From: an uncultured delta proteobacterium
Lineage (GTDB): Bacteria; Desulfobacterota; Binatia; DP-6
Length of the DNA: 64,000 nt
Direction: 5' to 3'
Assembly (NCBI GenBank): GCA_963815115.1
Contig: CAWFFN010000009.1
Location: forward strand, 96,001 to 160,000
Below the pieces are notes generated by a model, which had not been told where the DNA came from, did not search any database, and was given only the letters and a program-made list of their open reading frames with translations. A program made the translations under genes and the position numbers. This document shows, one piece after another, positions 1 through 64,000 of the stretch (position 1 is its first letter; each line of letters starts with the position of its first letter).

Positions 1-146
1 CTGCCTCTGCGGGCCCCGGCGGCGCCCGTGAGGATCGCGCGCTGGCGCTCGATGACCGCCACGAACGCGTCGCCGAGCGATCCGAGCAGGCGCGTGGACC
101 CCTCCACGTCGGTGAAGAGCAGCGTCACGATGCGCGTGTCCTGCAT
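1..146 (-). CDS. 5' end of cyclase-STAND-TPR paralog copy A (continues off the left edge)
   Basis: Reads MQDTRIVTLLFTDVEGSTRLLGSLGDAFVAVIERQRAILTGAAGARRG, nearly identical to the N-termini starting at 4511 and 10531. Confidence 0.9.
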   Translation of the reverse strand, partial: MQDTRIVTLLFTDVEGSTRLLGSLGDAFVAVIERQRAILTGAAGARRG

Positions 147-168
147 CTGGTGCGCGCGGGCGCCGCAA

Positions 169-202
169 GAGGTAGACCACACCATTGCCGGCGCCATCAA
201 GC
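169..202 (-). promoter_or_regulatory. Conserved upstream box of STAND copy A (putative promoter)
   Basis: Minus strand GCTTGATGGCGCCGGCAATGGTGTGGTCTACCTC; recurs at 4534-4567 and 10551-10584; contains a TTGATG -35-like hexamer. Confidence 0.55.
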
Positions 203-315
203 ATCTCGGTGTCGCGTCTCCTCGGCGGGTGATCTGCCGCAGCTCCGCCGTCCGTCCGATGAAGGGCGTGTGGCGCCGACCCGCTGCGCCAGGTTCCCAT
301 CGCCAGGCGAGCTGC

Positions 316-660
316 CTAAACGAATTCCACGCGATTCGCCATCTCGTCTGGGGTTGCCAGCTCCGCGTACAGCGCGAGCCTTCGGATACACTCGCCGAGA
401 CGGAAGCGGTGCAGATCGACGAAGAGCACGCCGGAGTGGTTCAAGCCACGGCGGCTGTGCTCTGCAGCCAATTCGATCAAGTGATGATCGTGCGTGAAGA
501 GGACGGCCCCGAGCGTCTCGGCATGCGCTAGATGCTCGGCGTCGGTCGCGCCGAGCTTCCCCTCTTCGGCCGCGGTCCGAGCGTCTATGCCGCGCCGCCT
601 GAGGCCCTCCGCCACACGAACATCGACGTTCTCATCCAGGTAGATCCGCAAGCCGGCCAA
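316..660 (-). CDS. DUF5615 PIN-like toxin (VapC45-like)
   Basis: LRIYLDENV...GATDAEHL...LFTHDHHL PIN-like motifs; overlaps the DUF433 gene. Confidence 0.85.
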   Translation of the reverse strand: MAGLRIYLDENVDVRVAEGLRRRGIDARTAAEEGKLGATDAEHLAHAETLGAVLFTHDHHLIELAAEHSRRGLNHSGVLFVDLHRFRLGECIRRLALYAELATPDEMANRVEFV

Positions 661-973
661 GCTTCCCCTCCAGCACCGACGACGACCGCCTCCGCTGCCG
701 ACTGGCCTGCCGTACTGCCCTTCTCCACTCCCGATCGAGAACCGCCTTGTTGTCGTAGTAGTGCGACAGCGCCGCGTGAATTTGTGCGAGCGTGAGATGT
801 GGGAGGGCGCTCGCGATCTCCTCGGGGCTCATGCCAAGCAGCTCGTATCGCACGGCCACGTCCATGACCCGCACGCCACTGCCTTCGATGATCGGCGCAC
901 CACCGCGGTTGCCCGGATCGCGGACGATCCGAACCCCCCTCTGCGCCTCGCCCCGTGCTCGCGACTTCGCCAT
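632..973 (-). CDS. DUF433 antitoxin (VapB45-like)
   Basis: IVRDPGNRGGAPIIEGSGVRVMDV...SPEEIASALPHLTLAQIHAALSHYYDN signature. Confidence 0.9.
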   Translation of the reverse strand: MAKSRARGEAQRGVRIVRDPGNRGGAPIIEGSGVRVMDVAVRYELLGMSPEEIASALPHLTLAQIHAALSHYYDNKAVLDREWRRAVRQASRQRRRSSSVLEGKLGRLADLPG

Positions 974-1103
974 TCGCAGCCTACCTGATCCGAAGGCTAC
1001 CACTCTTTCGGACCCCGGCGAAAACCGTACGCCGTGAGGTCAACCGCAGGTTCGGCGACCCCTCGAGCTCCGATTCGAGCCGACCCCGAGACGACCGGGA
1101 CGC

Positions 1104-4100
1104 TCAAAGCTGCCAGGTGACCGGTCGCTCCGGGGTATACGAGCAGAAGACGCCGGTGCGGAGCCCCTTCTCCAGGTGCAGGCCGAGCGCGGGGTGCTCG
1201 GCCCTGATGCGCTCGAGGCTGCGCCGGATCTGGTTCGTGACCGCCTTGCGCCACCGCTCGGCCGGGTCGCCCGCCGTCCGCGGCCGGCCGCCGAGCCCGT
1301 AGGCGGCCGACAGCTCCCGGGTGATCAGGTCGATCTCCTCGCGTGCCCGGGCCGCCCGGCCGAGGTCCCCGCCGGCGGTCGCCTCTGCGAGCTCCTCGCG
1401 CAGGTCGTCGAGGCGCCGCTTGTACTCGGCGCGTGCGCGGGGATCGAGCACGGTCCCGAGGTCACCCTCCGCCCCCGAACGCGGCGCGGCCTCCGCGTCG
1501 TCGGCTGCGCCCAGCGCCACCAGGTCGCCAACGTGGACCTCCGCGCCGGGGGCCGCGAGCAGGCGCGCGATGTAGTGGAGGCCCTTGGTGTCCCGCAGGC
1601 GGAGGGTCCGGCCGGCGTACGCCAGCGTCCAGAACTCGCCCTCGGGGAAAAATATCCCCGCGTCGTCGGAAGGCGTTGGCGCCGGCGCAGGCGGCGCTTC
1701 TCCTGCGGCTTCGCTGCCGCCGCCCGCTGACGTAACAGCCAGCGCCAGCTCCTCATCGAGGACCCGCAGGGCCAGGTCGGCAGCCCGCTCGAGCGACAGG
1801 CTCTGCCCGGCGATGAGGTGTTCGTCGAACCCAGCGTCCACCACAGAGGCGAGCGGTGTGAGGCCGCAGCCTGACACCACCTGGCCAATGAGCGGGCGCC
1901 ACGGCAGCACGTGTTCGTGCGTGCGAGGGAGCCGCAGGTACACGGCCTCCAGGGCTCCCAACAACGTCGCTACCTCGCGAGCACGCCCTCGGTGGTCGAG
2001 GACATGCGCGGCCAGCTCGACGGCGAGAGTCATCCGCTCGCCCGATCCGCTGTCGCGCGCCAGAAGGAGTGCCTCGCGCAGCGGCCCGAGCGCCCGAGCG
2101 TCGTCTCTGCTCTCGAGCGCGAGGTGAGCCCTCATCGTGAGGATCAGAGCACGCTGCAAGCGGTCGCCCGTTTGCTCGTAGGCGGCGGCGGCTTCCCCGA
2201 ACAGGCGCTCCGCGTCTGTGGGCTTCCCCCGCCTTGCCGCCAGCAGCGCCAGCAGCCGCCGCGACTCGGCGACGACTTGGAGCACCCCCGATCTGGTGCC
2301 GACCTGGAGCGCCTCGGTGGCTCGACTCGCCGCCCCATCCAGATCGCCGGCCTTGAATTTCTCCTCCGCGAGAAAGCTGAGCACCCAGCCGATGCCGGCG
2401 GGCTCGTCGATCTCGCGGAAGATACGCAAGGCGTCCTCGAACCAGGCGGCAGGCGGCCGCGCATCGACATCGATGACCCAGGCGGCACGTCCCATGACGT
2501 GCAAGGCCCAGCCCTCCAACTCGCGTGCACCGACCGCCCTGGAGATGGCGAGCGCCTCCCGCAGGTGCACGAGCGCCTGGTCATAGTCGAGCGCACTCTC
2601 TGCCAGCATCCCCGCCTCCAACAGCGCCCCTGCCCGGATCAGCTCGGGTGCTCCGGGGGCAGCCTCGAGCGCACGCACGGCCCACGAGTAGGCGTCCGGC
2701 TGGCCCGTCGTGAACCACGAGTAGCCGAGCGCGGCGGCGATGCGGAGCGCGGCCTCGGCATCGACGCCGGCCAGCGCGCTCTCCATCGCCTGGCGGACGT
2801 TGTCCTGCTCGTCGCGGAGCCGCGCGCTCCAACGGCGCTGCTCGCGCATGAAACCGCTCCCGGCCTCCACCGCCAGCGCAACGACCCACTCGAGGTGCCG
2901 CCGCACGACCCGGTCGCGCTCGCCGGCCTCGCGCAGCCGTTCGGCCGCGTACTGGCGGACCGGCTCGAGCATCCGCAGACGCGGCTCGGCGCGGTCGTGG
3001 TCGATCGCGACCAGCGACCTGCTCGCCAGGCGCTCGACCGCGTCGGCCACCGCGGCGCGCTCCACGCCGTCCCCATAGGCGACCTGCTCGGCAGCGTCGA
3101 GCGTGAAGCCACCCGCGAAGACCGAGAGCCGCCGGAAGACGATCTGCTCGTCGGGGGCGAGCAGCTGATGGCTCCAGTCGAGGGTGGCCCGCATCGTCTG
3201 CTGGCGATCGGGACGGCTGCGCCCGCCGTGGGTGAGCAGCTCCAGCTGCTCCCCGAGGCGGGCGGCCACCTGCTCCGGGCTGAGCGTGCGCAGCCGTGCG
3301 GCGGCCAGCTCGATGGCGAGCGGAAGCCCCGCGAGCTCCGCGCAGATCCTGGCCAGCGCTGCGGCGTTGCCGTCGGTGAGCCGGAAGCCCGGCCGCACGT
3401 CACCGCCACGCTCGATCAGGAGCCGGACGGCACCGTATTCGGCCAGCCGGTCGAGCGACTCCAGCGCATCCGGATCGGGCCGGTCGAGCGGCGGGACGGG
3501 TCGCTCGACCTCCCCGGGCAGGCGCAGCGGCTCCCGGCTGGTCGCCAGCACGTGCAGTTGGGCGCACGCCAGCAGCAGCTCGCTCACGAGAGCGGCCACC
3601 GCGGCGACGACGTGCTCGCAGTTGTCGAGTACGAGGAGGAGGTCGCGTTCGGCCAGCGAGGCGCACAGGAACTCGCTCGCCGACCTGCCGGCGGTGGGCT
3701 CGCGCATGCCGAGCGCCCCGAGCACGGCCTCGGGCACCAGCGCGTCGGTGCGGAGGCCCGCCAGCTCGACCAGGCACACGCCGTCGTGATGCTGATCCTC
3801 GACGCGCCTCACGGCCTCCAGCGCGAGACGCGTCTTGCCCGAGCCCCCGGCGCCCGTGAGCGTGACGAGCCGTCGGGACGCGAGGAGATCAACCAGCTCA
3901 CGCAGCTCCTGCTCGCGCCCCACGAACGAGGTCGTCGGCGCCGGCAGGTGGCTCACGCCGTTCGTCGCGGTGTTCAGGGCCGGGAACGACCTCAGGATAC
4001 CCTCGGCGACGGCCTGGTGGAGACGAACCGGCCGGACGATGTCGCGCAACCGATGCGTTCCCAGGTCGAGCAGCGAGATGTCCGGCGCAAGCTGCGCGAT

Positions 4101-4511
4101 GAGACCGACCGCCGCTTCCGAGACGACGATCTGCCCCCCGTGCGTGACAGCGAGGATCCGAGACGCCTGATGCAGGGCCATCCCGAACAGCTCGTCGCCC
4201 ACCTCGGCGACCTCGCCAGCGTGGACCGCCATCCGGATCCGGACGGACGTCCCGCCCGGCCAGGGCTCTGCCGCCAGCCTGCGCTGGGCCTCGACGGCTG
4301 CTGTCAGCGCGTCACCGGCCGAACCGAAGACGAACGCGCAGCCGTCGCCGCCGGTGGGATATCCGCTGCCCCTGCGGGCCCCGGCGGCGCCCGTGAGGAT
4401 CGCGCGCTGGCGCTCGATCACACCCACGAAGGCATCGCCGAGCGACCCGAGGAGCCGCGTGGAGGCCTCCACGTCGGTGAAGAGCAGCGTCACGATGCGC
4501 GTGTCCTGCAT
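1104..4511 (-). CDS. Class III nucleotide cyclase / STAND (NB-ARC-like) ATPase / TPR / C-terminal putative DNA-binding domain protein, copy B (intact, ~1135 aa)
   Basis: TLLFTDVE..ST and GDG cyclase motifs; Walker A GAGGSGKT; Walker B LLVLDNCEH; GLPLAIELAAAR; TPR-like helices; C-terminal GEFWTLAYAG..KGLHYIARLL..RKAVT..IRR..GVFCSY domain. Confidence 0.9.
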   Translation of the reverse strand: MQDTRIVTLLFTDVEASTRLLGSLGDAFVGVIERQRAILTGAAGARRGSGYPTGGDGCAFVFGSAGDALTAAVEAQRRLAAEPWPGGTSVRIRMAVHAGEVAEVGDELFGMALHQASRILAVTHGGQIVVSEAAVGLIAQLAPDISLLDLGTHRLRDIVRPVRLHQAVAEGILRSFPALNTATNGVSHLPAPTTSFVGREQELRELVDLLASRRLVTLTGAGGSGKTRLALEAVRRVEDQHHDGVCLVELAGLRTDALVPEAVLGALGMREPTAGRSASEFLCASLAERDLLLVLDNCEHVVAAVAALVSELLLACAQLHVLATSREPLRLPGEVERPVPPLDRPDPDALESLDRLAEYGAVRLLIERGGDVRPGFRLTDGNAAALARICAELAGLPLAIELAAARLRTLSPEQVAARLGEQLELLTHGGRSRPDRQQTMRATLDWSHQLLAPDEQIVFRRLSVFAGGFTLDAAEQVAYGDGVERAAVADAVERLASRSLVAIDHDRAEPRLRMLEPVRQYAAERLREAGERDRVVRRHLEWVVALAVEAGSGFMREQRRWSARLRDEQDNVRQAMESALAGVDAEAALRIAAALGYSWFTTGQPDAYSWAVRALEAAPGAPELIRAGALLEAGMLAESALDYDQALVHLREALAISRAVGARELEGWALHVMGRAAWVIDVDARPPAAWFEDALRIFREIDEPAGIGWVLSFLAEEKFKAGDLDGAASRATEALQVGTRSGVLQVVAESRRLLALLAARRGKPTDAERLFGEAAAAYEQTGDRLQRALILTMRAHLALESRDDARALGPLREALLLARDSGSGERMTLAVELAAHVLDHRGRAREVATLLGALEAVYLRLPRTHEHVLPWRPLIGQVVSGCGLTPLASVVDAGFDEHLIAGQSLSLERAADLALRVLDEELALAVTSAGGGSEAAGEAPPAPAPTPSDDAGIFFPEGEFWTLAYAGRTLRLRDTKGLHYIARLLAAPGAEVHVGDLVALGAADDAEAAPRSGAEGDLGTVLDPRARAEYKRRLDDLREELAEATAGGDLGRAARAREEIDLITRELSAAYGLGGRPRTAGDPAERWRKAVTNQIRRSLERIRAEHPALGLHLEKGLRTGVFCSYTPERPVTWQL

Positions 4512-4533
4512 CTGGTGCGCGCGGGCGCCGCAG

Positions 4534-4567
4534 GAGGTAGACCACATCTTCTCCGGCGCCATCAAGC
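4534..4567 (-). promoter_or_regulatory. Conserved upstream box of STAND copy B
   Basis: Same 34-bp box as 169-202 with a few substitutions; homology between copies ends here. Confidence 0.55.
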
Positions 4568-4681
4568 GTCGCCGTCGACTCGGCGAGAGCGAAGCGCGGG
4601 TCGGCGCCGCGGTGTCAGTGGAAGGATTCGCTTCGGTGGGACGCACGCGTGCCTGGTCTTGCTTGCTGGCCCAGCAAGACG

Positions 4682-4700
4682 TATGGCACGAGGAGCCATA
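4682..4700. promoter_or_regulatory. Inverted repeat over the RBS/start of the DUF6516 TA operon (putative operator)
   Basis: TATGGC-N7-GCCATA, with a CTTGCTGG-C-CCAGCAAG inverted repeat just upstream. Confidence 0.45.
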
Positions 4701-5000
4701 TGCCGAAGGCCACGCAGGTCTTCCACGAGAAGATCCGGACGGCTGATGGCGTGGTCGTGGAGTTCAAGGTCTGGCGAGTGACCAGGTCGGTGCACTACCC
4801 GGAAGGGTTCCGTTACTCCTTCTTCGCGATCCGCGACAGCGTCGTTCTCGTCGGCTACGACAATCACAGCCCGAAGGGGCACCACCGGCACGGTCAGGGG
4901 CAAGCAAGAGCGGTACGAGTTCGAGGGACTCGAGAAGCTGCGAGCGGACTTCACCAGGGATCTCGAGAGAGCCCGCATGACACGTACAAACGGAGAGTGA
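4700..5000 (+). CDS. DUF6516 (TumE-like) toxin with a 1-nt insertion near 4892
   Basis: YPEGFRYSFF..GYDNHSPKGHHRH; removing one G restores VRGKQERYEFEGLEKLRADF..TGA at 4998-5000. Confidence 0.8.
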
Positions 5001-5002
5001 CC

Positions 5003-5374
5003 ATGGCGCTGAAGACCATTCGAGTGCGGATCAAGTCCGTCGAGCAGGCGCTCGATGATGCGATCGGAGCGATTCGCGCGATCCAGTCGAAGAAGCGGGT
5101 CGCGAAGCGGCGCGGCGAGTACTTCGAGAGCCTCGAGGCAATACGCGCCGCGCTGACGGAGAAGCGGCTGGCTCTCGTGCGTTTGGTGCGCGAGCGCAAA
5201 CCCGCGTCGGTCGCCGAGCTGGCGCGCCTGGCGAGGCGCGACTTCAAGTCCGTCTACCGGGACGTGGAAGCGTTGCGCGGCCTAGGGCTCATCAGGACCG
5301 GTGCGACGAGACGCGGCGTCTCGAGTCCCCTGCGAAGCGATGCCACCGAGATTGTTCTCAGAATCGCGGTGTGA
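5003..5374 (+). CDS. HVO_A0114-like HTH antitoxin (TumA-like)
   Basis: FESLEAIRAALTEKRLALV..PASVAELARLARRDFKSVYRDVEALRGLGLI winged HTH; directly follows the DUF6516 gene. Confidence 0.85.
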   Translation: MALKTIRVRIKSVEQALDDAIGAIRAIQSKKRVAKRRGEYFESLEAIRAALTEKRLALVRLVRERKPASVAELARLARRDFKSVYRDVEALRGLGLIRTGATRRGVSSPLRSDATEIVLRIAV

Positions 5375-5376
5375 AC

Positions 5377-7264
5377 TCAGAGCCGCCAGGTGACTGGCCG
5401 CTCCGGGGTATACGAGCAGAAGACGCCGGTGCGGAGCCCCTTCTCGAGGTGCAGGCCGAGCGCGGGGTGCTCCGCCCGGATGCGCTCGAGGCTGCGCCGG
5501 ATCTGGTTCGTGACCGCCTTGCGCCACCGCTCGGCCGGGTCGCCCACCGTCCGTGGCCGGCCGCCGAGGCCGTAGGCCGCCGATAGCTCCCTGGTGATCA
5601 CCTCGATCTCGTCGCGTGCCCCGGCCGCCCGAACGAGGTCCCCGCCGGCGGTCGCCTCTACGAGCTCGTTCTGCAGGTCGTCCAGCCGCCGCTTGTACTC
5701 GGCGCGCGCACGCGGATCGAGCACGGTCCCGAGGTCACCCTGCGCGACAGACCGTGGCGTGTCCTCCGCGCCGTCGGCGGCGCCCGCACCGAGCGCCACG
5801 AGGTCACCGACGTGGACCTCCGCGCCAGGGTCGGCGAGTAGGCGCGCGATGTAGTGCAGCCCCTTCGTGTCCCGCAGGCGGAAGGTCTTGCCCGCGTACG
5901 CCAGCGTCCAGTACTCGCCCTCGCGGCAAAAGATACCCGCGTCGCCGGAAGGCGTTTCCGCCGGCGCCGCCGGCGCCTCTCCTGCTGCTTCGCTGCCGCC
6001 CGCCGGCTTGGTCGCCAGCGCCAGTTCCTCGTCGAGGACGCGCAGCGCCAGGTCAGCGGCCCGCTCGAGCGAGAGGCTCCGCCCGGCGACGCGGTGCTCG
6101 TCGAACCCCGCGGACACCACCGACGCGAGCGCTTCGAAGCCAGTGCCAGATACCGACTGGGTGACGCCTGCCCGCCACGGGAGCGACCGCATCCATTCTA
6201 TCCTGCGAGGGAGCCGCAGGTTGACCGCCTCCACGGCCCCCACCAACGTCGCCACTTCACGTGCACGCCCGCGGTGGTCGAAGACATGCGCGGTCAGCTC
6301 GACGGCGTAAACCATTCGCTCGCCCGACCCGCTGTCGCGGGCAAGGCGGAGCGCCTGACGCAGCGGCCCGAGCGCCCGGGCGTCGTCCCCGCAATTGAAC
6401 GCGACGTGAGCCGTCATGGTGAGGATCAGCGCAAGCTGCCAGCGGTTGCCCGCCTCCTCGTGTGCGGCGGCGGCTTCCGCGAGCAGTCGTTCCGCGTCGG
6501 CGTGCTGCCCCCGTTCTTCCGCCACCGCCGCAAGCATCCGCCGCGACTCGGCCACGACCTGGAGGAGCCCCGACCTGGTGCCGAGATCGAACGCCTCGGT
6601 GGCGCGACTCGCCGCCCCCTCCAGATCTCCGTCCTTCCATTGCTCCTCCGCCAGACAGCCGAGTATCGAGCCGATGCCGGCGGGCTCATTGATCTCGCGG
6701 AAGATGCGCAAGGCGTCCTCGAACCAGGCAGCGGCCGGCCGCGCATCGACATCGATGGCCCCGGCGGCACGTCCCATGGCCATCAGCACCCACGCCTCTC
6801 CGCGGCGGCCGCCGACCCGCCGGAAGAGCTCGAGCGCCTCCCGGAGGTGCACCAGCGCGCAATTATAGTCGAGTGCGTTCTCCGCCAGGAGCCCCGCCCC
6901 GTACACCGCCCGTGCTCGCAGCCAGTCGGGTGCACCGGTGGCCGCGTCGAGGGCGCGCACGACCCACGCGCGCGCGTCCGGCTGCCCCATCGAGAACCAC
7001 GGGTGCCCGAGCGCGGCGGCGATGCGCAGCGCGGCCTCGGGATCGACCCCGGCGAGCGCGCTCTCGATCGCCTGGCGGACGTTTTCCTGCTCGTCGCGGA
7101 GCCGCGCGCTCCAACGGCGCTGCTCGCGCATGAACCCACTCCCGGCCTTCACCGCGAACGAGACCACCCACTCCAGATGTCGCCGCACGACCCGGTCGCG
7201 CTCGCCGGCCTCGCGCAGCCGTTCGGCCGCGTACTGGCGGACCGGCTCGAGCATGCGCAGCCGC
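5377..7264 (-). pseudogene. 3' part (TPR + C-terminal domain) of STAND copy C, separated by the IS3 insertion; 625-aa ORF from ATG 7254
   Basis: Colinear with the C-terminal half of copy B. Confidence 0.88.
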
Positions 7265-7339
7265 CCCCCTGTGCCAATGAACGTGAGAGAGGAGGCGATC
7301 CGAATTTAGTGTACGAGGGGACGGAGGAAGGCGAGCGAG

Positions 7340-7819
7340 GTGGGAGTGAAGGTGAGGGATGGCGGGGGATCAGGAAGCGCGCCCGGAACGGAAGGAGCCC
7401 GTAGGGCGACTGAAGTTGCGGGCGCGCCGGCGCCGACGGGCCGCAAGGATCCGGAGGTTCCGGCGAAGGCGCAGCGGCGCCGGTTCACGGCCGAGTACAA
7501 GCGACAGCTCCTGGCCGAGGCCGACGGGTGTCGCGAGCCGGGGGAGATCGGGGCGCTGCTGCGACGCGAGGGGCTCTACACGTCGCATCTGAGCGTGTGG
7601 CGTCAGCAGCGCGAGGCGGGGGCGTTGGTCGGGCTGGCGGGGCACGCGCGCGGGCGCAAGGCGGTGGCGCATCCGTTGGCGAAGCGACTCGCCGGGATGG
7701 AGCGGGAGAACGCGCGGCTGCGGGAGGAGCTGCGCAAGGCGCACGTGATCATCGACGTTCAAAAAAAAGTCTCACAGTTGCTGGGGCTGCCGCCGAGCGA
7801 CGAGGAGGTCGGGAGCTGA
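7340..7819 (+). CDS. IS3 transposase OrfA (HTH)
   Basis: RRRFTAEYKRQLLAEAD..GALLRREGLYTSHLSVWR plus coiled coil; A8G slippery site at 7761-7769. Confidence 0.88.
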   Translation: MGVKVRDGGGSGSAPGTEGARRATEVAGAPAPTGRKDPEVPAKAQRRRFTAEYKRQLLAEADGCREPGEIGALLRREGLYTSHLSVWRQQREAGALVGLAGHARGRKAVAHPLAKRLAGMERENARLREELRKAHVIIDVQKKVSQLLGLPPSDEEVGS

Positions 7820-8961
7820 TGGCGACGGCGCAGACGTTGGCCGACGCCGTGGGGGTCCAGGCCGCCTGTGGGGCGTTGGGTCTGGCCCCGGCAAGTTTTT
7901 ACCGGTGGCGGCGACCATGTTCGGAGACGGCGGTTCGATCGCGGCCGCCGCTGGCATTGTCCGAAATCGAGGAGGCTGCCGTTCTCGACGTGCTGCATTC
8001 GGAACGGTTCATCGACCAGGCTCCGGCGGAGGTGTACGCGACGTTGCTCGAGGAGGGAACCTACCACTGCTCGCTGCGGACGATGTACCGGATTCTCGAT
8101 CGGCACGGGGAAGTCCGCGAGCGGCGCAACCAGCTGCGCCACCCGGTGGCGACGCGGCCCGAGCTCCTGGCGACGGGACCGAACCAGGTGTGGTCGTGGG
8201 ACATCACGAAGCTCAAGGGGCCGGCGAAGTGGACGTACTTCTACCTCTACGTGCTGCTCGACATCTTCAGCCGCTACGTGGTGGGGTGGCTCTTGGCGGA
8301 TCGAGAGTCGGCGACGTTGGCGCGCCGCTTGATCAAGGAGAGCTGCGAGAAGGAGGGGATCGCGGAGGCGGTCCTGACGCTGCACTCCGACCGCGGGCCG
8401 GCGATGACGTCGAAGACGGTGGGCCAGCTGTTGGCCGACCTGTCGATCACGCGGAGCCTGACGCGACCGTACACCAGCAACGACAATCCGTTTTCGGAGT
8501 CGCAGTTTCGCACGTTGAAGTCGCGTCCGGAGTTTCCCGAGCGATTCGGGTCGCAGCAGGACGCCCTGGGATTCCTGCGGCGATTCTTCCCCTGGTACAA
8601 CGAAGAGCATCGGCACAGCGGGATCGGGTTCCTGACGCCGGTGAGCGTGCACAGCGGGACGGCCCTGGCGATCGTGGCACGACGGGGGGAAACGCTCGCG
8701 GCGGCATTCGCGGCTCATCCCGAACGCTTCAAGGGGAAGACACCGCGGGTGCAACAGCCCCCGACGGAAGTGTGGATCAATCCGCCGGCCCTCGACCGCA
8801 ATGGCGTTCCGAGCCCGCGATCGCGAAGAAACGTCGCGCTCAGAGCCCCGCAGACGCCCGCAACGGAGCCGGTCCAAGGTCCAGGTACCCCCCAAGTCTC
8901 GATGCTCGTGGCTGCGGACGACCTCCTGCTCGCGGAGCTCGACGTCGCGGCGGGACAGTAA
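7819..8961 (+). CDS. IS3 transposase OrfB (rve DDE)
   Basis: PNQVWSWDITKL, LHSDRG, NDNPFSESQFRTLK, WYNEEHRHSGI; -1 frame relative to orfA, TGATG overlap. Confidence 0.93.
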   Translation: MATAQTLADAVGVQAACGALGLAPASFYRWRRPCSETAVRSRPPLALSEIEEAAVLDVLHSERFIDQAPAEVYATLLEEGTYHCSLRTMYRILDRHGEVRERRNQLRHPVATRPELLATGPNQVWSWDITKLKGPAKWTYFYLYVLLDIFSRYVVGWLLADRESATLARRLIKESCEKEGIAEAVLTLHSDRGPAMTSKTVGQLLADLSITRSLTRPYTSNDNPFSESQFRTLKSRPEFPERFGSQQDALGFLRRFFPWYNEEHRHSGIGFLTPVSVHSGTALAIVARRGETLAAAFAAHPERFKGKTPRVQQPPTEVWINPPALDRNGVPSPRSRRNVALRAPQTPATEPVQGPGTPQVSMLVAADDLLLAELDVAAGQ

Positions 8962-9000
8962 TTTCACCATGCCCCTCTCTCATCTCATTGACACGCGCCG

Positions 9001-10531
9001 GCGGCTCGGCGCGGTCGTGGTCGACCGCGACGAGTGACTTGCTGGCCAGGCGCTCGACCGCGTCGGCCACCCGGTCGCGATCGACGCCGTCCCCGTCGGC
9101 GACCTGCTCGGCAGCGTCGAGCGTGAAGCCACCCGCGAAGACGGAGAGCCGCCGGAAGACGATCTGCTCGTCGGGGGCGAGCAGCTGATGGCTCCAGTCG
9201 AGGGTGGCCCGTATCGTCTGCTGGCGATCGGGGCGGCTGCGCCCCCCGTGGGTGAGGAGATCGAGCTGCTCCTCGAGGCGGGCAGCCACCTGCTCCGGGC
9301 TGAGCGTGCGCAGCCGTGCCGCGGCCAGCTCGATGGCGAGCGGAAGCCCCGCGAGCTCCGAGCAGATCCTGGCCAGCGCTGCGGCATTGCCGTCGGTGAG
9401 CCGGAAGCCAGGCCGCACGTCGGCGCCGCGCTCCACCAGGAGCCGGACGGCGTCGTAGTCGGCGAGCCGCTCGAGCGACTCCAGCGCCTCCGGATCGGGC
9501 CGGTCGAGGGGCGGGACCTCTCGCTCGACCTCCCCCGGCAGGCGCAGCGGCTCCCGGCTGGTCGCCAGCACCTGCAGTTGGGCGCACGCCGGGAGCAGCT
9601 CGCTCACGAGTGCGGCCACCGCGGCGACGACGTGCTCGCAATTGTCCAGCACGAGGAGGAGGTCGCGGTCGGCCAGCGCGGCGCACAGGAACTCGCTCGC
9701 CGACCTGCCGGCCGTCGGCTCGCGCATGCCGAGCGCCCCGAGCACCGCTTCGGGCACCAGCGCGCCCGTGCCGAGGCCCGCCAGCTCGACTAGGCACACG
9801 CCGTCGCGATGCTGATCCTCGACGCGCCTCACGGCCTCCAGCCCCAGGCGCGTCTTGCCGGAACCCCCGGCGCCCGTGAGCGTGACGAGCCGCCGGGACG
9901 CGAGGAGGTCGACCAGCTCGCGCAGCTCCTGCTCTCGCCCCACGAACGAGGTCGTCGGCGCCGGCAGATGGCTCGCGCTGCTCGTCGCGGTGTCCAGGGG
10001 CGGGAAGGACGTCGGGATGCCCGCGGCGACGGCCTGGTGGAGACGAACCGGCCGGACGATGTCGCGCAACCGATGCGCTCCCAGCTCGAGCAGCGAGATG
10101 TCCGGCGCAGGCTGCGCGATGAGCCCGACCGCCACTTCCGAGACGACGATCTGCCCTCCGTGCGTGGCGGCGAGAATCCGAGAAGCCTGATGAAGAGCCA
10201 TACCAAACAGCTCGTCACCCACCTCGGCGACCTCGCCGGCGTGAATCGCCATCCGGACCCGGACGGAGGAACCGCCCGGCCAGGGCTCTGCTGCCAGGGC
10301 GCGCTGGGCCTCCACGGCCGCTGCCACCGCGTCGCCCGCCGAACCGAAGATGAACGCGCAGCCGTCGCCGCCGGTGGGATAGCCGCTGCCTCTGCGGGCA
10401 CCGGCGGCGCCCGTGAGGATCGCGCGCTGGCGCTCGATCACACCCACGAAGGCATCGCCGAGCGCCCCGAGCAGCCGCGTGGACCCCTCCACGTCGGTGA
10501 AGAGCAGCGTCACGATGCGCGCGTCCTGCAT
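9001..10531 (-). pseudogene. 5' part (cyclase + STAND ATPase) of STAND copy C
   Basis: Highly similar to the N-terminal half of copy B; the ORF runs into the IS and stops at 8840. Confidence 0.9.
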
Positions 10532-10550
10532 CTGGTGGCGGTCGCCGCCT

Positions 10551-10584
10551 GAGGTAGACCACACCATTGCCGGCGCCATCAAGC
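10551..10584 (-). promoter_or_regulatory. Conserved upstream box of STAND copy C
   Basis: Identical to 169-202. Confidence 0.55.
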
Positions 10585-10734
10585 ATTCTCGGTCTCCCTC
10601 TCGGTAGGTGGACCTCGGGCTTCGAGACGATGCCGTGGAGGTGAAGGCGAGGAGGAGGTCCGCCCCCGCGGTCGTGACGCTCGAGGTCTGCGGGAGGTGG
10701 CGCGCCGAGTCCGGTGCGTCGTGGGTCTATCGAG

Positions 10735-10757
10735 ACTGGACAGTTTTTCTGTCCAGT
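10735..10757. promoter_or_regulatory. Operator palindrome of the Phd-VapC operon
   Basis: Perfect ACTGGACAG-TTTTT-CTGTCCAGT just upstream of a TAAGAAT -10-like element and GGAG RBS. Confidence 0.7.
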
Positions 10758-10774
10758 GGTAAGAATCTGGAGCC

Positions 10775-10996
10775 ATGACGAAGACCATCCCGGCGGCCAA
10801 GTTCAAGGAGCAGTGCCTCGCGTTGCTCGACCGCGTCGGCCCGGAGGGCATCGTCATCACGAAGCACGGGCGTCCGGTAGCCAAATTGATCCCGCTCGGC
10901 GGCGACTCGGCGAGCCTGATCGGCAGCCTCAAAGGCAAGCTCAAGATCAAGGGCGACATCCTCTCGACCGGTATCCGCTGGGATGCTGAATCTTGA
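10775..10996 (+). CDS. Phd/YefM-family antitoxin
   Basis: TIPAAKFKEQCLALLDRV..IVITKHGRPVAKLIP. Confidence 0.92.
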   Translation: MTKTIPAAKFKEQCLALLDRVGPEGIVITKHGRPVAKLIPLGGDSASLIGSLKGKLKIKGDILSTGIRWDAES

Positions 10997-11345
10997 CACG
11001 CACATCCTGCTCCACGCCGTCGCCGGCAGCTTGAAGTCCCGCGAGCGCCAGCTGCTGCAGGCGCAGCCCTGGAGCATCTCGGCCATCGTCCTGTGGGAGA
11101 TCGCGAAGCTGGCCGAGCTCGGTCGCATCGAGGTGGATCTGCACAGCCCCGAGCTCACCCGCGTCATCTCCCGCGTGCAGCTGTGGCCTCTCACGCTCGA
11201 CGTGTGCCGGGCGATCGACATGCTCGACTTCGACGGCGACCCGGCCGACGAGATCATCGCCGCGACCAGCGTGGTGGAGCGCGTGCCGCTCGTGACGCGC
11301 GACGGGAAGATTCGGCGCTCGAAGGTCGTCCCGCTAGCGCACTGA
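10983..11345 (+). CDS. vapC: VapC PIN-domain toxin
   Basis: LDTHILL, SAIVLWEI, GDPADEII, LVTRD; overlaps the antitoxin. Confidence 0.92.
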   Translation: MLNLDTHILLHAVAGSLKSRERQLLQAQPWSISAIVLWEIAKLAELGRIEVDLHSPELTRVISRVQLWPLTLDVCRAIDMLDFDGDPADEIIAATSVVERVPLVTRDGKIRRSKVVPLAH

Positions 11346-11459
11346 GGATTCGGTACCCGCGCAAGCCCGCGTCGGTCACCGAGTTGCCGCGCCTGGCGCC
11401 GCACTTCGTCGCGCGTCGGAGATTGCGACACCGCGGACCGCCGGGTACACCCGACCCTC

Positions 11460-12356
11460 ATGGCCAGCCCCCAGCTCGCGATGCTCGTCGACATGCTGCG
11501 CAACGCCCCGCCCGTGCCGCAGGACATGGACATCCTCGAGCGCCGCCAGCGCATGGAGGAGCTCACCAGGTCGGCGCCGCTGCCGGACGGCACGCGTGCC
11601 ACGACGGTCGAGGCAGGAGGCGTGCCGAGCGAGTGGGTCGAGGCTCCGGGCTCGACCGATCGCGTGACGCTCCTCTATTTCCACGGCGGCGGCTACACGA
11701 TCGGATCGGTGCGCACACATCGTGCCCTGGTGGCGCGTCTCGCGGCCGCGACCGGCGCGCGCGCCCTCACGGTGGACTACCGCCTCGGTCCCGAGCACCC
11801 CTTTCCCGCGGCGGTGGACGATGCGCTGGCGGCCTACCGCTGGCTCGTACGGGGTGGCGCCGATCCGGGCAGGATCGTCGTCGCCGGCGACTCGGCCGGC
11901 GGCGGTCTCACGGTCGCGTTGCTGGTGGCGCTGCGCGACGCGGGGGAGACCCTGCCCGCGGCGGGCGTCTCGATCTCGCCATGGGCCGATCTCGCATGTA
12001 CCGGCGCATCGATGACGACCTGTGCTGCGCGCGATCCGATGGTCCAGCGCGAGGGGCTTCTCGAGATGGCCGCGGCCTACCTCGCCGGCCAGGATGCGAA
12101 GAGCCCGCTGGCGTCGCCCATCCACGCCGATCTCCGTGGCCTGCCGCCGCTGCTCGTGCACGTCGGGACCGCGGAGACGCTGCTCGACGACGCGACCCGG
12201 CTCGCCGAGCGGGCGCGCGCGGCCGCCGTGCCGGTCGACCTCGAGGTGTGGGACGACATGATCCACGTGTGGCATGCCTTCGCGCCGCTCCTGCCGGAGG
12301 CCGACGAGGCGATCGCGCGGATCGGCGTCTGGGTGCGAAGCACGCTCGGTACCTGA
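11460..12356 (+). CDS. HSL-family alpha/beta hydrolase (esterase)
   Basis: HGGGY, GDSAGG, E..LDD, MIHVW. Confidence 0.93.
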   Translation: MASPQLAMLVDMLRNAPPVPQDMDILERRQRMEELTRSAPLPDGTRATTVEAGGVPSEWVEAPGSTDRVTLLYFHGGGYTIGSVRTHRALVARLAAATGARALTVDYRLGPEHPFPAAVDDALAAYRWLVRGGADPGRIVVAGDSAGGGLTVALLVALRDAGETLPAAGVSISPWADLACTGASMTTCAARDPMVQREGLLEMAAAYLAGQDAKSPLASPIHADLRGLPPLLVHVGTAETLLDDATRLAERARAAAVPVDLEVWDDMIHVWHAFAPLLPEADEAIARIGVWVRSTLGT

Positions 12357-12548
12357 GCGGCCGGCGCCGCACGGCTGGCACTCGCGCGTCCGCACCTCCT
12401 GTCGGCAGGGCACTGGCGCCTCGAAGGGAGCCTTTCAAACCGCTCAGCTCTCGGTCGGCTGATGCTGGTAGGCACTATGAAGTCAATGCCGGTAGCCTAG
12501 CACCTGGCGACGATGGATTCTGATTGACGCTCCACACCGGGCGGTCGT

Positions 12549-14375
12549 ATGCAGGCGCGGGGGACCAGCCTGGGAAGAATGCGCGCAACGGGCGACGCTG
12601 GGGCCCGCCTCGTCGGCGCGGGCGTGCTTCTCGTCGCCATGACTGCCGCGGCGCAGCCGGTGCCGCTCACCCCGGGCTCGACGCTGGTGAGCGCCGCGGA
12701 GCAAGGGAACCAGCCCGCGGTCGCCGCCTCGCCCGACGGGAGCTTCGTCGTCGCATGGTCGCGATACGGCGTACTGCTCGGCGGTCTCGCCGCCCGCAAG
12801 CTGGACGCGGCAGGCGGCGTGCTGGGGCCCATGTCGATCGTGGCGGATCCTTCCCCGTTTTCTAGCCGAGTCGACGAATCGGCCCTGGCGAGCGATCCGG
12901 CGGGCGGCGCTGCCCTGGTGGTGTGGGCGTCGGACGAGTTCAACCCCCGGATCCTGGCGCGCCGGCTCGGAGAAACCGCGACGGCGATCGCGCTGAGTGA
13001 CGACACATCGGAATCTTCGCATCCTGCCGCCGCAGCGGTGGGCCGCGACCGCTTCCTGGTCGTCTGGCAGCGCCAGGACCTGCTGGACCAGGGCAGCGGG
13101 CCCGCCGTCTTCGGGCGTTGGGTGGACGGCGGCGGCCGTCCTTTCGCACCGCAGTTCAGGTTGAGCCCGGAAGAGCGGTTCGTCCCGCACATCCGTCCCG
13201 ACGTCGCGAGCGCGGGCGGCGTGGCGCTGGTCGCCTGGGAGCGTCTCGCCGTGCCGAGCAGCCAGCTGCTCGCCCGTCTCGTGCGACCGGACGGACCGCC
13301 GGGCGGTGTCGACGTGGAGCTGGTCTCCGCCGGTGCCGAGGCGATGCCCGGCGCGGCTGTTGCCGTCGCCGGCATGCCGACGGGCTTCCTTGCCGTCTGG
13401 TCCGAGGAGGACCGCGACGGACCCTTCATCTCGGACCGCAGGCTCGTAGCCCGGACGGTGTCACCCGACGGCGCACTCGGTCCGGTCGTCCGGATCGCTG
13501 CGCTCGAGAACGGGTTCTCCGAGAACCTCGACGTCGCCGCGGATGCTGCCGGCATGGGAGTGGCGGTGTGGCAGGATCTCGACGGCGGCGACGAGATCCT
13601 GCGTGCTGCAAGCATCGACACGAGCACGGGAGCCGTCAGCACCGCCGTCGACGTCGATCCGTCCGCGCAGTTCGCGCCCGCCATCGCTGCAGGATCTCCC
13701 GGACGGTTTCTGATCGCATGGCCCAGCGGGCCGGTGCGCGCGCGGGTGCTGACCTTGTGCGGGAACGCCATCCCCGAACCGGGAGAAGAGTGCGACGACG
13801 GCAACCGCCGCGACGGCGACTGCTGCGCCGCCGCCTGTCGGCTCGAGCCGGTGCCGGGCACCTGCTGGCGGCTCGCCGGGTCGATCCTCGCCCGGCTCTC
13901 CGCCACCGTCACGCAAGCCGGGCAGACCTACGCGTGCGCGGCGCGCTGCCGCGGCGCGAGCGAGGCGACGCTGATCCTGCTCGACGACGGCACGTACCGC
14001 TGGCCGCAAGGAAGCGTCGCGTGTACGAGCGGAGAGACCCGCACGCTCCCCGACGAGGTCGGCCGGCGCCGGGGCCGCGGTGTCCGGGCGCGACTGAGCC
14101 CCGCCAACCTGGCGGAGATCCGGAGCGCCACGCGCGCGTGCACGGGCGCGATGCTCGGCGGCCAGCAGACGACGCTGCGGCTCGGCGGAGATACGCTCCG
14201 TGGCACACAGAGCTCGCACCTCCGCCGCGCCGGCCACCCGTCGATCCGGGTGCAGGCGATGACACGCTTCGCGGGCGTGCCTCTCGGCTCTGGGACACGA
14301 CCCGCCCCGCCCGCGTTGCCGCAGACGATCCCGTCCTGCGCCAGCGAGCTCACGTTCCGCTGCCGGCCCCGCTGA
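12549..14375 (+). CDS. Secreted protein with beta-repeat region and one DUF4215-type Cys-rich repeat (start uncertain)
   Basis: Signal-like N-terminus; repeated PAVA...FxVxW units; CGNAIPEPGEECDDGNRRDGDCCAAAC. Confidence 0.7.
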   Translation: MQARGTSLGRMRATGDAGARLVGAGVLLVAMTAAAQPVPLTPGSTLVSAAEQGNQPAVAASPDGSFVVAWSRYGVLLGGLAARKLDAAGGVLGPMSIVADPSPFSSRVDESALASDPAGGAALVVWASDEFNPRILARRLGETATAIALSDDTSESSHPAAAAVGRDRFLVVWQRQDLLDQGSGPAVFGRWVDGGGRPFAPQFRLSPEERFVPHIRPDVASAGGVALVAWERLAVPSSQLLARLVRPDGPPGGVDVELVSAGAEAMPGAAVAVAGMPTGFLAVWSEEDRDGPFISDRRLVARTVSPDGALGPVVRIAALENGFSENLDVAADAAGMGVAVWQDLDGGDEILRAASIDTSTGAVSTAVDVDPSAQFAPAIAAGSPGRFLIAWPSGPVRARVLTLCGNAIPEPGEECDDGNRRDGDCCAAACRLEPVPGTCWRLAGSILARLSATVTQAGQTYACAARCRGASEATLILLDDGTYRWPQGSVACTSGETRTLPDEVGRRRGRGVRARLSPANLAEIRSATRACTGAMLGGQQTTLRLGGDTLRGTQSSHLRRAGHPSIRVQAMTRFAGVPLGSGTRPAPPALPQTIPSCASELTFRCRPR

Positions 14376-14386
14376 CGCGGGACTCA

Positions 14387-15971
14387 TCACGGCTGCGCGC
14401 CTGGCGGCTCGGCGTCCGTCATGAGCGGCTGGAACGACCCGGCCGGAGCAGCGTAGAGCTCCGCCCAGTCGAGCTCCTCTTCCAGGCGGTGAAACGCCTC
14501 GTCGCCGATCGCGCCCTCCTCGCGGAGCCGTAGCAGCGTCAGCCGCTGGGCCGTGATCGCGCGCAGGCGGAGCCGGTCGTGCTCGGTCGCACCCTGCGGC
14601 TCGTCCGGGTTCGCCGCCACGTCGCGCGCGGCAAGGTATCCCTCGCGGACGGCCGCCGCGGCGGTCGAGCGCTCTTCGGCGAGCGCCTCGACCGCTGCCT
14701 GGATGATGCCGAGACGCCCGCGCGAGATCTCCTGCCCCACTCCACCGTCCGCCTCGAAGCCGAGGCGGTCGAGCAGCGGCTGGAGCGTGAAGCCCTGGAT
14801 GACCAGCGTCCCCAGCACCACGCAGAACGCGGAGAGGACGATGAGGTCGCGGCCAGGAAACCCCGCGGGCAACGCGAACGCGGTCGCGAGCGTGACGAGG
14901 CCGCGCATCCCGCACCAGGAGACGAGCACGCCGCCCGCCACCGTCGGCGGCGTCGCTCCCGACGTCATCGTCACCCCGAACCAGCGGTTCGTCAGACGCC
15001 CCACCGCGACGTAGGCCATCAGGTACGCGATGCGGACGACGATCACGGTCGCGAGAACGGCGCCGCTCACGACGAGGGCGTGCGACAGGCTCTCGCGCGA
15101 GAGGCGGCTCAGGATGGATCGCGCCTGCAGGCCCATGATCACGAACGCGAGCACGTTCAGCACGAACACGGCCGTCTCCCAGACCGAGTACGTGCTGACA
15201 GCGGTTGCGCGCGGACCCCCGGCGCGAGGCTTCCTGTGAGAGCGTCATGCCGTAGGCCACCATGGTGATGATCGGCGACAGGTTCGCGCGCGCGGCGAGC
15301 AGCCAGACGCCGAACGTCCCGACGAACGAGAGCACCGTGAAGCTCGCGGCGTCGCGCACGCGTGCCGTGCCGAGCAGGTACAGCCGGGCGAGGAGCCATC
15401 CCGCGATCGGGCTTCCCACCGCCATCAGCGCAACCAGCGGCCCGGCGTCTCCGAGCGTGACCGTGCCGACGGCGGCGCCGACCGCGATGCGATAGACCAC
15501 GAGGGCCGTCGCGTCGTTCAGGAGGCTCTCTCCTCGGAGCACGTGCAGGATCCGCCGCGGCAGGCGCAGCCTTCCGAGAACCGCCGCGGCCGCCCCGGCA
15601 TCCGGCGGGGCGACGATGGCGCCGAGCGCGACTGCGGCGGCGATCGGAAGGCCTCCCAGCCTCCAGCCCACCCACGCAACGGCCGCGGTGGTGAGCCCGA
15701 CGGCAACGACCACGAGGGACGCGAGCGGGATGGCGTTCCGCCGGAGGTCGCGGGGCGACGTGTCGAATGCCGCGTCCAGCAGGACGGGCGCGACGAAGAG
15801 CGCGAGCGCCAGGTCGGGCTCGATCGCGAGCTCGGGGCCCGCGGGAACGAAGGCAAGCGCGGCGCCGGCGATCGCGAGGAGCGAGGGATAGGGCACGCCG
15901 ACACGCCGCGCGACACCGGTAAGGATCACCGCTCCGAGGAGGAGTGCCAGCGTCCATTCGAAGAGTGCCAT
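14387..15971 (-). CDS. CPA1 Na+/H+ antiporter (1-nt frameshift near 15200)
   Basis: ALGAIVAPPDA, GESLLNDATALV, WCGMRGLVTLATA; two frames join at RNR/VSTYSVWE. Confidence 0.88.
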
Positions 15972-16100
15972 GTCCGGAGTCTAGAGTGTCGGCCGTACCC
16001 GGGGGAACCCGCGACGCGCGATCCGCCACCGGCGCGCTCCGCGGCAGCGACGGCGTCGGGTTGACCTCTGCCGCATCGACCGTGCTCTACTGCGACCGTC

Positions 16101-17702
16101 ATGTGGCGTTCGGCCCGTCTGTCGTACCTCCTCCTGCTGGTGCTGGCCGCTCCTGCGGCGGCGGCGCGGGATCGCATCGGCGAATGCAGCGTGCGAAAGC
16201 TCGCCGTGGCGAGCGCCGACACCCGGTGCCGGCTCGCCGAGCAGGTCCGCGCGCTGCGGAAGCACCGCGACCCGGTCTTCACGCGATGTGATGCGCGACT
16301 CGCGGCCAAGTACGCACGGGTCGAGCGCGCGCTGGGCGCAGCGTGTCCGATGCTCGGCGACGTCGGGGTCGTGCGGGCGGCCGCGCAGCGCTTCGTCGAC
16401 GGTCTCGCAGTCACCGCGCAGGGCGGGCTCCATTGCTCCGACGACCTCGGGCGGCTGGAGCTGGGGGCGCCGCCGTCCCGTCCGGTGCCCGCCGCCTCGA
16501 AGCCGGTCGGATCGGACGGTGTGATCCAGCTCGCCGAGGGGATCTACATGGCCCCCGGCTTCGGCAACACGTTCATGGTCGTGACGCCGGAAGGCAACGT
16601 CATCATCGACACGTCGCTCTCGCTGTTCGCGCCGATGCACGTCACATCCCTGCGGGCCATCGACGCCGGCCCGATTCGCTACATCATCCTCACGCACGGT
16701 CACGAGGATCACACGGGCGGCGTGGCGATGTGGCGGGAGGACGGCACGCAGGTGATCGCGCAGCGCGAGCAAGCGGAGCTGCTGCACTACCAGAACCGGC
16801 TCCGCGGCGTCCTCAGACACCGCAGCTTCGAGCAGTTCTCGCTGCTGCTGGGACTCCCCGCGATCCCGTTCTCGCTCCCGGACGCTCCGGTCGACGACTA
16901 CGGAGGCGAGGTCTTCGCCACCACGACCTTCGAGACCTTCTGCGAGTTCCGTCTCGGCGGCCTCACGTTCCAGCTCGTGCACACGCCGGGCGAGACGTCC
17001 GACCACCTGTCGGTCTGGATCCCGGAGTACCGCATCGCCTTCTCCGGCGACAACATCTACGGATCGTTCCCGAACATGTACACCCTTCGCGGCACCAAGC
17101 CGCGCTGGGCGCTCGACTACGTCGAGTCGCTCGACCGCGTCCAGTCGTGGAACCCCGAGATCCTCGCTCCCAGCCACGAGAATCCGATCTACGGCGCCGG
17201 AACCATCCGCGAGCGGATCCATCGCTATCGCGATGCCATCCTCTACGTGCACGACGAGACCGTCCGCGGCATGAATGCGGGCACTGACGTGTACACCCTG
17301 ATGAACACCATCAAGCTGCCCCCGGAGCTCGACCTGGGCGAGGGCTACGGGGCCGTGGCCTGGACCGTGCGTGGCATCTACGAGGGGTATCTCGGCTGGT
17401 TCGACGAGGATACGGCCACGATGTACCCGGTCGCGCCACAGACGACCTATCGCGAGCTGGTGACCCTGCTCGGCGCCCCGGAGCCGATCCTCGAGCGAGC
17501 CGCCGCACTGGTCACCACCGGCAGCCACGCCGAGGCCCTGCGTCTTACCGACGTCGTGCTCGCGAGCGATCCGGGGAACCGGAGCGCGCTCGAGACGCGG
17601 CTGACGGCGGTCGAGGCGCTGCTGGCGGCGAGCACCAATATCAACGAGAAAGGCTGGCTGAACGGCGCGAGCCGGGCGCTCAGGGCGCAGCTCGCTCGCT
17701 GA
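16101..17702 (+). CDS. Secreted MBL-fold alkyl/aryl sulfatase-like hydrolase
   Basis: THGHEDH, HTPGETSDH, FPNMYTLRG, YLGWFD dimerisation motif; signal peptide. Confidence 0.88.
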   Translation: MWRSARLSYLLLLVLAAPAAAARDRIGECSVRKLAVASADTRCRLAEQVRALRKHRDPVFTRCDARLAAKYARVERALGAACPMLGDVGVVRAAAQRFVDGLAVTAQGGLHCSDDLGRLELGAPPSRPVPAASKPVGSDGVIQLAEGIYMAPGFGNTFMVVTPEGNVIIDTSLSLFAPMHVTSLRAIDAGPIRYIILTHGHEDHTGGVAMWREDGTQVIAQREQAELLHYQNRLRGVLRHRSFEQFSLLLGLPAIPFSLPDAPVDDYGGEVFATTTFETFCEFRLGGLTFQLVHTPGETSDHLSVWIPEYRIAFSGDNIYGSFPNMYTLRGTKPRWALDYVESLDRVQSWNPEILAPSHENPIYGAGTIRERIHRYRDAILYVHDETVRGMNAGTDVYTLMNTIKLPPELDLGEGYGAVAWTVRGIYEGYLGWFDEDTATMYPVAPQTTYRELVTLLGAPEPILERAAALVTTGSHAEALRLTDVVLASDPGNRSALETRLTAVEALLAASTNINEKGWLNGASRALRAQLAR

Positions 17703-18026
17703 CGCCCGCTCGCCGGAAGGCGACGAGTGTCACCCCCGAGCGGTGGGACTCGACCGGTCGTTCGATTTCACAAGCTCCGCAGGCGTGACGGCCTCACGGC
17801 GCGTCCCCGCGCCGACCTTCGGCCTCAGTGGCCCCTCGCGAGCCAGCGGGGGAGGACCATTCGCTCCCGGCTGAAGCATTGCTACGTCTATTCAAGAATG
17901 CGGACATCGGGACAAGCTGCTTGCAAGGTCTCACTTTCCCTTGTGACGGCTATCAATCGTCAGTTATCTTCAAAACCAGAATCCCGAGGTCAGGCGCTCC
18001 TGCGCACTCTGGAAGGAGTGGAACAC

Positions 18027-21000
18027 ATGCGGTTCTCGGCGTCGTCGATCCTTCTCGCGACCCTGCTGGCGTCCTCGGCGTATGGAACCACGCCCGACGG
18101 GGACGGCGACTGCGGCGGCGTCGCGCAGCGCGCGTGCTGCGTGCTGGAGACCGACCCGGCGGGGTGCGACAGCGGCAACCGCGAGGTGCTGACCGTCGGC
18201 GACAAGTGTCCCGGCGGCGTCCTCAACGCGGGCTTCTGCATCAAGGACACGTCGGATCCGAACGAGCACGTCCACTGCGGCGGCGACGGGCAGCGGGCCT
18301 GCTGCACGACCGAAGGCAGCCCGTCGTGCGACACCGGCAACATCGAGATCGCCAGCACCGGCGGGACGTGCCCCGGCTCGTTCTCGGGCTCGGCCGGTCA
18401 ATGCGTCGCGATCACCGCCTGCGGCGGCCCCGGCCAGCGCGCCTGCTGCAACGGCCTGAGCGAGTTCAGCAATCGCGGCGGCGCGTGCAACACCGGCGCC
18501 GCGCCGGTCGTTGGCTGCGTGGGGAACTGCTACTGCGGCGGGATCGGGACGGGTCAGGTCGCCGTGCACACGTGCGTGGCGTACCAGACCGCCTGCGGCG
18601 GCGACGGGCAGCGCGCCTGCTGCGTCATCGAGCGCGCCGCTCCCTGTGACGACCCGTTGACCCAGATCCCGGGGACCACCGGGGACGTCACCTGCAGCGA
18701 CGGCATCACGACCGCGACGGCGCTCGGGACCTGCGTCTCGTCGGCGGCGGGGCCGATCGCCGAGCCGGATCCGGGCTGGACACCGCCGGCAGCCCCGCGC
18801 GGCGGACCGCTGCGCGGCTACGCCGACCTGCACGTGCACCTGCTCTCCCACCTCGCCCACGGCGGCAGCGTGTTCGCCGGCCACCCGGCGCCGATCGGCG
18901 ACGACGGGAAGTTCGTCCTGGACGCCGGGCACAACATCAACACCGCGCTCTCGCCGGCCCTGGACCTCCTCATCCACGGCGGACCGCTCCACCTCCCCGG
19001 TGAGGACACGGTCGGATTCGGGACGAACGACGGTGCCGCCTCGAACTTCGGCGCGCCCTACTTCAACGGCTGGCCGATCTGGAACAGCACCACGCACCAG
19101 CAGGTCTACTACAAGTGGCTCGAGCGCGCGTGGCGCGGCGGCCTGCGGCTCATGACCATGCTCGCGGTGACCAACGAGGCGCTCTGCCGCACCAGCAACG
19201 CTGCGCGGCAGCGACTGCGCAGAACGGGATGGGGTCGATCGACGCAGCAGCTCGAGAGGCGTGCTCGCTTCGAGCGCTTCATCGACGAGCTGAGCGGGCG
19301 GCCCCGGGCAACGGCTGGTTCCGCATCGTCACGCACGCCGGCAGCAGGCGCGCACCGTGATCGCGGAACGGCAAGCTCGCAGTCGTCCTCGGCATCGAGA
19401 TCGACAACCTCTTCAACTGCAAGTTCGACGAGCCGGCTGATCCCGCGCCGGGCACAGTGCACGACCGGTCGGGGCGCGCCGTCGTCGACGAGATACTACG
19501 CGAAAGGGCGTGCGCCACGTCTTCCCGGTCCACAACTTCGACAACGCCTTCGGCGCGCGCCGCCACGTGGCAGGACTCGATCGGCGTCGGCAACCGCGTG
19601 CGCCGAGCGCCGCTGGTGGGACGACCGAGAAACTGCGCGGCACGGCGCCGGCTACGGCTTCTAGCTCGGATCCGGCTTCGCCCCCACCGACGCTCCTCGG
19701 TTTCGGCGGCTGACGTCTTCGCCTGCCGCTGCTCTGCGTACCCGACGGCAATGCAACCCCGGCGATGCGAGCTGCAACACGCGCGGCCTCAGACGCCGCT
19801 CGGCAACGGCGACCTCGCTGCGATCCGCCGAGCTGATGAACGCGCGGCATGATCATCGACATCGACCACATGTCGCGCGAAGCGCGCTCGACGACACGCT
19901 CGCGATCGCGGAGGCGCGCAACCGCCGCGCCCTACCCGGTGGTGGCCACGCCACGTGCAGTTCTTCGCGCTGCACGAGCGCGAGTTCGGCGGCACGATGG
20001 CCGCCACGAGCGTATGCGGACGCCGCGCGCAGCTCGAGCGGCATCAAGGCGGGCGGCGGGATGATCGCCGCCATGCTGAAGGACGACGTCCAGGACACCG
20101 GCCAGCATCGGCAAGAAGGTCAACGCTCGGCTAACGCCCACGTCGCCGACGGTGCGCCGACGACTGCCGGACACTCCTCCAAGACGTGGGCGCAGGCGCT
20201 ACGCAGTACGCGCGTCGACGTGATGGGCGGCGCCGGTGGCCATGGGCAGCGACTTCAACGGCATCGCGGCGCACGTCGGGCCGCGCTTCGGTAGCGACGC
20301 CTGCGGCGGCGACCGGGGCGTCCAACGGCTCGGAGCGCCCGCTCCAGGAGCTGGCGCGGCAATCGCGGCTCGCGCTACCCCTTCACGATTCCCGGGCTTC
20401 GGCTCGCTTCGACCGAAGCAGACGACCGGCTTCAAGGAGGTTCGACTACAACGTCGACGGCCTGGCGCACATCGGCCTGCTGCCCGACCTGGTGGCCGAC
20501 CTGGGCAAGATCGGCCTCGACGCCGTACTGACGTCGATGCGCTGTTCTGCTCGGCGGAGAAGTACATCCGCGTCTGGGAGCGCGGCCTGGCCATCGCCGG
20601 GGGTCAGCCGGTCCCCGATCCGGACGCCGCACCGTGGCTCTGCACCAGCACCGGCCCGGTGTGCGGCAGCGGCGTGCTCGAGGCCGGTGAAGATTGCGAC
20701 GACGGCAACACCGCCGACGGCGACGGCTGCTCGGCCGTCTGCACCATCGAACAGGGCTACGCCTGCACCGGCGATCCGTCGGCATGCACGCCGATCTGCG
20801 GCGACGGGCTGGCGGTCGGCAGCGAGCGATGCGACGAGGGCGCGGCCAACGGCACGGCCACCTCCTGCTGCTCGGCGTCGTGCACGTTCGCCCCGGACGG
20901 ATCGGCCTGCGCGACGGACCAGGACCAATGCACTGACGACGTCTGCGGCAACGGAATGTGCACCCATCCATCCGTACCGCGGGCGGCCGCGTTCCTGTCG

Positions 21001-21315
21001 ATCGACTGTCGTCTGGCGGCGCTCCGCGTGACCGTGCTGTCCGACACGAGCGGGCGCATCCAGCAGACCCTCCTCAGCCAGCTCGACAAGGCGATCAAGT
21101 CGAAGGAGAAGGCGGAAGCGGCCGCGGCGGCAGGGAAGATGAACAAGGTGCGGGCGAGCTTGCGGAGCGCCGGCCGCCGGCTGATCAACTTCGGCTACCG
21201 TGTCAGCTCACTCGCCGGTCGCCACATGATCGTGCCCGCGGTGGCCGTCGACCTGCTGGCACAGCAGCACGATATCCTGACGGACATGGACGCCCTGCGC
21301 GGGGGGTTGCACTAG
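18027..21315 (+). CDS. Large secreted Cys-rich protein with membrane-dipeptidase (M19)-like amidohydrolase core; multiply frameshifted at ~19200-20550
   Basis: Signal peptide, 4x CGGxxQRACC, GYADLHVH, THQQVYYKWLERAWRGGLRL, IIDIDHMS, MGSDFNG, GLAHIGLLPDLVADL spread over shifting frames; C-terminal DUF4215 repeats. Confidence 0.75.
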
Positions 21316-21374
21316 CCTCCGGGCCACCTCGGATCCTCCCCTCGTAGGGCGAGGCGAACTGGCGTGGAGCCTGG

Positions 21375-21560
21375 TCAGTCGAGGAACGCTCCGTTCGGCG
21401 ACCCGCCCATTGTCGTCGTGGTGCTGGAGGTCGTCGGCGTACTGGTCGTCGTGGTCCCGATCGCGGTACTTGATCTTCAGAGGCAGCACCTGGCCACGGA
21501 TCTCGCCGCTGGCGCTTGCCGGCGGAGGCCCCGTGCTGTGGATGTTGATGTACCAGCGCG
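21375..21560 (-). pseudogene. 3' remnant of a CHRD-domain protein with Thr-rich tail
   Basis: WYINIHST...SGEIRGQV (end of a CHRD domain), then in another frame TTTTSTPTTSSTTTTMGGSPNGAFLD-stop; no intact 5' part. Confidence 0.55.
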
Positions 21561-21651
21561 CCCCGAGCGGTGGAGGCAGCGCGGCGTGGAAGGCGCCCAG
21601 GCGGTGTAGCGCTGGTCGACTTGCCCGGTCGTTCCATGTCAGAAGCTGCGC

Positions 21652-23076
21652 GTGCGCGACGGCCTCGCGGCGCGGCTCCGTCGCCTTGTCGGCGACGAGG
21701 CCGTGATCGACCACCCCGACTCGCTCGCGGTGTACGAGTGCGACGGATACACGCTCGAGCGAGCGACCCCCGACATCGTCGTCCTGCCGCGAACACCCGA
21801 GCAGGTAGCGGCGGTCGTCCGGCTCCTCTGGATCGAGCAGGTGCCCTTCGTTCCGCGTGGCGCCGGTACCGGGCTCTCGGGAGGCACGCTGCCGGTGGCG
21901 GCTCCGGTCATGATCTGCACCAGCCGGCTGAATCGCATCGAGGCCATCGACCGCACCAACCGTCGCATCGTCGCCCAGGCCGGCGTGGTGAACCAGTGGG
22001 TCTCGAACGCCGTGCGCGCCGACGGGCTGCTCTATGCCCCGGACCCGTCCAGTCAGCCCGCGTGTACCATCGGGGGCAACGTGGCCGAGAACTCCGGCGG
22101 GCCGCACACGCTCAAGTACGGCGTCACCACCAACCACGTCCTCGGCGTCGAGCTCGTGCTTCCCGACGGCGAGGTCGTCGCACTCGGGGGTCCGGTGGAG
22201 GACCGGCCCGGCTACGACCTGGTCGGCCTGGTCGTCGGGTGCGAAGGGACGTTCGGCATCGTCACCCGGGCGACGTTGCGGCTGACACGCATCCCGGAGG
22301 CCCACCGGACGCTCCTCGCCGTCTTCGAATCGGTCGACGCGGCCAGCGAGGCGGTCTCCGGCATCATCGCCAGCGGCATCGTCCCGGCGGCGCTCGAGAT
22401 GATGGACGGCCTGATCCTCGGCGCCGTGGAGGATGCCTATCACATCGGCTTGCCCACCGACGCCGGAGCCGTGCTGCTCGTCGAGCTCGACGGCCCGGCG
22501 GTCGGCCTCGATCCGCAGATGGAGCGCATCGACGCCGTCTGCCGGGCGCACGGCGTGCGCGAGCTGCGGCTCGCGCGCGACGAGGCGGAGCGCGCCGCCC
22601 TCTGGAAGTGTCGCAAGCGCGCCTTCGGGGCCGTCGGCCGGCTCGCGCCCAGCTACTGCACGCAGGACGGGGTGGTGCCGCGCACCCGCGTCCCCGACAT
22701 CCTGCGAGTGATCGCCGCCGCCGGCGAGCGGCACCGGCTCCGCATCGGCAACGTCTTCCATGCCGGCGACGGCAACATCCATCCCATCCTGCTGTTCGAC
22801 GAGCGTGACCCCGACGAGGTGAAGCGGGTGCTGGCGGCGGGCCGCGAGATCCTCGAGGCGTGCATCGCGTTCGGCGGCAGCGTCACCGGCGAGCACGGCA
22901 TCGGCGTGGAGAAGATCGCCCAGATGCCGCTTCTCTTCGCACCCGACGACCTCCTCGCCATGGTGCGCCTGCGCGCCGTCTTCGATCCCGAGCAGCGCGC
23001 GAACCCGCACAAGATCTTTCCGGACGCCAAGGTGTGTGTCGAGACCAGGATGCCGCGGCGGCGGGCGGCGCTGTGA
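21652..23076 (+). CDS. glcD: Glycolate oxidase FAD subunit
   Basis: PRGAGTGLSGG, PDPSSQPACTIGGNVAENSGG, HAGDGNIHP, GEHGIGVEK. Confidence 0.92.
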   Translation: MRDGLAARLRRLVGDEAVIDHPDSLAVYECDGYTLERATPDIVVLPRTPEQVAAVVRLLWIEQVPFVPRGAGTGLSGGTLPVAAPVMICTSRLNRIEAIDRTNRRIVAQAGVVNQWVSNAVRADGLLYAPDPSSQPACTIGGNVAENSGGPHTLKYGVTTNHVLGVELVLPDGEVVALGGPVEDRPGYDLVGLVVGCEGTFGIVTRATLRLTRIPEAHRTLLAVFESVDAASEAVSGIIASGIVPAALEMMDGLILGAVEDAYHIGLPTDAGAVLLVELDGPAVGLDPQMERIDAVCRAHGVRELRLARDEAERAALWKCRKRAFGAVGRLAPSYCTQDGVVPRTRVPDILRVIAAAGERHRLRIGNVFHAGDGNIHPILLFDERDPDEVKRVLAAGREILEACIAFGGSVTGEHGIGVEKIAQMPLLFAPDDLLAMVRLRAVFDPEQRANPHKIFPDAKVCVETRMPRRRAAL

Positions 23077-23101
23077 CGCGGTGAACGGGGGGGTGGCGCG
23101 C

Positions 23102-23623
23102 ATGCTCGACCGCCAGCTGGTGGAGCGCCTCGGCGCCGCGCGGGTGAGCTACTGCCTGATCGGACGTCTGGCGCTGGCCGAGCACGGTGTCGCGCTCCGG
23201 GAGGGCGATGCCCGGGTCGACCTGCTCACGGTGGATCCCGACGTGCTGCGGCCGCTGTTCTGGGCCGACGGGCGACAACCCGAGGTCGAACTGCGCGAGG
23301 CCGGGGACGACACCGTCGGGCGGCTGCGCTGGGCTAGCTCGCCCCCGCATGAGCTGCTGGTCGGGAGAGGGCACGCCATGGTCTTCGCCGTCGACACGGC
23401 GCATCCGAACGACCATCTCGGCTGTCGCGTGGCGACGCCCCTCGGGCTCCTGCTGGTGGCGCTCCAGCGCGCGGGGATCGGCGCGCGCACAGACATCGAG
23501 GCTTTGAGCCGCGCCCAGGAGGCGCGGCTCGGCGCGCCGTGGCGCCCTCCCGTCGAGGACCATCTCGCCTCCATGGCCCCGTCGGCCGCGGCGGCGTGGA
23601 ACCAGATCGTCCGAAAACGGTGA
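23102..23623 (+). CDS. Hypothetical protein, degenerate nucleotidyltransferase-like fold
   Basis: YCLIGRLALAEHG..VDLL and VATPLGLLL..DIEAL resemble small NTase-fold proteins; stop overlaps the glcE start. Confidence 0.5.
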   Translation: MLDRQLVERLGAARVSYCLIGRLALAEHGVALREGDARVDLLTVDPDVLRPLFWADGRQPEVELREAGDDTVGRLRWASSPPHELLVGRGHAMVFAVDTAHPNDHLGCRVATPLGLLLVALQRAGIGARTDIEALSRAQEARLGAPWRPPVEDHLASMAPSAAAAWNQIVRKR

Positions 23624-24876
23624 TCGACTGGGCCGAGATCGTCGGGCGCGACTTCGTCGCACCGGGGACGCTCCACGACCGGGTGGACGGCGTCGCGCCC
23701 GACTGGGTCGTCCGTCCAGGTAGCGTCGCCGAGGTCCAGGCGGCGGTGGGCACGGGCGTGGCCCTGGTCGCGTCCGGGCTCGGCGCACATCTCGACGTCG
23801 GCGCGCCGCCGCGCCGGCTCGACGTGCTCGTGCGACTCGCCCGCCTCGACCGCATCCTCGACCACCAGGCCGCGGACATGACGGTCACCGTCGAGGCGGG
23901 CTGCCCGCTCGCCACTCTCCAGGACGCGCTCGCGTCGGCCGGCCAGTGGCTGCCGCTCGATCCGCCGCGTCCACAGCGCACGACCGTGGGCGGCCTGATT
24001 GCCGCCAACCTGGATGGCCCGTTGCGCGCCTCGCAGGGCGGCGTGCGCGATCTCCTGCTCGGGCTGCACGTCGTCGGCGCCGGAGGGACGCTGGTACGGG
24101 GAGGAGGTCGGGTGGTGAAGAACGTCGCCGGCTACGATCTGCCGAAGCTCCACGTCGGCGCGCTGGGCAGCGTCGGAGTCCTCGTCCAGGCGACCTTCAA
24201 GGTCCGGCCGCGCCCGGAGCGCGAGGCGGCGGTGGTCATCGGCTGCCGCACGGGACCCGAGGCCGCCGATGCGGCGCTCGCGGTGCGCGACGCGCTCGAC
24301 CCGCTGTGGATCGAGGTGGCGGGCGCGGGCGGCCTGCCCGACGGACCCGGCGATGGAGCCGCGGTCGCCGTCGGGCTCGGTGGCCTCGGGGCGGAGGTCG
24401 AGCACGGGTGCCTGCGGGTGCGGGAGCGCGCCGCGTCCCGCGGCTGGCGCACGTTGCGAGTCGAGGATGGACGCGCGTTGCGCGCGCGGCTGGGAGAGTT
24501 CGACGTCGAACCGGCGGCCGCGTTGCTGCGCGCCGCGACGCTTCCCGGGAAGGTGGGCGCGCTGCTCGGCGCGCTGGAGGCGGCAGCCGGTCGGCGGGGC
24601 GCATCGATCCGTACTCTGGCGCATGCGGCGAACGGCGTCGTCCGCATCGCCGTGGCACGCGCCGAGGACGTGCCTTTTCTGACGCAGGAGCTCCGGCCAG
24701 GGCTCGAGGCCGACGGGGGCTCGCTGGTGCTCCACCGCGCGGGTCCCGAGGTGAAGGCGGCCGTCGACGTGTGGGGGGACCTCGGGCCGGGACGACACCT
24801 CATGCGCCGGATCAAGGAGGCGTTCGACCCTGATGGTATCTTCGCGCCGGGGCGATTCGTGGAGGGAAGGGGCTGA
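23620..24876 (+). CDS. glcE: Glycolate oxidase FAD-binding subunit
   Basis: QWLPLDPP, GGRVVKNVAGYDLPKL, IKEAFDPDGIFAPGRF. Confidence 0.88.
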   Translation: MIDWAEIVGRDFVAPGTLHDRVDGVAPDWVVRPGSVAEVQAAVGTGVALVASGLGAHLDVGAPPRRLDVLVRLARLDRILDHQAADMTVTVEAGCPLATLQDALASAGQWLPLDPPRPQRTTVGGLIAANLDGPLRASQGGVRDLLLGLHVVGAGGTLVRGGGRVVKNVAGYDLPKLHVGALGSVGVLVQATFKVRPRPEREAAVVIGCRTGPEAADAALAVRDALDPLWIEVAGAGGLPDGPGDGAAVAVGLGGLGAEVEHGCLRVRERAASRGWRTLRVEDGRALRARLGEFDVEPAAALLRAATLPGKVGALLGALEAAAGRRGASIRTLAHAANGVVRIAVARAEDVPFLTQELRPGLEADGGSLVLHRAGPEVKAAVDVWGDLGPGRHLMRRIKEAFDPDGIFAPGRFVEGRG

Positions 24877-24878
24877 CC

Positions 24879-26279
24879 ATGACCATGATGCCGACCGCTG
24901 CCGAGATCGCGAGCTCGCTCCGCGAGCTGCTGAGGGCGGACCCCGGCCGCTTCGTCGAATCGGTGGGAGGGATGGCGGTTCCGGATCTCGCGGAGGCCCT
25001 GCGCACGCTGCCGCCGGAGCAGGCGACGGAGATCGTGTGCGCGCTGCCGTTCGAGCTGGCGGTGAACCTCTTCGACGAGCCCGAGCTGGAGGGACACCGC
25101 AGCGCGATCGCCCAGCGGCTGCCGCCCGACGAGGCGACTCGGCTGATCGCGGCGATGTCGGCCGATCGGCAGGTGGACCTGCTGCGCGAGCTCGAGCCCG
25201 CCGACCGCAAGCGGCTCCTGGAGGTGCTCGATCCGGCAACGCGCCAGAGCCTCACGGCGCTGCTCGCCTGGCCTTCGGACACCGCCGGCGGCATCATGAC
25301 GACGGAGTTCACGGCCGTGCCGGCGGAGTGGACCGCCGGTCGCGTGCTGGCGCATCTCCGCCAGGTCGCCGAGACCAAGGAGACGATCTACGCGGTCTAC
25401 GTCGTCGAGGAGGGCACCGGCCGCCTGCAGCACGTGGTGTCGCTGCGCGAGCTCCTGCTGGCCGACGAGGAGGCGCCCGTGCGCAGGGTGGCACCCAAAC
25501 GCCGTCTGATCACGATCCCGCCCGGCGCGAGCCGGCTGGATGCCGCCCGGGTCATCGGCAAGTACAACCTGCTCGCGCTGCCGGTGGTGGACGAGACCAG
25601 GCGGCTCCTCGGCATCGTCACCGTCGACGACGTGATCGATGCCCTGGTCGCCGAGCAGACGCGCCAGGTGCAGCGCATGGGCGGTCTGGAAGCCCTCGAT
25701 CTGCCGTACACCGAGATGGGGTTCGGAGCGATGATCCGCAAGCGCGCCGGCTGGCTGTGCGCGCTCTTCCTCGGGGAGATGCTGACGGCGACCGCCATGG
25801 GCCACTTCGAGGACGAGATCGCGCGCGCCGTGGTGCTCTCGCTCTTCATCCCGCTCATCATCAGCTCCGGAGGCAACTCCGGCTCGCAGGCCACCTCGCT
25901 CATCATCCGCGCCCTGGCGCTCCGCGAGCTCGCTCTGCGCGACTGGTGGCGGGTCGCTCTGCGCGAGCTGCCCTCGGGCCTCATGCTGGGCAGCATCCTG
26001 GGAGCGATCGGGGTGGTCCGCATCCTGCTCTGGCAGACGATGGGATGGTACGACTACGGCGCGCACGCTTCGTTGGTCGCGCTGACGGTCGGGCTCGCCC
26101 TGGTGGGGGTGGTGACGTTCGGCTCGATGGCGGGATCCTTGCTGCCCTTCCTGCTGCGCCGGCTCGGCTTCGATCCGGCGAGCGCTTCGGCGCCGTTCGT
26201 CGCCACGCTGGTCGACGTCACGGGGCTGGTGATCTACTTCAGCGTCGCGCTGCTCGTGCTGCGCGGCACGCTGCTGTAG
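24879..26279 (+). CDS. mgtE: Magnesium transporter MgtE
   Basis: TAGGIMT CBS pair, GGNSGSQAT, DPASASAPFVATLVDVTG. Confidence 0.95.
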   Translation: MTMMPTAAEIASSLRELLRADPGRFVESVGGMAVPDLAEALRTLPPEQATEIVCALPFELAVNLFDEPELEGHRSAIAQRLPPDEATRLIAAMSADRQVDLLRELEPADRKRLLEVLDPATRQSLTALLAWPSDTAGGIMTTEFTAVPAEWTAGRVLAHLRQVAETKETIYAVYVVEEGTGRLQHVVSLRELLLADEEAPVRRVAPKRRLITIPPGASRLDAARVIGKYNLLALPVVDETRRLLGIVTVDDVIDALVAEQTRQVQRMGGLEALDLPYTEMGFGAMIRKRAGWLCALFLGEMLTATAMGHFEDEIARAVVLSLFIPLIISSGGNSGSQATSLIIRALALRELALRDWWRVALRELPSGLMLGSILGAIGVVRILLWQTMGWYDYGAHASLVALTVGLALVGVVTFGSMAGSLLPFLLRRLGFDPASASAPFVATLVDVTGLVIYFSVALLVLRGTLL

Positions 26280-26359
26280 AAGCGCAGGGGAACGATTCAC
26301 CTTCCCGCGGACTACATCTTGACCTACCGATCGGCGATCGATACAGACTTCGTAAGACG

Positions 26360-26569
26360 ATGGAGATCGCGACCCTCTCGACCAAGTACCAGCTGGTGAT
26401 TCCGCGTGGCCCACGCGAGCGGCTGCGGCTTCGCCCGGGCATGCGCTTCACCGTCCTGGACAAGGGCGGCGTCATCTATCTGGTTCCGGACCGCCCGATG
26501 CGCGCGTATCGCGGCGTCGCCAGGGGAACGACCGTCCGAGACGTGCGCGAAAAGCGAGACCGGCTCTGA
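26360..26569 (+). CDS. AbrB/MazE/SpoVT-family antitoxin
   Basis: LSTKYQLVIPRGPRERLRLRPG; TTGACC -35-like hexamer at 26319. Confidence 0.88.
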   Translation: MEIATLSTKYQLVIPRGPRERLRLRPGMRFTVLDKGGVIYLVPDRPMRAYRGVARGTTVRDVREKRDRL

Positions 26570-26934
26570 TCCTGGTCGACTCCAGCGGCTGGATCGAATA
26601 CCTGGCCGATCGTCCGCGCGCCAGCCGCTTCGCATCGTATATCGAAGGTCGAGAGCCGCTCCTCGTGTCCGCGATCGCGGTCTACGAGGTGTACAAGGTC
26701 ATCCGTCGCGACTTGTCCGAGGAGCGTGCCCTCGAGGCGGTCTCGGCGCTACGGCGGGCCACGATCGTCCCCGTCGATGAAGCGCTCGCACTGGAGGCTG
26801 CCGACGTGGCGCTGTCGCGCGGGCTCGCGATGGCGGACGCGATCGTGTACGCGACCGCACGCCGCCACGGCGCGACCGTGCTCACGGGCGACGTCGACTT
26901 CGACGGCCTGCCCGACGCGATCGTCATCCGCTAG
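26566..26934 (+). CDS. vapC: VapC PIN toxin (apparent CTG start)
   Basis: LILVDSSGWIEYL, YEVYK, LAMADAIV, LTGDVDF. Confidence 0.88.
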   Translation: MILVDSSGWIEYLADRPRASRFASYIEGREPLLVSAIAVYEVYKVIRRDLSEERALEAVSALRRATIVPVDEALALEAADVALSRGLAMADAIVYATARRHGATVLTGDVDFDGLPDAIVIR

Positions 26935-26946
26935 CCAAAGCGACAG

Positions 26947-27807
26947 TCACCGGCGCTCGATCGCCACCACCAGGATGCCCGCGAGGATGACGCCGCCTCC
27001 CGCGATCACCCGTCCCGTGATGGGCTCGCCGAGCAGCAGCCACGACAGCACGACCGCGAAGACCGGCGTGCTCGCGAGCACGATGGTGAGAACCACGATG
27101 TCGAGCAGCTCCTGGCCACGGCTGTACAGCAGGTACGGCGCGACCGTGCAGACGGCGACGGCGGCGACGAGCATCACGGTAGGGCCCGCGCCGCCCTGGT
27201 TTCGCCACGCCCCGGGCGAGGCGAGCGCCAGCGCGCTCACCAGCGTGGCGAGGACGAAGATCGGCGACAGGAGCTGCGAGACGTTGGCGCGCCGCGCTGC
27301 GCGTCGCTGCGCAACGGCGTAGGTCGCCCATGCGACCCCTGCCAGGATGATGAGCACGTTGCCGACGATGCTGCCGTCGCCGCCGGAGTCGCGGCCGATC
27401 GTGGCCACCGCGGCGACTCCGGCCAGCGTGAGGGCCGCACCGACCAGGCGGTGGGCGGTCAGCGCCTCGCCGAGCACGGCGCGGGCGAGGACGATGTTGG
27501 CCACCTGCCCGAAGTTGACCAGGAGCCCGGTACGCCCCGCCGTGGTGAGCTGCACCCCCTTGTTGAAGAGCAGGAAGTCGATCCCGAGGGCGACGCCGGC
27601 GAGGACGAGCCACGGCTCGTCGGGGAGCCATCGCATCCCTCCTCCGGCGAGGATCCGGAAGCAGAGCGCGGCCGCGCTCAGCCGGACGACGCCGATGACC
27701 TCGGGAGAATACCCGTCCAGAGCGGCCTTCGTCGCCACCGGACCGAAGCCCCAGCACGCTGCGGCGACCGTGCCGAGCGCGAACCCCGCCAGCCGGGAGC
27801 GCGACAT
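26947..27807 (-). CDS. DMT/EamA transporter
   Basis: About 10 TM segments in two EamA repeats (WG.., LGE..). Confidence 0.88.
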   Translation of the reverse strand: MSRSRLAGFALGTVAAACWGFGPVATKAALDGYSPEVIGVVRLSAAALCFRILAGGGMRWLPDEPWLVLAGVALGIDFLLFNKGVQLTTAGRTGLLVNFGQVANIVLARAVLGEALTAHRLVGAALTLAGVAAVATIGRDSGGDGSIVGNVLIILAGVAWATYAVAQRRAARRANVSQLLSPIFVLATLVSALALASPGAWRNQGGAGPTVMLVAAVAVCTVAPYLLYSRGQELLDIVVLTIVLASTPVFAVVLSWLLLGEPITGRVIAGGGVILAGILVVAIERR

Positions 27808-27994
27808 CGCTACCGCTTCGCCCGCTCGGCGCGCACCGGGAGTCCGTCGCGGAGCCGGTAGGGGAGCGCGGTCGGCGGGCGGGCCACGCGACGGCACAAA
27901 GCACGATCGGTGCGGCGGCGTCCACGGAAGAGATGCCGCGCCCCCCTGGCAGCAAGGCGCGCCAGCGACTAAAGGGCGACTACCCGCGACGACC

Positions 27995-29551
27995 ATGAGC
28001 CCGTCCGACCTCGCACCGTCGTCCACTCGCTATGCGCGCTACGTCCTCGGCGTCCTGGTTCTGGTCTACGTCTTCAACTTCCTCGACCGGCAGATCCTCT
28101 CCATCCTCGCCGAGCGCATCCGCGGCGACCTCGGCGTCACGGACGCCGAGCTGGGCTTCCTCTACGGCACCGCGTTCGCGATCTTCTACGCCCTCTTCGG
28201 CATCCCGCTGGGCCGCCTCGCCGACGTCTGGGACCGCCGGCGCCTGATCGCCATCGGGCTCGCCATGTGGAGCGCGATGACGGTGCTGTCGGGGCTGGCA
28301 CGCAGCTTCCCCGAGCTCGCCCTGGCGCGGATCGGCGTGGGCATCGGCGAGGCCAGTGCCGCGCCGGCCGCCTTCTCGCTCCTCTCCGACTACTTCTCGC
28401 CCGCGCGCAGGGCGACCGTGCTCGCGATCTACTCGAGCGGCATCTACCTCGGGGCGGGGCTCGGGCTCGCCGTCGGCGGCCTGGTGGTGGGCCGCTGGGA
28501 CGCCGCGTTCCCGGCCGCCGCACCCTTCGGCCTGCGCGGCTGGCAGGTCGCGTTCTTCGTCGTCGGGCTGCCCGGCGTGCTGCTCGCCCTCTGGGTCCGG
28601 ACGCTGCGCGAGCCCGTGCGCGGCGGGGCGGACGGCATCGTGGTCGCTGCCGCGCCGCCGCCATGGCCCGCGTTCTTTCACGAGCTGAGGGCGGTGATTC
28701 CGCCGCTCACGCTCGTCCACCTGGCACTCGCGGGGGCAGGCGCGCGAGGCGTCGTGCGCAACCTCGTCACCGCGGCCGGCATCGCGCTCGGCGCTGCGCT
28801 TCTCATCCATCTCCTCGGCACCCCCGCGCAGTGGATCGCGCTCGGCGTCGGGCTCTATGCGGCGCTGTCGTGGCTCCAGGCGCTGGCGTTGCGCGACCGG
28901 CCGACGCATCGCCTGCTCACCCGGACGCCGACGCTTCGCTGGGCCACGATCGGTTTCGCCCTCCTCGCCTTCGTCGGCTACGGGGTCGGCTTCTGGCTGC
29001 CGCCGTACTTCATGCGCCGGTTCGGCACGCCGCCCGGACAAACCGGGTTGATCCTCGGCCTCACCTCCGCGACGGGCGGCTGGCTCGGCACCACGCTGGG
29101 CGGTCTGTGGGCCGACAGCCGCCGGCTGCGGAAGCCGGCGGGCCGCCTTCAGGTGGGAGCCGCCTGTCCGCTACTGACGATTCCGCTCGCCGTCTGGATG
29201 CTCGGGAGCGACAGCCAGGTGCTCGCCTTCGCGCTCGTGTTTCCGCTCACGGTGTGCTCGAGCCTGTGGATCGGGCCCGGAGCGTCGACGATCCAGGATC
29301 TGGTGCTGCCCCGGATGCGGGGCTCGGCGTCGGCCGCCTATCTGCTCGTGATCACGTTCATCGGCCTGGCACTCGGGCCCTACACGGTCGGGCGGCTCAG
29401 TGTGGGTCTGGGCGACCTGCGGACCGCGCTGCTCTGTGTTCTGGTCGCCGGCGCGACCGGCAGCGCGTTGCTGCTGGTCGCGGCGCGCCACATCGCGCAC
29501 GACGAGACGTCGCGGCTCGAGCGGGCCCGTGCCGCCGGCGAGCCCGTGTGA
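27995..29551 (+). CDS. MFS transporter (spinster-like)
   Basis: FNFLDRQILSIL, GRLADVWDRR, RIGVGIGEA. Confidence 0.92.
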   Translation: MSPSDLAPSSTRYARYVLGVLVLVYVFNFLDRQILSILAERIRGDLGVTDAELGFLYGTAFAIFYALFGIPLGRLADVWDRRRLIAIGLAMWSAMTVLSGLARSFPELALARIGVGIGEASAAPAAFSLLSDYFSPARRATVLAIYSSGIYLGAGLGLAVGGLVVGRWDAAFPAAAPFGLRGWQVAFFVVGLPGVLLALWVRTLREPVRGGADGIVVAAAPPPWPAFFHELRAVIPPLTLVHLALAGAGARGVVRNLVTAAGIALGAALLIHLLGTPAQWIALGVGLYAALSWLQALALRDRPTHRLLTRTPTLRWATIGFALLAFVGYGVGFWLPPYFMRRFGTPPGQTGLILGLTSATGGWLGTTLGGLWADSRRLRKPAGRLQVGAACPLLTIPLAVWMLGSDSQVLAFALVFPLTVCSSLWIGPGASTIQDLVLPRMRGSASAAYLLVITFIGLALGPYTVGRLSVGLGDLRTALLCVLVAGATGSALLLVAARHIAHDETSRLERARAAGEPV

Positions 29552-29563
29552 CGTGAGCCGGCT

Positions 29564-29905
29564 CTACGCGAACCGGACCAGAAGGATCAGCGCGGCGATG
29601 GCCATCACCAGCCCCACGATCTCGTAGCGGCCGAGGGACTCGTGGAAGAACACGGTCCCGATGGCGGTCAGCAGCAGGATCATCGACACCGAGTACAGCA
29701 CGCCGATGGTCGCCAGCTTGAGGTGCTTCATCACGAAGACCCAGCCGAACGCCGTCGAGGCGTAGACCACGAAGCCGATGTAGAAGTGCGTCGTCCGGAG
29801 CGAGTGCTCCTCGTCGCTGGCGAGCTTCAGGAAGTAGTCGCCGAGGACGCCCAGCAGGCTGAATCCAATGGTGACGAGCACCGCGAGCGGCTTGCCGATG
29901 TCCAT
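29564..29905 (-). CDS. Small 4-TM SMR/DMT-like transporter
   Basis: 113 aa, four hydrophobic helices, GTVFFHESL motif. Confidence 0.75.
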   Translation of the reverse strand: MDIGKPLAVLVTIGFSLLGVLGDYFLKLASDEEHSLRTTHFYIGFVVYASTAFGWVFVMKHLKLATIGVLYSVSMILLLTAIGTVFFHESLGRYEIVGLVMAIAALILLVRFA

Positions 29906-30029
29906 CGTCGAGCTCCGGGGCGCCGGGGGCGCTGCGCCGCACCTTCTACGCGACGTGCGCCGACGCGTCCACGGCGCGGTAGCGTCGGACCGTTTGCCAG
30001 CTCTCCTGCGAGGTGCGAATGTCCGCGTG

Positions 30030-31259
30030 ATGCGGCCGACATCCGGAGCCGCGGCTGCGAAACGCTTCGTCGACGTCGACGAGCTGCTCACCTGCGTGCA
30101 CTGCGGGCTCTGCCAGTCCGCGTGCCCGACGTACGTCGAGCTGGGCACGGAGGCCGACTCGCCACGCGGCCGTATCCACCTCATGCGCGCGCTCGAGGAG
30201 GGGCGCCTCGAGCCGTCGCCGGAGATCGTGCGACACCTGGACCTCTGCCTCGGGTGTCGCGCCTGCGAGACCGCGTGTCCCTCGGGCGTGCGCTACGGGC
30301 GACTCATCGAGGCGGCGCGGCCGTTCGTGGAACGCCATCGTCCGCTGCCGGTGCGCGTGGCGCGCCGCCTTCTCGCCCGGGCCCTGACGGCGCCCGGGAT
30401 GCGGCGGGTGCTGTTCGCTCCGGCGCGGCTCGTCGCGGGCCGAGGCTGGACGCACCGCTGGCTGGCGTTGGCCGCCGCGGTTCCGCGCCCGACGCGGCGG
30501 GGCCGACTTCCTCGGCTGATCGAGCCCGACGGAACCGCGCGCGGGACCGCCATGCTCGTCACGGGCTGCGTCGCCGACGAGCTCTTCGGTGATACCAACC
30601 ACGCCACCGCGGCTCTCCTGCGCCGCGCCGGCGTGCGCGTGATCGTTCCGCGCCGGCAGGGCTGCTGCGGCGCGCTGCCGCTGCACCTGGGCGCCCGCGA
30701 CCGTGCTGCGGCGCTGGCGGCGGAGCTGGCGAGCGTCCTGACCGACAGCCCGGCCGACTGGGTGGTGTCGAATGCCGCGGGCTGCGGCGCCCTGCTGCGC
30801 GAGTACGACCATCTCCTGCCCGGCAACGAGGCGGCGGCGGCCGTCGCCCGGCGGGCGCGCGACGCGCTCGAGCTGCTCGCCGAGGTCGGGCTACCCTCCG
30901 CTTCCGCGGCGTTGCCTCGTACCGTCGCCGTGCACGATCCCTGTCATCTGGCGCACGGCCAGGGCGTCCGCGTGCAGGTACGGAGCCTCCTCGCCTCGAT
31001 CCCGGGAGTGCGTCTGGTCGAGCTCGAGGACTCGGACACGTGCTGCGGCAGCGCGGGGACCTACAATCTCACCGAGCCGGCGATGGCGCGCCGCCTGCTG
31101 GAGCGCAAGCTCGCCTCGGTCGCGGCCAGCGGAGCCGACGTCGTGGCGGCGGCCAACCCGGGCTGTCTCCTGCAGATGCGCGCCGGCGCCGCGTCGCGCG
31201 GGATGGCGGTCGAGATCGAGCACCCCATCGATCTGCTCGCCCGCGCGCACGGCGTTTGA
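30030..31259 (+). CDS. glcF: Glycolate oxidase Fe-S subunit
   Basis: CVHCGLCQSACP, CLGCRACETACP, two CCG motifs, HDPCHL. Confidence 0.9.
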   Translation: MRPTSGAAAAKRFVDVDELLTCVHCGLCQSACPTYVELGTEADSPRGRIHLMRALEEGRLEPSPEIVRHLDLCLGCRACETACPSGVRYGRLIEAARPFVERHRPLPVRVARRLLARALTAPGMRRVLFAPARLVAGRGWTHRWLALAAAVPRPTRRGRLPRLIEPDGTARGTAMLVTGCVADELFGDTNHATAALLRRAGVRVIVPRRQGCCGALPLHLGARDRAAALAAELASVLTDSPADWVVSNAAGCGALLREYDHLLPGNEAAAAVARRARDALELLAEVGLPSASAALPRTVAVHDPCHLAHGQGVRVQVRSLLASIPGVRLVELEDSDTCCGSAGTYNLTEPAMARRLLERKLASVAASGADVVAAANPGCLLQMRAGAASRGMAVEIEHPIDLLARAHGV

Positions 31260-31263
31260 CCGG

Positions 31264-31824
31264 CTACTCCAGCCAGGTCTCGGAGTCTGACAAGCCGAGC
31301 GCTGCCAGGTCGCGCGCCCGCAGCGGCGCGTCGCTCGCCAGCAGGAACTCGTCGAGCTGCGGCGGAGCCGCGCTGGTTCCCGCCAGCATGGCGTGAGCCT
31401 GGCCGCGGTGATGGATCTGGTGGACGAAGAGGTGCGCGAGCGTCCGGTCGACGCGCTCGCGAGGGCGGACGCCGCCGCCGCGATCGAGCACGATCTCGCC
31501 GGTGAGCGCCGCCGGCTGGAGCTCGTCGCAGAAGCGGATCAGGCGGCGGTCGCTCTCGCGCTGGGCCGCGCGGAGCTCCTCGAACGTTCCCCAGGGCGTC
31601 GCGGATTCGTCCAGATCGGGCGTGCTGGGCATCCCTTCCAGCGCGTCGAGGTAGTAACCGTCGACGAGGAGGATATGGTTCAGGGTGAGGCGCAGGGAGG
31701 GGAAGAAGCTGGTGCGCTTCGCGTCGAGCTCCTCCGGCGACAGGCCTGCGCACGCGGCGAGCAGGCGGTGATTCGACCAGGCGTTGTTGCGCGCCATGGT
31801 GCGGAAATAGCCGACCAGCGACAT
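31264..31824 (-). CDS. DinB-family protein
   Basis: NNAWSN, TLNHILLVD, HLFVHQIHHRGQ. Confidence 0.9.
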   Translation of the reverse strand: MSLVGYFRTMARNNAWSNHRLLAACAGLSPEELDAKRTSFFPSLRLTLNHILLVDGYYLDALEGMPSTPDLDESATPWGTFEELRAAQRESDRRLIRFCDELQPAALTGEIVLDRGGGVRPRERVDRTLAHLFVHQIHHRGQAHAMLAGTSAAPPQLDEFLLASDAPLRARDLAALGLSDSETWLE

Positions 31825-32011
31825 GGAGACTCCTTGCCGGCGTGAGCCGAACGCCCACGCAGTCCAAGACTCGCGGCGATGCCCGTACCGAGTCAATGCC
31901 GCTCGCGGGGTCCCGTCAAGGTGGACTGGCGCCGGCGGTGCGTGTTAGACGCGCCCTGCTCGCATTCCCACCGGGGGCCGCAGTGTTCAGAGCCGGCGGG
32001 TGGAGGCTCCG

Positions 32012-32674
32012 ATGCCGAAAGCAAGGACCACGGAGACGCTGGAAGCGCCCGCCGAGAAGATCCCGCGCTGGGATCTGCAGGTCGACTACGTGGAGACCTG
32101 CAACTGCAACTTCGGCTGCCCCTGCAACTTCAGCGGGTACCCGACCGACGGCTACTGCGAGGCCCTCGTCGCCTACCACGTCAAGAAGGGCCGCTTCGGG
32201 AAGACGCGGCTCGACGGACTCGACGTGATCTACGCCGCCGCGTGGCCGCAGGCGATTCACCAGGGTGGAGGCACGTTGCGTCTCTACATCTCCGAGGGTG
32301 CGTCCGCCGACCAGCGTGCAGCGCTCATCCGGATCTTCTCGGGAAAGGCCAGAGGCAACGGCCCCTTCGCGCTCTTCGGCGGCACGATGGCCACCGTCGA
32401 GGATCCCCTCTTCGCGCCCATCGAGGTGACCATCGACGGGCGCCGCAGCGCCTTCCGCGTTCCCGGCCACGTCGAGGTGGCGCTCACGCCGTTCACCAAC
32501 CCGGTGTCGGGCGAGGTGCAGGACATCCGCGTCAGCATGCCCAAGGGATTCATCTTCCGGACCGCGCAGGCGGCGCGGACACTGGTGATGAAGCTCTTCG
32601 GGACCGGTGCGCTCAGCTTCGATCACTCGGGACAGAACGCATTCTTTGCCCGCCTCGAGTTCGCCGGGCCGTAG
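32012..32674 (+). CDS. DUF1326-family protein
   Basis: YVETCNCNFGCPC..GYCEA; DQRAALIRIFSG. Confidence 0.88.
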   Translation: MPKARTTETLEAPAEKIPRWDLQVDYVETCNCNFGCPCNFSGYPTDGYCEALVAYHVKKGRFGKTRLDGLDVIYAAAWPQAIHQGGGTLRLYISEGASADQRAALIRIFSGKARGNGPFALFGGTMATVEDPLFAPIEVTIDGRRSAFRVPGHVEVALTPFTNPVSGEVQDIRVSMPKGFIFRTAQAARTLVMKLFGTGALSFDHSGQNAFFARLEFAGP

Positions 32675-32728
32675 AGGCACTCTCGCGCCCCGCGGCGCCC
32701 GAGACGGCGGATCGCAAAGGAGATCCCC

Positions 32729-33439
32729 ATGTTGCCCTCGCTCTTCGGTGCCTCTCTCCCTCGAGCCCTCGTCGTGGCTCTTCTCGTGCTCCTTCCGCTC
32801 GGGGTCGCCCACGCGAAGCCGAACAATGGGAACTCCGAGGTCCTCAACTGCGGCGACCCCGACAACAAGGACATCTGCCTGCAGTGCTGTACGGAGGACG
32901 ACTGTCAGTGCATGCAGAACGCCTGCCTCGACTGCTGCGTCGAGCCGCCGTGTCCCATCATCGACGTCCCGCCGACCACGGCCCTGATGTTCCCGCCGCT
33001 CCGCCTGAAGCTGACCGTGGGCAGGATCAAGCTGCAGTTCGAACGCAAGGGAAAGCTGGTCGGCGGCCAGATCCTCGTGGACGTGAAGCTCACGGAGACG
33101 TTCGCTTCGACGATTTCGAAGCGGACCATCTCGCTGAAGACGGAGCTCGGCGGCGCGAATGCCGGGATCGGTGGCCTCGCCTACCCGGTCGCCTACCTCG
33201 CGCTCGGGGCCGGTGCGCTCGACGCGTTGCATGCGCAGGCACTGGACGTCTCGTTTGCGGGCAATCCGCCTGCCCAGACGTGTCAGGTGCTCCTGGGGTC
33301 GCAGGCCTGTGCGGCTCTCGCGCAGCACCTGGCGGAAACCATCGATTCCGCTCTCGGCACGGGCGACGGCACCGAGAGGAATGCGTTCCTCTCCGCCGTT
33401 CAGACGCTCGGATATCCGCCCTGTCAGATCATTCTCTGA
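32729..33439 (+). CDS. Secreted Cys-rich hypothetical protein
   Basis: AAGGAG RBS, signal peptide ending AHA, dense Cys cluster. Confidence 0.7.
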   Translation: MLPSLFGASLPRALVVALLVLLPLGVAHAKPNNGNSEVLNCGDPDNKDICLQCCTEDDCQCMQNACLDCCVEPPCPIIDVPPTTALMFPPLRLKLTVGRIKLQFERKGKLVGGQILVDVKLTETFASTISKRTISLKTELGGANAGIGGLAYPVAYLALGAGALDALHAQALDVSFAGNPPAQTCQVLLGSQACAALAQHLAETIDSALGTGDGTERNAFLSAVQTLGYPPCQIIL

Positions 33440-33511
33440 GCCGACCTCCCGCCGCGGCGCGACGCTGGGCCGGGTCGTCGCGCCGCCGGGTCTTCACGAG
33501 GGGATCAGACC

Positions 33512-33946
33512 GTGCCTGCACCGATGACACGCGACGAACGCGAGGGGTTCCTGGCGGCGATTCACGTCGGCGTTCTGACCGTCGACGAACCCGGACGAGG
33601 CCCGCTGTCGGTCCCGGTCTGGTATCTCTACGAAGCCGGGGGCGAGATCGTGATCGTCACGCGGCCCGAGGCGCGCAAGGCGCGGCTGCTGGGAACGGGG
33701 GCACGAGCCTCCTTCTGCGTGCAGTCCGAGGACATGCCGCCGAAGTACGTGACGATCCAGGGACGCGTGGTCTCGGCGGAGCCTGCGGACGTCGAACGCG
33801 ACCTGAAGCCGATCGTCCGCCGATACCTCGGCGCCCCGGTCGGCGACGCCTACGTCGACGGCACGCGGCCGAACGGCACCAACGAGATCGTGGTTCGCAT
33901 TCACCCCGAGCGGTGGTACTCGCGCGACTTCGGCAAGTCCGGGTGA
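33512..33946 (+). CDS. Pyridoxamine 5'-phosphate oxidase (PPOX)-like split-barrel protein
   Basis: GPLSVPVWYLY, RKARLL, YVTIQG. Confidence 0.85.
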   Translation: MPAPMTRDEREGFLAAIHVGVLTVDEPGRGPLSVPVWYLYEAGGEIVIVTRPEARKARLLGTGARASFCVQSEDMPPKYVTIQGRVVSAEPADVERDLKPIVRRYLGAPVGDAYVDGTRPNGTNEIVVRIHPERWYSRDFGKSG

Positions 33947-33985
33947 GGCTGGTCGCGACCTCACGCGCCCGTGCTAGAAGGCTCC

Positions 33986-35158
33986 ATGCGACGGAGCGAC
34001 GGACGTATCCTCACCACCCACGCCGGCAGCCTGCCGCGTCCGGCGCCGTTGACCGAGGCCTTCGTCAAGCAGAGCCGCGGCGAGCCGGTGGACGCCGGCG
34101 AGCTCGCGCGGCTGGTCGAGGCGTCGACGCGCCAGGCGGTGGAGCACCAGCGGGCGGCGGGCATCGACGTCACCAACGACGGCGAGCAGTCGCGCGAGAG
34201 CTTCTTCACCTACGTGCGCCATCGCCTGAGCGGGTTCGGCGGCGAGAGCGATCGCCCGGTGATGCGCGACCTGCTGCGCTACCCGAGCTTCGTCGAGCAG
34301 AAGCTCCCCGAATTCTCGCGCCCGATGGTCAACCTGATGCGCGCTCCGAGCGCCATCGGCCCCGTACGCTACCTCGACCCGGAGGCGCCGGTCCGCGACG
34401 TGCAGCGATACCTCGACGTCGTCGCCGCGCTGCCCGACGCGCCGGTCGAGTCGTTCATGACCGCGCCGTCGCCGGGGATCGTGGCCGCGGCGATGCAGAA
34501 CGCCTACTACCCGGACCTCGCCAGCTACGTCGGCGCGCTCGGCGATGCGCTGCGCGTCGAGTACGAGGCCATCGTCGATCACGGGCTCGTCCTGCAGGTC
34601 GATGCGCCCGACCTCGCCATGGAGCGGCACACGCTCTTCGCCGACCGATCGCTCGACGAGTACCTCGCCTTCGTCGACCTGGTCATCGACGCGCTGAACG
34701 GCGCTCTCGCGCGCTGCCCGCCCGACCGCGTCCGGCTCCACGTCTGCTGGGGCAACTACGAGGGGCCGCACGACCTCGACGTGCCCCTCGAGCCGCTTCT
34801 GCCTCACCTCTATCGCGCCCGCGTCGGCGCCCTCGTGCTCTCCATGGCGAACCCGCGGCACGCGCACGAGCACCGCTGCTTCGCCCGTCACCCGCTGCCG
34901 GCGGACTGGCTGCTGGTCGCGGGCGTCATCGACACCACGACGAACTACGTCGAGCACCCCGAGGTGGTGGCCGATCGCCTGGAGCGCATCGCCGCGGCGG
35001 TGGGCAACCCCCGCCGCGTCCTCGCCGGCACCGACTGCGGCTTCGACACCGCGGCCGGGCTCGGAGACGTGGCCGAGGACGTGGTGTGGGCGAAGCTGCG
35101 TGCCATGCGCGAGGGAGCCGACCTGGCCAGCCGGCGGCTGCTGGGCGGCGGGGCGTGA
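33986..35158 (+). CDS. Cobalamin-independent methionine synthase II family protein
   Basis: TTHAGSLPRP, DGEQSR, LHVCWGNY, GTDCGF. Confidence 0.9.
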   Translation: MRRSDGRILTTHAGSLPRPAPLTEAFVKQSRGEPVDAGELARLVEASTRQAVEHQRAAGIDVTNDGEQSRESFFTYVRHRLSGFGGESDRPVMRDLLRYPSFVEQKLPEFSRPMVNLMRAPSAIGPVRYLDPEAPVRDVQRYLDVVAALPDAPVESFMTAPSPGIVAAAMQNAYYPDLASYVGALGDALRVEYEAIVDHGLVLQVDAPDLAMERHTLFADRSLDEYLAFVDLVIDALNGALARCPPDRVRLHVCWGNYEGPHDLDVPLEPLLPHLYRARVGALVLSMANPRHAHEHRCFARHPLPADWLLVAGVIDTTTNYVEHPEVVADRLERIAAAVGNPRRVLAGTDCGFDTAAGLGDVAEDVVWAKLRAMREGADLASRRLLGGGA

Positions 35159-35162
35159 CCGG

Positions 35163-38100
35163 TCAGCGGCTGGCGACGGCGCGCTCGACCGGACGCTCGG
35201 CGCGCGCCGCGGCGGCGAGCCGTTTGCGCTCCGCGGAGCGCCGCAGGATGACGTAGAACACCGGCGTCAGGAAGAGGCCGAAGAACGTGACGCCGAGCAT
35301 CCCGCTGAAGACGGTGGTGCCGAGCACCTGCCGCATCTCGGCGCCGGGGCCGGCGGCGGTCACCATCGGCACGACGCCGAGGATGAAGGCGAAGGCGGTC
35401 ATGAGGATGGGCCGCAGCCGCAGGCGACAGGCCTCGACGGCGGCGGCGAAGCGATCCTTGCCCTCCTCCTCCTGCTGCTTCGCGAACTCGACGATCAGCA
35501 CGGCGTTCTTCGCCGCGAGGCCGATCAGGGTGACGAAGCCGATCTGGGTGATCAGGTTGTTGTCGATGCCGCGCGCCCAGGCGCCGCCGAGCGCGAACGG
35601 CAGGCACACCGGCGCGATGAGGATGATCGCGAGTGCGAGCGACCAGCTCTCGTACTCGGCCGAGTGCACCAGGAACACGAACAGCACGCACAGCGGGAAG
35701 ATGAAGAGCGCGCTGTTGCCGGCGAGCTGCTCCTGGTACGCGATGTCGGTCCACGCGATGGCGAAGCCGGGCGGCAGGATGGTGGCGGCCAGGCGCTCCA
35801 TGGTGGCGATGGCGTCGCCCGAGCTGTAGCCGGGCGCGGAGTCGCCCTGCACCTCCGCGGCAGGGAACATGTTGTAGCGCACGATCCGATCGGAGCCGCT
35901 CCTCCACTGCACGTCGAGGACCGAGCCGAGCGGGACCATGCCGCCCTCGGCGTTGCGGGTCTTCAGACGCTGGATGTCGGCCGGGTCGGCCCGGAAGCCG
36001 CCCTCGGCCTGGGTCCGGACCTGGAACGTGCGCCCGAAACGATTGAAGTCGTTCACGTACGCCGAGCCGAGGTAGACCTGGAGGGCGTCGAAGACGTTGC
36101 TCAGCGGCACGTTCAGCTTTTGCGCCTTCACGCGGTCGATGTCGGCGTAGAGCTGCGGCGTGCTGGCACGGAAGGTGGTGAAGACCCCGCGCAGCGAGGG
36201 TTCCTTGTGGGCGGCGGCGACCAGCTCGTCGGTGGCTTGCTGCAGGGCCTTGAAGCCGCGTCCCGCGCGGTCCTGGACGAGCAGCTTGAAGCCGCCGGCG
36301 GTGCCGAGGCCGCGCACGGGTGGCGGGGGGATGACGAAGATCTGCGCGTCCTGGATCTCCGAGAGTCGATGCTGGAGCGTGGAGACCAGCTCGGTGGAGG
36401 TCGGGCCGTGTCGCGCCCGCTCGTCGAACGGCGCCGGCCCCACGAAGATCGCTCCCGCGTTCGACGCATTGGCGCGCGTGGCCCCCGAGAACCCGGCGAA
36501 CGCCACCGCGAACCTGATCCCCGGGGTGCCGAGGATGATCTCGCTGGCCCGGCGCACCACCGCGTCGGTGCGCTCGAGCGACGCGCCGTCGGGGAGCTGG
36601 ATCGCGGTGATCAGGTATCCCATGTCCTGCGCCGGGATGAATCCCCGCGGGACCTCGCGGAAGCCGAGCCCCGTCAGCGCGATCAGGACGGCATAGAGGG
36701 CGAGCCCGATCGCCACCCGGCGCACCAGCCATGCGACGGCGCCGGCGTAGCGCCCGCTCAGGCTGACGAAGGCGCGGTTGAAGGCGGCGAAGAAGCGCCC
36801 GAGGAGCTGGTCCCACAGGCGTTCGAACCAGTCCTTCGGGGCGTCGTGCGGCTTGAGCAGGATGGCGCACATCGCGGGGCTCAGGGTGAGCGAGTTGAAC
36901 GCCGACAGGATGGTCGACACCGCGATGGTGAGCGCGAACTGGCGGAAGAACTGTCCCGAGATGCCGGAGATGAAGGCCGTCGGGACGAACACCGCGGACA
37001 GGCCGAAGGCGATGGCGATCACCGCGGGGGTGACCTCGTCCATCGCCTTGCGGGTGGCGTCGCGTGAAGACATGCCGTCGGCGATGTGGCGCTCGACGTT
37101 CTCGACCACCACGATGGCGTCGTCGACGACGATGCCGATGGCGAGGACGAGGCCGAAGAGGGACAGCATGTTGAGCGAGAAGCCCATGGCCGCCATGACG
37201 GCGAAGGTGCCGATCAGCGACACCGGGATGGCGAGCAGCGGGATCACCGTGGCGCGCCAGTTCTGCAGGAAGACCAGCACCACGAGGATGACGAGTGCCA
37301 CGGCCTCGAAGAGCGTGTGGATGACCGCGTTGATCGACTCGCGGACGAAGACGGTGGGATTGTAGACGATGCGGTACTCGAGACCCTGCGGGAACGTCTT
37401 CGAGAGCTGGGCCATCGTGGCCTCGATGGCGTCGGCGGTGGCGAGGGCGTTCGATCCCGGGCGCTGGAGGACGGCCATCGCCACCGCGGGCTGGTTGTCG
37501 AGGTAGCTGTTGACCGTGTAGTCGCGCGCGCCCAGCTCGATGCGCGCGACGTCGCGCACGCGGGTGACGCGTCCATCGGTGCCGGTCTTCACGATGACGT
37601 CGGCGAACTGGTCCGCCTCGAGCAGCCGGCCCAGGGTGTTCACGGAGAGCTGATACGCGTTCCCCTGCGGCACCGGCGGCTGGCCGATGACGCCGGAGGC
37701 CACCTGCAGGTTCTGCTCGCGCAGCGCGTTCACCACGTCGCCCGGCGTGAGGTTCAGGTAGGCCAGGCGCTCGGGATCGAGCCAGACCCGCATGCTGTAC
37801 TCGCGCAGCCCGAACAGCGTCACGCTGCCAACCCCGTCCACCCGGGCGAGCTGATCCCGCACCTGGATGAGGGCGTAGTTGCCGATGTAGAGCTGGTCGT
37901 AGCGGTTGTCGGGCGAGATCAGGTGGACCACCATCAGGAGATCGGGGGACGACTTGATGGTGGTGACGCCGAGCCGGCGGACGTCTTCCGGCAGGCGGGG
38001 CTGGGCGATGGCGACGCGGTTCTGCACCAGGACCTGCGCCTTGTCGAGGTCGGTGCCGAGCTTGAACGTGATGGTGAGCTGCATCTGCCCGTCGGTCGTC

Positions 38101-38351
38101 GACTGCGACGACATGTAGAGCATGTCCTCGACGCCGTTGACCTCCTGCTCGATGGGCGTGGCGACGGTCTCGGCGATGACCTCGGGAGGTGCGCCGGGGT
38201 AGCTGGCGGTGACGACGATCGTGGGTGGCACGACGTCGGGGTACTGGGCAGAGGCCATCGACAGGTAGGCGATGACGCCCACGATGATGGTCACGATCGA
38301 GATGACCGCGGCGAAGATCGGACGGTCGATGAAGAAGCGCGAGATGTTCAT
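35163..38351 (-). CDS. RND efflux permease (HAE1, MexF-like)
   Basis: FFIDRPIFA, GIVVDDAIVVVENVER, AKNAVLIVEFA, RLRPILMT. Confidence 0.96.
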   Translation of the reverse strand: MNISRFFIDRPIFAAVISIVTIIVGVIAYLSMASAQYPDVVPPTIVVTASYPGAPPEVIAETVATPIEQEVNGVEDMLYMSSQSTTDGQMQLTITFKLGTDLDKAQVLVQNRVAIAQPRLPEDVRRLGVTTIKSSPDLLMVVHLISPDNRYDQLYIGNYALIQVRDQLARVDGVGSVTLFGLREYSMRVWLDPERLAYLNLTPGDVVNALREQNLQVASGVIGQPPVPQGNAYQLSVNTLGRLLEADQFADVIVKTGTDGRVTRVRDVARIELGARDYTVNSYLDNQPAVAMAVLQRPGSNALATADAIEATMAQLSKTFPQGLEYRIVYNPTVFVRESINAVIHTLFEAVALVILVVLVFLQNWRATVIPLLAIPVSLIGTFAVMAAMGFSLNMLSLFGLVLAIGIVVDDAIVVVENVERHIADGMSSRDATRKAMDEVTPAVIAIAFGLSAVFVPTAFISGISGQFFRQFALTIAVSTILSAFNSLTLSPAMCAILLKPHDAPKDWFERLWDQLLGRFFAAFNRAFVSLSGRYAGAVAWLVRRVAIGLALYAVLIALTGLGFREVPRGFIPAQDMGYLITAIQLPDGASLERTDAVVRRASEIILGTPGIRFAVAFAGFSGATRANASNAGAIFVGPAPFDERARHGPTSTELVSTLQHRLSEIQDAQIFVIPPPPVRGLGTAGGFKLLVQDRAGRGFKALQQATDELVAAAHKEPSLRGVFTTFRASTPQLYADIDRVKAQKLNVPLSNVFDALQVYLGSAYVNDFNRFGRTFQVRTQAEGGFRADPADIQRLKTRNAEGGMVPLGSVLDVQWRSGSDRIVRYNMFPAAEVQGDSAPGYSSGDAIATMERLAATILPPGFAIAWTDIAYQEQLAGNSALFIFPLCVLFVFLVHSAEYESWSLALAIILIAPVCLPFALGGAWARGIDNNLITQIGFVTLIGLAAKNAVLIVEFAKQQEEEGKDRFAAAVEACRLRLRPILMTAFAFILGVVPMVTAAGPGAEMRQVLGTTVFSGMLGVTFFGLFLTPVFYVILRRSAERKRLAAAARAERPVERAVASR

Positions 38352-38355
38352 CGCG

Positions 38356-39516
38356 TCACTGCGCGTCGAGCGGCGCCGGCGGTGCGCCTGCCGCCTGATC
38401 GGCGTCGGACGGAGGCGGGAGCTGCTCCTCCTGGGCCTCGACGACGGCGTCCGGCCGCGCCCGCTGTATGCCCTTCACGATCACCCGGTCGGTAGGCGTG
38501 AGACCCTCGCGGACGACGCGCAGCCCGTCGTGCAGCGAGCCGACCGTGATCTTCCGGTAGTGGACCCTGTCGTCGCCGTCGACCACCCAGACGAATTTCT
38601 CGGCCTGGTCGCTCTGCACCGCGTCGTCGGGGACGAGGAGCGCCTTGTAGTGCCCGCTGCCGATCAGCCGGAGCCGGACGAAGAGGCCGGGCGCGAGCAG
38701 CCCGTCGGAGTTGGGGATGATGGCGCGTCCCTGGATCGTCCCGGTGCCGCGGTCGATCTGGTTGTCGACGAAGTCCATGTACCCCTGGTGCGGGAAGCCC
38801 TTCTCGTCGGCCAGCCCCACCTGCACCGGGTTCTTGTAGTCGCGCGAGCTGGGTCGCTCGCCCGACTTGGCGAGACGGACGTACTTCAGGTAGTCGCGCT
38901 CGTTGGCCTCGAAGTAGACGTACAGGGGATCGAGCGAGACGATGGTGGTGAGGAGCGTGCCCTGGGTGCCCACGCCGCCGTTGATCAGGTTGCCCTCGGT
39001 CACGAGCTTGCGGCTGACGCGGCCGCTCACCGGCGCCGTGACCCGGGTGAACTCGACGTCGAGCCTGGCGGCATCGACGGCGGCCTGCGACGTCGCCACC
39101 CCCGCCTCTGCCTGGCGGACGAAGGCCGCGCGGGTCTCGGCCTCTTCCTTGGACATCGCGTTGCTCTTCACCAGGTACTGGGCCCTGGCGAGGTTCTTCT
39201 GCGCGAGGTCCAGGCGGGACTTCGCGAGCGCGAGATCACCCTCCGCCCGGCGGAGCTGGGCCTCGTAGGGGCGCGGATCGATGAGGAAGAGCAGCTCGCC
39301 CTTCTTCACCACCGAGCCCTCGCGGAAGTGCACCGACTCGAGGTAGCCGCTCACCCGCGCCCGGACCTCGACCGAATCGATCGCCTCGAGGCGCGCGGTG
39401 TATTCGTCCCAGTCGGTGAGCTGGCGCTCGACCGGGTGTGCCACGGTCACCTTCGCAGGCGGGGGCGTCGTCTCCGTGGCCCGGTTGCAGGCGGCGAGCG
39501 CAAGGAGGCACAGCAC
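38356..39516 (-). CDS. RND membrane fusion protein (true start probably further upstream)
   Basis: LAAC lipobox, VEVRARVSGYL, APVSGRVS. Confidence 0.93.
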   Translation of the reverse strand: MLCLLALAACNRATETTPPPAKVTVAHPVERQLTDWDEYTARLEAIDSVEVRARVSGYLESVHFREGSVVKKGELLFLIDPRPYEAQLRRAEGDLALAKSRLDLAQKNLARAQYLVKSNAMSKEEAETRAAFVRQAEAGVATSQAAVDAARLDVEFTRVTAPVSGRVSRKLVTEGNLINGGVGTQGTLLTTIVSLDPLYVYFEANERDYLKYVRLAKSGERPSSRDYKNPVQVGLADEKGFPHQGYMDFVDNQIDRGTGTIQGRAIIPNSDGLLAPGLFVRLRLIGSGHYKALLVPDDAVQSDQAEKFVWVVDGDDRVHYRKITVGSLHDGLRVVREGLTPTDRVIVKGIQRARPDAVVEAQEEQLPPPSDADQAAGAPPAPLDAQ

Positions 39517-39661
39517 CGTCGTGAGTACTCCGGGAACTGCGGCGGCCAGTCGGATCCTGCGGAGCCGGGGGGGGGAACGAGCGTCGACAATCGTGCGCGG
39601 ATTGGGGTTCGGTATATGTGCGCGACAAATTGTTGCAAGTCCCTTGCGCTATGGCCCTTGC

Positions 39662-40507
39662 TCATTCGCCCGCGTTCGAGAACAGGATGTCCACGACGTC
39701 GCACAGCGGCTCGTATCCGATCCGGGCGTAGATCGCGTTCGACGTGGGATTCGCGAGGTCGGTGTAGAGGAAGCAGGACCGCCGCCCGGCACGCAGGAGG
39801 TGGTCGCTCAACGCGGCCACGGCCGCGGTCGCGTACCCCCTGCTGCGCTGTGACGGGGGCGTGTAGACATAGCCCACCCGGACGCCGTTCGGCGTTCGGG
39901 CCGACGCTGCGGCCATCGAGCGGGGCTCGCCGTCCGTCCAGAGGTGCACCGCCCGATCGTGAAGCAGCTCTTCGGCCCTGCGGCGCAGATCGCCCGCATC
40001 GCTGGCGGTCTCGGCGGCGAACGCGCCCAGCCAGTCGACGAGCAGGGGAATATCGGCTTCGGTCGCCGGGCGCAGTGTGCCGCTCGGCACCCGGCTCGGA
40101 ACCGTCACGCGGGTGAGCGCGTGGATCCGTTGACGTGTGCCGAACCTCACCGGGCACCCGGTTCGTCGACCCCACAGCTCGGCGAAACGCGCCGCCTCCT
40201 CTTCCGGTCCGAGGACGGCCGGAAGCGAGGCGTACACGCCGGCGACGTGCTCCGCGACCAGCTCCACCCCCGCCCGCGGCATGCGGGTGAGTCCGAGCTT
40301 GAAGGGCGGCGTCCGGAACGCGCAGCCGGCGACCTCGCCATCGATGTCGATCGACACCAGGTAGATCGGCTGCTGGAACGCGTGGTCGCCCGAGATCAGC
40401 TTCGGCAGGAGGCCGAGGAGGAGGTTGTGCTCGGCTTCCCGGCGCAGGAGCCACGGCTCGGCGCAGGCGGCGAAGCTCGCGGCGTCTGGATACTCCCGGA
40501 CGTGCAT
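39662..40507 (-). CDS. GNAT-family acetyltransferase
   Basis: VYTPPSQRSRGYA, LYTDLANPTSNAIYARIGY. Confidence 0.9.
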   Translation of the reverse strand: MHVREYPDAASFAACAEPWLLRREAEHNLLLGLLPKLISGDHAFQQPIYLVSIDIDGEVAGCAFRTPPFKLGLTRMPRAGVELVAEHVAGVYASLPAVLGPEEEAARFAELWGRRTGCPVRFGTRQRIHALTRVTVPSRVPSGTLRPATEADIPLLVDWLGAFAAETASDAGDLRRRAEELLHDRAVHLWTDGEPRSMAAASARTPNGVRVGYVYTPPSQRSRGYATAAVAALSDHLLRAGRRSCFLYTDLANPTSNAIYARIGYEPLCDVVDILFSNAGE

Positions 40508-40524
40508 GGCTTCGCATCCGGAGG

Positions 40525-41025
40525 TCAGAGATAGCCGAACGCCTTCAGCCGCTTGATGACCTCGCGCTCCTCGAGCGCGGAGTAGGCGGCGGTGCCGACC
40601 TGCGCCTCGAGGAAGCCGAGCAGCTCCATGGTGCGGAGCACGCGGTCTGCTGCGTTGCCGGTACCGAGCTCGGGTACCGCCACCTCGACCTCGGCACGCA
40701 GCGGCGGCTCGTAGGCGGCGCCCGCGCAACCCGACGACGGCACGTACACCTCGATCAACCGCCCGAGCGCCGTGCGCGCGCGATCGCGCGCCGCTCGCGA
40801 CGGGGTCGGCAGCGCCACGACGGTGACCACGCCGTGACGCGCCAGCACGCCGGCGACGAACGTCGCCGTTCCCTCCGTGCGCAGCGCCTCGGCGCCGGGC
40901 GTCCGGGAGTCGATCAGCTCGGTGGGCGTTCCCCGGCCGCGCAACCGGCCGTCGATCTCGAGCGCGACGCGCTCGACGACGGACGCCTCGGGCCCCGTCA
41001 CGAGCACCGTGAAGCCATCGCTCAT
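40525..41025 (-). CDS. APS kinase (CysC)-like protein with degenerate P-loop
   Basis: GFTVLVTG, LARHGVVTVV, IEVYV, YEPP, YS..EEREVIKRLKAFGYL; GPEASVVER in place of GxxGxGKST. Confidence 0.65.
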   Translation of the reverse strand: MSDGFTVLVTGPEASVVERVALEIDGRLRGRGTPTELIDSRTPGAEALRTEGTATFVAGVLARHGVVTVVALPTPSRAARDRARTALGRLIEVYVPSSGCAGAAYEPPLRAEVEVAVPELGTGNAADRVLRTMELLGFLEAQVGTAAYSALEEREVIKRLKAFGYL

Positions 41026-41912
41026 GCGCCCTCCGCCGCGCCGGGGAAGCGGCCGGGCCGGAAGATGACCTTCTTCTCCTTCACCACCAGCTGGTCGTTC
41101 AGGAAGAGCTGGACGGCCTGGGACAGCACCTTGCCCTCGAGCGCCTGGCCGCGCGCCTTCACCTCGTCGAGCGTGTCCTCGCCGACGCGGATGTGGAAGA
41201 CGTCCTGCAGGATCACGGGTCCGGCGTCGAGCTGCTCGGTGACGAAGTGTGCGGTGCAACCCGAGACGCGCACGCCCTCCTCCCACGCCTGCTTGTAGGC
41301 GTTCGATCCCGGGTGGTACGGCAGCAGCGAGGGGTGGATGTTGATGATGCGGAAGGGATAGCGCTCGATGACCTTCGGCGTCAGCACCTGCATGTAACGC
41401 GCGAGGACGACGAGGTCGGGCTTGGCCGCGCCGAGGCGCTCGAGCAGGAAGTCGAAGTGGGCGGTCTTGTCGGCGGAGGAGCTCCATGCGAACGGGATGC
41501 CCGCTTCGCGCGCGACGCTCTCCAGCACGTCGTGGTTGGACAGCACCAGGGCGAGCTCGCCGTTCAGCAGGCCCGCGTCACGGTCGCGCACGAGCTGCTC
41601 GAGGCAGTGGGCCTCTCTGGTGACCAGCACGGCGACCCGCTTCGGCTCGGCGGTGCCTCCGGCGAGCCGCAGCTTCACCTCCATGTTGATCTCGGCGCCG
41701 ATGAGCCTGAGCCCGTCGACCAGCTCGTCGAGCGTGCAGCTCAGCTCGGTGAGGTCGACCAGCATGGTCATGATGAAGAGCCCTTCCATGACCTTCTGCT
41801 CGATGTCCTCGATGTTGATGTCGCAGCCGGCGAGATAGGTGGAGACGCGGGCGACCACGCCCTTCTGGTCGCGGCCGATGACGGACACGACGGCGCGGTT
41901 CCGACCCGTCAT
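41022..41912 (-). CDS. purU: Formyltetrahydrofolate deformylase
   Basis: N-terminal ACT domain, LVVLARYMQVL, IINIHPSLLP, TAHFVTEQLDAGPVI. Confidence 0.9.
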   Translation of the reverse strand: MTGRNRAVVSVIGRDQKGVVARVSTYLAGCDINIEDIEQKVMEGLFIMTMLVDLTELSCTLDELVDGLRLIGAEINMEVKLRLAGGTAEPKRVAVLVTREAHCLEQLVRDRDAGLLNGELALVLSNHDVLESVAREAGIPFAWSSSADKTAHFDFLLERLGAAKPDLVVLARYMQVLTPKVIERYPFRIINIHPSLLPYHPGSNAYKQAWEEGVRVSGCTAHFVTEQLDAGPVILQDVFHIRVGEDTLDEVKARGQALEGKVLSQAVQLFLNDQLVVKEKKVIFRPGRFPGAAEGA

Positions 41913-44311
41913 GGCCGCGAGCTTAGCGGCGCGCGTGGCGCGGGGGCAAGCTGGGTGGGCCCCGCGATCACACCCCCGGCGTGCAGCGCGGCGATCTCGT
42001 GAGGCTCGAGGCCAAGCACCTCCGCGAGCACGGCGTCGCCGTGCTCGCCGAGGAGCGGGCCCGGACCCCGCACCGCCGCCGGCGTCCCGGAGAGCAGGAA
42101 CGCCGGGCCATCGAGGCGGACCGTCGTGCCTCTGGGCGTCGGCACGTCCACGAAGTGCCCGCGCGCGCGGAGCTGGGGATCGCCGGCGCAGAGCTCGGCG
42201 GCGTTCGCCACCCGACCCGCCGCCACGCCGGCCGCCTGCAGGCGCTCCATGGCCACGTCCGCCGGCAGCGTCCGGGTCCAGGAGGCGACGTGGCGGTCGA
42301 GCTCCGTCGCGTGCGTGCCGCGTCCAGCGTGCGTGGCGAAGCGAGGATCGTCCGCCCACGCAGGATCGCCCGCCACGCGGACGAAGCGCGCCCAGCCGGC
42401 GTCGTCGAAGACGGCGATCGCGATCCAGCGATCGTCACCCGCGGACGGGTAGACTCCGTGCGGCGCGCCGGGTGCTTCCTGCGACGCATTGCCGACGGCG
42501 CTGGAGACGCCGCCGGCGACGGCGCGTTCGAGGAGCAGCGGGCCGAGCAGGCTCGCGACCGCCTCCTGCTGCGCCAGGTCGATCAAGGCGCCGGTTCCGG
42601 TGCGCCGCCGGTGCCAGAGCGCCAGAAGGACGGCGAGCGCCCCGAGATTGCCGGCCGCCAGGTCGGAGTAGGAATAGCCGAAGCCGGCGGGCGGCCGTCC
42701 CGGCTCTCCCATGAGGAGCGTGTAGCCGGTGAGCGCCTGCAGCGTCGGGCCGTAGCTCACCTTGTCACGATCGGGCCCGGTGAGGCCGTATCCCGTCATG
42801 CGCGCGCAGATCAGGTCGGGCCGCTCGGTTCGAAGCGTCGCGTGATCCAGACCCAGGTTGGACATGACGCGCGCGCTGAAGTTGTCGATGACGACGTCGG
42901 AGGCCAGCGCGAGCCGGCGAGCGAGCGCGACGCCGCGCGCGTCGCCGAGGTTCAGCACGACGCTTCGCTTGCCGCGCATGAGGGTGCCCGAGAGACCGCC
43001 CCGGCGGTTGCCGAAGTCGACGGCGTTGCGCCGCTCCACCTTGATGACGTCGGCGCCGAGGTCGGCGAGGATGCGCGTCGCGACCGGCCCGGCCACCACC
43101 CACGTGAAGTCGAGGACGCGGATTCCCGCGAGCGGGGGAGTGCCGGGGCTGGCAGACTGGCTCGCGCGCGCAGGCTCGCCGGCGGGCCACGTACCCAGGA
43201 CCGCTTCGCGATCCGCGTCGAGGCGCGGCGGCGCCGTGACGTGCCAGGGCAGATCGTCGATCCGGAAGGGCACGCCCGGAAAGCGTACCGTGCGTCCGAG
43301 GCCGGGATGCTCGATCGGGACGAAGAATCCGCGCTCGGCGAGGTGCGGATCGGACAGCAGCGCCTCGGGGGCACGAACGGCCGCGTACGGGATGCGGCGC
43401 AGCTGCGCGCCCTCGTAGAGCTCGGCGACCGTGTAGCGGGCGCCCCAGGCGTCGAGGACGGAAAAGATGCGCTCCGCCTGCTTCTGGCGCGCCATGGGCT
43501 CCTCCAGCGCCGGATCGTCGATCTCCGCGCCGAAGCCGTCCGCCTTCACCCACTCGATGAGCGAGGTCCAGTCGCCGAGCGTGCAGTGCATGACCCAGCC
43601 GTCCTTGCAGCGTCCGAGGCGGAAGAAGCGGGTCCAGTGCAGCGTGCCCTGGCGCCTGGCGACCAGGCCGGACTGGTGGAAGAGGCCGGGCACGTGCTCG
43701 AGCGAGCCCGCGACCGCCGCCTGCAGGCTGACGTCGACGTGCTGGCCGCGCCCCGTCTGCTCCCGCGAGAGAAGCGCTGCGACGATGCCGGTGGCGGCGA
43801 AGACGCCCGCCTGGTGGTACGCCTGCAACCCGAGCGATTGCAGCGGCGGCCCGTCGGCATGGCCGTTGACGGCGAGCATGCCGCCGACCGCCTGCGCCAC
43901 CAGGTCGGAAGCGTGCCAGTCGCGGTACGGTCCGCTCTGGCCGAACGGCGTGATCGAGGCGACGATCAGCCGCGGATGCCGCTCGCACAACGCGGCGGTG
44001 CCACCCGGCGGGCCGGTGTCGATGAGCACGTCCGCGCGGCCGGCGAGGTCGTCCAGGAGCGCGGCGCCGTCCGGCGTCGTGGGGTCGCAGAGCACGCTGC
44101 GCTTGCCCGCAGCGTAGAACCAGAAGAACAGACTCCGGTCCGGGGCGGAGACATTCTCCATGAACGGGGGGATGGTGCGCAGCGCGCTGCCGCCCGGCCG
44201 CTCGAGCAGCACGACGTCGGCACCGAGCCCCGCCAGCAGCCTGCCCGCGAGCGCCCCCGACTGATCGGCCAGGTCGAGCACACGCAGCCCAGTCAGGACC
44301 CCCGGCGTCAC
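41909..44311 (-). CDS. Double-domain CaiB/BaiF family III CoA-transferase
   Basis: Two repeats of L.G.RVLD..LA.LGADV..GKRSV. Confidence 0.92.
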   Translation of the reverse strand: MTPGVLTGLRVLDLADQSGALAGRLLAGLGADVVLLERPGGSALRTIPPFMENVSAPDRSLFFWFYAAGKRSVLCDPTTPDGAALLDDLAGRADVLIDTGPPGGTAALCERHPRLIVASITPFGQSGPYRDWHASDLVAQAVGGMLAVNGHADGPPLQSLGLQAYHQAGVFAATGIVAALLSREQTGRGQHVDVSLQAAVAGSLEHVPGLFHQSGLVARRQGTLHWTRFFRLGRCKDGWVMHCTLGDWTSLIEWVKADGFGAEIDDPALEEPMARQKQAERIFSVLDAWGARYTVAELYEGAQLRRIPYAAVRAPEALLSDPHLAERGFFVPIEHPGLGRTVRFPGVPFRIDDLPWHVTAPPRLDADREAVLGTWPAGEPARASQSASPGTPPLAGIRVLDFTWVVAGPVATRILADLGADVIKVERRNAVDFGNRRGGLSGTLMRGKRSVVLNLGDARGVALARRLALASDVVIDNFSARVMSNLGLDHATLRTERPDLICARMTGYGLTGPDRDKVSYGPTLQALTGYTLLMGEPGRPPAGFGYSYSDLAAGNLGALAVLLALWHRRRTGTGALIDLAQQEAVASLLGPLLLERAVAGGVSSAVGNASQEAPGAPHGVYPSAGDDRWIAIAVFDDAGWARFVRVAGDPAWADDPRFATHAGRGTHATELDRHVASWTRTLPADVAMERLQAAGVAAGRVANAAELCAGDPQLRARGHFVDVPTPRGTTVRLDGPAFLLSGTPAAVRGPGPLLGEHGDAVLAEVLGLEPHEIAALHAGGVIAGPTQLAPAPRAPLSSRP

Positions 44312-45823
44312 AGCGTGATGAAGAGCTCGCGGACCGCGTCGTCGGTGAGCTGGGAGACGCTCGTCACCCGGTCGCTCAGCTGGGCGAGCGTCGCGGAGCT
44401 GCTCGAGCCGACGTCGATCAGGATCGAGAACAGCGAGAAATCGAGGCGGCGCTTCTCGCGCTCGAAGTGCTCGAGCCAGGCGGGCTGCACCTGACACTCG
44501 CCGTCGGTGATCAGCACCACGTCGCCCCGGCGATAGCGAGCCGCGGCCAGGGTGTCGAGCGCCGCGTCGAGCGGCGTCTCGAAGTCGGTGCCACCGCCCG
44601 GGAAGTACTCCGCGACGTCCAGGGCACGGTCCTCCCGGACCATGTGGTGCTCCCGCGGGTTCAAATCGAGCGTGAAGAGCGGCGTGTCGGCGGAGGAGAA
44701 GCAGACGAAGCGGAAGAGCCGGCGTTGCCGGCGCGCGATCTCGAGGAGCGTCAGCGCGACGGCCTTCGACCAGATCTCCTTCTCGCCCGCCATGGACGAC
44801 GACCCGTCCAGGCACACGATCATCGGACCGCGACCCCGGTCGTCGGCACCGCGGAGCCGATAGGTGAGGAGCTGTCCCTCGGCGAGCCGGCGCATGAGAT
44901 CCTTGCGCAGCGACGGATGGCGCAGCGCCAGCAGCTCGGGGGGCAGGAGGCGGTCGAGCGAGCCGCCCATCTCGACGGCGTACACCTCCTCGCTGGTGCG
45001 CTCGAGGCTGCGGCGGCGGAGCGCGAGCGCCTGGGCCCGCATGCGACCCACCAGCGCCGCCAGGCGGCGCAGCTTGGGATTGGTGGCGAGCCGCCGGCCG
45101 AGCTCGACCTGCCGTCCGGGGGAGTGCCTGCCACCCGCGCCCAGGCCGGCGCCCCAGCTCCGGGCCTCGGCGGTGGTCTCGGACAGCTCGCGCCGCAGGC
45201 CGGCCACGCCCGCCGGCACCGCGGCCCGGGCCCGCGAGGGGATCTCCGCCAGCCGCTCGGCGACGCGCGCGGCCTTCTGACGCAGCTCGCCCTGTGCGAC
45301 CTGCGCAGCCCGCTCGGCCTCGGCGCGCGTCTCCGGTGAGACGTCCGAGCCGTTCCAGATCCGCGAGCTCTTCGCCGCGGCGTCGCAGCTCGTCCTCGTG
45401 ACGTTCGAGGTCCCAGAGGTCGAGCAGGTCGCCGCGCGTGAGCAGGCGTTCCTCGCGCAGGAGCCCGATGATGTGCTCGCCGAGCAGCAGGGCACCCAGC
45501 CCCGCCTTGACCTCGTCGAGCTGGCTCTCGGCACGGACCGACTCGAGCAGCGGGTGGTCCCGGAGCCCGGCGAGCAGCTCGCCGTTGAGCGCCGCAGCCC
45601 CGGCCACCTCCTCGGTGTGGCGCCAGCGGGGCTCGAGCTTGTAGAGCAGGCAGAAGAGGTCCTCCAGCAGCTCGCGAGCGTGCGGCACGAGAGCCGCGCC
45701 GCGCTCGAGGAGCGCCGCCAGCGACGGCGTCTCCGCGACCAGCGACTCGAAGGTGCTGCGGTCGAAGGCGTCGCTCTCGATCCAGCAGTGCTGGCGGGGC
45801 GGGATGAGGATGGTCCGAGCCAT
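44308..45823 (-). CDS. VWA-domain partner of RavA/MoxR (ViaA-like); frameshift near 45345
   Basis: GPMIVCLDGSSSM MIDAS, GGGTDF, VLITDGE; N-terminus lies in a different frame. Confidence 0.85.
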
Positions 45824-45827
45824 GCGG

Positions 45828-46949
45828 CTACAGGCGGGCGAGCATCTCCTGCTCGATGCCGGCGATCTCGCGGCGCAGCGACTCGACCGTCTGGGTGGGA
45901 CGTCCACCCCGGCGCGCCGCGGCGAGGATGTCGTCGACCTTGTCGAGGACGGTGCGCAGCTTGGTGTGCGCCTCGAGCGCGGCCCGGTTGCGCAGGCGCG
46001 GCTCGTCCCACTCCCGGAGCGCGTAGTCCCGTAGCTCGCGCGACTGGTAGAGGAGCACCCGCACCTCGTCCTCGTAGCCGTGAAGGAGCTCGCGGATCAC
46101 CTCGCGCACGGTCTGGCGCTCGGCCGGGTCGCGCCACAGGACGTGCTCCAGGAAGGCGACGTCGCGGTCGCCGACGCCGTCGCGACCGTCCAGCCACGCA
46201 TGCGCCCGCAGCACGCCGATCGACTGCGCCCAGCGCCGGTCGGAGGCCACGACCGCGCGCCGGCCGAGCTCGCGTCGCAGATCGGCGACCGCGCGCAGCA
46301 CCTCGCCCGGCACCGTCACCGCCGCCACCCCGGCGCGCGCGTCCTCGAGGTCCGCGAGCGACAGCGTCGTGCGGGCCGCCGGCGGCTGGGCCTGGAGGAG
46401 CTTCAGGAAGCGGAAGTCCTCGCCCAGGTAGTCGACCACGAAGCGCAGCAGGAAACGGTCGTTCAGGGCGAGCAGCTCGTCGTCCTCGGGCAGCTCGTTG
46501 GACGCCCCGAAGAGCGTGAGGAGGGGAACGGGCGTGACTTCGCGCCCGTTGTGGAAGCGGCGCTCGTGCATCAGCGTGAGGACGGTGTTCAGGATCGACG
46601 AGCTGGCCTTGAACACCTCGTCGAGGAACGCGATGTGCGCCTCGGGCAGCTTGTGGGTGGTGAGGCGCCGGTAGTCGTCGGCCTCGAGCGCCTTCAGGCT
46701 GATGGCGCCGAACAGCTCCTCGGGCGTGGTGAAGCGGGTCAGCAGCCACTGGAAGTAGCGCGCACCGGTGATGCGCCGGCACACCTCGTCCGCGAGCATC
46801 GACTTGGCGGTGCCCGGCGGCCCGATGACGAGCACGTGCTGTCCCGCGAGGAGGCCGATCAGGGCGCCGTCGATCAGCTCGGCGCGCTCGAGGAAGAGCT
46901 GGCGCAGCTCGTCCCGGATGGTGCGCAGCAGGTCCCGCGGTGCCGACAC
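45828..46949 (-). CDS. RavA/MoxR-family AAA+ ATPase
   Basis: GPPGTAKS, LLTRFTTPEELFG, FLDEVFKASSSILN, ASNELP. Confidence 0.93.
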   Translation of the reverse strand: MSAPRDLLRTIRDELRQLFLERAELIDGALIGLLAGQHVLVIGPPGTAKSMLADEVCRRITGARYFQWLLTRFTTPEELFGAISLKALEADDYRRLTTHKLPEAHIAFLDEVFKASSSILNTVLTLMHERRFHNGREVTPVPLLTLFGASNELPEDDELLALNDRFLLRFVVDYLGEDFRFLKLLQAQPPAARTTLSLADLEDARAGVAAVTVPGEVLRAVADLRRELGRRAVVASDRRWAQSIGVLRAHAWLDGRDGVGDRDVAFLEHVLWRDPAERQTVREVIRELLHGYEDEVRVLLYQSRELRDYALREWDEPRLRNRAALEAHTKLRTVLDKVDDILAAARRGGRPTQTVESLRREIAGIEQEMLARL

Positions 46950-47016
46950 CTGGCGAGGATAGGGCCCGTCGCTCCGGGCCGCAACCCGCGCGACCCGCTC
47001 GGTCACCCTGTTGCAT

Positions 47017-47040
47017 TCACGTAACCAGTCGGTTACGTGA
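47017..47040. promoter_or_regulatory. Putative ArsR operator
   Basis: Perfect TCACGTAACC-AGTC-GGTTACGTGA immediately upstream of the ArsR ATG. Confidence 0.8.
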
Positions 47041-47046
47041 CGCGAC

Positions 47047-47388
47047 ATGGCAGCCAGGGCGAACGTCGCGCTCGACCGCACCTTCGCGGCTCTCGCGGAT
47101 CCGACTCGGCGCATGCTGATCGAGCGCATCGGCCGCAAGCCGCACCGGGCCGGCGACCTGTGCCGGGGGCTGTCGATCTCGCGACCGGCCGTGTCGAAGC
47201 ACCTGCGCGTCCTGCGCGACGCCGGCCTCGTCGCCTCGGACGCGCGCGGTCGTGAGATGGTCTACCGGCTGTCGCCGGCGTCGCCCGGCATGGTGGCGGC
47301 GCGCGCGTACGTGGACCGCGTGAGCCGGCTCTGGGACGACGCGCTGGCGGCCTTCAAAGCGTTCGCGGAGCAGGAGGAACGGGAATGA
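47047..47388 (+). CDS. ArsR/SmtB transcriptional regulator
   Basis: FAALADPTRR, ISRPAVSKHLRVLRDAGLV. Confidence 0.93.
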   Translation: MAARANVALDRTFAALADPTRRMLIERIGRKPHRAGDLCRGLSISRPAVSKHLRVLRDAGLVASDARGREMVYRLSPASPGMVAARAYVDRVSRLWDDALAAFKAFAEQEERE

Positions 47389-47810
47389 CGGTCAGGAAGT
47401 CGATCCATGTGAAGCGTTCGGTCGAGGACTCGTTCCGGCTCTTCACGCAGGACATCGGGAAATGGTGGCCGCTGAAGGAGGGTTTCTCCTTCGGAGGCGA
47501 ACGCGCCGACCAGATCCATCTCGAAGCCCGGCAGGGCGGCCGGTTCTTCGAGCGCTACACCGACGGCGAGGAGTACGACGTCGGCACGGTCACCGCCTGC
47601 TCGCCGCCGTCGCGGGTCGTGATCACGTGGAAGGCACCGGACTGGGACGGCCCGACGGAGGTCGAGGTGCGATTCAGCGCCGAGGGCGACGGCACTCGCG
47701 TCGACCTCGAGCACCGCGGCTGGGAGCGCGCCGGCGCCGCCGCGGAGAAGCAGAGCACCGGCTACGGCCAGGGCTGGGATACCGTACTCGCACGCTACGC
47801 GGCCGCCTGA
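47385..47810 (+). CDS. SRPBCC/AHSA1-domain protein
   Basis: PPSRVVITW, TEVEVRF, TRVDLEHRGWE, GW; ATGA overlap with the ArsR gene. Confidence 0.9.
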   Translation: MTVRKSIHVKRSVEDSFRLFTQDIGKWWPLKEGFSFGGERADQIHLEARQGGRFFERYTDGEEYDVGTVTACSPPSRVVITWKAPDWDGPTEVEVRFSAEGDGTRVDLEHRGWERAGAAAEKQSTGYGQGWDTVLARYAAA

Positions 47811-47842
47811 GCCGCCGCTTCGAACCCGAGAGGAGGATCGAG

Positions 47843-48472
47843 ATGAAGCTCCACGTCACCCCGCCGTCGCCGCGCGCCTTCAAGGCCGTGGCGGTCATGC
47901 ACCAGGTCGGAATCGAGGCCGAGCTGGTGTTCGTGAATCTGCTGAACGGCGATCACCTGAAGCCGGAGTTCGCCGCGCTCAACCCCAACCGCAAGATGCC
48001 CGTCCTCGAGGACGACGGCTTCGTGCTCTGGGAGTCGAACGCGATCATGCAGTACCTCGCGTCGAAGAAGCCGGAGTCGGACCTGTGGCCGACCGATCCC
48101 AGGCGGCAGGCCGACGTCAGCCGGTGGCAGTGCTGGGAGCTCGCCCACTGGGAGCGGGCCTGCGGCACGCTGGTCTACGAGAACTTCGTGAGGGGACGCT
48201 TCGGCCGAGGCGGCCCGGATCCGCAGGAGGTGGCGCGTGGCGAGGACGACTTCCACGTGGTGGCGCAGGTGCTGGACCAGCACCTGCGCGGCCGCGATTG
48301 GCTGGTCGGGAACGGCATGACGCTCGCCGACTTCTCCGTCGGCGCCTGGCTGACCTGCGCGGAGATCGGACGCTACCCGCTGGGCGGATACGGTGAGATC
48401 GGGCGCTGGTACCGCCGCCTGGAAGCGCTGCCGGCGTGGCAGAAGTCCATCGTCGCGCCACCGCCGGCATAG
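47843..48472 (+). CDS. Glutathione S-transferase
   Basis: LNPNRKMPVL, WESNAIMQYL, TLADF. Confidence 0.93.
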   Translation: MKLHVTPPSPRAFKAVAVMHQVGIEAELVFVNLLNGDHLKPEFAALNPNRKMPVLEDDGFVLWESNAIMQYLASKKPESDLWPTDPRRQADVSRWQCWELAHWERACGTLVYENFVRGRFGRGGPDPQEVARGEDDFHVVAQVLDQHLRGRDWLVGNGMTLADFSVGAWLTCAEIGRYPLGGYGEIGRWYRRLEALPAWQKSIVAPPPA

Positions 48473-48711
48473 AGGCTCGGCGGTCGCGCGACCGTCCCTT
48501 CAGTCGCTCATGAGCTGCATGCTGGCCGCGACGCCCGGAGCTGGAGCTCGCGAACCTCGCCTCCCAGCATCCGCCGCTCTCGCGCTGGAGCTGCGTCGTG
48601 GCCGGCAGTGAAAACCCGCCGGGTGCCGGCGGAGCGTCGGGTGGCTCGCCGCCAAGTGGAGTAGCGGCGGGCGGTTGTGAGGCGACGGACGGTCGGATAG
48701 ATCGTCCCACC

Positions 48712-48966
48712 ATGAGCGCCAAGAGCAAGGTGTCCGTGACGGTCGACCGGGAGCTGCTCCGGGAGGCCGCCCGGCTCGGTGAAGGCATGACCCGAAGCCA
48801 GCTCTTCGAGCACGCGCTTGCCGCGTGGGTGCGTCGCCAAGGTCGCGCGGAACTCGATCAGGCCATCGCACGTTACTACACCTCCTTGACGGCAGCCGAG
48901 CGGCGCGAGGACGACGACTGGGCCGCGCTGGGGGACGACACGGTCTCCCGGAGCTGGGACAGGTGA
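48712..48966 (+). CDS. RHH antitoxin (MazE-like)
   Basis: KVSVTVDRELL..TRSQLFEHAL; GTGA overlap with the toxin. Confidence 0.82.
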   Translation: MSAKSKVSVTVDRELLREAARLGEGMTRSQLFEHALAAWVRRQGRAELDQAIARYYTSLTAAERREDDDWAALGDDTVSRSWDR

Positions 48967-49319
48967 GCGATCTCATCGCTTCTCCCCGCCGCGGCTTCCT
49001 GTACTGGGTCCGGATACCCGACGAGCCCGGCGGTAAGCGACGGCCGGCGCTCGTGGTGTCACCGGACGTTCGCAACCGTCTCGCCAACGACGTCATCGTG
49101 GTGCCGGTCTCGACCGTGCTCCGCGAAGCGCCCACCCACGTCCGCATGCGAGCGCGAGAGGGTGGACTTCCGCGGCCCTCGGTTGCCAAATGTGAGCAGG
49201 TCACCACCATCCGTCGCGATCGCCTCGTGCCCACGGCGCTCGGGGGAGCCGTGTCGCTCATGCGCATGGTCGAGGTCGAGAAGGCGATCCTCCGGGCGAT
49301 CGGCGTGCCGGTGTCGTGA
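48963..49319 (+). CDS. mazF: MazF/PemK endoribonuclease toxin
   Basis: RRGFLYWV, KRRPALVVS, VIVVPVST, SVAKCEQVTTI. Confidence 0.92.
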   Translation: MSDLIASPRRGFLYWVRIPDEPGGKRRPALVVSPDVRNRLANDVIVVPVSTVLREAPTHVRMRAREGGLPRPSVAKCEQVTTIRRDRLVPTALGGAVSLMRMVEVEKAILRAIGVPVS

Positions 49320-49495
49320 CGGCACTTCGCTCGGGCGACCCGGAGCGGGCGCTGTAGGGCCCCTGAGCCGGACGCGCGCGACGGGGACACGCCCCGGACG
49401 GTCGCGGGCATCCGCCACCACGCCCACACACCCCGAGCCCGCCGCGCCGGTCGCGGCTCGCAACCGGCGCGGGTTCGGGGCAAGATGCGGCCGCC

Positions 49496-50560
49496 ATGCC
49501 CTCGTCCTCGCTGACCCGCCGGCTGCTCCGCGACCGCAAGCGGCGCAGCGTGCTGCTCGACCTGCTGCCGCGCGTGCAGGGAGACGAGCGCACGCTCGGA
49601 CGCGAGGAGCGCCTGGTGCGCGAGATGCTGGAGACCAGCCTGAAGCTCCTGCGCGACTCCAGCGGCATCGGGGATCTGAAGCTCCTGAACGCGGCCCTCC
49701 GCGAGCTGCGGTATGCCTTCAAGGTCTTCGCGTCCTATCGCGGCATCCGCAAGGTCACCGTGTTCGGCTCGGCCCGCACGCCTCCGGGCGCGCCGGCGTA
49801 TCGCACCGCGGCGGAGTTCGCGAGCAAGATCGCCGAGCACGGCTATCTCATCATCACGGGTGGCGGACACGGCATCATGCGCGCGTGCCAGGAGGGCGCC
49901 GGACGGGATCGCAGCTTCGGCGTGAACATCAAGCTCCCGTTCGAGCAGGAGGCCAACGAGTTCATCCTGGACGATCCCAAGCTCGTCACCTTCCGCTACT
50001 TCTTCACGCGCAAGCTCATGTTCGTGAAGGAGGCCGACGCGATCGTCCTCTTCCCCGGTGGATTCGGGACCCACGACGAGGGCTACGAGGCGCTCACGCT
50101 GGCCCAGACCGGGAAGATGAAGCCGGTCCCGATCATCTTCCTCGACACGCCGCGAGGCACCTACTGGAAGAGCTGGATGCAGTACGTGAGGGATCATCTC
50201 CTCCGTCCGAAGCTCATCTCCGAAGAGGACCTGTGCCTCTTCCGGACGAGCACCAGCGTCGAGGAGGCGGTCCAGGAGATCCTCGGCTTCTATCGCGTGT
50301 ATCACTCGTCGCGCTACGTCAGCCGGCACTGGGTGATCCGGCTCGAGCGCCCCGTCGCCCCCGAGCTGTGCAACGCCCTGGCGCGCGATTTCGCTCCCCT
50401 CATCGAGACCGGGGGCATCGAGCAGTGCGGCGCGTTCCGCGAGGAGCGCGAGACGGAGCCCGAGCTGGATCACCTCCCGCGCCTCGCCTTCGTGGCCCGC
50501 CGCTCCAGCTCCTTCGGGCTCCGCCGGCGGCTCATCGACCGCCTGAACCGGGAGGGATGA
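49496..50560 (+). CDS. LOG-family (TIGR00730-like) Rossmann protein
   Basis: VTVFGSAR, TGGGHGIM, FRYFFTRKLMF, PGGFGTHDE. Confidence 0.9.
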   Translation: MPSSSLTRRLLRDRKRRSVLLDLLPRVQGDERTLGREERLVREMLETSLKLLRDSSGIGDLKLLNAALRELRYAFKVFASYRGIRKVTVFGSARTPPGAPAYRTAAEFASKIAEHGYLIITGGGHGIMRACQEGAGRDRSFGVNIKLPFEQEANEFILDDPKLVTFRYFFTRKLMFVKEADAIVLFPGGFGTHDEGYEALTLAQTGKMKPVPIIFLDTPRGTYWKSWMQYVRDHLLRPKLISEEDLCLFRTSTSVEEAVQEILGFYRVYHSSRYVSRHWVIRLERPVAPELCNALARDFAPLIETGGIEQCGAFREERETEPELDHLPRLAFVARRSSSFGLRRRLIDRLNREG

Positions 50561-50900
50561 CATGGCGGCGGGACGGCCGCCGCGGCCCGTCCCTGCGATC
50601 TGACCGCCTGCCGCGCCTGGACGTCTCCCGGGGCCAAAACGCCCGGTCGGGAGCGCTCGCGAGCCGCTCGACCGCGCGGGCTTGACGGCTTCCTTGCGGT
50701 GGGCCATTGGGCCCGGATGCGCCCGGTGGCGTCGAGTCACGGGTACCCGGCTTCGGGTGATGCCGATGGCGGGGGACCACGGTGGGACCACAGGGCCGGC
50801 GGGCGCATCCGGATCCGCCTCCGACGGTCGGGGTGCTTGGCCATGTCGAGCAAGCGTGGCATTATGCGCGCGCCTGCAGTCGGGGCGGTGGAGGAGAAGG

Positions 50901-53090
50901 ATGTGGAGTAGAGGGCGGGCGATCCTCGCGCTGGTCGTGGTCCTGCTGCCGTCAGCCACCCGGGCGCAACCCCTGGTGACCGCAAGCGGTGCCATCATCG
51001 TCGACGCTCCCAGCGGTTCGGTGATCTGGGAGCAGGGTGCCGACCTGCCGCTCGCCCCGGCGAGCACCACGAAGGTCCTGACGGCCATCGTCGCGTTGCA
51101 GAGCGGCCGCCTCGACCAGCGCTTCCTGGTGACCGGCAACGCCTCCGGGGTGGAGCCCACGAAGATCGGGCTGCGACCCGGTCAGGAGGTGGAGCTGCAC
51201 GACCTGCTCTACGCGGTGCTGCTCCGGTCGGCGAACGATGCCGCCGTGGTCGTCGCCGAAGGAGTGGGAGGCTCCGTCGAATCCTTCGCCGTCCGCATGA
51301 ACGAGAAGGCGCGAGCGATCGGTGCGACCCGGTCGAACTTCGTGAACCCGCATGGGCTCACCGAGCCGGGCCACTACACCACCGCGCGCGACCTGGCCAC
51401 CATCTTCCGCTACGGCCTGCGGGTGCCGTTGTTCCGCGACATCCTCAGCACGCCCACGGCGGAGGTCGCCATCGACGGCCCGGAGGGACGGGTCGCCATG
51501 GTGCGCTCGCACAACCGGTTGCTGAACGCGCCCGAGTACCAGGTCATCGGCAAGACGGGCTACACGAGAGCCGCCCGGCGTTGCTTCGTGGGGGCGGCGG
51601 GCCTGGGCTCACGCGAGGTCGTGATCGCCATCCTGGGGTCGACCGATCTCTGGGGCGATGCGCGCCGCATGCTCGACTACGGACTCACCGAGCCGGAGAG
51701 GCCCGTGCTGCTGGCCTCGGCCTCCGGGCTGCCCAGAGCCGTCGTGCTCGAGCCGCGCCTGGCGCCTCCTCCGGCCGAGGCCGCGGAGCGCGTCCCGCCG
51801 CCGCCGCCCGCGCAGGCGGTGGCCTACGTTCCGCCACCGCCTCCTCCCGACGAGAAGCGCACCCCGCCGCCTCCGCCGGCGGCTGCGCAGGCCGCGGCGT
51901 ACGTTCCGCCGCCTTCACCGCCGCCCGCACCGACCGTCGTGGCGCGCGCCGAGCCCGAGACGGCCCCCTCTTCGGCGCCGGCGGAGGAGCCGCGCCGGGT
52001 CGCAGCAGAAACGCCGCGCGACGTCCGCGAAGACGGTGAGGGCGACAGGCCGAGCACGCGTTCGGTCCAGTCGGGACGTGCGGCCGACTCCGGCGCTCGC
52101 GGGCAGGAGATCTACGATCAGGAGATCGGCGACGGAGCACCGGCGCGCAACGAGGCTGCGATCGAGTACGCGCGCCGGCGCGCGCGATCCATGTGGGCCG
52201 ATCCACCCGACGCTCCGGCGGCCGACGGCGTAGCGGGTGCTGGTGCCGGGGCTGCGGCCGCCGCGGCTGCGGCGGCGCCCGCACCCGCCGCGGCGGTGCC
52301 CGCGCGTGCCGAAACCGCTCCCGCAGCCGATGCGGCGCCGGTCCGCGCCGCGGCCGTCGCTCCGGGGCGTGCCCCGCGCCGGGACGCCGGCGACGACGAG
52401 GATTCGCCGCGCAAGCAGACCGTCCGCGAGCAGCAGCCGTCGCGCGCGGCGGTCGCCGCGAAGGGCCGGGCGGCGCGGCAGGTCGCCCGCGACGAGGACG
52501 AGGATGACGACAGGCCGGCGCGCGGCATGGCCAAGGAGAAGGGACGCCGGGGAGCGGCTGTCGCCCGTGCCGATGCCCGGCGGGGCGCCCGCGTCGCGGA
52601 CGACGACGATGATGCCGACGAGTCTCCCCGGCGGGGCCGGAAGAATGCCGACGATGACGGGCGGAAGGCGCCGGGCGCGACGCGCGTCGCCGGTGCAAAG
52701 GACCGTGACGGCAAGGCGTCGCGCGGCGGCCGTGACGACCGGCGCGAGCCCGCCGTCGTGACGCGCGTCGCCGCCGTCGAGCCGCGTGGCTCGGCAACGT
52801 CGGGTCGCGCGAGCGAGAAGGCGGGCAGGCGCTCCGGCCGCGGCGCGGCCGAGACCGTCGGCGATCCCAGGCTGCCGCCGCCCGGCCGCTTCACGGTGCA
52901 GGTCGGCCCCTATCGAGACCGCAAGTCGGTCGAGGTGGCGCGCGCCGATCTTTCTCGTCGAGGCTACGAGGCCCGCGTCGTGGGCCAGAGCCTCCAGCTG
53001 GGCAACTTCACCCAGAAGGGTCTGGCGGAGCGGCTCGCGAGCCGGCTGCGCGTCACCGGCCACCCTGCGACGAGCGCGACCGTGCGCTGA
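50901..53090 (+). CDS. D-Ala-D-Ala carboxypeptidase (S11) with long low-complexity linker and C-terminal SPOR domain
   Basis: ASTTK, SAN, KTG motifs; FTVQVGPY...QLGNF SPOR-like end. Confidence 0.88.
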   Translation: MWSRGRAILALVVVLLPSATRAQPLVTASGAIIVDAPSGSVIWEQGADLPLAPASTTKVLTAIVALQSGRLDQRFLVTGNASGVEPTKIGLRPGQEVELHDLLYAVLLRSANDAAVVVAEGVGGSVESFAVRMNEKARAIGATRSNFVNPHGLTEPGHYTTARDLATIFRYGLRVPLFRDILSTPTAEVAIDGPEGRVAMVRSHNRLLNAPEYQVIGKTGYTRAARRCFVGAAGLGSREVVIAILGSTDLWGDARRMLDYGLTEPERPVLLASASGLPRAVVLEPRLAPPPAEAAERVPPPPPAQAVAYVPPPPPPDEKRTPPPPPAAAQAAAYVPPPSPPPAPTVVARAEPETAPSSAPAEEPRRVAAETPRDVREDGEGDRPSTRSVQSGRAADSGARGQEIYDQEIGDGAPARNEAAIEYARRRARSMWADPPDAPAADGVAGAGAGAAAAAAAAAPAPAAAVPARAETAPAADAAPVRAAAVAPGRAPRRDAGDDEDSPRKQTVREQQPSRAAVAAKGRAARQVARDEDEDDDRPARGMAKEKGRRGAAVARADARRGARVADDDDDADESPRRGRKNADDDGRKAPGATRVAGAKDRDGKASRGGRDDRREPAVVTRVAAVEPRGSATSGRASEKAGRRSGRGAAETVGDPRLPPPGRFTVQVGPYRDRKSVEVARADLSRRGYEARVVGQSLQLGNFTQKGLAERLASRLRVTGHPATSATVR

Positions 53091-54206
53091 CCGGCTGGGG
53101 CGGCTGGAAGGACAGGCGGCGCCGGCTGCGGGTGTCGTGGCGCTCGAGCGCGAGCGCTACGAGGCGCTCGACGAGCGCGGATAGCGGCACGCCGCTCGCC
53201 TCCCACAGACGCGGATACTGGCTCACGCGGGTGAAGCCGGGCATGGTGTTGATCTCGTTGACCAGCACCCGGCCCGTGCCGCGCTCGAGGAAGAAATCGA
53301 CACGCGCGAGTCCCGAGCAGTCGACGGCGTGGAACGCACGCAGGGCGAGCTCGCGCATGGCGTCGGCGGTGTCGGCGTCCAGCTCGGCCGGGATCACGAT
53401 GCGCGCGCCGTCCTCGACGTACTTGTCGGCGTAGTCGTAGAACTCGTGCGACGGCATCAGCTCGCCCACCACGGAGGCTTCGGCGTGCTCGTTGCCGAGG
53501 ACGCCGCATTCGAACTCCCGCGCGTCGATGGCCTCCTCGACGATCACCCGTGGATCGTAGGCCGCCGCCTCGGCGAGCGCGGCGGCGAGCTCGGCCGCCC
53601 GCTTCACCTTCGTGATGCCGACCGACGAGCCGAGGTTGCATGGCTTCACGAAGCACGGGAAGCCGAGCGCGTCGTCCACCCGTGCCCGGACCTCGTCCGC
53701 GGCGCCAGCGCCTGGCCGGACGACGATCCACCGGGCCACCGGGATGCCGGCGTCGCGGAACACCGCCTTCATGACCGCCTTGTCCATGCCCACCGCGGAC
53801 GCGAGGACGCCCGCGCCGACGTAGGGCACGCCGGCCAGGTCGAGCAGATCCCTGCATCGTGCCGTCCTCGCCGTAGGTGCCGTGGAGCACCGGGAAGACG
53901 ACGTCGAGCGCCGCGCGCCGCCACGCCGCCGGCAGCCGGGACGAGCGCGCCGCCCGACGGGACCGGCGGCAGCATGACCTCGACGCCGTGCTCGGGGACG
54001 GGTGCGAGCGTGCGCTGCGCTTCCTCGAGCAGGCGCAGGCTGTCGGGTCCGGTGAGCCAGCGTCCGTCCTTGGTGATGGCGATGGGCACCACCTCGTAGC
54101 GGGCGGGATCGAACGCGCCGATCACCGTCGCGGCGGAGCGCAGCGACACCTCGTGCTCGCCCGACCTGCCGCCGTACACCACGCCGACCCGCACCCGCCG
54201 CGTCAT
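53053..54206 (-). CDS. ddl: D-alanine--D-alanine ligase (two frameshifts near 53915 and 53855)
   Basis: [47 protein letters not shown]. Confidence 0.92.
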
Positions 54207-54252
54207 GGGTCGCTTCTGGCACCGCGCCCCGGCGTTGACAAGGTGGCGGGGC

Positions 54253-54667
54253 TCACGCGGAGATGTGCCGCGGGTCGATCGGCTGCCCGTACGAGAACTC
54301 GACCTGGTTCCCGTCCGGATCGCTGACGATGCAGAAGTAGCCCACGACCGGACCGGCATACACCGGAGGAACGACGAGGATGCCGGCGGTCCGTCCCGCT
54401 TCGGCGGCGGCGTCGACCTCCTCGCGCGAGGTGACCGCGAAGCCGAGATGCTGCAGGGTCGAGGGCGCGGGCGGCGGATCGCCGTGGATCTCGAACAGCA
54501 CGAGCACGAAGTCCGGAGCCTCGGCGCGCTCGCTCAGCCAGACGACGCGCACGTCGCCGTCGTGGCGGTCGTGCACGACGTGCAGCCCGACGTGGCGGCG
54601 GTAGAAATCGATCGTTCTTCTCGAGGTCGCGCACCCCGAGCGCGAGATGCGTCAGGACCGGTTTCAC
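54253..54667 (-). CDS. VOC/glyoxalase-family protein (frameshift near 54618)
   Basis: [29 protein letters not shown]. Confidence 0.85.
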
Positions 54668-55617
54668 GGCAGATGCTCCGCCACGCGGGTTGCGATCACC
54701 TCGGCGAGGATGCGCCGCAGCTCGGGCAGCTCGCAGCCCGCGGCCGCGGCGTGGCCACCGCCGCCGAGCGCCTCGGCGACCTTGGAGAGGTCGACGTCGC
54801 AGTCGGGCGATCGTCGCAGGCTGACCGCCAGACCGGTGACGTCGTAGAGGGCGAAGACCGCGCCGGGGGTCTGCTTGCCCCAGGCATCGGCGATCTCGCT
54901 CGGGTGTCCGGCGCAGACGGCGGCCACCACCTGCACACCCGCTGCCGTGTGCTCGACGCGGCTCGCCTCGGCGACCGCGAAGCTGCGGGCGATCTCCTCG
55001 CCGACGCGCGCCGCGGGCAACCGCCATGCGCGGCGTGTAGGTGACGTGCTCGTCGAGGGCGAGGAAATCCTCGTACGCGTCGGGGCCGAGCGCCCGCACC
55101 ACCCAGGCCAGCTCGCGGGAACCCGGCACCCGGTGCAGCCAGCGGTCGTTGTCGTCCGCCATGGCCACGACGGGCGCGAAGGCAGCGAACGCGGGCACCG
55201 CGACGGCCGTCGCGAGCGAGCCGCGCCGGCCAGGTACTCGTAGGTGAGACGGGAGGCCGCGTACTCCTCGCTCAGCACGGTGTCGGTGAAGGGGACGTCG
55301 ACGCGGCCGGCGCGCACGCGCTCGAGCGCCGTGCGATGATGATCGATCCAGTAGATGCGAACGCCGCCCTGGCGCGCGAGCTCCCGCAGGTGCTGCTCGG
55401 TGGCCGGCTCGCGCCAGGAGATGTCGGTGATCCAGAGCTCGTGGTCCCCGCCCGGATCGAAGCGCAGCCCCTGCAGCACGGCGTCGATCTCGCTGTTGCT
55501 CGCGAAGCGTGCGTCGACGTCGGCCCGGTCGCCGTAGAAGCGCGCCACGGCGACCGCCGCCGTCACTCCGTCGAGGCAGGTGGGGCCGTGGCTGACGATG
55601 TGCACCTGCGTTCGCAT
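54664..55617 (-). CDS. DHH/DHHA1 phosphoesterase (compensating internal frameshifts)
   Basis: H..CLDG, WITD, WIDHH, GGGGHAAAAG. Confidence 0.85.
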   Translation of the reverse strand: MRTQVHIVSHGPTCLDGVTAAVAVARFYGDRADVDARFASNSEIDAVLQGLRFDPGGDHELWITDISWREPATEQHLRELARQGGVRIYWIDHHRTALERVRAGRVDVPFTDTVLSEEYAASRLTYEYLAGAARSRRPSRCPRSLPSRPSWPWRTTTTAGCTGCRVPASWPGWCGRSAPTRTRISSPSTSTSPTRRAWRLPAARVGEEIARSFAVAEASRVEHTAAGVQVVAAVCAGHPSEIADAWGKQTPGAVFALYDVTGLAVSLRRSPDCDVDLSKVAEALGGGGHAAAAGCELPELRRILAEVIATRVAEHLP

Positions 55618-55653
55618 GGCGAGCGGGATCATGGCAGATCGCTCCCGGGGCGG

Positions 55654-56197
55654 CTACCGCTGCGCGCGTCCGAGGGGAAGCTCGCCGACGTCGTAGATCA
55701 TGCGACCGCCGTCGACGCGCGCGAGGCGGCCGAGCGCGTGCGGTCTCGGCGCGCCAGGCCCGAGGATGTGCAGCACGGTGACCCCGCGCACCACGAGCGC
55801 ATCGGCGATGAGCTGGCGGTGGCAGCGCCACGGCACCGCCTCGGCGCAGAGAATCGCGGTGGGTCCGCGCCGACGCGAGCCGGAGCAGCGTGTCCAGGCC
55901 GGAACGGAACTCCTCCGTACCCATGTGATCGGCGTAGGCACGGAAGGCGGGCTCGCGCCACGCCACGTGAGGCGAATCGGGCCGGGGAACACGCCGGCCG
56001 CCGAGCGCCGGCAGCCACTCGTAGCCGACCCCCGCGGCGGCGAGCGTCTCCGCCAGCGCCTCGCGCCCGAACTGCGGGTGGCGGCGCGAGGCGGGAAAGC
56101 GGCGGACGTCGGCGATGCCCGCGATCCCGTGCGTCCGAAGCAGTGCCAGCACCTCCTCGGCGGTGCGTGTCGAGTGCCCGAGGGTGTAGACGGTCAC
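55654..56197 (-). CDS. DUF488-family protein (frameshift near 55865)
   Basis: YTLGHSTR, DVRRFPASR, LGGRR, CAEAVPWRCHRQLIADAL. Confidence 0.88.
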
Positions 56198-56222
56198 GGG
56201 CCGAGTGTAGCAGAACCCGGGC

Positions 56223-57005
56223 ATGCGCTGGCTCGCCCGGGGCACCGGGCTCGTCCTCCTGATGGCGATCGTGCCCGCCTGCACCCCCGCGCGCTACGTC
56301 GTCGAGCGCCCGGGGCTGGATTGCGAGCGTGCCGTGCGCGTCGCGCGCCGGACCCTCGTCGACATGGGCTACACGATCACCGACATGGTCCAGCCGAAGG
56401 GCGGGACGTCCGGCTTCGTCACCGGCACGAAGCGGACGCCGGACGGACAGACCGCGAAGGGATCCGCGAGCATCAGGTGCTCGGCGACCGGGGCGGAGGT
56501 CCGACCGATCGAGGGTTCGCTCCTGTCGGGCTTCGAGTTCAGCCGACGCTTCGACTACGGCTTCACGTCCCTCGTGCAGCGTCCCGACGTCGAGACGCCG
56601 CGGGTCGAATCCGGCGTCCAGGTGCTGGTGCAGGTGGTGGACGTCTACCAGTCCCGGCTCGATCTCGGGGGCGAGGCCGTCCGCGGCGGCAACGTCCTCA
56701 TCCGCCTCACCGTGCGCAACGGCACCGATCGCGCCGTGGCCGTCGCCAAGGAACGGCTGACCCTGGTCACGGCCGACGGAACGTCGGCCCAGGCCCTCGG
56801 CGGCCCGGCGCTGGACGCGGCGTTCGCCGCCGGCCCGGCCGCCGATCGGGTGCGCCACGAGCTGCTCGGGAAGCTCGAGGTGGCGGCGCGCACCACGTCG
56901 TTCCGCTTCCTGGTGTATCCTTCCGGCGTCTACCGCGAGGCGCGCATCGCGGTCGAGGACGTCGAGACCGGTGAGAGCGACGGCTTCGTGACGGCCGTGG
57001 AGTGA
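56223..57005 (+). CDS. Hypothetical lipoprotein
   Basis: Signal with VPAC lipobox; beta-rich body. Confidence 0.7.
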   Translation: MRWLARGTGLVLLMAIVPACTPARYVVERPGLDCERAVRVARRTLVDMGYTITDMVQPKGGTSGFVTGTKRTPDGQTAKGSASIRCSATGAEVRPIEGSLLSGFEFSRRFDYGFTSLVQRPDVETPRVESGVQVLVQVVDVYQSRLDLGGEAVRGGNVLIRLTVRNGTDRAVAVAKERLTLVTADGTSAQALGGPALDAAFAAGPAADRVRHELLGKLEVAARTTSFRFLVYPSGVYREARIAVEDVETGESDGFVTAVE

Positions 57006-57006
57006 T

Positions 57007-57342
57007 TCACTCGGGCGTCAGGCGGAGACCAGCCGCTTCGAATCGCCTGAAGTCGGCCCTGTTGGAAGTCGCGAGCGCGGCTCCCGCTCGGATGGCCACG
57101 GCGGCGATCATGCAGTCGGTCAGGGTGCCGCGACGTCGACCGGTCAGGTTGCAAAGTCGGGCGGTTGTCGCGGCATCCTCTGCAAGAAACGGGTCCGGGT
57201 CCTGCACGACCCGAGCGGCGAGCTGGAGCAAGGCGCCGTCGACTGGACCGCAAAGGAACTCGGCCCAGCCCACCGCACTGACGCCGACCGCCTGCTCATC
57301 GTGTAGCGCGCGAATGAGGAAGCTGGTGTCGAGATGGATCAC
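57007..57342 (-). CDS. vapC: VapC PIN toxin (short, possible internal deletion)
   Basis: IHLDTSFLI, WAEF, DCMIAA, ATSNRADF. Confidence 0.82.
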   Translation of the reverse strand: MIHLDTSFLIRALHDEQAVGVSAVGWAEFLCGPVDGALLQLAARVVQDPDPFLAEDAATTARLCNLTGRRRGTLTDCMIAAVAIRAGAALATSNRADFRRFEAAGLRLTPE

Positions 57343-57623
57343 CGCGCGCGCTGCTCGCGACGCGCGGAGGCCGTCCGCCGCTCTCGGCGAACATCGCCGG
57401 CCCAGGCACGTGCGCGTGCAGAGGTCAGGTCGAGCGCTCGCTGAAGTGCCTCCAGCGCCGAGAGGGCGTCGGGTCGCTCAGACGCGGCACCCTCCGCCGC
57501 TACACGGATCGCGCGGCGAAGCGCCTCCGACTTCGACACCCTCCACCGGCGCGCCATTCGCTCCAGCGTGCGCACCGTGTCGACGTCAAGGGCATAGGTG
57601 GCCTTGATGCTCGGGGTGGCCAT
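57339..57623 (-). CDS. CopG/RHH antitoxin
   Basis: KATYALD..LERMARRWRVSKSEALRRAI; GTGA overlap with vapC. Confidence 0.85.
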   Translation of the reverse strand: MATPSIKATYALDVDTVRTLERMARRWRVSKSEALRRAIRVAAEGAASERPDALSALEALQRALDLTSARARAWAGDVRRERRTASARREQRAR

Positions 57624-57644
57624 ACTCCCAGAGTATGGCCATAC
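57618..57644. promoter_or_regulatory. Operator palindromes over the antitoxin start
   Basis: GGCCATACTC-CCA-GAGTATGGCC plus overlapping GTATGGCCATAC. Confidence 0.65.
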
Positions 57645-57747
57645 CCACAGAAGCTCGGCAAGCGGCGAGCCGAATTCCCTGGCCGTGGGGCGCGCGATGC
57701 GCTGCGTCGGATGACCTTCGTGCGCTGGTGTGCTAGGCACCACCGCG

Positions 57748-58723
57748 ATGCGGGTGGCGGCGGGCTGGCGGCAGGACGCGGACGTCTCCCTGTACCAGGG
57801 AGACACGCTCGATCTGCTGCGCGAGCTGCCGGACGAGTCGGCCCAGCTCGTGATCACGTCGCCTCCCTACAACCTCGCCAAGGCGTACGAGCGCGGCCGG
57901 CGCCTGGCGCTCGACGAGTACCTGGCCGCACAGGCGCAGGTCATCGAGCAGTGCGTTCGCATCCTGCGTCGCGGTGGCAGCATCTGCTGGCAGGTCGGCA
58001 ACCACGTGACCGCGGACGAGATCGTTCCGCTCGACGTGATGCTCTACCCGCTCTTCAAGCGGCACCCCGATCTCCTGCTGCGCAACCGCGTGATCTGGCA
58101 CTTCGAGCACGGCCTGCACTGCACCAGGCGCCTCTCCGGCCGGTACGAGGTGATCCTCTGGTTCACCAGAGGCCCGGAGTACCGCTTCGACGTCGACCCG
58201 ATTCGGGTGCCCCAGAAGTATCCCGGCAAGCGCGCGTGGAAGGGTCCGACGCGCCGGCGAGTACACCGGCAACCCGCGCGGGAAGAATCCCGGCGACGTG
58301 TGGATCTTCCCCAACGTCAAGGCGAACCACGTCGAGAAGACCATCCACCCCTGCCAATTCCCCATCGAGCTGGTGGAGCGCTTCGTGCTCGCGACCACCG
58401 TTCCGGGCGATCTCGTGGTCGATCCCTACATGGGCGTCGGGACGACCGCCTGTGCCGCGGTGCTGAACGGCCGCCGCGCCGCCGGCGCGGAGATCGTCCC
58501 GCAGTACGTCGCGATCGCCCGCGAGCGGCTCGCGATGGCGGCGGCCGGACGTCTGGGAACGCGCCCCATGACACGGCCCGTTCACCAGCCGGATCCCCGC
58601 TCGGCACTGACGCGGCGTGACGAGTCCAGCGGTACGCGCAGCGGACGCATACGCCCGCGGCCCCGGGCGCAAGGGCTGCGGATCGTCGCGCGCGCCGCGG
58701 CCAGCGAGCCGCCGGCGGGCTGA
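57748..58723 (+). CDS. Beta-class N4/N6 DNA methyltransferase, M.BglII-like (frameshift near 58250)
   Basis: ITSPPYN, ICWQVGN, LRNRVIWHFEHGLH, KNPGDVW, HPCQFP, DPYMGVGTT. Confidence 0.88.
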
Positions 58724-58743
58724 CGGGCCGGCCAGAGTCGCCG

Positions 58744-58765
58744 ATGCCATATTGTAGTATGGCAT
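58744..58765. promoter_or_regulatory. Operator palindrome of a vapBC operon
   Basis: ATGCCATA-TTGTAG-TATGGCAT upstream of the antitoxin. Confidence 0.65.
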
Positions 58766-58786
58766 TACGGCTGGTAGATTGGATGG

Positions 58787-58993
58787 ATGGGCGCGGCGCG
58801 GAAGATCACGGTCCAGCTTCCGGCCGACCTGCTCGCGAAAGCGCAGCGGTCGAGCGGCCAGAACCTGACGGCCACGATTCGCCGTGGGCTCGAGCTGGTG
58901 GCGGCCGGGGGCGCCTACGACCAGCTGCGGGGCATGCGGGGCAGGGTCTCGTTCTCGATCGACTGGCGCAAGCTTCGCGAAGATCGGCGATGA
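58787..58993 (+). CDS. VapB-like RHH antitoxin
   Basis: RKITVQLPADLL..TATIRRGLEL; ATGA overlap with the toxin. Confidence 0.85.
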   Translation: MGAARKITVQLPADLLAKAQRSSGQNLTATIRRGLELVAAGGAYDQLRGMRGRVSFSIDWRKLREDRR

Positions 58994-59385
58994 TCGCCGT
59001 CGACACGAGCTCCTGGATCGCCTTCCTCGGAGGTGCGACCGGCGACGATGCCGACCTCGTGGCCCAGGCGCTGGCGGACCGCCAGGTGTGTCTCCCTCCC
59101 GTCGTGCTGACGGAGCTCCTGAGCGACCCGAGGCTCCCGGAGCGCGTGGCGGACATGCTGGCACAGCTGCCGCGGCTCGAGGTGCTCGAGGGGTACTGGG
59201 AGCGAGCGGGCTCCCTGCGAGCCAAGGTCCTCGGCTCGAGGCGTCGAGCACGGCTGGCCGACACCCTGATCGCGCAGAGCTGCCTCGATCACGACGTGGC
59301 TCTCGTGACACGAGACGACGACTTCTGGCACTTCACGCGGGCCGGAGGGTTGCGACTGTTCGGGGCCCGGCGCCGCGCCTCTTGA
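58990..59385 (+). CDS. vapC: VapC PIN toxin
   Basis: IAVDTSSWI, VLTELL, LADTLIAQSC, LVTRDDDF. Confidence 0.92.
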   Translation: MIAVDTSSWIAFLGGATGDDADLVAQALADRQVCLPPVVLTELLSDPRLPERVADMLAQLPRLEVLEGYWERAGSLRAKVLGSRRRARLADTLIAQSCLDHDVALVTRDDDFWHFTRAGGLRLFGARRRAS

Positions 59386-59400
59386 TCTGCCAAACCTTCC

Positions 59401-61539
59401 TCACCGGCAGACGTTCGATTCCATCGACCGCAGGCGCGCCGCCAGCGCGTCGCCTCCGGCCGTGTTCGAGCGCCCGCGCGAGGAGCGCAGAAGCTGGCAC
59501 GCGTCGTCGCGGCGGCCGTCGCTGGCGAGCAGCGTGACCTGCTCGATCCGGGCTTCGTACCAGGCGGTGCCACCGGGTGCGCTGCCCTCGACGACGCGCC
59601 GCCAGTAGCCGAGTGCTCCCGCCGTGTCGCCCGCCGCAGAGGCGGCCCGGGCGGCGCCGCGCAGCGCCTCGGCGGAGGCGTCGTTCCTTGCCAGCACCTG
59701 GTCGTATTGCTTGCGAGCGCCCGCGGGATTGCCCGCGGCCAGCATCAGATCGGCGAGCTGGATGCTGTCGCGCTCGTCGCCTCCGTCGCGTACCAGGACG
59801 GCGTAGGTCTTTTGTGCCAGGGTGACCGCCTGCTGGCGAGCGGCGGGGTCGCCCTGCCGCGCGCGATCGGCGAGCTCGCGGCCGAGGCGCGCGAGCGTCT
59901 TCCGACGGTCCGGATCGGCCGGCGTGGCGAGGTAGGTGTCGAGATCGTGCCCCGCGTCGTCGAACTGCCCGAGCGCGACCCGGGCCTGGAGCCTGAGCTC
60001 GACCACACGCGGGAAGAGATCGCGCGCCGCCGGATACTTCTGCTCGAAGCCGGAGAGCAGCGCCACGGTCGTCTCCCGGTCCGGCGGCGTGGTGCTCGCC
60101 GCGACGAGCGCTCCCATGAGGGCCGCCCGGGCCGCCATCGGCGCATCGTCGCCCTTCGCCGGCGTTGCGGCGACGAAGGCGCGCAGATCCTTCGCCAGGG
60201 CGGTGCGGTCGTCGGCGGAGGTCTTGTCGGAAAGGGTGCCGGCGCGGCACTCGAGCACGCCGAAGCGGGCTCGTGACGCGTAGGCGCCCGGGGGCACCTT
60301 GGCGAGCTCCGTCGACGCCTTCGTGCAGTCGCCGCGGCTCCGGTAGAGGTCGCCCAGGAGGTACCGTGCCTCGGCCACGCCGTCCGCCTTGGGATAGCGC
60401 GTCAGGTAGGTGGTGAGCGCCTCTTCGAATGCACCGTCGGCGGCGCCGCCATGCGACGGCTCCGCCGCGCGCGCCACGTCGAGCGCGCGGAAGCGCAGAT
60501 AGGCGCTTTCCGGCGCGCGCGGCGAGTCGGGGAAGTCTCGTACGAGCTCGCCCAGCACAGGCGCCGCCTCCGCCTGCTTCTTGGCGTTCAGCAGACACCC
60601 GCCCGCGAGGAAGAGCAGCTCGGGCCGCCAGCGCGCACGGCCCGGGTCCTTCACCGTGGCACCGGCGGTCGCCAGCGCCGGCACGTCCGCGCAGCGACCG
60701 CGGTCGACGGCGAGCTGGCCGAGGAGGAAGAGGCCGTAGCTCGAGCGCACGCCCGCCGGCGTGCCGTCACCCAGCTTCTGCGTGATCACGCCCTGCACGC
60801 GCGCCGGCCAGTCGCCGCCCCGCGCAGCGAGCCCGCGGGCCAGCTCGGTGATCTCCTTGTCGGCGCCCGGCTTCTCGGCGGCGTTCGGCAGCCCGTCGGA
60901 CAGCTTTCCGAGCAGCATGGCGTCGGTGTCCTGCGGCGGGGGCTCGGGCTTGCCGCTCTCCCTGCGCTCGAGCTCGGCGAGCGCCACCTTCGCCTTGGCC
61001 GCGGTGCGCGATTTCGACGCGGCAGCCTTCAGGTCGTCACGGGCTTTCGCCCAGTTGCCGAGGTCCATGTAGGCGAGCCCGCGCCCGTAGAGGCTCTCGG
61101 CATAGACGTCGGGCGCCTCCTCCATCTCGGCGAACTGCGAGAAGCCGTCGACGGCCTTCGAGAGGAGCGACTTCTTCTGTGCCGCGTCGCTCACCAGCTG
61201 CGCCGCCTGGTAGCGCACCCAGGCGAGATGGTAGGCGACGATGTAGGACTGGACCTCGGGCTCGCGCCAGCGCGGGCTGCGGTAGAGCTCCTGGAGATCG
61301 CCGTCCGCGGTGATGACCTCGTCACGCAGGCGATCGAGCCGGGCGCGCAGCTGCTCCTTCTCGGCCGCGAGATCGCGCTCCAGATCGGGCCACACCGCGG
61401 TCGCGCGCTCGCGATCGCCGCGCTCCAGGAGATCGTAGAAGCTCCGGCTGCGCTGCTCGAGCGACGGCGCGTCCGCCGCCCTTGCCGGCAGCGCGAGCGT
61501 CGCAATCAGCAGGAGCGCGCCGGCCCGCCGGAAGATCAC
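59401..61539 (-). CDS. Secreted/periplasmic TPR protein
   Basis: Signal peptide ending PARA; multiple TPR helices (FPDSPRAPES, EARYLLGD). Confidence 0.82.
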   Translation of the reverse strand: MIFRRAGALLLIATLALPARAADAPSLEQRSRSFYDLLERGDRERATAVWPDLERDLAAEKEQLRARLDRLRDEVITADGDLQELYRSPRWREPEVQSYIVAYHLAWVRYQAAQLVSDAAQKKSLLSKAVDGFSQFAEMEEAPDVYAESLYGRGLAYMDLGNWAKARDDLKAAASKSRTAAKAKVALAELERRESGKPEPPPQDTDAMLLGKLSDGLPNAAEKPGADKEITELARGLAARGGDWPARVQGVITQKLGDGTPAGVRSSYGLFLLGQLAVDRGRCADVPALATAGATVKDPGRARWRPELLFLAGGCLLNAKKQAEAAPVLGELVRDFPDSPRAPESAYLRFRALDVARAAEPSHGGAADGAFEEALTTYLTRYPKADGVAEARYLLGDLYRSRGDCTKASTELAKVPPGAYASRARFGVLECRAGTLSDKTSADDRTALAKDLRAFVAATPAKGDDAPMAARAALMGALVAASTTPPDRETTVALLSGFEQKYPAARDLFPRVVELRLQARVALGQFDDAGHDLDTYLATPADPDRRKTLARLGRELADRARQGDPAARQQAVTLAQKTYAVLVRDGGDERDSIQLADLMLAAGNPAGARKQYDQVLARNDASAEALRGAARAASAAGDTAGALGYWRRVVEGSAPGGTAWYEARIEQVTLLASDGRRDDACQLLRSSRGRSNTAGGDALAARLRSMESNVCR

Positions 61540-61940
61540 TCCGAGGCCAGGGCGAAGCCGCTCGCACCCGCCTCCTTGGCGAGGCCGAGCACGCGTACCA
61601 CCTCGCCGAGGACCACCTGGCGGTCGCCGGCCAGGATCACGACCTTGTCGTTGGTCTTCGCGAGCGCGTCCTTCAGCACGCTGGCGAGCGCGCCGTCGTC
61701 GCCGGCGACCGGCCGGTCGTTCACGTAGACCTCGTGCGACGGCGTCATGGTCACCATGATGCCCTTCTGCTCCTGCTCCTCGGCGCTCGACTTCGGCAGG
61801 TCGACGTTCTCGGGCTTCATCATGGCCGAGGTGGTGATCATGAAGATGATGAGGAGGACGAGGAAGACGTCGGTCAGCGGAGTGACGTTGATCTCCGCCA
61901 TGATGCCGCGCTTGCGCGACGTCGCGGTGCTAAGCGCCAT
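61536..61940 (-). CDS. exbD: ExbD/TolR-family protein
   Basis: EINVTPLTDVFLVLLIIFMIT, ILAGD. Confidence 0.92.
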   Translation of the reverse strand: MALSTATSRKRGIMAEINVTPLTDVFLVLLIIFMITTSAMMKPENVDLPKSSAEEQEQKGIMVTMTPSHEVYVNDRPVAGDDGALASVLKDALAKTNDKVVILAGDRQVVLGEVVRVLGLAKEAGASGFALASE

Positions 61941-62580
61941 GCACCCTCCGGCCGGCGGTCAGCGCTTCGAGCACCCGGCTGCTGCCGATGCGGAGCGCGG
62001 CGTCGATGCGCTCCACGCGCGACTGGAAGTAGTTGTAGAACACGACCGCGACGATGCCGACCGCGAGGCCGAGCGCGGTGGCGATGAGCGCCTCCGATAT
62101 GCCGCTGGCGACGACCGCGAAGCCGCCCGTGCCCGCCAGCGCGATGGCGTGGAAGGCGCGGATGATGCCGAGCACGGTGCCGAACAGCCCGATGAACGGC
62201 GCCGAGGAGCCGATGGTGCCGAGCACCCACAGGTTCGATCCGGCGCCCTGCACCTCCTCGAAGTTGCGCTCGGTGGCGACCCGCTCGAGCTCGGGCATGG
62301 GCAGGCCGCGCTCCTTCTCGATCAAGTCCGCGAAGACCCGTCGTGCGGGACAGGCGCGATGCTTGCGCACGACCTCGAGGGCGCCCTGCCAGTCGCCGTG
62401 CGCGAGCACCGGGACGACGTCGCGGGTGAGCCGGGCGGTCGACCGCACGATGCCGCGCAGGCTCCAGGCGCGCTCGAGGACGATGCCGAGCAGGATGACC
62501 GAGCATGCCAGCAGGGGATAGGTGGAGATCGCTCCCTGCCGGATGAGGGCCACGAGGTCGAGGGTGTTGGTGTTGTCCAT
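61930..62580 (-). CDS. exbB: MotA/TolQ/ExbB proton channel
   Basis: GTIGSSAPFIGLFGTVLGII, GISEALIATALGL. Confidence 0.93.
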   Translation of the reverse strand: MDNTNTLDLVALIRQGAISTYPLLACSVILLGIVLERAWSLRGIVRSTARLTRDVVPVLAHGDWQGALEVVRKHRACPARRVFADLIEKERGLPMPELERVATERNFEEVQGAGSNLWVLGTIGSSAPFIGLFGTVLGIIRAFHAIALAGTGGFAVVASGISEALIATALGLAVGIVAVVFYNYFQSRVERIDAALRIGSSRVLEALTAGRRVHGA

Positions 62581-62599
62581 GGTTGCTCCTTGCGAGTCC

Positions 62600-63865
62600 T
62601 TATCGGTTGCGGGCGACGCGCGAAACGTCCTTCTCCCACTGCGGGCCGAAGGCCTGCACCAGGAGGTACCGCACCATGGCCTGATCCTGCCCGAGGGCGA
62701 TCGCCTGACCGCCGCCCATCCGCGAGATGTCGGCGAAGCTGTCCTGGAGCTGCTTGTAGAAGTCCGGCAGCGGGGAGACCTCTTTCAGCTCGTCGCCGTA
62801 GAGCCAGCGGTGCAGCTTGCGCTCGTGCTCCTCGTGGAGGCGGAGGCTCACGTCGATCGTGCTCACCACCCCGCCCCGCGCGTGCCACTCGCTCACCAGG
62901 TTGCGGATCGCCGGGATGTCCTTCTCGTGCGGTGGGGAGCTCCCGACGAGGATGATCACCTTCTTCGCGTCATCGCGCCATTTCAGCTGATGTATCGCGG
63001 CGTCGAGACCGTCCTTGACCGCTTCCTCCCAGTCACCGCCGCCCTCGGCGACGATGCCGTCGAGGAAGTTCTTCACCTTGCCGCTGGTGAAGGTGAGATC
63101 GGTCCACTTGACGACGTAGGGCTCGCTCTGGCGCGGCGCCGTGGCGACGTTGTCGTCGTCGCGATCACGGTAGGCGACGGCACCGATGCGCGCCCCCGGC
63201 ACCAGGCGCTGCATGGTGAAGACGAGGTCGTCCAGCCGGCGCTTCAGGTCGTCGATGACGTTCTGCATGCTGCCGGTGGCGTCGACCACGATCGCCACGT
63301 CGAGGCCGACCTTGCGCAGGCTGCCGACGTACTTGCCGAAGGCGCTGTCGAGCGAGATGCCGAGGCTGGCCAGCCCGATGCCGTTGCCGCCGCCGCCGCC
63401 GGTCCCGAGGCCCCCGGCGCCGGCGCCCGCGGACGCGAAGCGCGCACCGAGGTCGGTACCGGCTCCGATCGGCCGCACGGGGCGGGCGAACTGCACGACG
63501 GGGCTGGTGGCAACCGCCTTCGGCTTCGCAGCCTGAGGCATCACGACCGCTTCCGGCGTACGCGCGACGAGGAGATCCTTCACCTCGTCATCGCGTTTCG
63601 GATCCTGCGGGCGCACCGGCTGCGGCAGGTCCGTCAACGAGAAGATCTGGCGGCGCTTCTGCTGGCCGAGCCCCGCGCCACCGCCCGAGCCCATGCCGAA
63701 GCCGGGCCCGACGCCGAGACCGAAGCCGCCGCCGATGCCCGCCACGTCGAAGATGATCAGGAGCAGCAGGAGGACGTGGAGGAGCACGGACGCACCCATC
63801 GCGAGGCCGAGACGACCTGGGCGGGAGCGTGCGGTGCCATCGAGGAGAAGATCCGGAGAGGACAT
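62600..63865 (-). CDS. Membrane-anchored TonB-like protein with C-terminal vWA domain
   Basis: TM helix with SVLLH, Gly/Pro-rich linker, VDATGSM, GGGDWEE, ILVGSSPPH. Confidence 0.8.
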   Translation of the reverse strand: MSSPDLLLDGTARSRPGRLGLAMGASVLLHVLLLLLIIFDVAGIGGGFGLGVGPGFGMGSGGGAGLGQQKRRQIFSLTDLPQPVRPQDPKRDDEVKDLLVARTPEAVVMPQAAKPKAVATSPVVQFARPVRPIGAGTDLGARFASAGAGAGGLGTGGGGGNGIGLASLGISLDSAFGKYVGSLRKVGLDVAIVVDATGSMQNVIDDLKRRLDDLVFTMQRLVPGARIGAVAYRDRDDDNVATAPRQSEPYVVKWTDLTFTSGKVKNFLDGIVAEGGGDWEEAVKDGLDAAIHQLKWRDDAKKVIILVGSSPPHEKDIPAIRNLVSEWHARGGVVSTIDVSLRLHEEHERKLHRWLYGDELKEVSPLPDFYKQLQDSFADISRMGGGQAIALGQDQAMVRYLLVQAFGPQWEKDVSRVARNR

Positions 63866-64000
63866 GAAACGGAAGGCGATCTAAGGACTTACGGGTGGGG
63901 TATCAACCTGTCAAGGCAACCGGGTGTCGCATGTGACTACCAGCGCAGCCGGGTGCGCAGGGCGCGCGCCTGCGTCCGGCTCACGGCCACCTCGCTGCTG

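Follow-up and report, generated by a model that had tools for sequence, protein, structure and literature searches.

Three cyclase-like STAND ATPase paralogs alternating with unrelated toxin-antitoxin cassettes in a strain-specific island

We analyzed a 64,000-nucleotide stretch of DNA from an uncultured delta proteobacterium (the window; positions below refer to it unless a contig is named, and negative positions lie to its left). At its left end, three same-strand paralogs that encode a cyclase-like domain, a STAND-type ATPase, and TPRs alternate with three toxin-antitoxin (TA) cassettes, a layout proposed in a first-pass annotation and on which tblastn and Pfam agree. This block makes up the right-hand 11.4 kb of an 18.6-kb island seen only in the source genome. 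We give a probability of about 0.6 to the account in which the alternation as a whole is a by-product of a repeat unit that bore a TumE/TumA pair, of later cassette replacement, and of decay, rather than a designed system. What we see resembles a strain-specific island in decay, with selfish cassettes coming and going, and a new defence system is disfavoured.

Layout of the array and its cassettes

With P2 as the query, tblastn found exactly three full-length copies in the whole genome, all on the minus strand (P1, C9:92700-96146; P2, C9:97107-100511; P3, C9:101380-103263 plus 104984-106531). Their first codons lie at window positions 146, 4511, and 10531, as first annotated. Only the 5' end of P1 is inside the window (1 to 146); the whole gene spans approximately -3300 to 146, is open over 1149 codons with no stops, shares 87% amino acid identity with P2 (tblastn), and has Pfam matches to AAA_16, NB-ARC, TPR_12, and TPR_MalT (L001:14697-18440). 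A possible alternative start of P1 lies 17 codons upstream, at ∼197. P2 (1104 to 4511) is intact and encodes 1135 amino acids. P3 is in two parts, both open and without stops: a 3' part of 628 codons (5377 to 7264; 84 to 85% identical to P1 and P2 by blastn) and a 5' part of 510 codons (9001 to 10531; 92% identical by blastn, with Pfam matches to NB-ARC and AAA_22).

The P3 gene is split by a 1,736-bp insertion sequence of the IS3 family (7265 to 9000, plus strand), with ∼2 bp of target repeated, and the description of the array as free of other cargo was therefore incorrect. The element matched rve (E = 4.4e-24) and HTH_Tnp_1 in Pfam as well as NCBIfam transpos_IS3 (181.9 bits against a cut-off of 160). 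Its terminal repeats are imperfect, and three further copies are present in the genome at 99.7% identity. The array was also thought to continue off the left edge of the window. This holds for P1 itself, which ends at approximately -3300, but no fourth copy was found by tblastn; followed leftwards, the array stops at P1, and the next genes are a Uma2 gene, an NHL propeller gene, and a small ORF. The Uma2 nuclease gene matches the defence candidate PDC-S03 (E = 1.2e-11; PADLOC). Homology among the copies begins 3 nt past the stop codon and ends ∼60 to 85 nt upstream of the start codon (blastn), so the spacers are wholly foreign to the repeat.

The TA cassettes occupy the P1/P2 junction (DUF433/DUF5615), the P2/P3 junction (TumE/TumA), and the right flank of P3 (Phd/VapC). 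As the first-pass annotation stated, they belong to different families: each consists of two small adjoining or overlapping genes matched to TA families, and all six Pfam matches were above their cut-offs. The P1/P2 cassette, on the minus strand, pairs a putative DUF5615 (PIN-like) toxin (316 to 651; 111 amino acids, TTG start; PF18480, E = 9.4e-11, 42 bits against 23.8) with a putative DUF433 antitoxin (632 to 973; 113 amino acids; PF04255, E = 3.6e-13, 49.6 bits against 23.6), the DUF5615 gene overlapping the end of the DUF433 gene. Our literature search found no report that names DUF433 together with DUF5615. The Phd/VapC cassette (10731 to 11347, plus strand) holds phd (10775 to 10996; PhdYeFM, E = 1.8e-7) and vapC (10983 to 11345; PIN, E = 2.5e-9), which overlap by 14 nt; a promoter scan placed a palindrome and a predicted sigma-70-like promoter ahead of phd, at 10737 to 10766. 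Each cassette that we checked has its own upstream region. DUF433/DUF5615 is codirectional with the STAND genes, whereas TumE/TumA and Phd/VapC run the opposite way.

The TumE (DUF6516) toxin gene (4700 to 5000, plus strand; Pfam E = 6.4e-9) carries a 1-base frameshift within a run of G at ∼4892 to 4899, and the assembled frame continues into TumA. The Pfam TumE match covers profile positions 2 to 59 of 81, in frame a only, and the toxin frame breaks after HHRHGQG, whereas TumE homologs are continuous across the frame switch. A 95%-identical metagenome contig has one letter fewer at 4892. Being in a G run, the frameshift could be an assembly error; run X1, possibly the source sample (0.33 of words), gave short identical contigs only and left 4698 to 5526 uncovered. 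The TumA-type antitoxin gene (HVO_A0114/HTH_20; 5003 to 5374, plus strand; 123 amino acids; PF25212, E = 6.2e-17 and 1.2e-17 in two Pfam scans) has its stop codon 2 bp from that of P3. This order, a DUF6516 toxin followed by an HTH antitoxin, is that of the TumE-TumA superfamily as described in the excerpted text of Durairaj et al. 2023 (PMC10584680), and the Pfam matches were above cut-offs; unlike the pairs in that excerpt, the toxin frame here is interrupted.

The island and the origin of the alternation

The island extends over 18,556 bp (C9:88867-107422, or window -7133 to 11422; 1 to 11422 lie within the window). Its flanking S15-peptidase and abhydrolase_3 genes adjoin each other, with gaps of 18 to 168 bp, in 4/4 same-genus genomes, and an empty-site alignment reduces the whole island to 17 bp in G001. 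Pfam found no integrase families among the island ORFs, and the left 19 kb contained no tRNA gene. The island ends share no direct repeat of ≥9 nt, and the three spacers hold no inverted repeats of ≥10 nt. Neither IntI nor attC marks the array as an integron.

The nearest homolog of the STAND genes is in G001 at another locus, 85 to 87% identical to each copy at the nucleotide level; it is a decayed pseudogene riddled with 1-bp indels and sits within an insertion between genes that are neighbors on C5 of G000. The cassettes can be shown to be mobile. Phd/VapC (10731 to 11347) has an 88%-identical counterpart at G001:C3:10959-11574, where at least 4 TA pairs are clustered within ∼6 kb, and sediment run X2 contains a 95%-identical TumE/TumA cassette (4649 to 5375) with a different left neighbor. 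Five relatives held no DNA copy of the DUF433/DUF5615 or TumE/TumA spacer beyond short stretches, and among metagenome contigs TumA had one 46% relative, at a contig end. No P-like gene was found beside TumE/TumA loci elsewhere (0/9, in other genomes and one metagenome contig, most with flanks of 1.5 kb).

The first-pass annotation had proposed a search for orthologous arrays and a test of TA enrichment next to this STAND family. Neither favored a general association. The arrangement was not conserved in any relative searched, and 0/5 distant orthologs adjoin a TA, in a scan that took 29 of 84 ORFs chosen by codon bias, from which small low-GC3 TA genes may escape. Of the 22 other genes in the genome that encode the C-terminal domain of the STAND proteins, 2 are no more than 3 kb from a toxin gene (random mean, 1.0; P = 0.27), and two further tandem pairs of related genes (on C4, with a 115-bp gap, and on C12, with no gap) have no TA; the members of these pairs are only ∼30% identical.

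Two pieces of evidence bear on how the alternation arose. A 40-bp segment at 11359 to 11398 (plus strand), past the vapC stop codon and before the conserved abhydrolase gene begins, is 90% identical to TumA codons at 5194 to 5233 (blastn). This scar is the only genome-wide match of >23 bp to that TumA segment (E = 8.6e-7). In addition, one 869-bp contig from soil run X7 (depth, 11.4) joins window positions 3911 to 4567, 42 other letters, and 5235 to 5404; it comprises the 5' end of a copy, the TumA tail, and 28 nt of the 3' end of a copy, with 667 bp missing. The X7 relative has thus lost TumE and most of TumA and retained the flanking copy sequences. It is important to note that this Logan contig belongs to another organism (∼90 to 93% identity) and may be a chimera. 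Other metagenome joints, short-sided and at paralogous positions, were treated as cross-mapping, and a joint in run X1 (78 to 1287) was also set aside.

The scar and the X7 contig suggest that the original repeat unit was a gene plus TumE/TumA and that cassettes were replaced later. The unit first duplicated would have consisted of the gene and a divergently placed TumE/TumA, giving the gene/TA alternation from the outset. Self-contained TA cassettes with their own upstream regions would later have displaced TumE/TumA, with DUF433/DUF5615 taking over the P1/P2 junction and Phd/VapC taking over the right flank, where the TumA scar would have been left. The array would now be decaying, with TumE frameshifted and P3 split by an active IS. 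We infer both TumE/TumA as the ancestral occupant and the order of these events, and the TAs would be selfish cargo with no signaling link to the STAND proteins.

No TumE/TumA remnant was found in the P1/P2 spacer or left of P1, so the case for the ancestral unit comes down to the scar and a single contig from another organism. The stretch from where the P3 repeat ends to the Phd cassette (134 bp; 10597 to 10730) did not match the region upstream of TumE, and tblastx between spacers gave only high-GC noise. Moreover, parts of that TumA segment, 31 to 33 bp long, find one match each in G001 and in G005 (88 to 90% identity), and some of the scar's resemblance could therefore stem from a conserved HTH motif, given the high GC content of the genome.

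The trace-free P1/P2 spacer would be expected under an unlikely alternative, in which a TA-free tandem triplication was followed by the separate landing of three unrelated TA cassettes in the gaps of a TA hot spot. The self-contained cassettes with their own upstream regions fit such accretion, as does the TA cluster elsewhere in the genus (G001:C3). The surroundings are also rich in toxins: six toxin families yielded 56 toxin genes in the 6.89-Mb genome (a lower bound on toxin density, as six families were counted), and the window has 7 toxins against 0.52 expected, a 13-fold enrichment. Yet separate landings leave unexplained both the TumA scar beside VapC and the X7 contig with its TumA tail between copy ends, and the tandem pairs on C4 and C12 gathered no TA. 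Nor does chance insertion readily fill the junctions. By post hoc calculation, three toxins in 11.3 kb have a Poisson P of 1.2e-4 at the genome rate and 0.057 at the rate in the rest of the window, and TAs at three of four junctions have a P of 2.8e-6 at the genome rate and 2.2e-3 even at the local rate. Had a TA been part of the repeat unit from the start, these P values would not be needed. Independent insertion is nevertheless an improbable way to fill three of the four junctions with unlike TAs (P = 2.2e-3, local), which leaves room for selection.

Deletion lock and toxin coupling

Two models had been attached to the array. In the first, an addiction lock, selection keeps the TAs because a crossover between the direct repeats deletes the intervening TA and leads to death or arrest, the unlike families barring rescue. 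We consider this doubtful as the reason for the pattern, somewhat more so than separate accretion. Its best case is the P1/P2 junction. The longest base-for-base identical stretch between the copies, of 1,109 bp, covers 3156 to 4264 of P2 and -1209 to -101 of P1, and it is the product of recent gene conversion: codons 121 to 420 have dN = dS = 0, while every other codon window has a dS of 0.05 to 0.47. The two copies of the tract lie on either side of the apparently intact DUF433/DUF5615 pair. Their identity shows that P1 and P2 recombine, yet both genes and the pair between them remain intact. The TPR regions evolve fastest, with a dN/dS of 0.50 to 0.57 against 0.14 to 0.31 elsewhere in the protein; gene conversion would keep passing sequence between P1 and P2 even as the TPR sensors of the two drift apart.

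The difference among the three TA families also suits a lock, as does the scarcity of two of them: DUF433/DUF5615 has only 2 loci in the genome and TumE just 1. PIN genes number 40, however, and there are several genes of the Phd type, so cross-rescue is possible. Other features speak against a lock that shaped the whole array: the broken TumE frame probably leaves the P2/P3 junction unlocked, P3 is already dead through the IS, the X7 relative shed TumE and most of TumA and kept the flanking copy sequences, no relative searched conserves the arrangement, and the cassettes are mobile. The two other tandem pairs are TA-less, but at ∼30% identity they would not need a lock. Of the first model, then, the part that stands is that a working TA between direct repeats penalizes deletion; as the reason for the pattern it is weakened by decay, mobility, and the failure to find the arrangement in the relatives searched. 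Any still-active TA would incidentally penalize deletions between repeats, and from its sequence such an effect is possible at the P1/P2 junction.

A combination of selection and replacement seems to us a long shot. TA turnover at the repeat junctions would be selected, a decayed TA being replaced from a scarce or unique family, and an array of diversifying STAND sensors would be held. If true, such a ratchet would allow gene conversion between paralogs and block crossovers that collapse the array.

TA cassettes guard sedentary chromosomal integrons against deletion. The array had been presented as having no described counterpart, but the lock principle has already been demonstrated on plasmids. 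According to the abstract of Bardaji et al. 2019 (PMC6354349), once a TA on Pseudomonas syringae virulence plasmids was inactivated, an 8.3-kb deletion between two copies of a MITE came to light, a precedent for the lock. As on those plasmids, a TA pair here lies between recombinable direct repeats, and loss of the interval removes the antitoxin gene. Unlike the plasmid and integron cases, the repeats are chromosomal 3.4-kb paralogous genes, where those cases have copies of a MITE or IS, or attC arrays; we found no integrase or attC-like repeats, and one toxin is frameshifted. Among the titles and abstract openings that we searched, none described an array of STAND/cyclase/TPR genes with toxin-antitoxin pairs.

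The second model, in which a signal sensed by the TPRs would lead each STAND protein to release or activate the adjoining toxin, found no support and is very improbable: adjacency is its only direct support, to which the fast-evolving TPR regions, as in immune sensors, and the Uma2 gene beside P1 (PDC-S03, E = 1.2e-11) might be added, whereas the orientations are mixed (one pair codirectional, two on the opposite strand), the toxins differ in fold and each has an antitoxin of its own (Phd/VapC also with its own predicted promoter and operator), the Phd/VapC and TumE/TumA cassettes occur without a STAND gene, no TA was found beside the orthologs scanned (0/5), there is no PADLOC system match, and the protein already has an output-type, cyclase-like domain of its own at the N terminus.

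If the by-descent account is true, a repeat unit that includes a TA yields the gene-TA-gene-TA pattern by descent, and TA cassettes swap at one spot and leave scars behind. The locus is then a caution that TA adjacency need not mean functional coupling. It also offers a test bed for a deletion lock: one TA, apparently intact, lies between two 3.4-kb direct repeats of 90 to 100% identity, and the toxin at the adjoining junction, TumE, is apparently broken.

Domains of the STAND protein

P2 comprises a cyclase-homology domain (amino acids ∼1 to 180), a STAND P-loop/NB-ARC region (∼190 to 600), TPRs (∼600 to 920), and an uncharacterized C-terminal domain (∼925 to 1135). The STAND assignment comes from the 5' part of P3, where NB-ARC scored 24.9 bits (cut-off, 23.5) over profile positions 2 to 245 of 248 and AAA_22 scored 28 bits (cut-off, 27); nSTAND1 and AAA_16 were slightly below their cut-offs. 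TPR_12 scored 36.3 bits (cut-off, 30.1), and 48.4 bits on amino acids 755 to 1004, with TPR_MalT below its cut-off.

Class III cyclases use a catalytic set of two metal-binding Asp residues, a substrate Lys/Asp, and a transition-state Asn/Arg. The N-terminal domain matched the cyclase Ma1120 (PDB 4wp8; E = 1.8e-12, amino acids 7 to 134) and the cyclase part of NCBIfam LipJ (E = 5e-11), and Pfam Guanylate_cyc reached 14.5 bits, below its cut-off of 21.9. In the alignment with Ma1120, both Asp and the Arg align, but the substrate Lys is replaced by Pro and the transition-state Asn by Ala.

The order of domains, a class III cyclase-homology domain followed by a STAND-type ATPase and helical repeats, resembles that of the mycobacterial Rv0386, Rv1358, and Rv2488c proteins and of MalT/LAL regulators. 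In the excerpted text of PMC3466318, the three mycobacterial proteins have a CHD + STAND/AAA + LuxR architecture. Unlike the Rv0386 type, P1 to P3 have no GerE/LuxR helix-turn-helix (Pfam), so they fall outside the CHD + LuxR regulators, and an unnamed domain of ∼200 amino acids takes its place. A 41%-identical ortholog in G010 does end in a GerE/LuxR domain (E = 9.2e-13). Searched against the contigs of other genomes, the N-terminal 600 amino acids had 9 related loci, 8 of them at ≤42% identity.

The protein shares with Avs/AVAST, bNACHT, and CARD-NLR systems a STAND NTPase, a fast-evolving repeat sensor, a variable island, and a defence-candidate nuclease gene alongside. It differs from them in that its N-terminal domain is cyclase-like and not a nuclease, protease, or TIR domain, and in that PADLOC gave only a weak P-loop match (E ≥ 5e-5). 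PADLOC-DB 2.0 returned no system for the STAND proteins, the matches being to the mad8 P-loop (E = 5e-5 to 6e-4) and to generic TPRs.

The C-terminal domain had look-alikes in Protein Atlas that are labeled hypothetical protein, without a Pfam family. Its AlphaFold2 model is weak (pLDDT, 64.2), and Foldseek against the PDB returned nothing at E ≤ 0.001; rows for OmpR/PhoB-type winged helices at E ∼1 may serve as a lead only. This domain of ∼200 amino acids is common to >20 large ATPases of the genome, and the locus flags it as an uncharacterized part of such proteins.

Three paralogs and the block that carries them

The alternation of cyclase-like/STAND/TPR genes with toxin-antitoxin (TA) pairs is real, and we attribute it to a set of ordinary causes: a genomic island, a gene duplicated together with a TA pair, turnover of TA cassettes, an insertion sequence (IS) hit, and gene conversion. 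The source genome (G000; 6.9 Mb, 70% GC; the window is G000:C9:96001-160000) has, within the window, AcrB, ExbB/ExbD, and similar genes of the kind usual in Gram-negative cells. A whole-genome tblastn search with the 1,135-aa product of the minus-strand gene at window 1107-4511 (P2; C9:97107-100511) returned exactly three full-length copies. The other two, also on the minus strand, were P1 (C9:92700-96146; 87% amino acid identity to P2) and P3, in two pieces (C9:104984-106531, aa 1 to 516, and C9:101380-103263, aa 511 to 1135). These copies agree with the same-strand paralogs starting at window 146, 4511, and 10531 in the first-pass annotation.

Each copy consists of four parts. The N terminus is a class III cyclase-homology domain matching the PDB protein Ma1120 (E, 1.8e-12), with Pfam Guanylate_cyc scoring under its cutoff there; a STAND-type P-loop/NB-ARC module and TPR repeats follow (Pfam), and the last part, ∼200 aa, matched no family in the Pfam search. 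In the alignment of the P2 cyclase-homology domain (window 4109-4511, aa 1 to 134) with Ma1120, both metal-binding Asp residues are retained, and the positions of the substrate Lys and transition-state Asn are Pro and Ala, respectively. Due to these two replacements, cyclase activity is uncertain, and the domain may lack catalytic function or have an unusual specificity.

In DNA searches, the left and right flanks matched all four same-genus genomes (G001 to G004). The S15 peptidase and abhydrolase_3 genes lie side by side in these genomes (gaps of 18 to 168 bp) but 18,556 bp apart in G000 (C9:88867-107422); the block is a strain-specific island. Its limits were set by alignment to the empty site in G001; this alignment revealed no direct repeats (9 nt or longer) at either end. 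The left 19 kb held no tRNA gene, and the island ORFs included no member of an integrase family. The closest paralog homolog is in G001 (85 to 87% nucleotide identity to each copy), inside an insertion between genes that adjoin in G000 contig C5. Unlike its neighbors, which are intact, it has about a dozen 1-bp indels and is therefore a pseudogene.

The array had been thought to run on past the left edge of the window, but leftward extension showed that it ends at P1. Uma2 comes first beyond P1. A small ORF and an NHL propeller follow, then a second small ORF, similar to the C-terminal domain, and finally ordinary enzymes. The Uma2-family gene, a putative endonuclease directly downstream of P1 (L001:13881-14474 in the stretch covering the left part of the island; window -4119 to -3526), matched the PADLOC defense-candidate family PDC-S03 (E, 1.2e-11). 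Copies of Uma2 at 75 to 77% nucleotide identity occur elsewhere in G003 and G004.

Cassettes, insertions, and the probable origin of the alternation

Pfam placed DUF433/DUF5615 between P1 and P2, TumE/HVO_A0114 (TumA) between P2 and P3, and Phd/PIN (VapC) to the right of P3, so the reported alternation of three TA pairs with the paralogs holds, with one pair at each of the two junctions and one on the right flank. TumE and TumA belong to a TA family that has been validated experimentally (PMC10584680). The array does carry other cargo, contrary to the earlier reading: a 1,736-bp IS3-family element (window 7265-9000; rve and NCBIfam transpos_IS3, 181.9 bits versus a cutoff of 160) splits P3. 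G000 has three further copies of the element at 99.7% identity, so the insertion is recent. Both P3 halves are still open reading frames.

As assembled, the TumE gene is frameshifted. The Pfam match of its first frame is confined to profile positions 2 to 59 of 81, and the remainder of the protein ('KQERYEFEGLEKLRADF...') sits in the +1 frame. Homologs in other genomes read continuously through this point, and a sediment metagenome contig (run X2; 857 bp, 95% identical) has one letter fewer at window 4892. Because the extra base falls within a G run, it may be an assembly error; run X1, probably the source sample, had no coverage at the site. Trust in this frameshift is also affected by a second apparent one in the window, either real decay or assembly error: an N6_N4 DNA methylase (window 57715-58723) is split over two frames (profile positions 2 to 132 and 132 to 220, in separate ORFs).

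The cassettes also occur in other settings. The Phd/VapC cassette (window 10731-11347, from palindrome and promoter through 2 nt past the stop) has a second occurrence in G001:C3 (88% identity), where at least four TA pairs, this one included, fall within ∼6 kb. This cluster (L020:5079-10684) comprises DUF2283, Phd/PIN, DUF433, MazE/PIN, MazE-like, and Phd/PIN. The TumE/TumA cassette (window 4649-5375) has a different left neighbor on the X2 contig. Within an ORF without a Pfam match (window 12528-14375), a ∼90-bp stretch (window ∼13746-13859) has dozens of matches in G001 to G003 (72 to 90% identity), often in tandem runs; a recurring peptide motif or a small repeat element is the probable explanation.

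Homology among P1 to P3 extends from 3 nt past the stop to 60 to 85 nt upstream of the start, and the spacers have nothing in common save one 40-bp stretch. This scar (window 11359-11398) begins shortly after the stop of vapC and shares 90% identity with TumA codons at window 5194-5233, the only match over 23 bp in a search of all of G000 (E, 8.6e-7). A soil metagenome (run X7) yielded one 869-bp contig (depth, 11.4) made of three pieces. The first is a copy's 5' end with 56 nt of upstream sequence (window 3911-4567; ∼90% identity), the second is 42 unrelated letters, and the third is window 5235-5404, in which the final 140 nt of TumA and 2 further nt lead into 28 nt from the 3' end of a copy. 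Both the scar and this contig fit a history in which the first duplicated unit was the gene plus TumE/TumA, so that gene and TA would alternate by descent. We infer that TumE/TumA may later have given way to DUF433/DUF5615 at one junction and to Phd/VapC on the right flank, with erosion elsewhere. Four caveats apply to this order: the P1-P2 spacer yielded no trace of TumE/TumA, window 10597-10730 showed no match to the sequence upstream of TumE, 31- to 33-nt stretches from the TumA segment matched by the scar also have single-place matches in G001 and in G005, and the X7 contig belongs to another organism (Logan record).

TA clustering and a possible deletion lock

We counted 56 toxin genes in G000 (40 PIN, 5 ParE, 5 PemK, 3 HicA, 2 DUF5615, and 1 TumE), a lower bound on TA density since six families are covered. 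The window holds 7 toxins versus 0.52 expected (P = 1.3e-6). These lie at 415, 4736, 10992, 26569, 48987, 57040, and 58993; four are outside the island, amid housekeeping-type genes. For three toxins in 11.3 kb, P was 1.2e-4 under the genome-wide rate and 0.057 under the rate for the rest of the window, and toxins at three of four junctions had P values of 2.8e-6 (genome rate) and 2.2e-3 (local rate). The clustering is real. A TA pair within the repeat unit, if there was one, would explain it; the neighborhood is also TA rich.

P1 (window -1209 to -101) and P2 (window 3156-4264) share 1,109 bp without a single difference, and dS elsewhere is 0.05 to 0.47; the shared stretch is a recent gene-conversion tract. 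Pairwise dN/dS was 0.14 to 0.31 in the cyclase domain, 0.23 to 0.26 in NB-ARC, 0.22 to 0.30 in the C-terminal domain, and 0.50 to 0.57 in the TPR region (60-codon windows up to 0.92), where the G001 copy is at least as near to P1 to P3 as these are to each other. The sensor (TPR) part diverges, and the N-terminal half is homogenized.

The proposal that TA pairs between direct repeats penalize deletion follows a known principle (PMC6354349), and such a lock is physically plausible at the P1-P2 junction; our data do not establish that it shaped the locus.

The STAND family, TA pairs, and the C-terminal domain

TA enrichment beside this STAND family was not borne out. Two of the 22 other C-terminal-domain loci in G000 lie within 3 kb of any of the 56 toxins (random-placement mean, 1.0; P = 0.27). 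Around five distant orthologs (G006, G010, G009, G016, and G002; 40 to 45% amino acid identity across the cyclase and NB-ARC portion), Pfam scans of 29 flanking ORFs, picked by codon bias from 84 listed, found no TA family, although small atypical genes may escape such a scan; all matches were to metabolic or housekeeping families. In G001, a 130-aa ORF upstream of the pseudogene had a subthreshold AbiEii match (21.9 bits versus 22.5). Two tandem pairs in G000, of cyclase-AAA_16-TPR genes on C4 (115-bp gap) and AAA_16-TPR genes on C12 (no gap), have no TA. Since these genes are only ∼30% identical to P2 where aligned (tblastn), no lock against homologous deletion is needed there, and the pairs weigh against a family-wide tie to TA but leave the lock idea untouched. 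The suggestion that each STAND protein controls its neighboring toxin has no support: the three TA pairs are not consistently oriented, PADLOC matched no system to P1 to P3, the orthologs lack TA hits, and a single sigma-70-like promoter occurs in 11.6 kb, upstream of phd and over the palindrome.

The paralogs resemble the mycobacterial regulators composed of CHD, ATPase, and LuxR parts (Rv0386 and relatives; PMC3466318) and also MalT/AfsR-type STAND regulators (NCBIfam AfsR and Pfam TPR_MalT, both subthreshold). The unnamed C-terminal domain of P1 to P3 stands in the place of the GerE/LuxR domain that terminates the G010 ortholog. Its position makes an output role, DNA binding or another, a reasonable guess; its structural model was too weak to judge this. 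This domain (window 1107-1796, P2 aa 906 to 1135; also L001:11051-11509 and, on C4, L040:15389-16399; ∼22 loci in G000) has no Pfam family. It forms the C terminus of more than 20 large ATPase/TPR proteins in G000 and also occurs in small stand-alone ORFs. It is common in relatives of G000, has 44 invariant columns across eight aligned sequences, and has look-alikes annotated as "hypothetical protein" in Atlas. A trio of cyclase-STAND-TPR gene(s), NHL-repeat propeller, and small C-terminal-domain ORF occurs at two places in G000 (L001:11051-13628, in the left part of the island, and L040:3156-16399, on C4), a recurrence that hints at a functional set.
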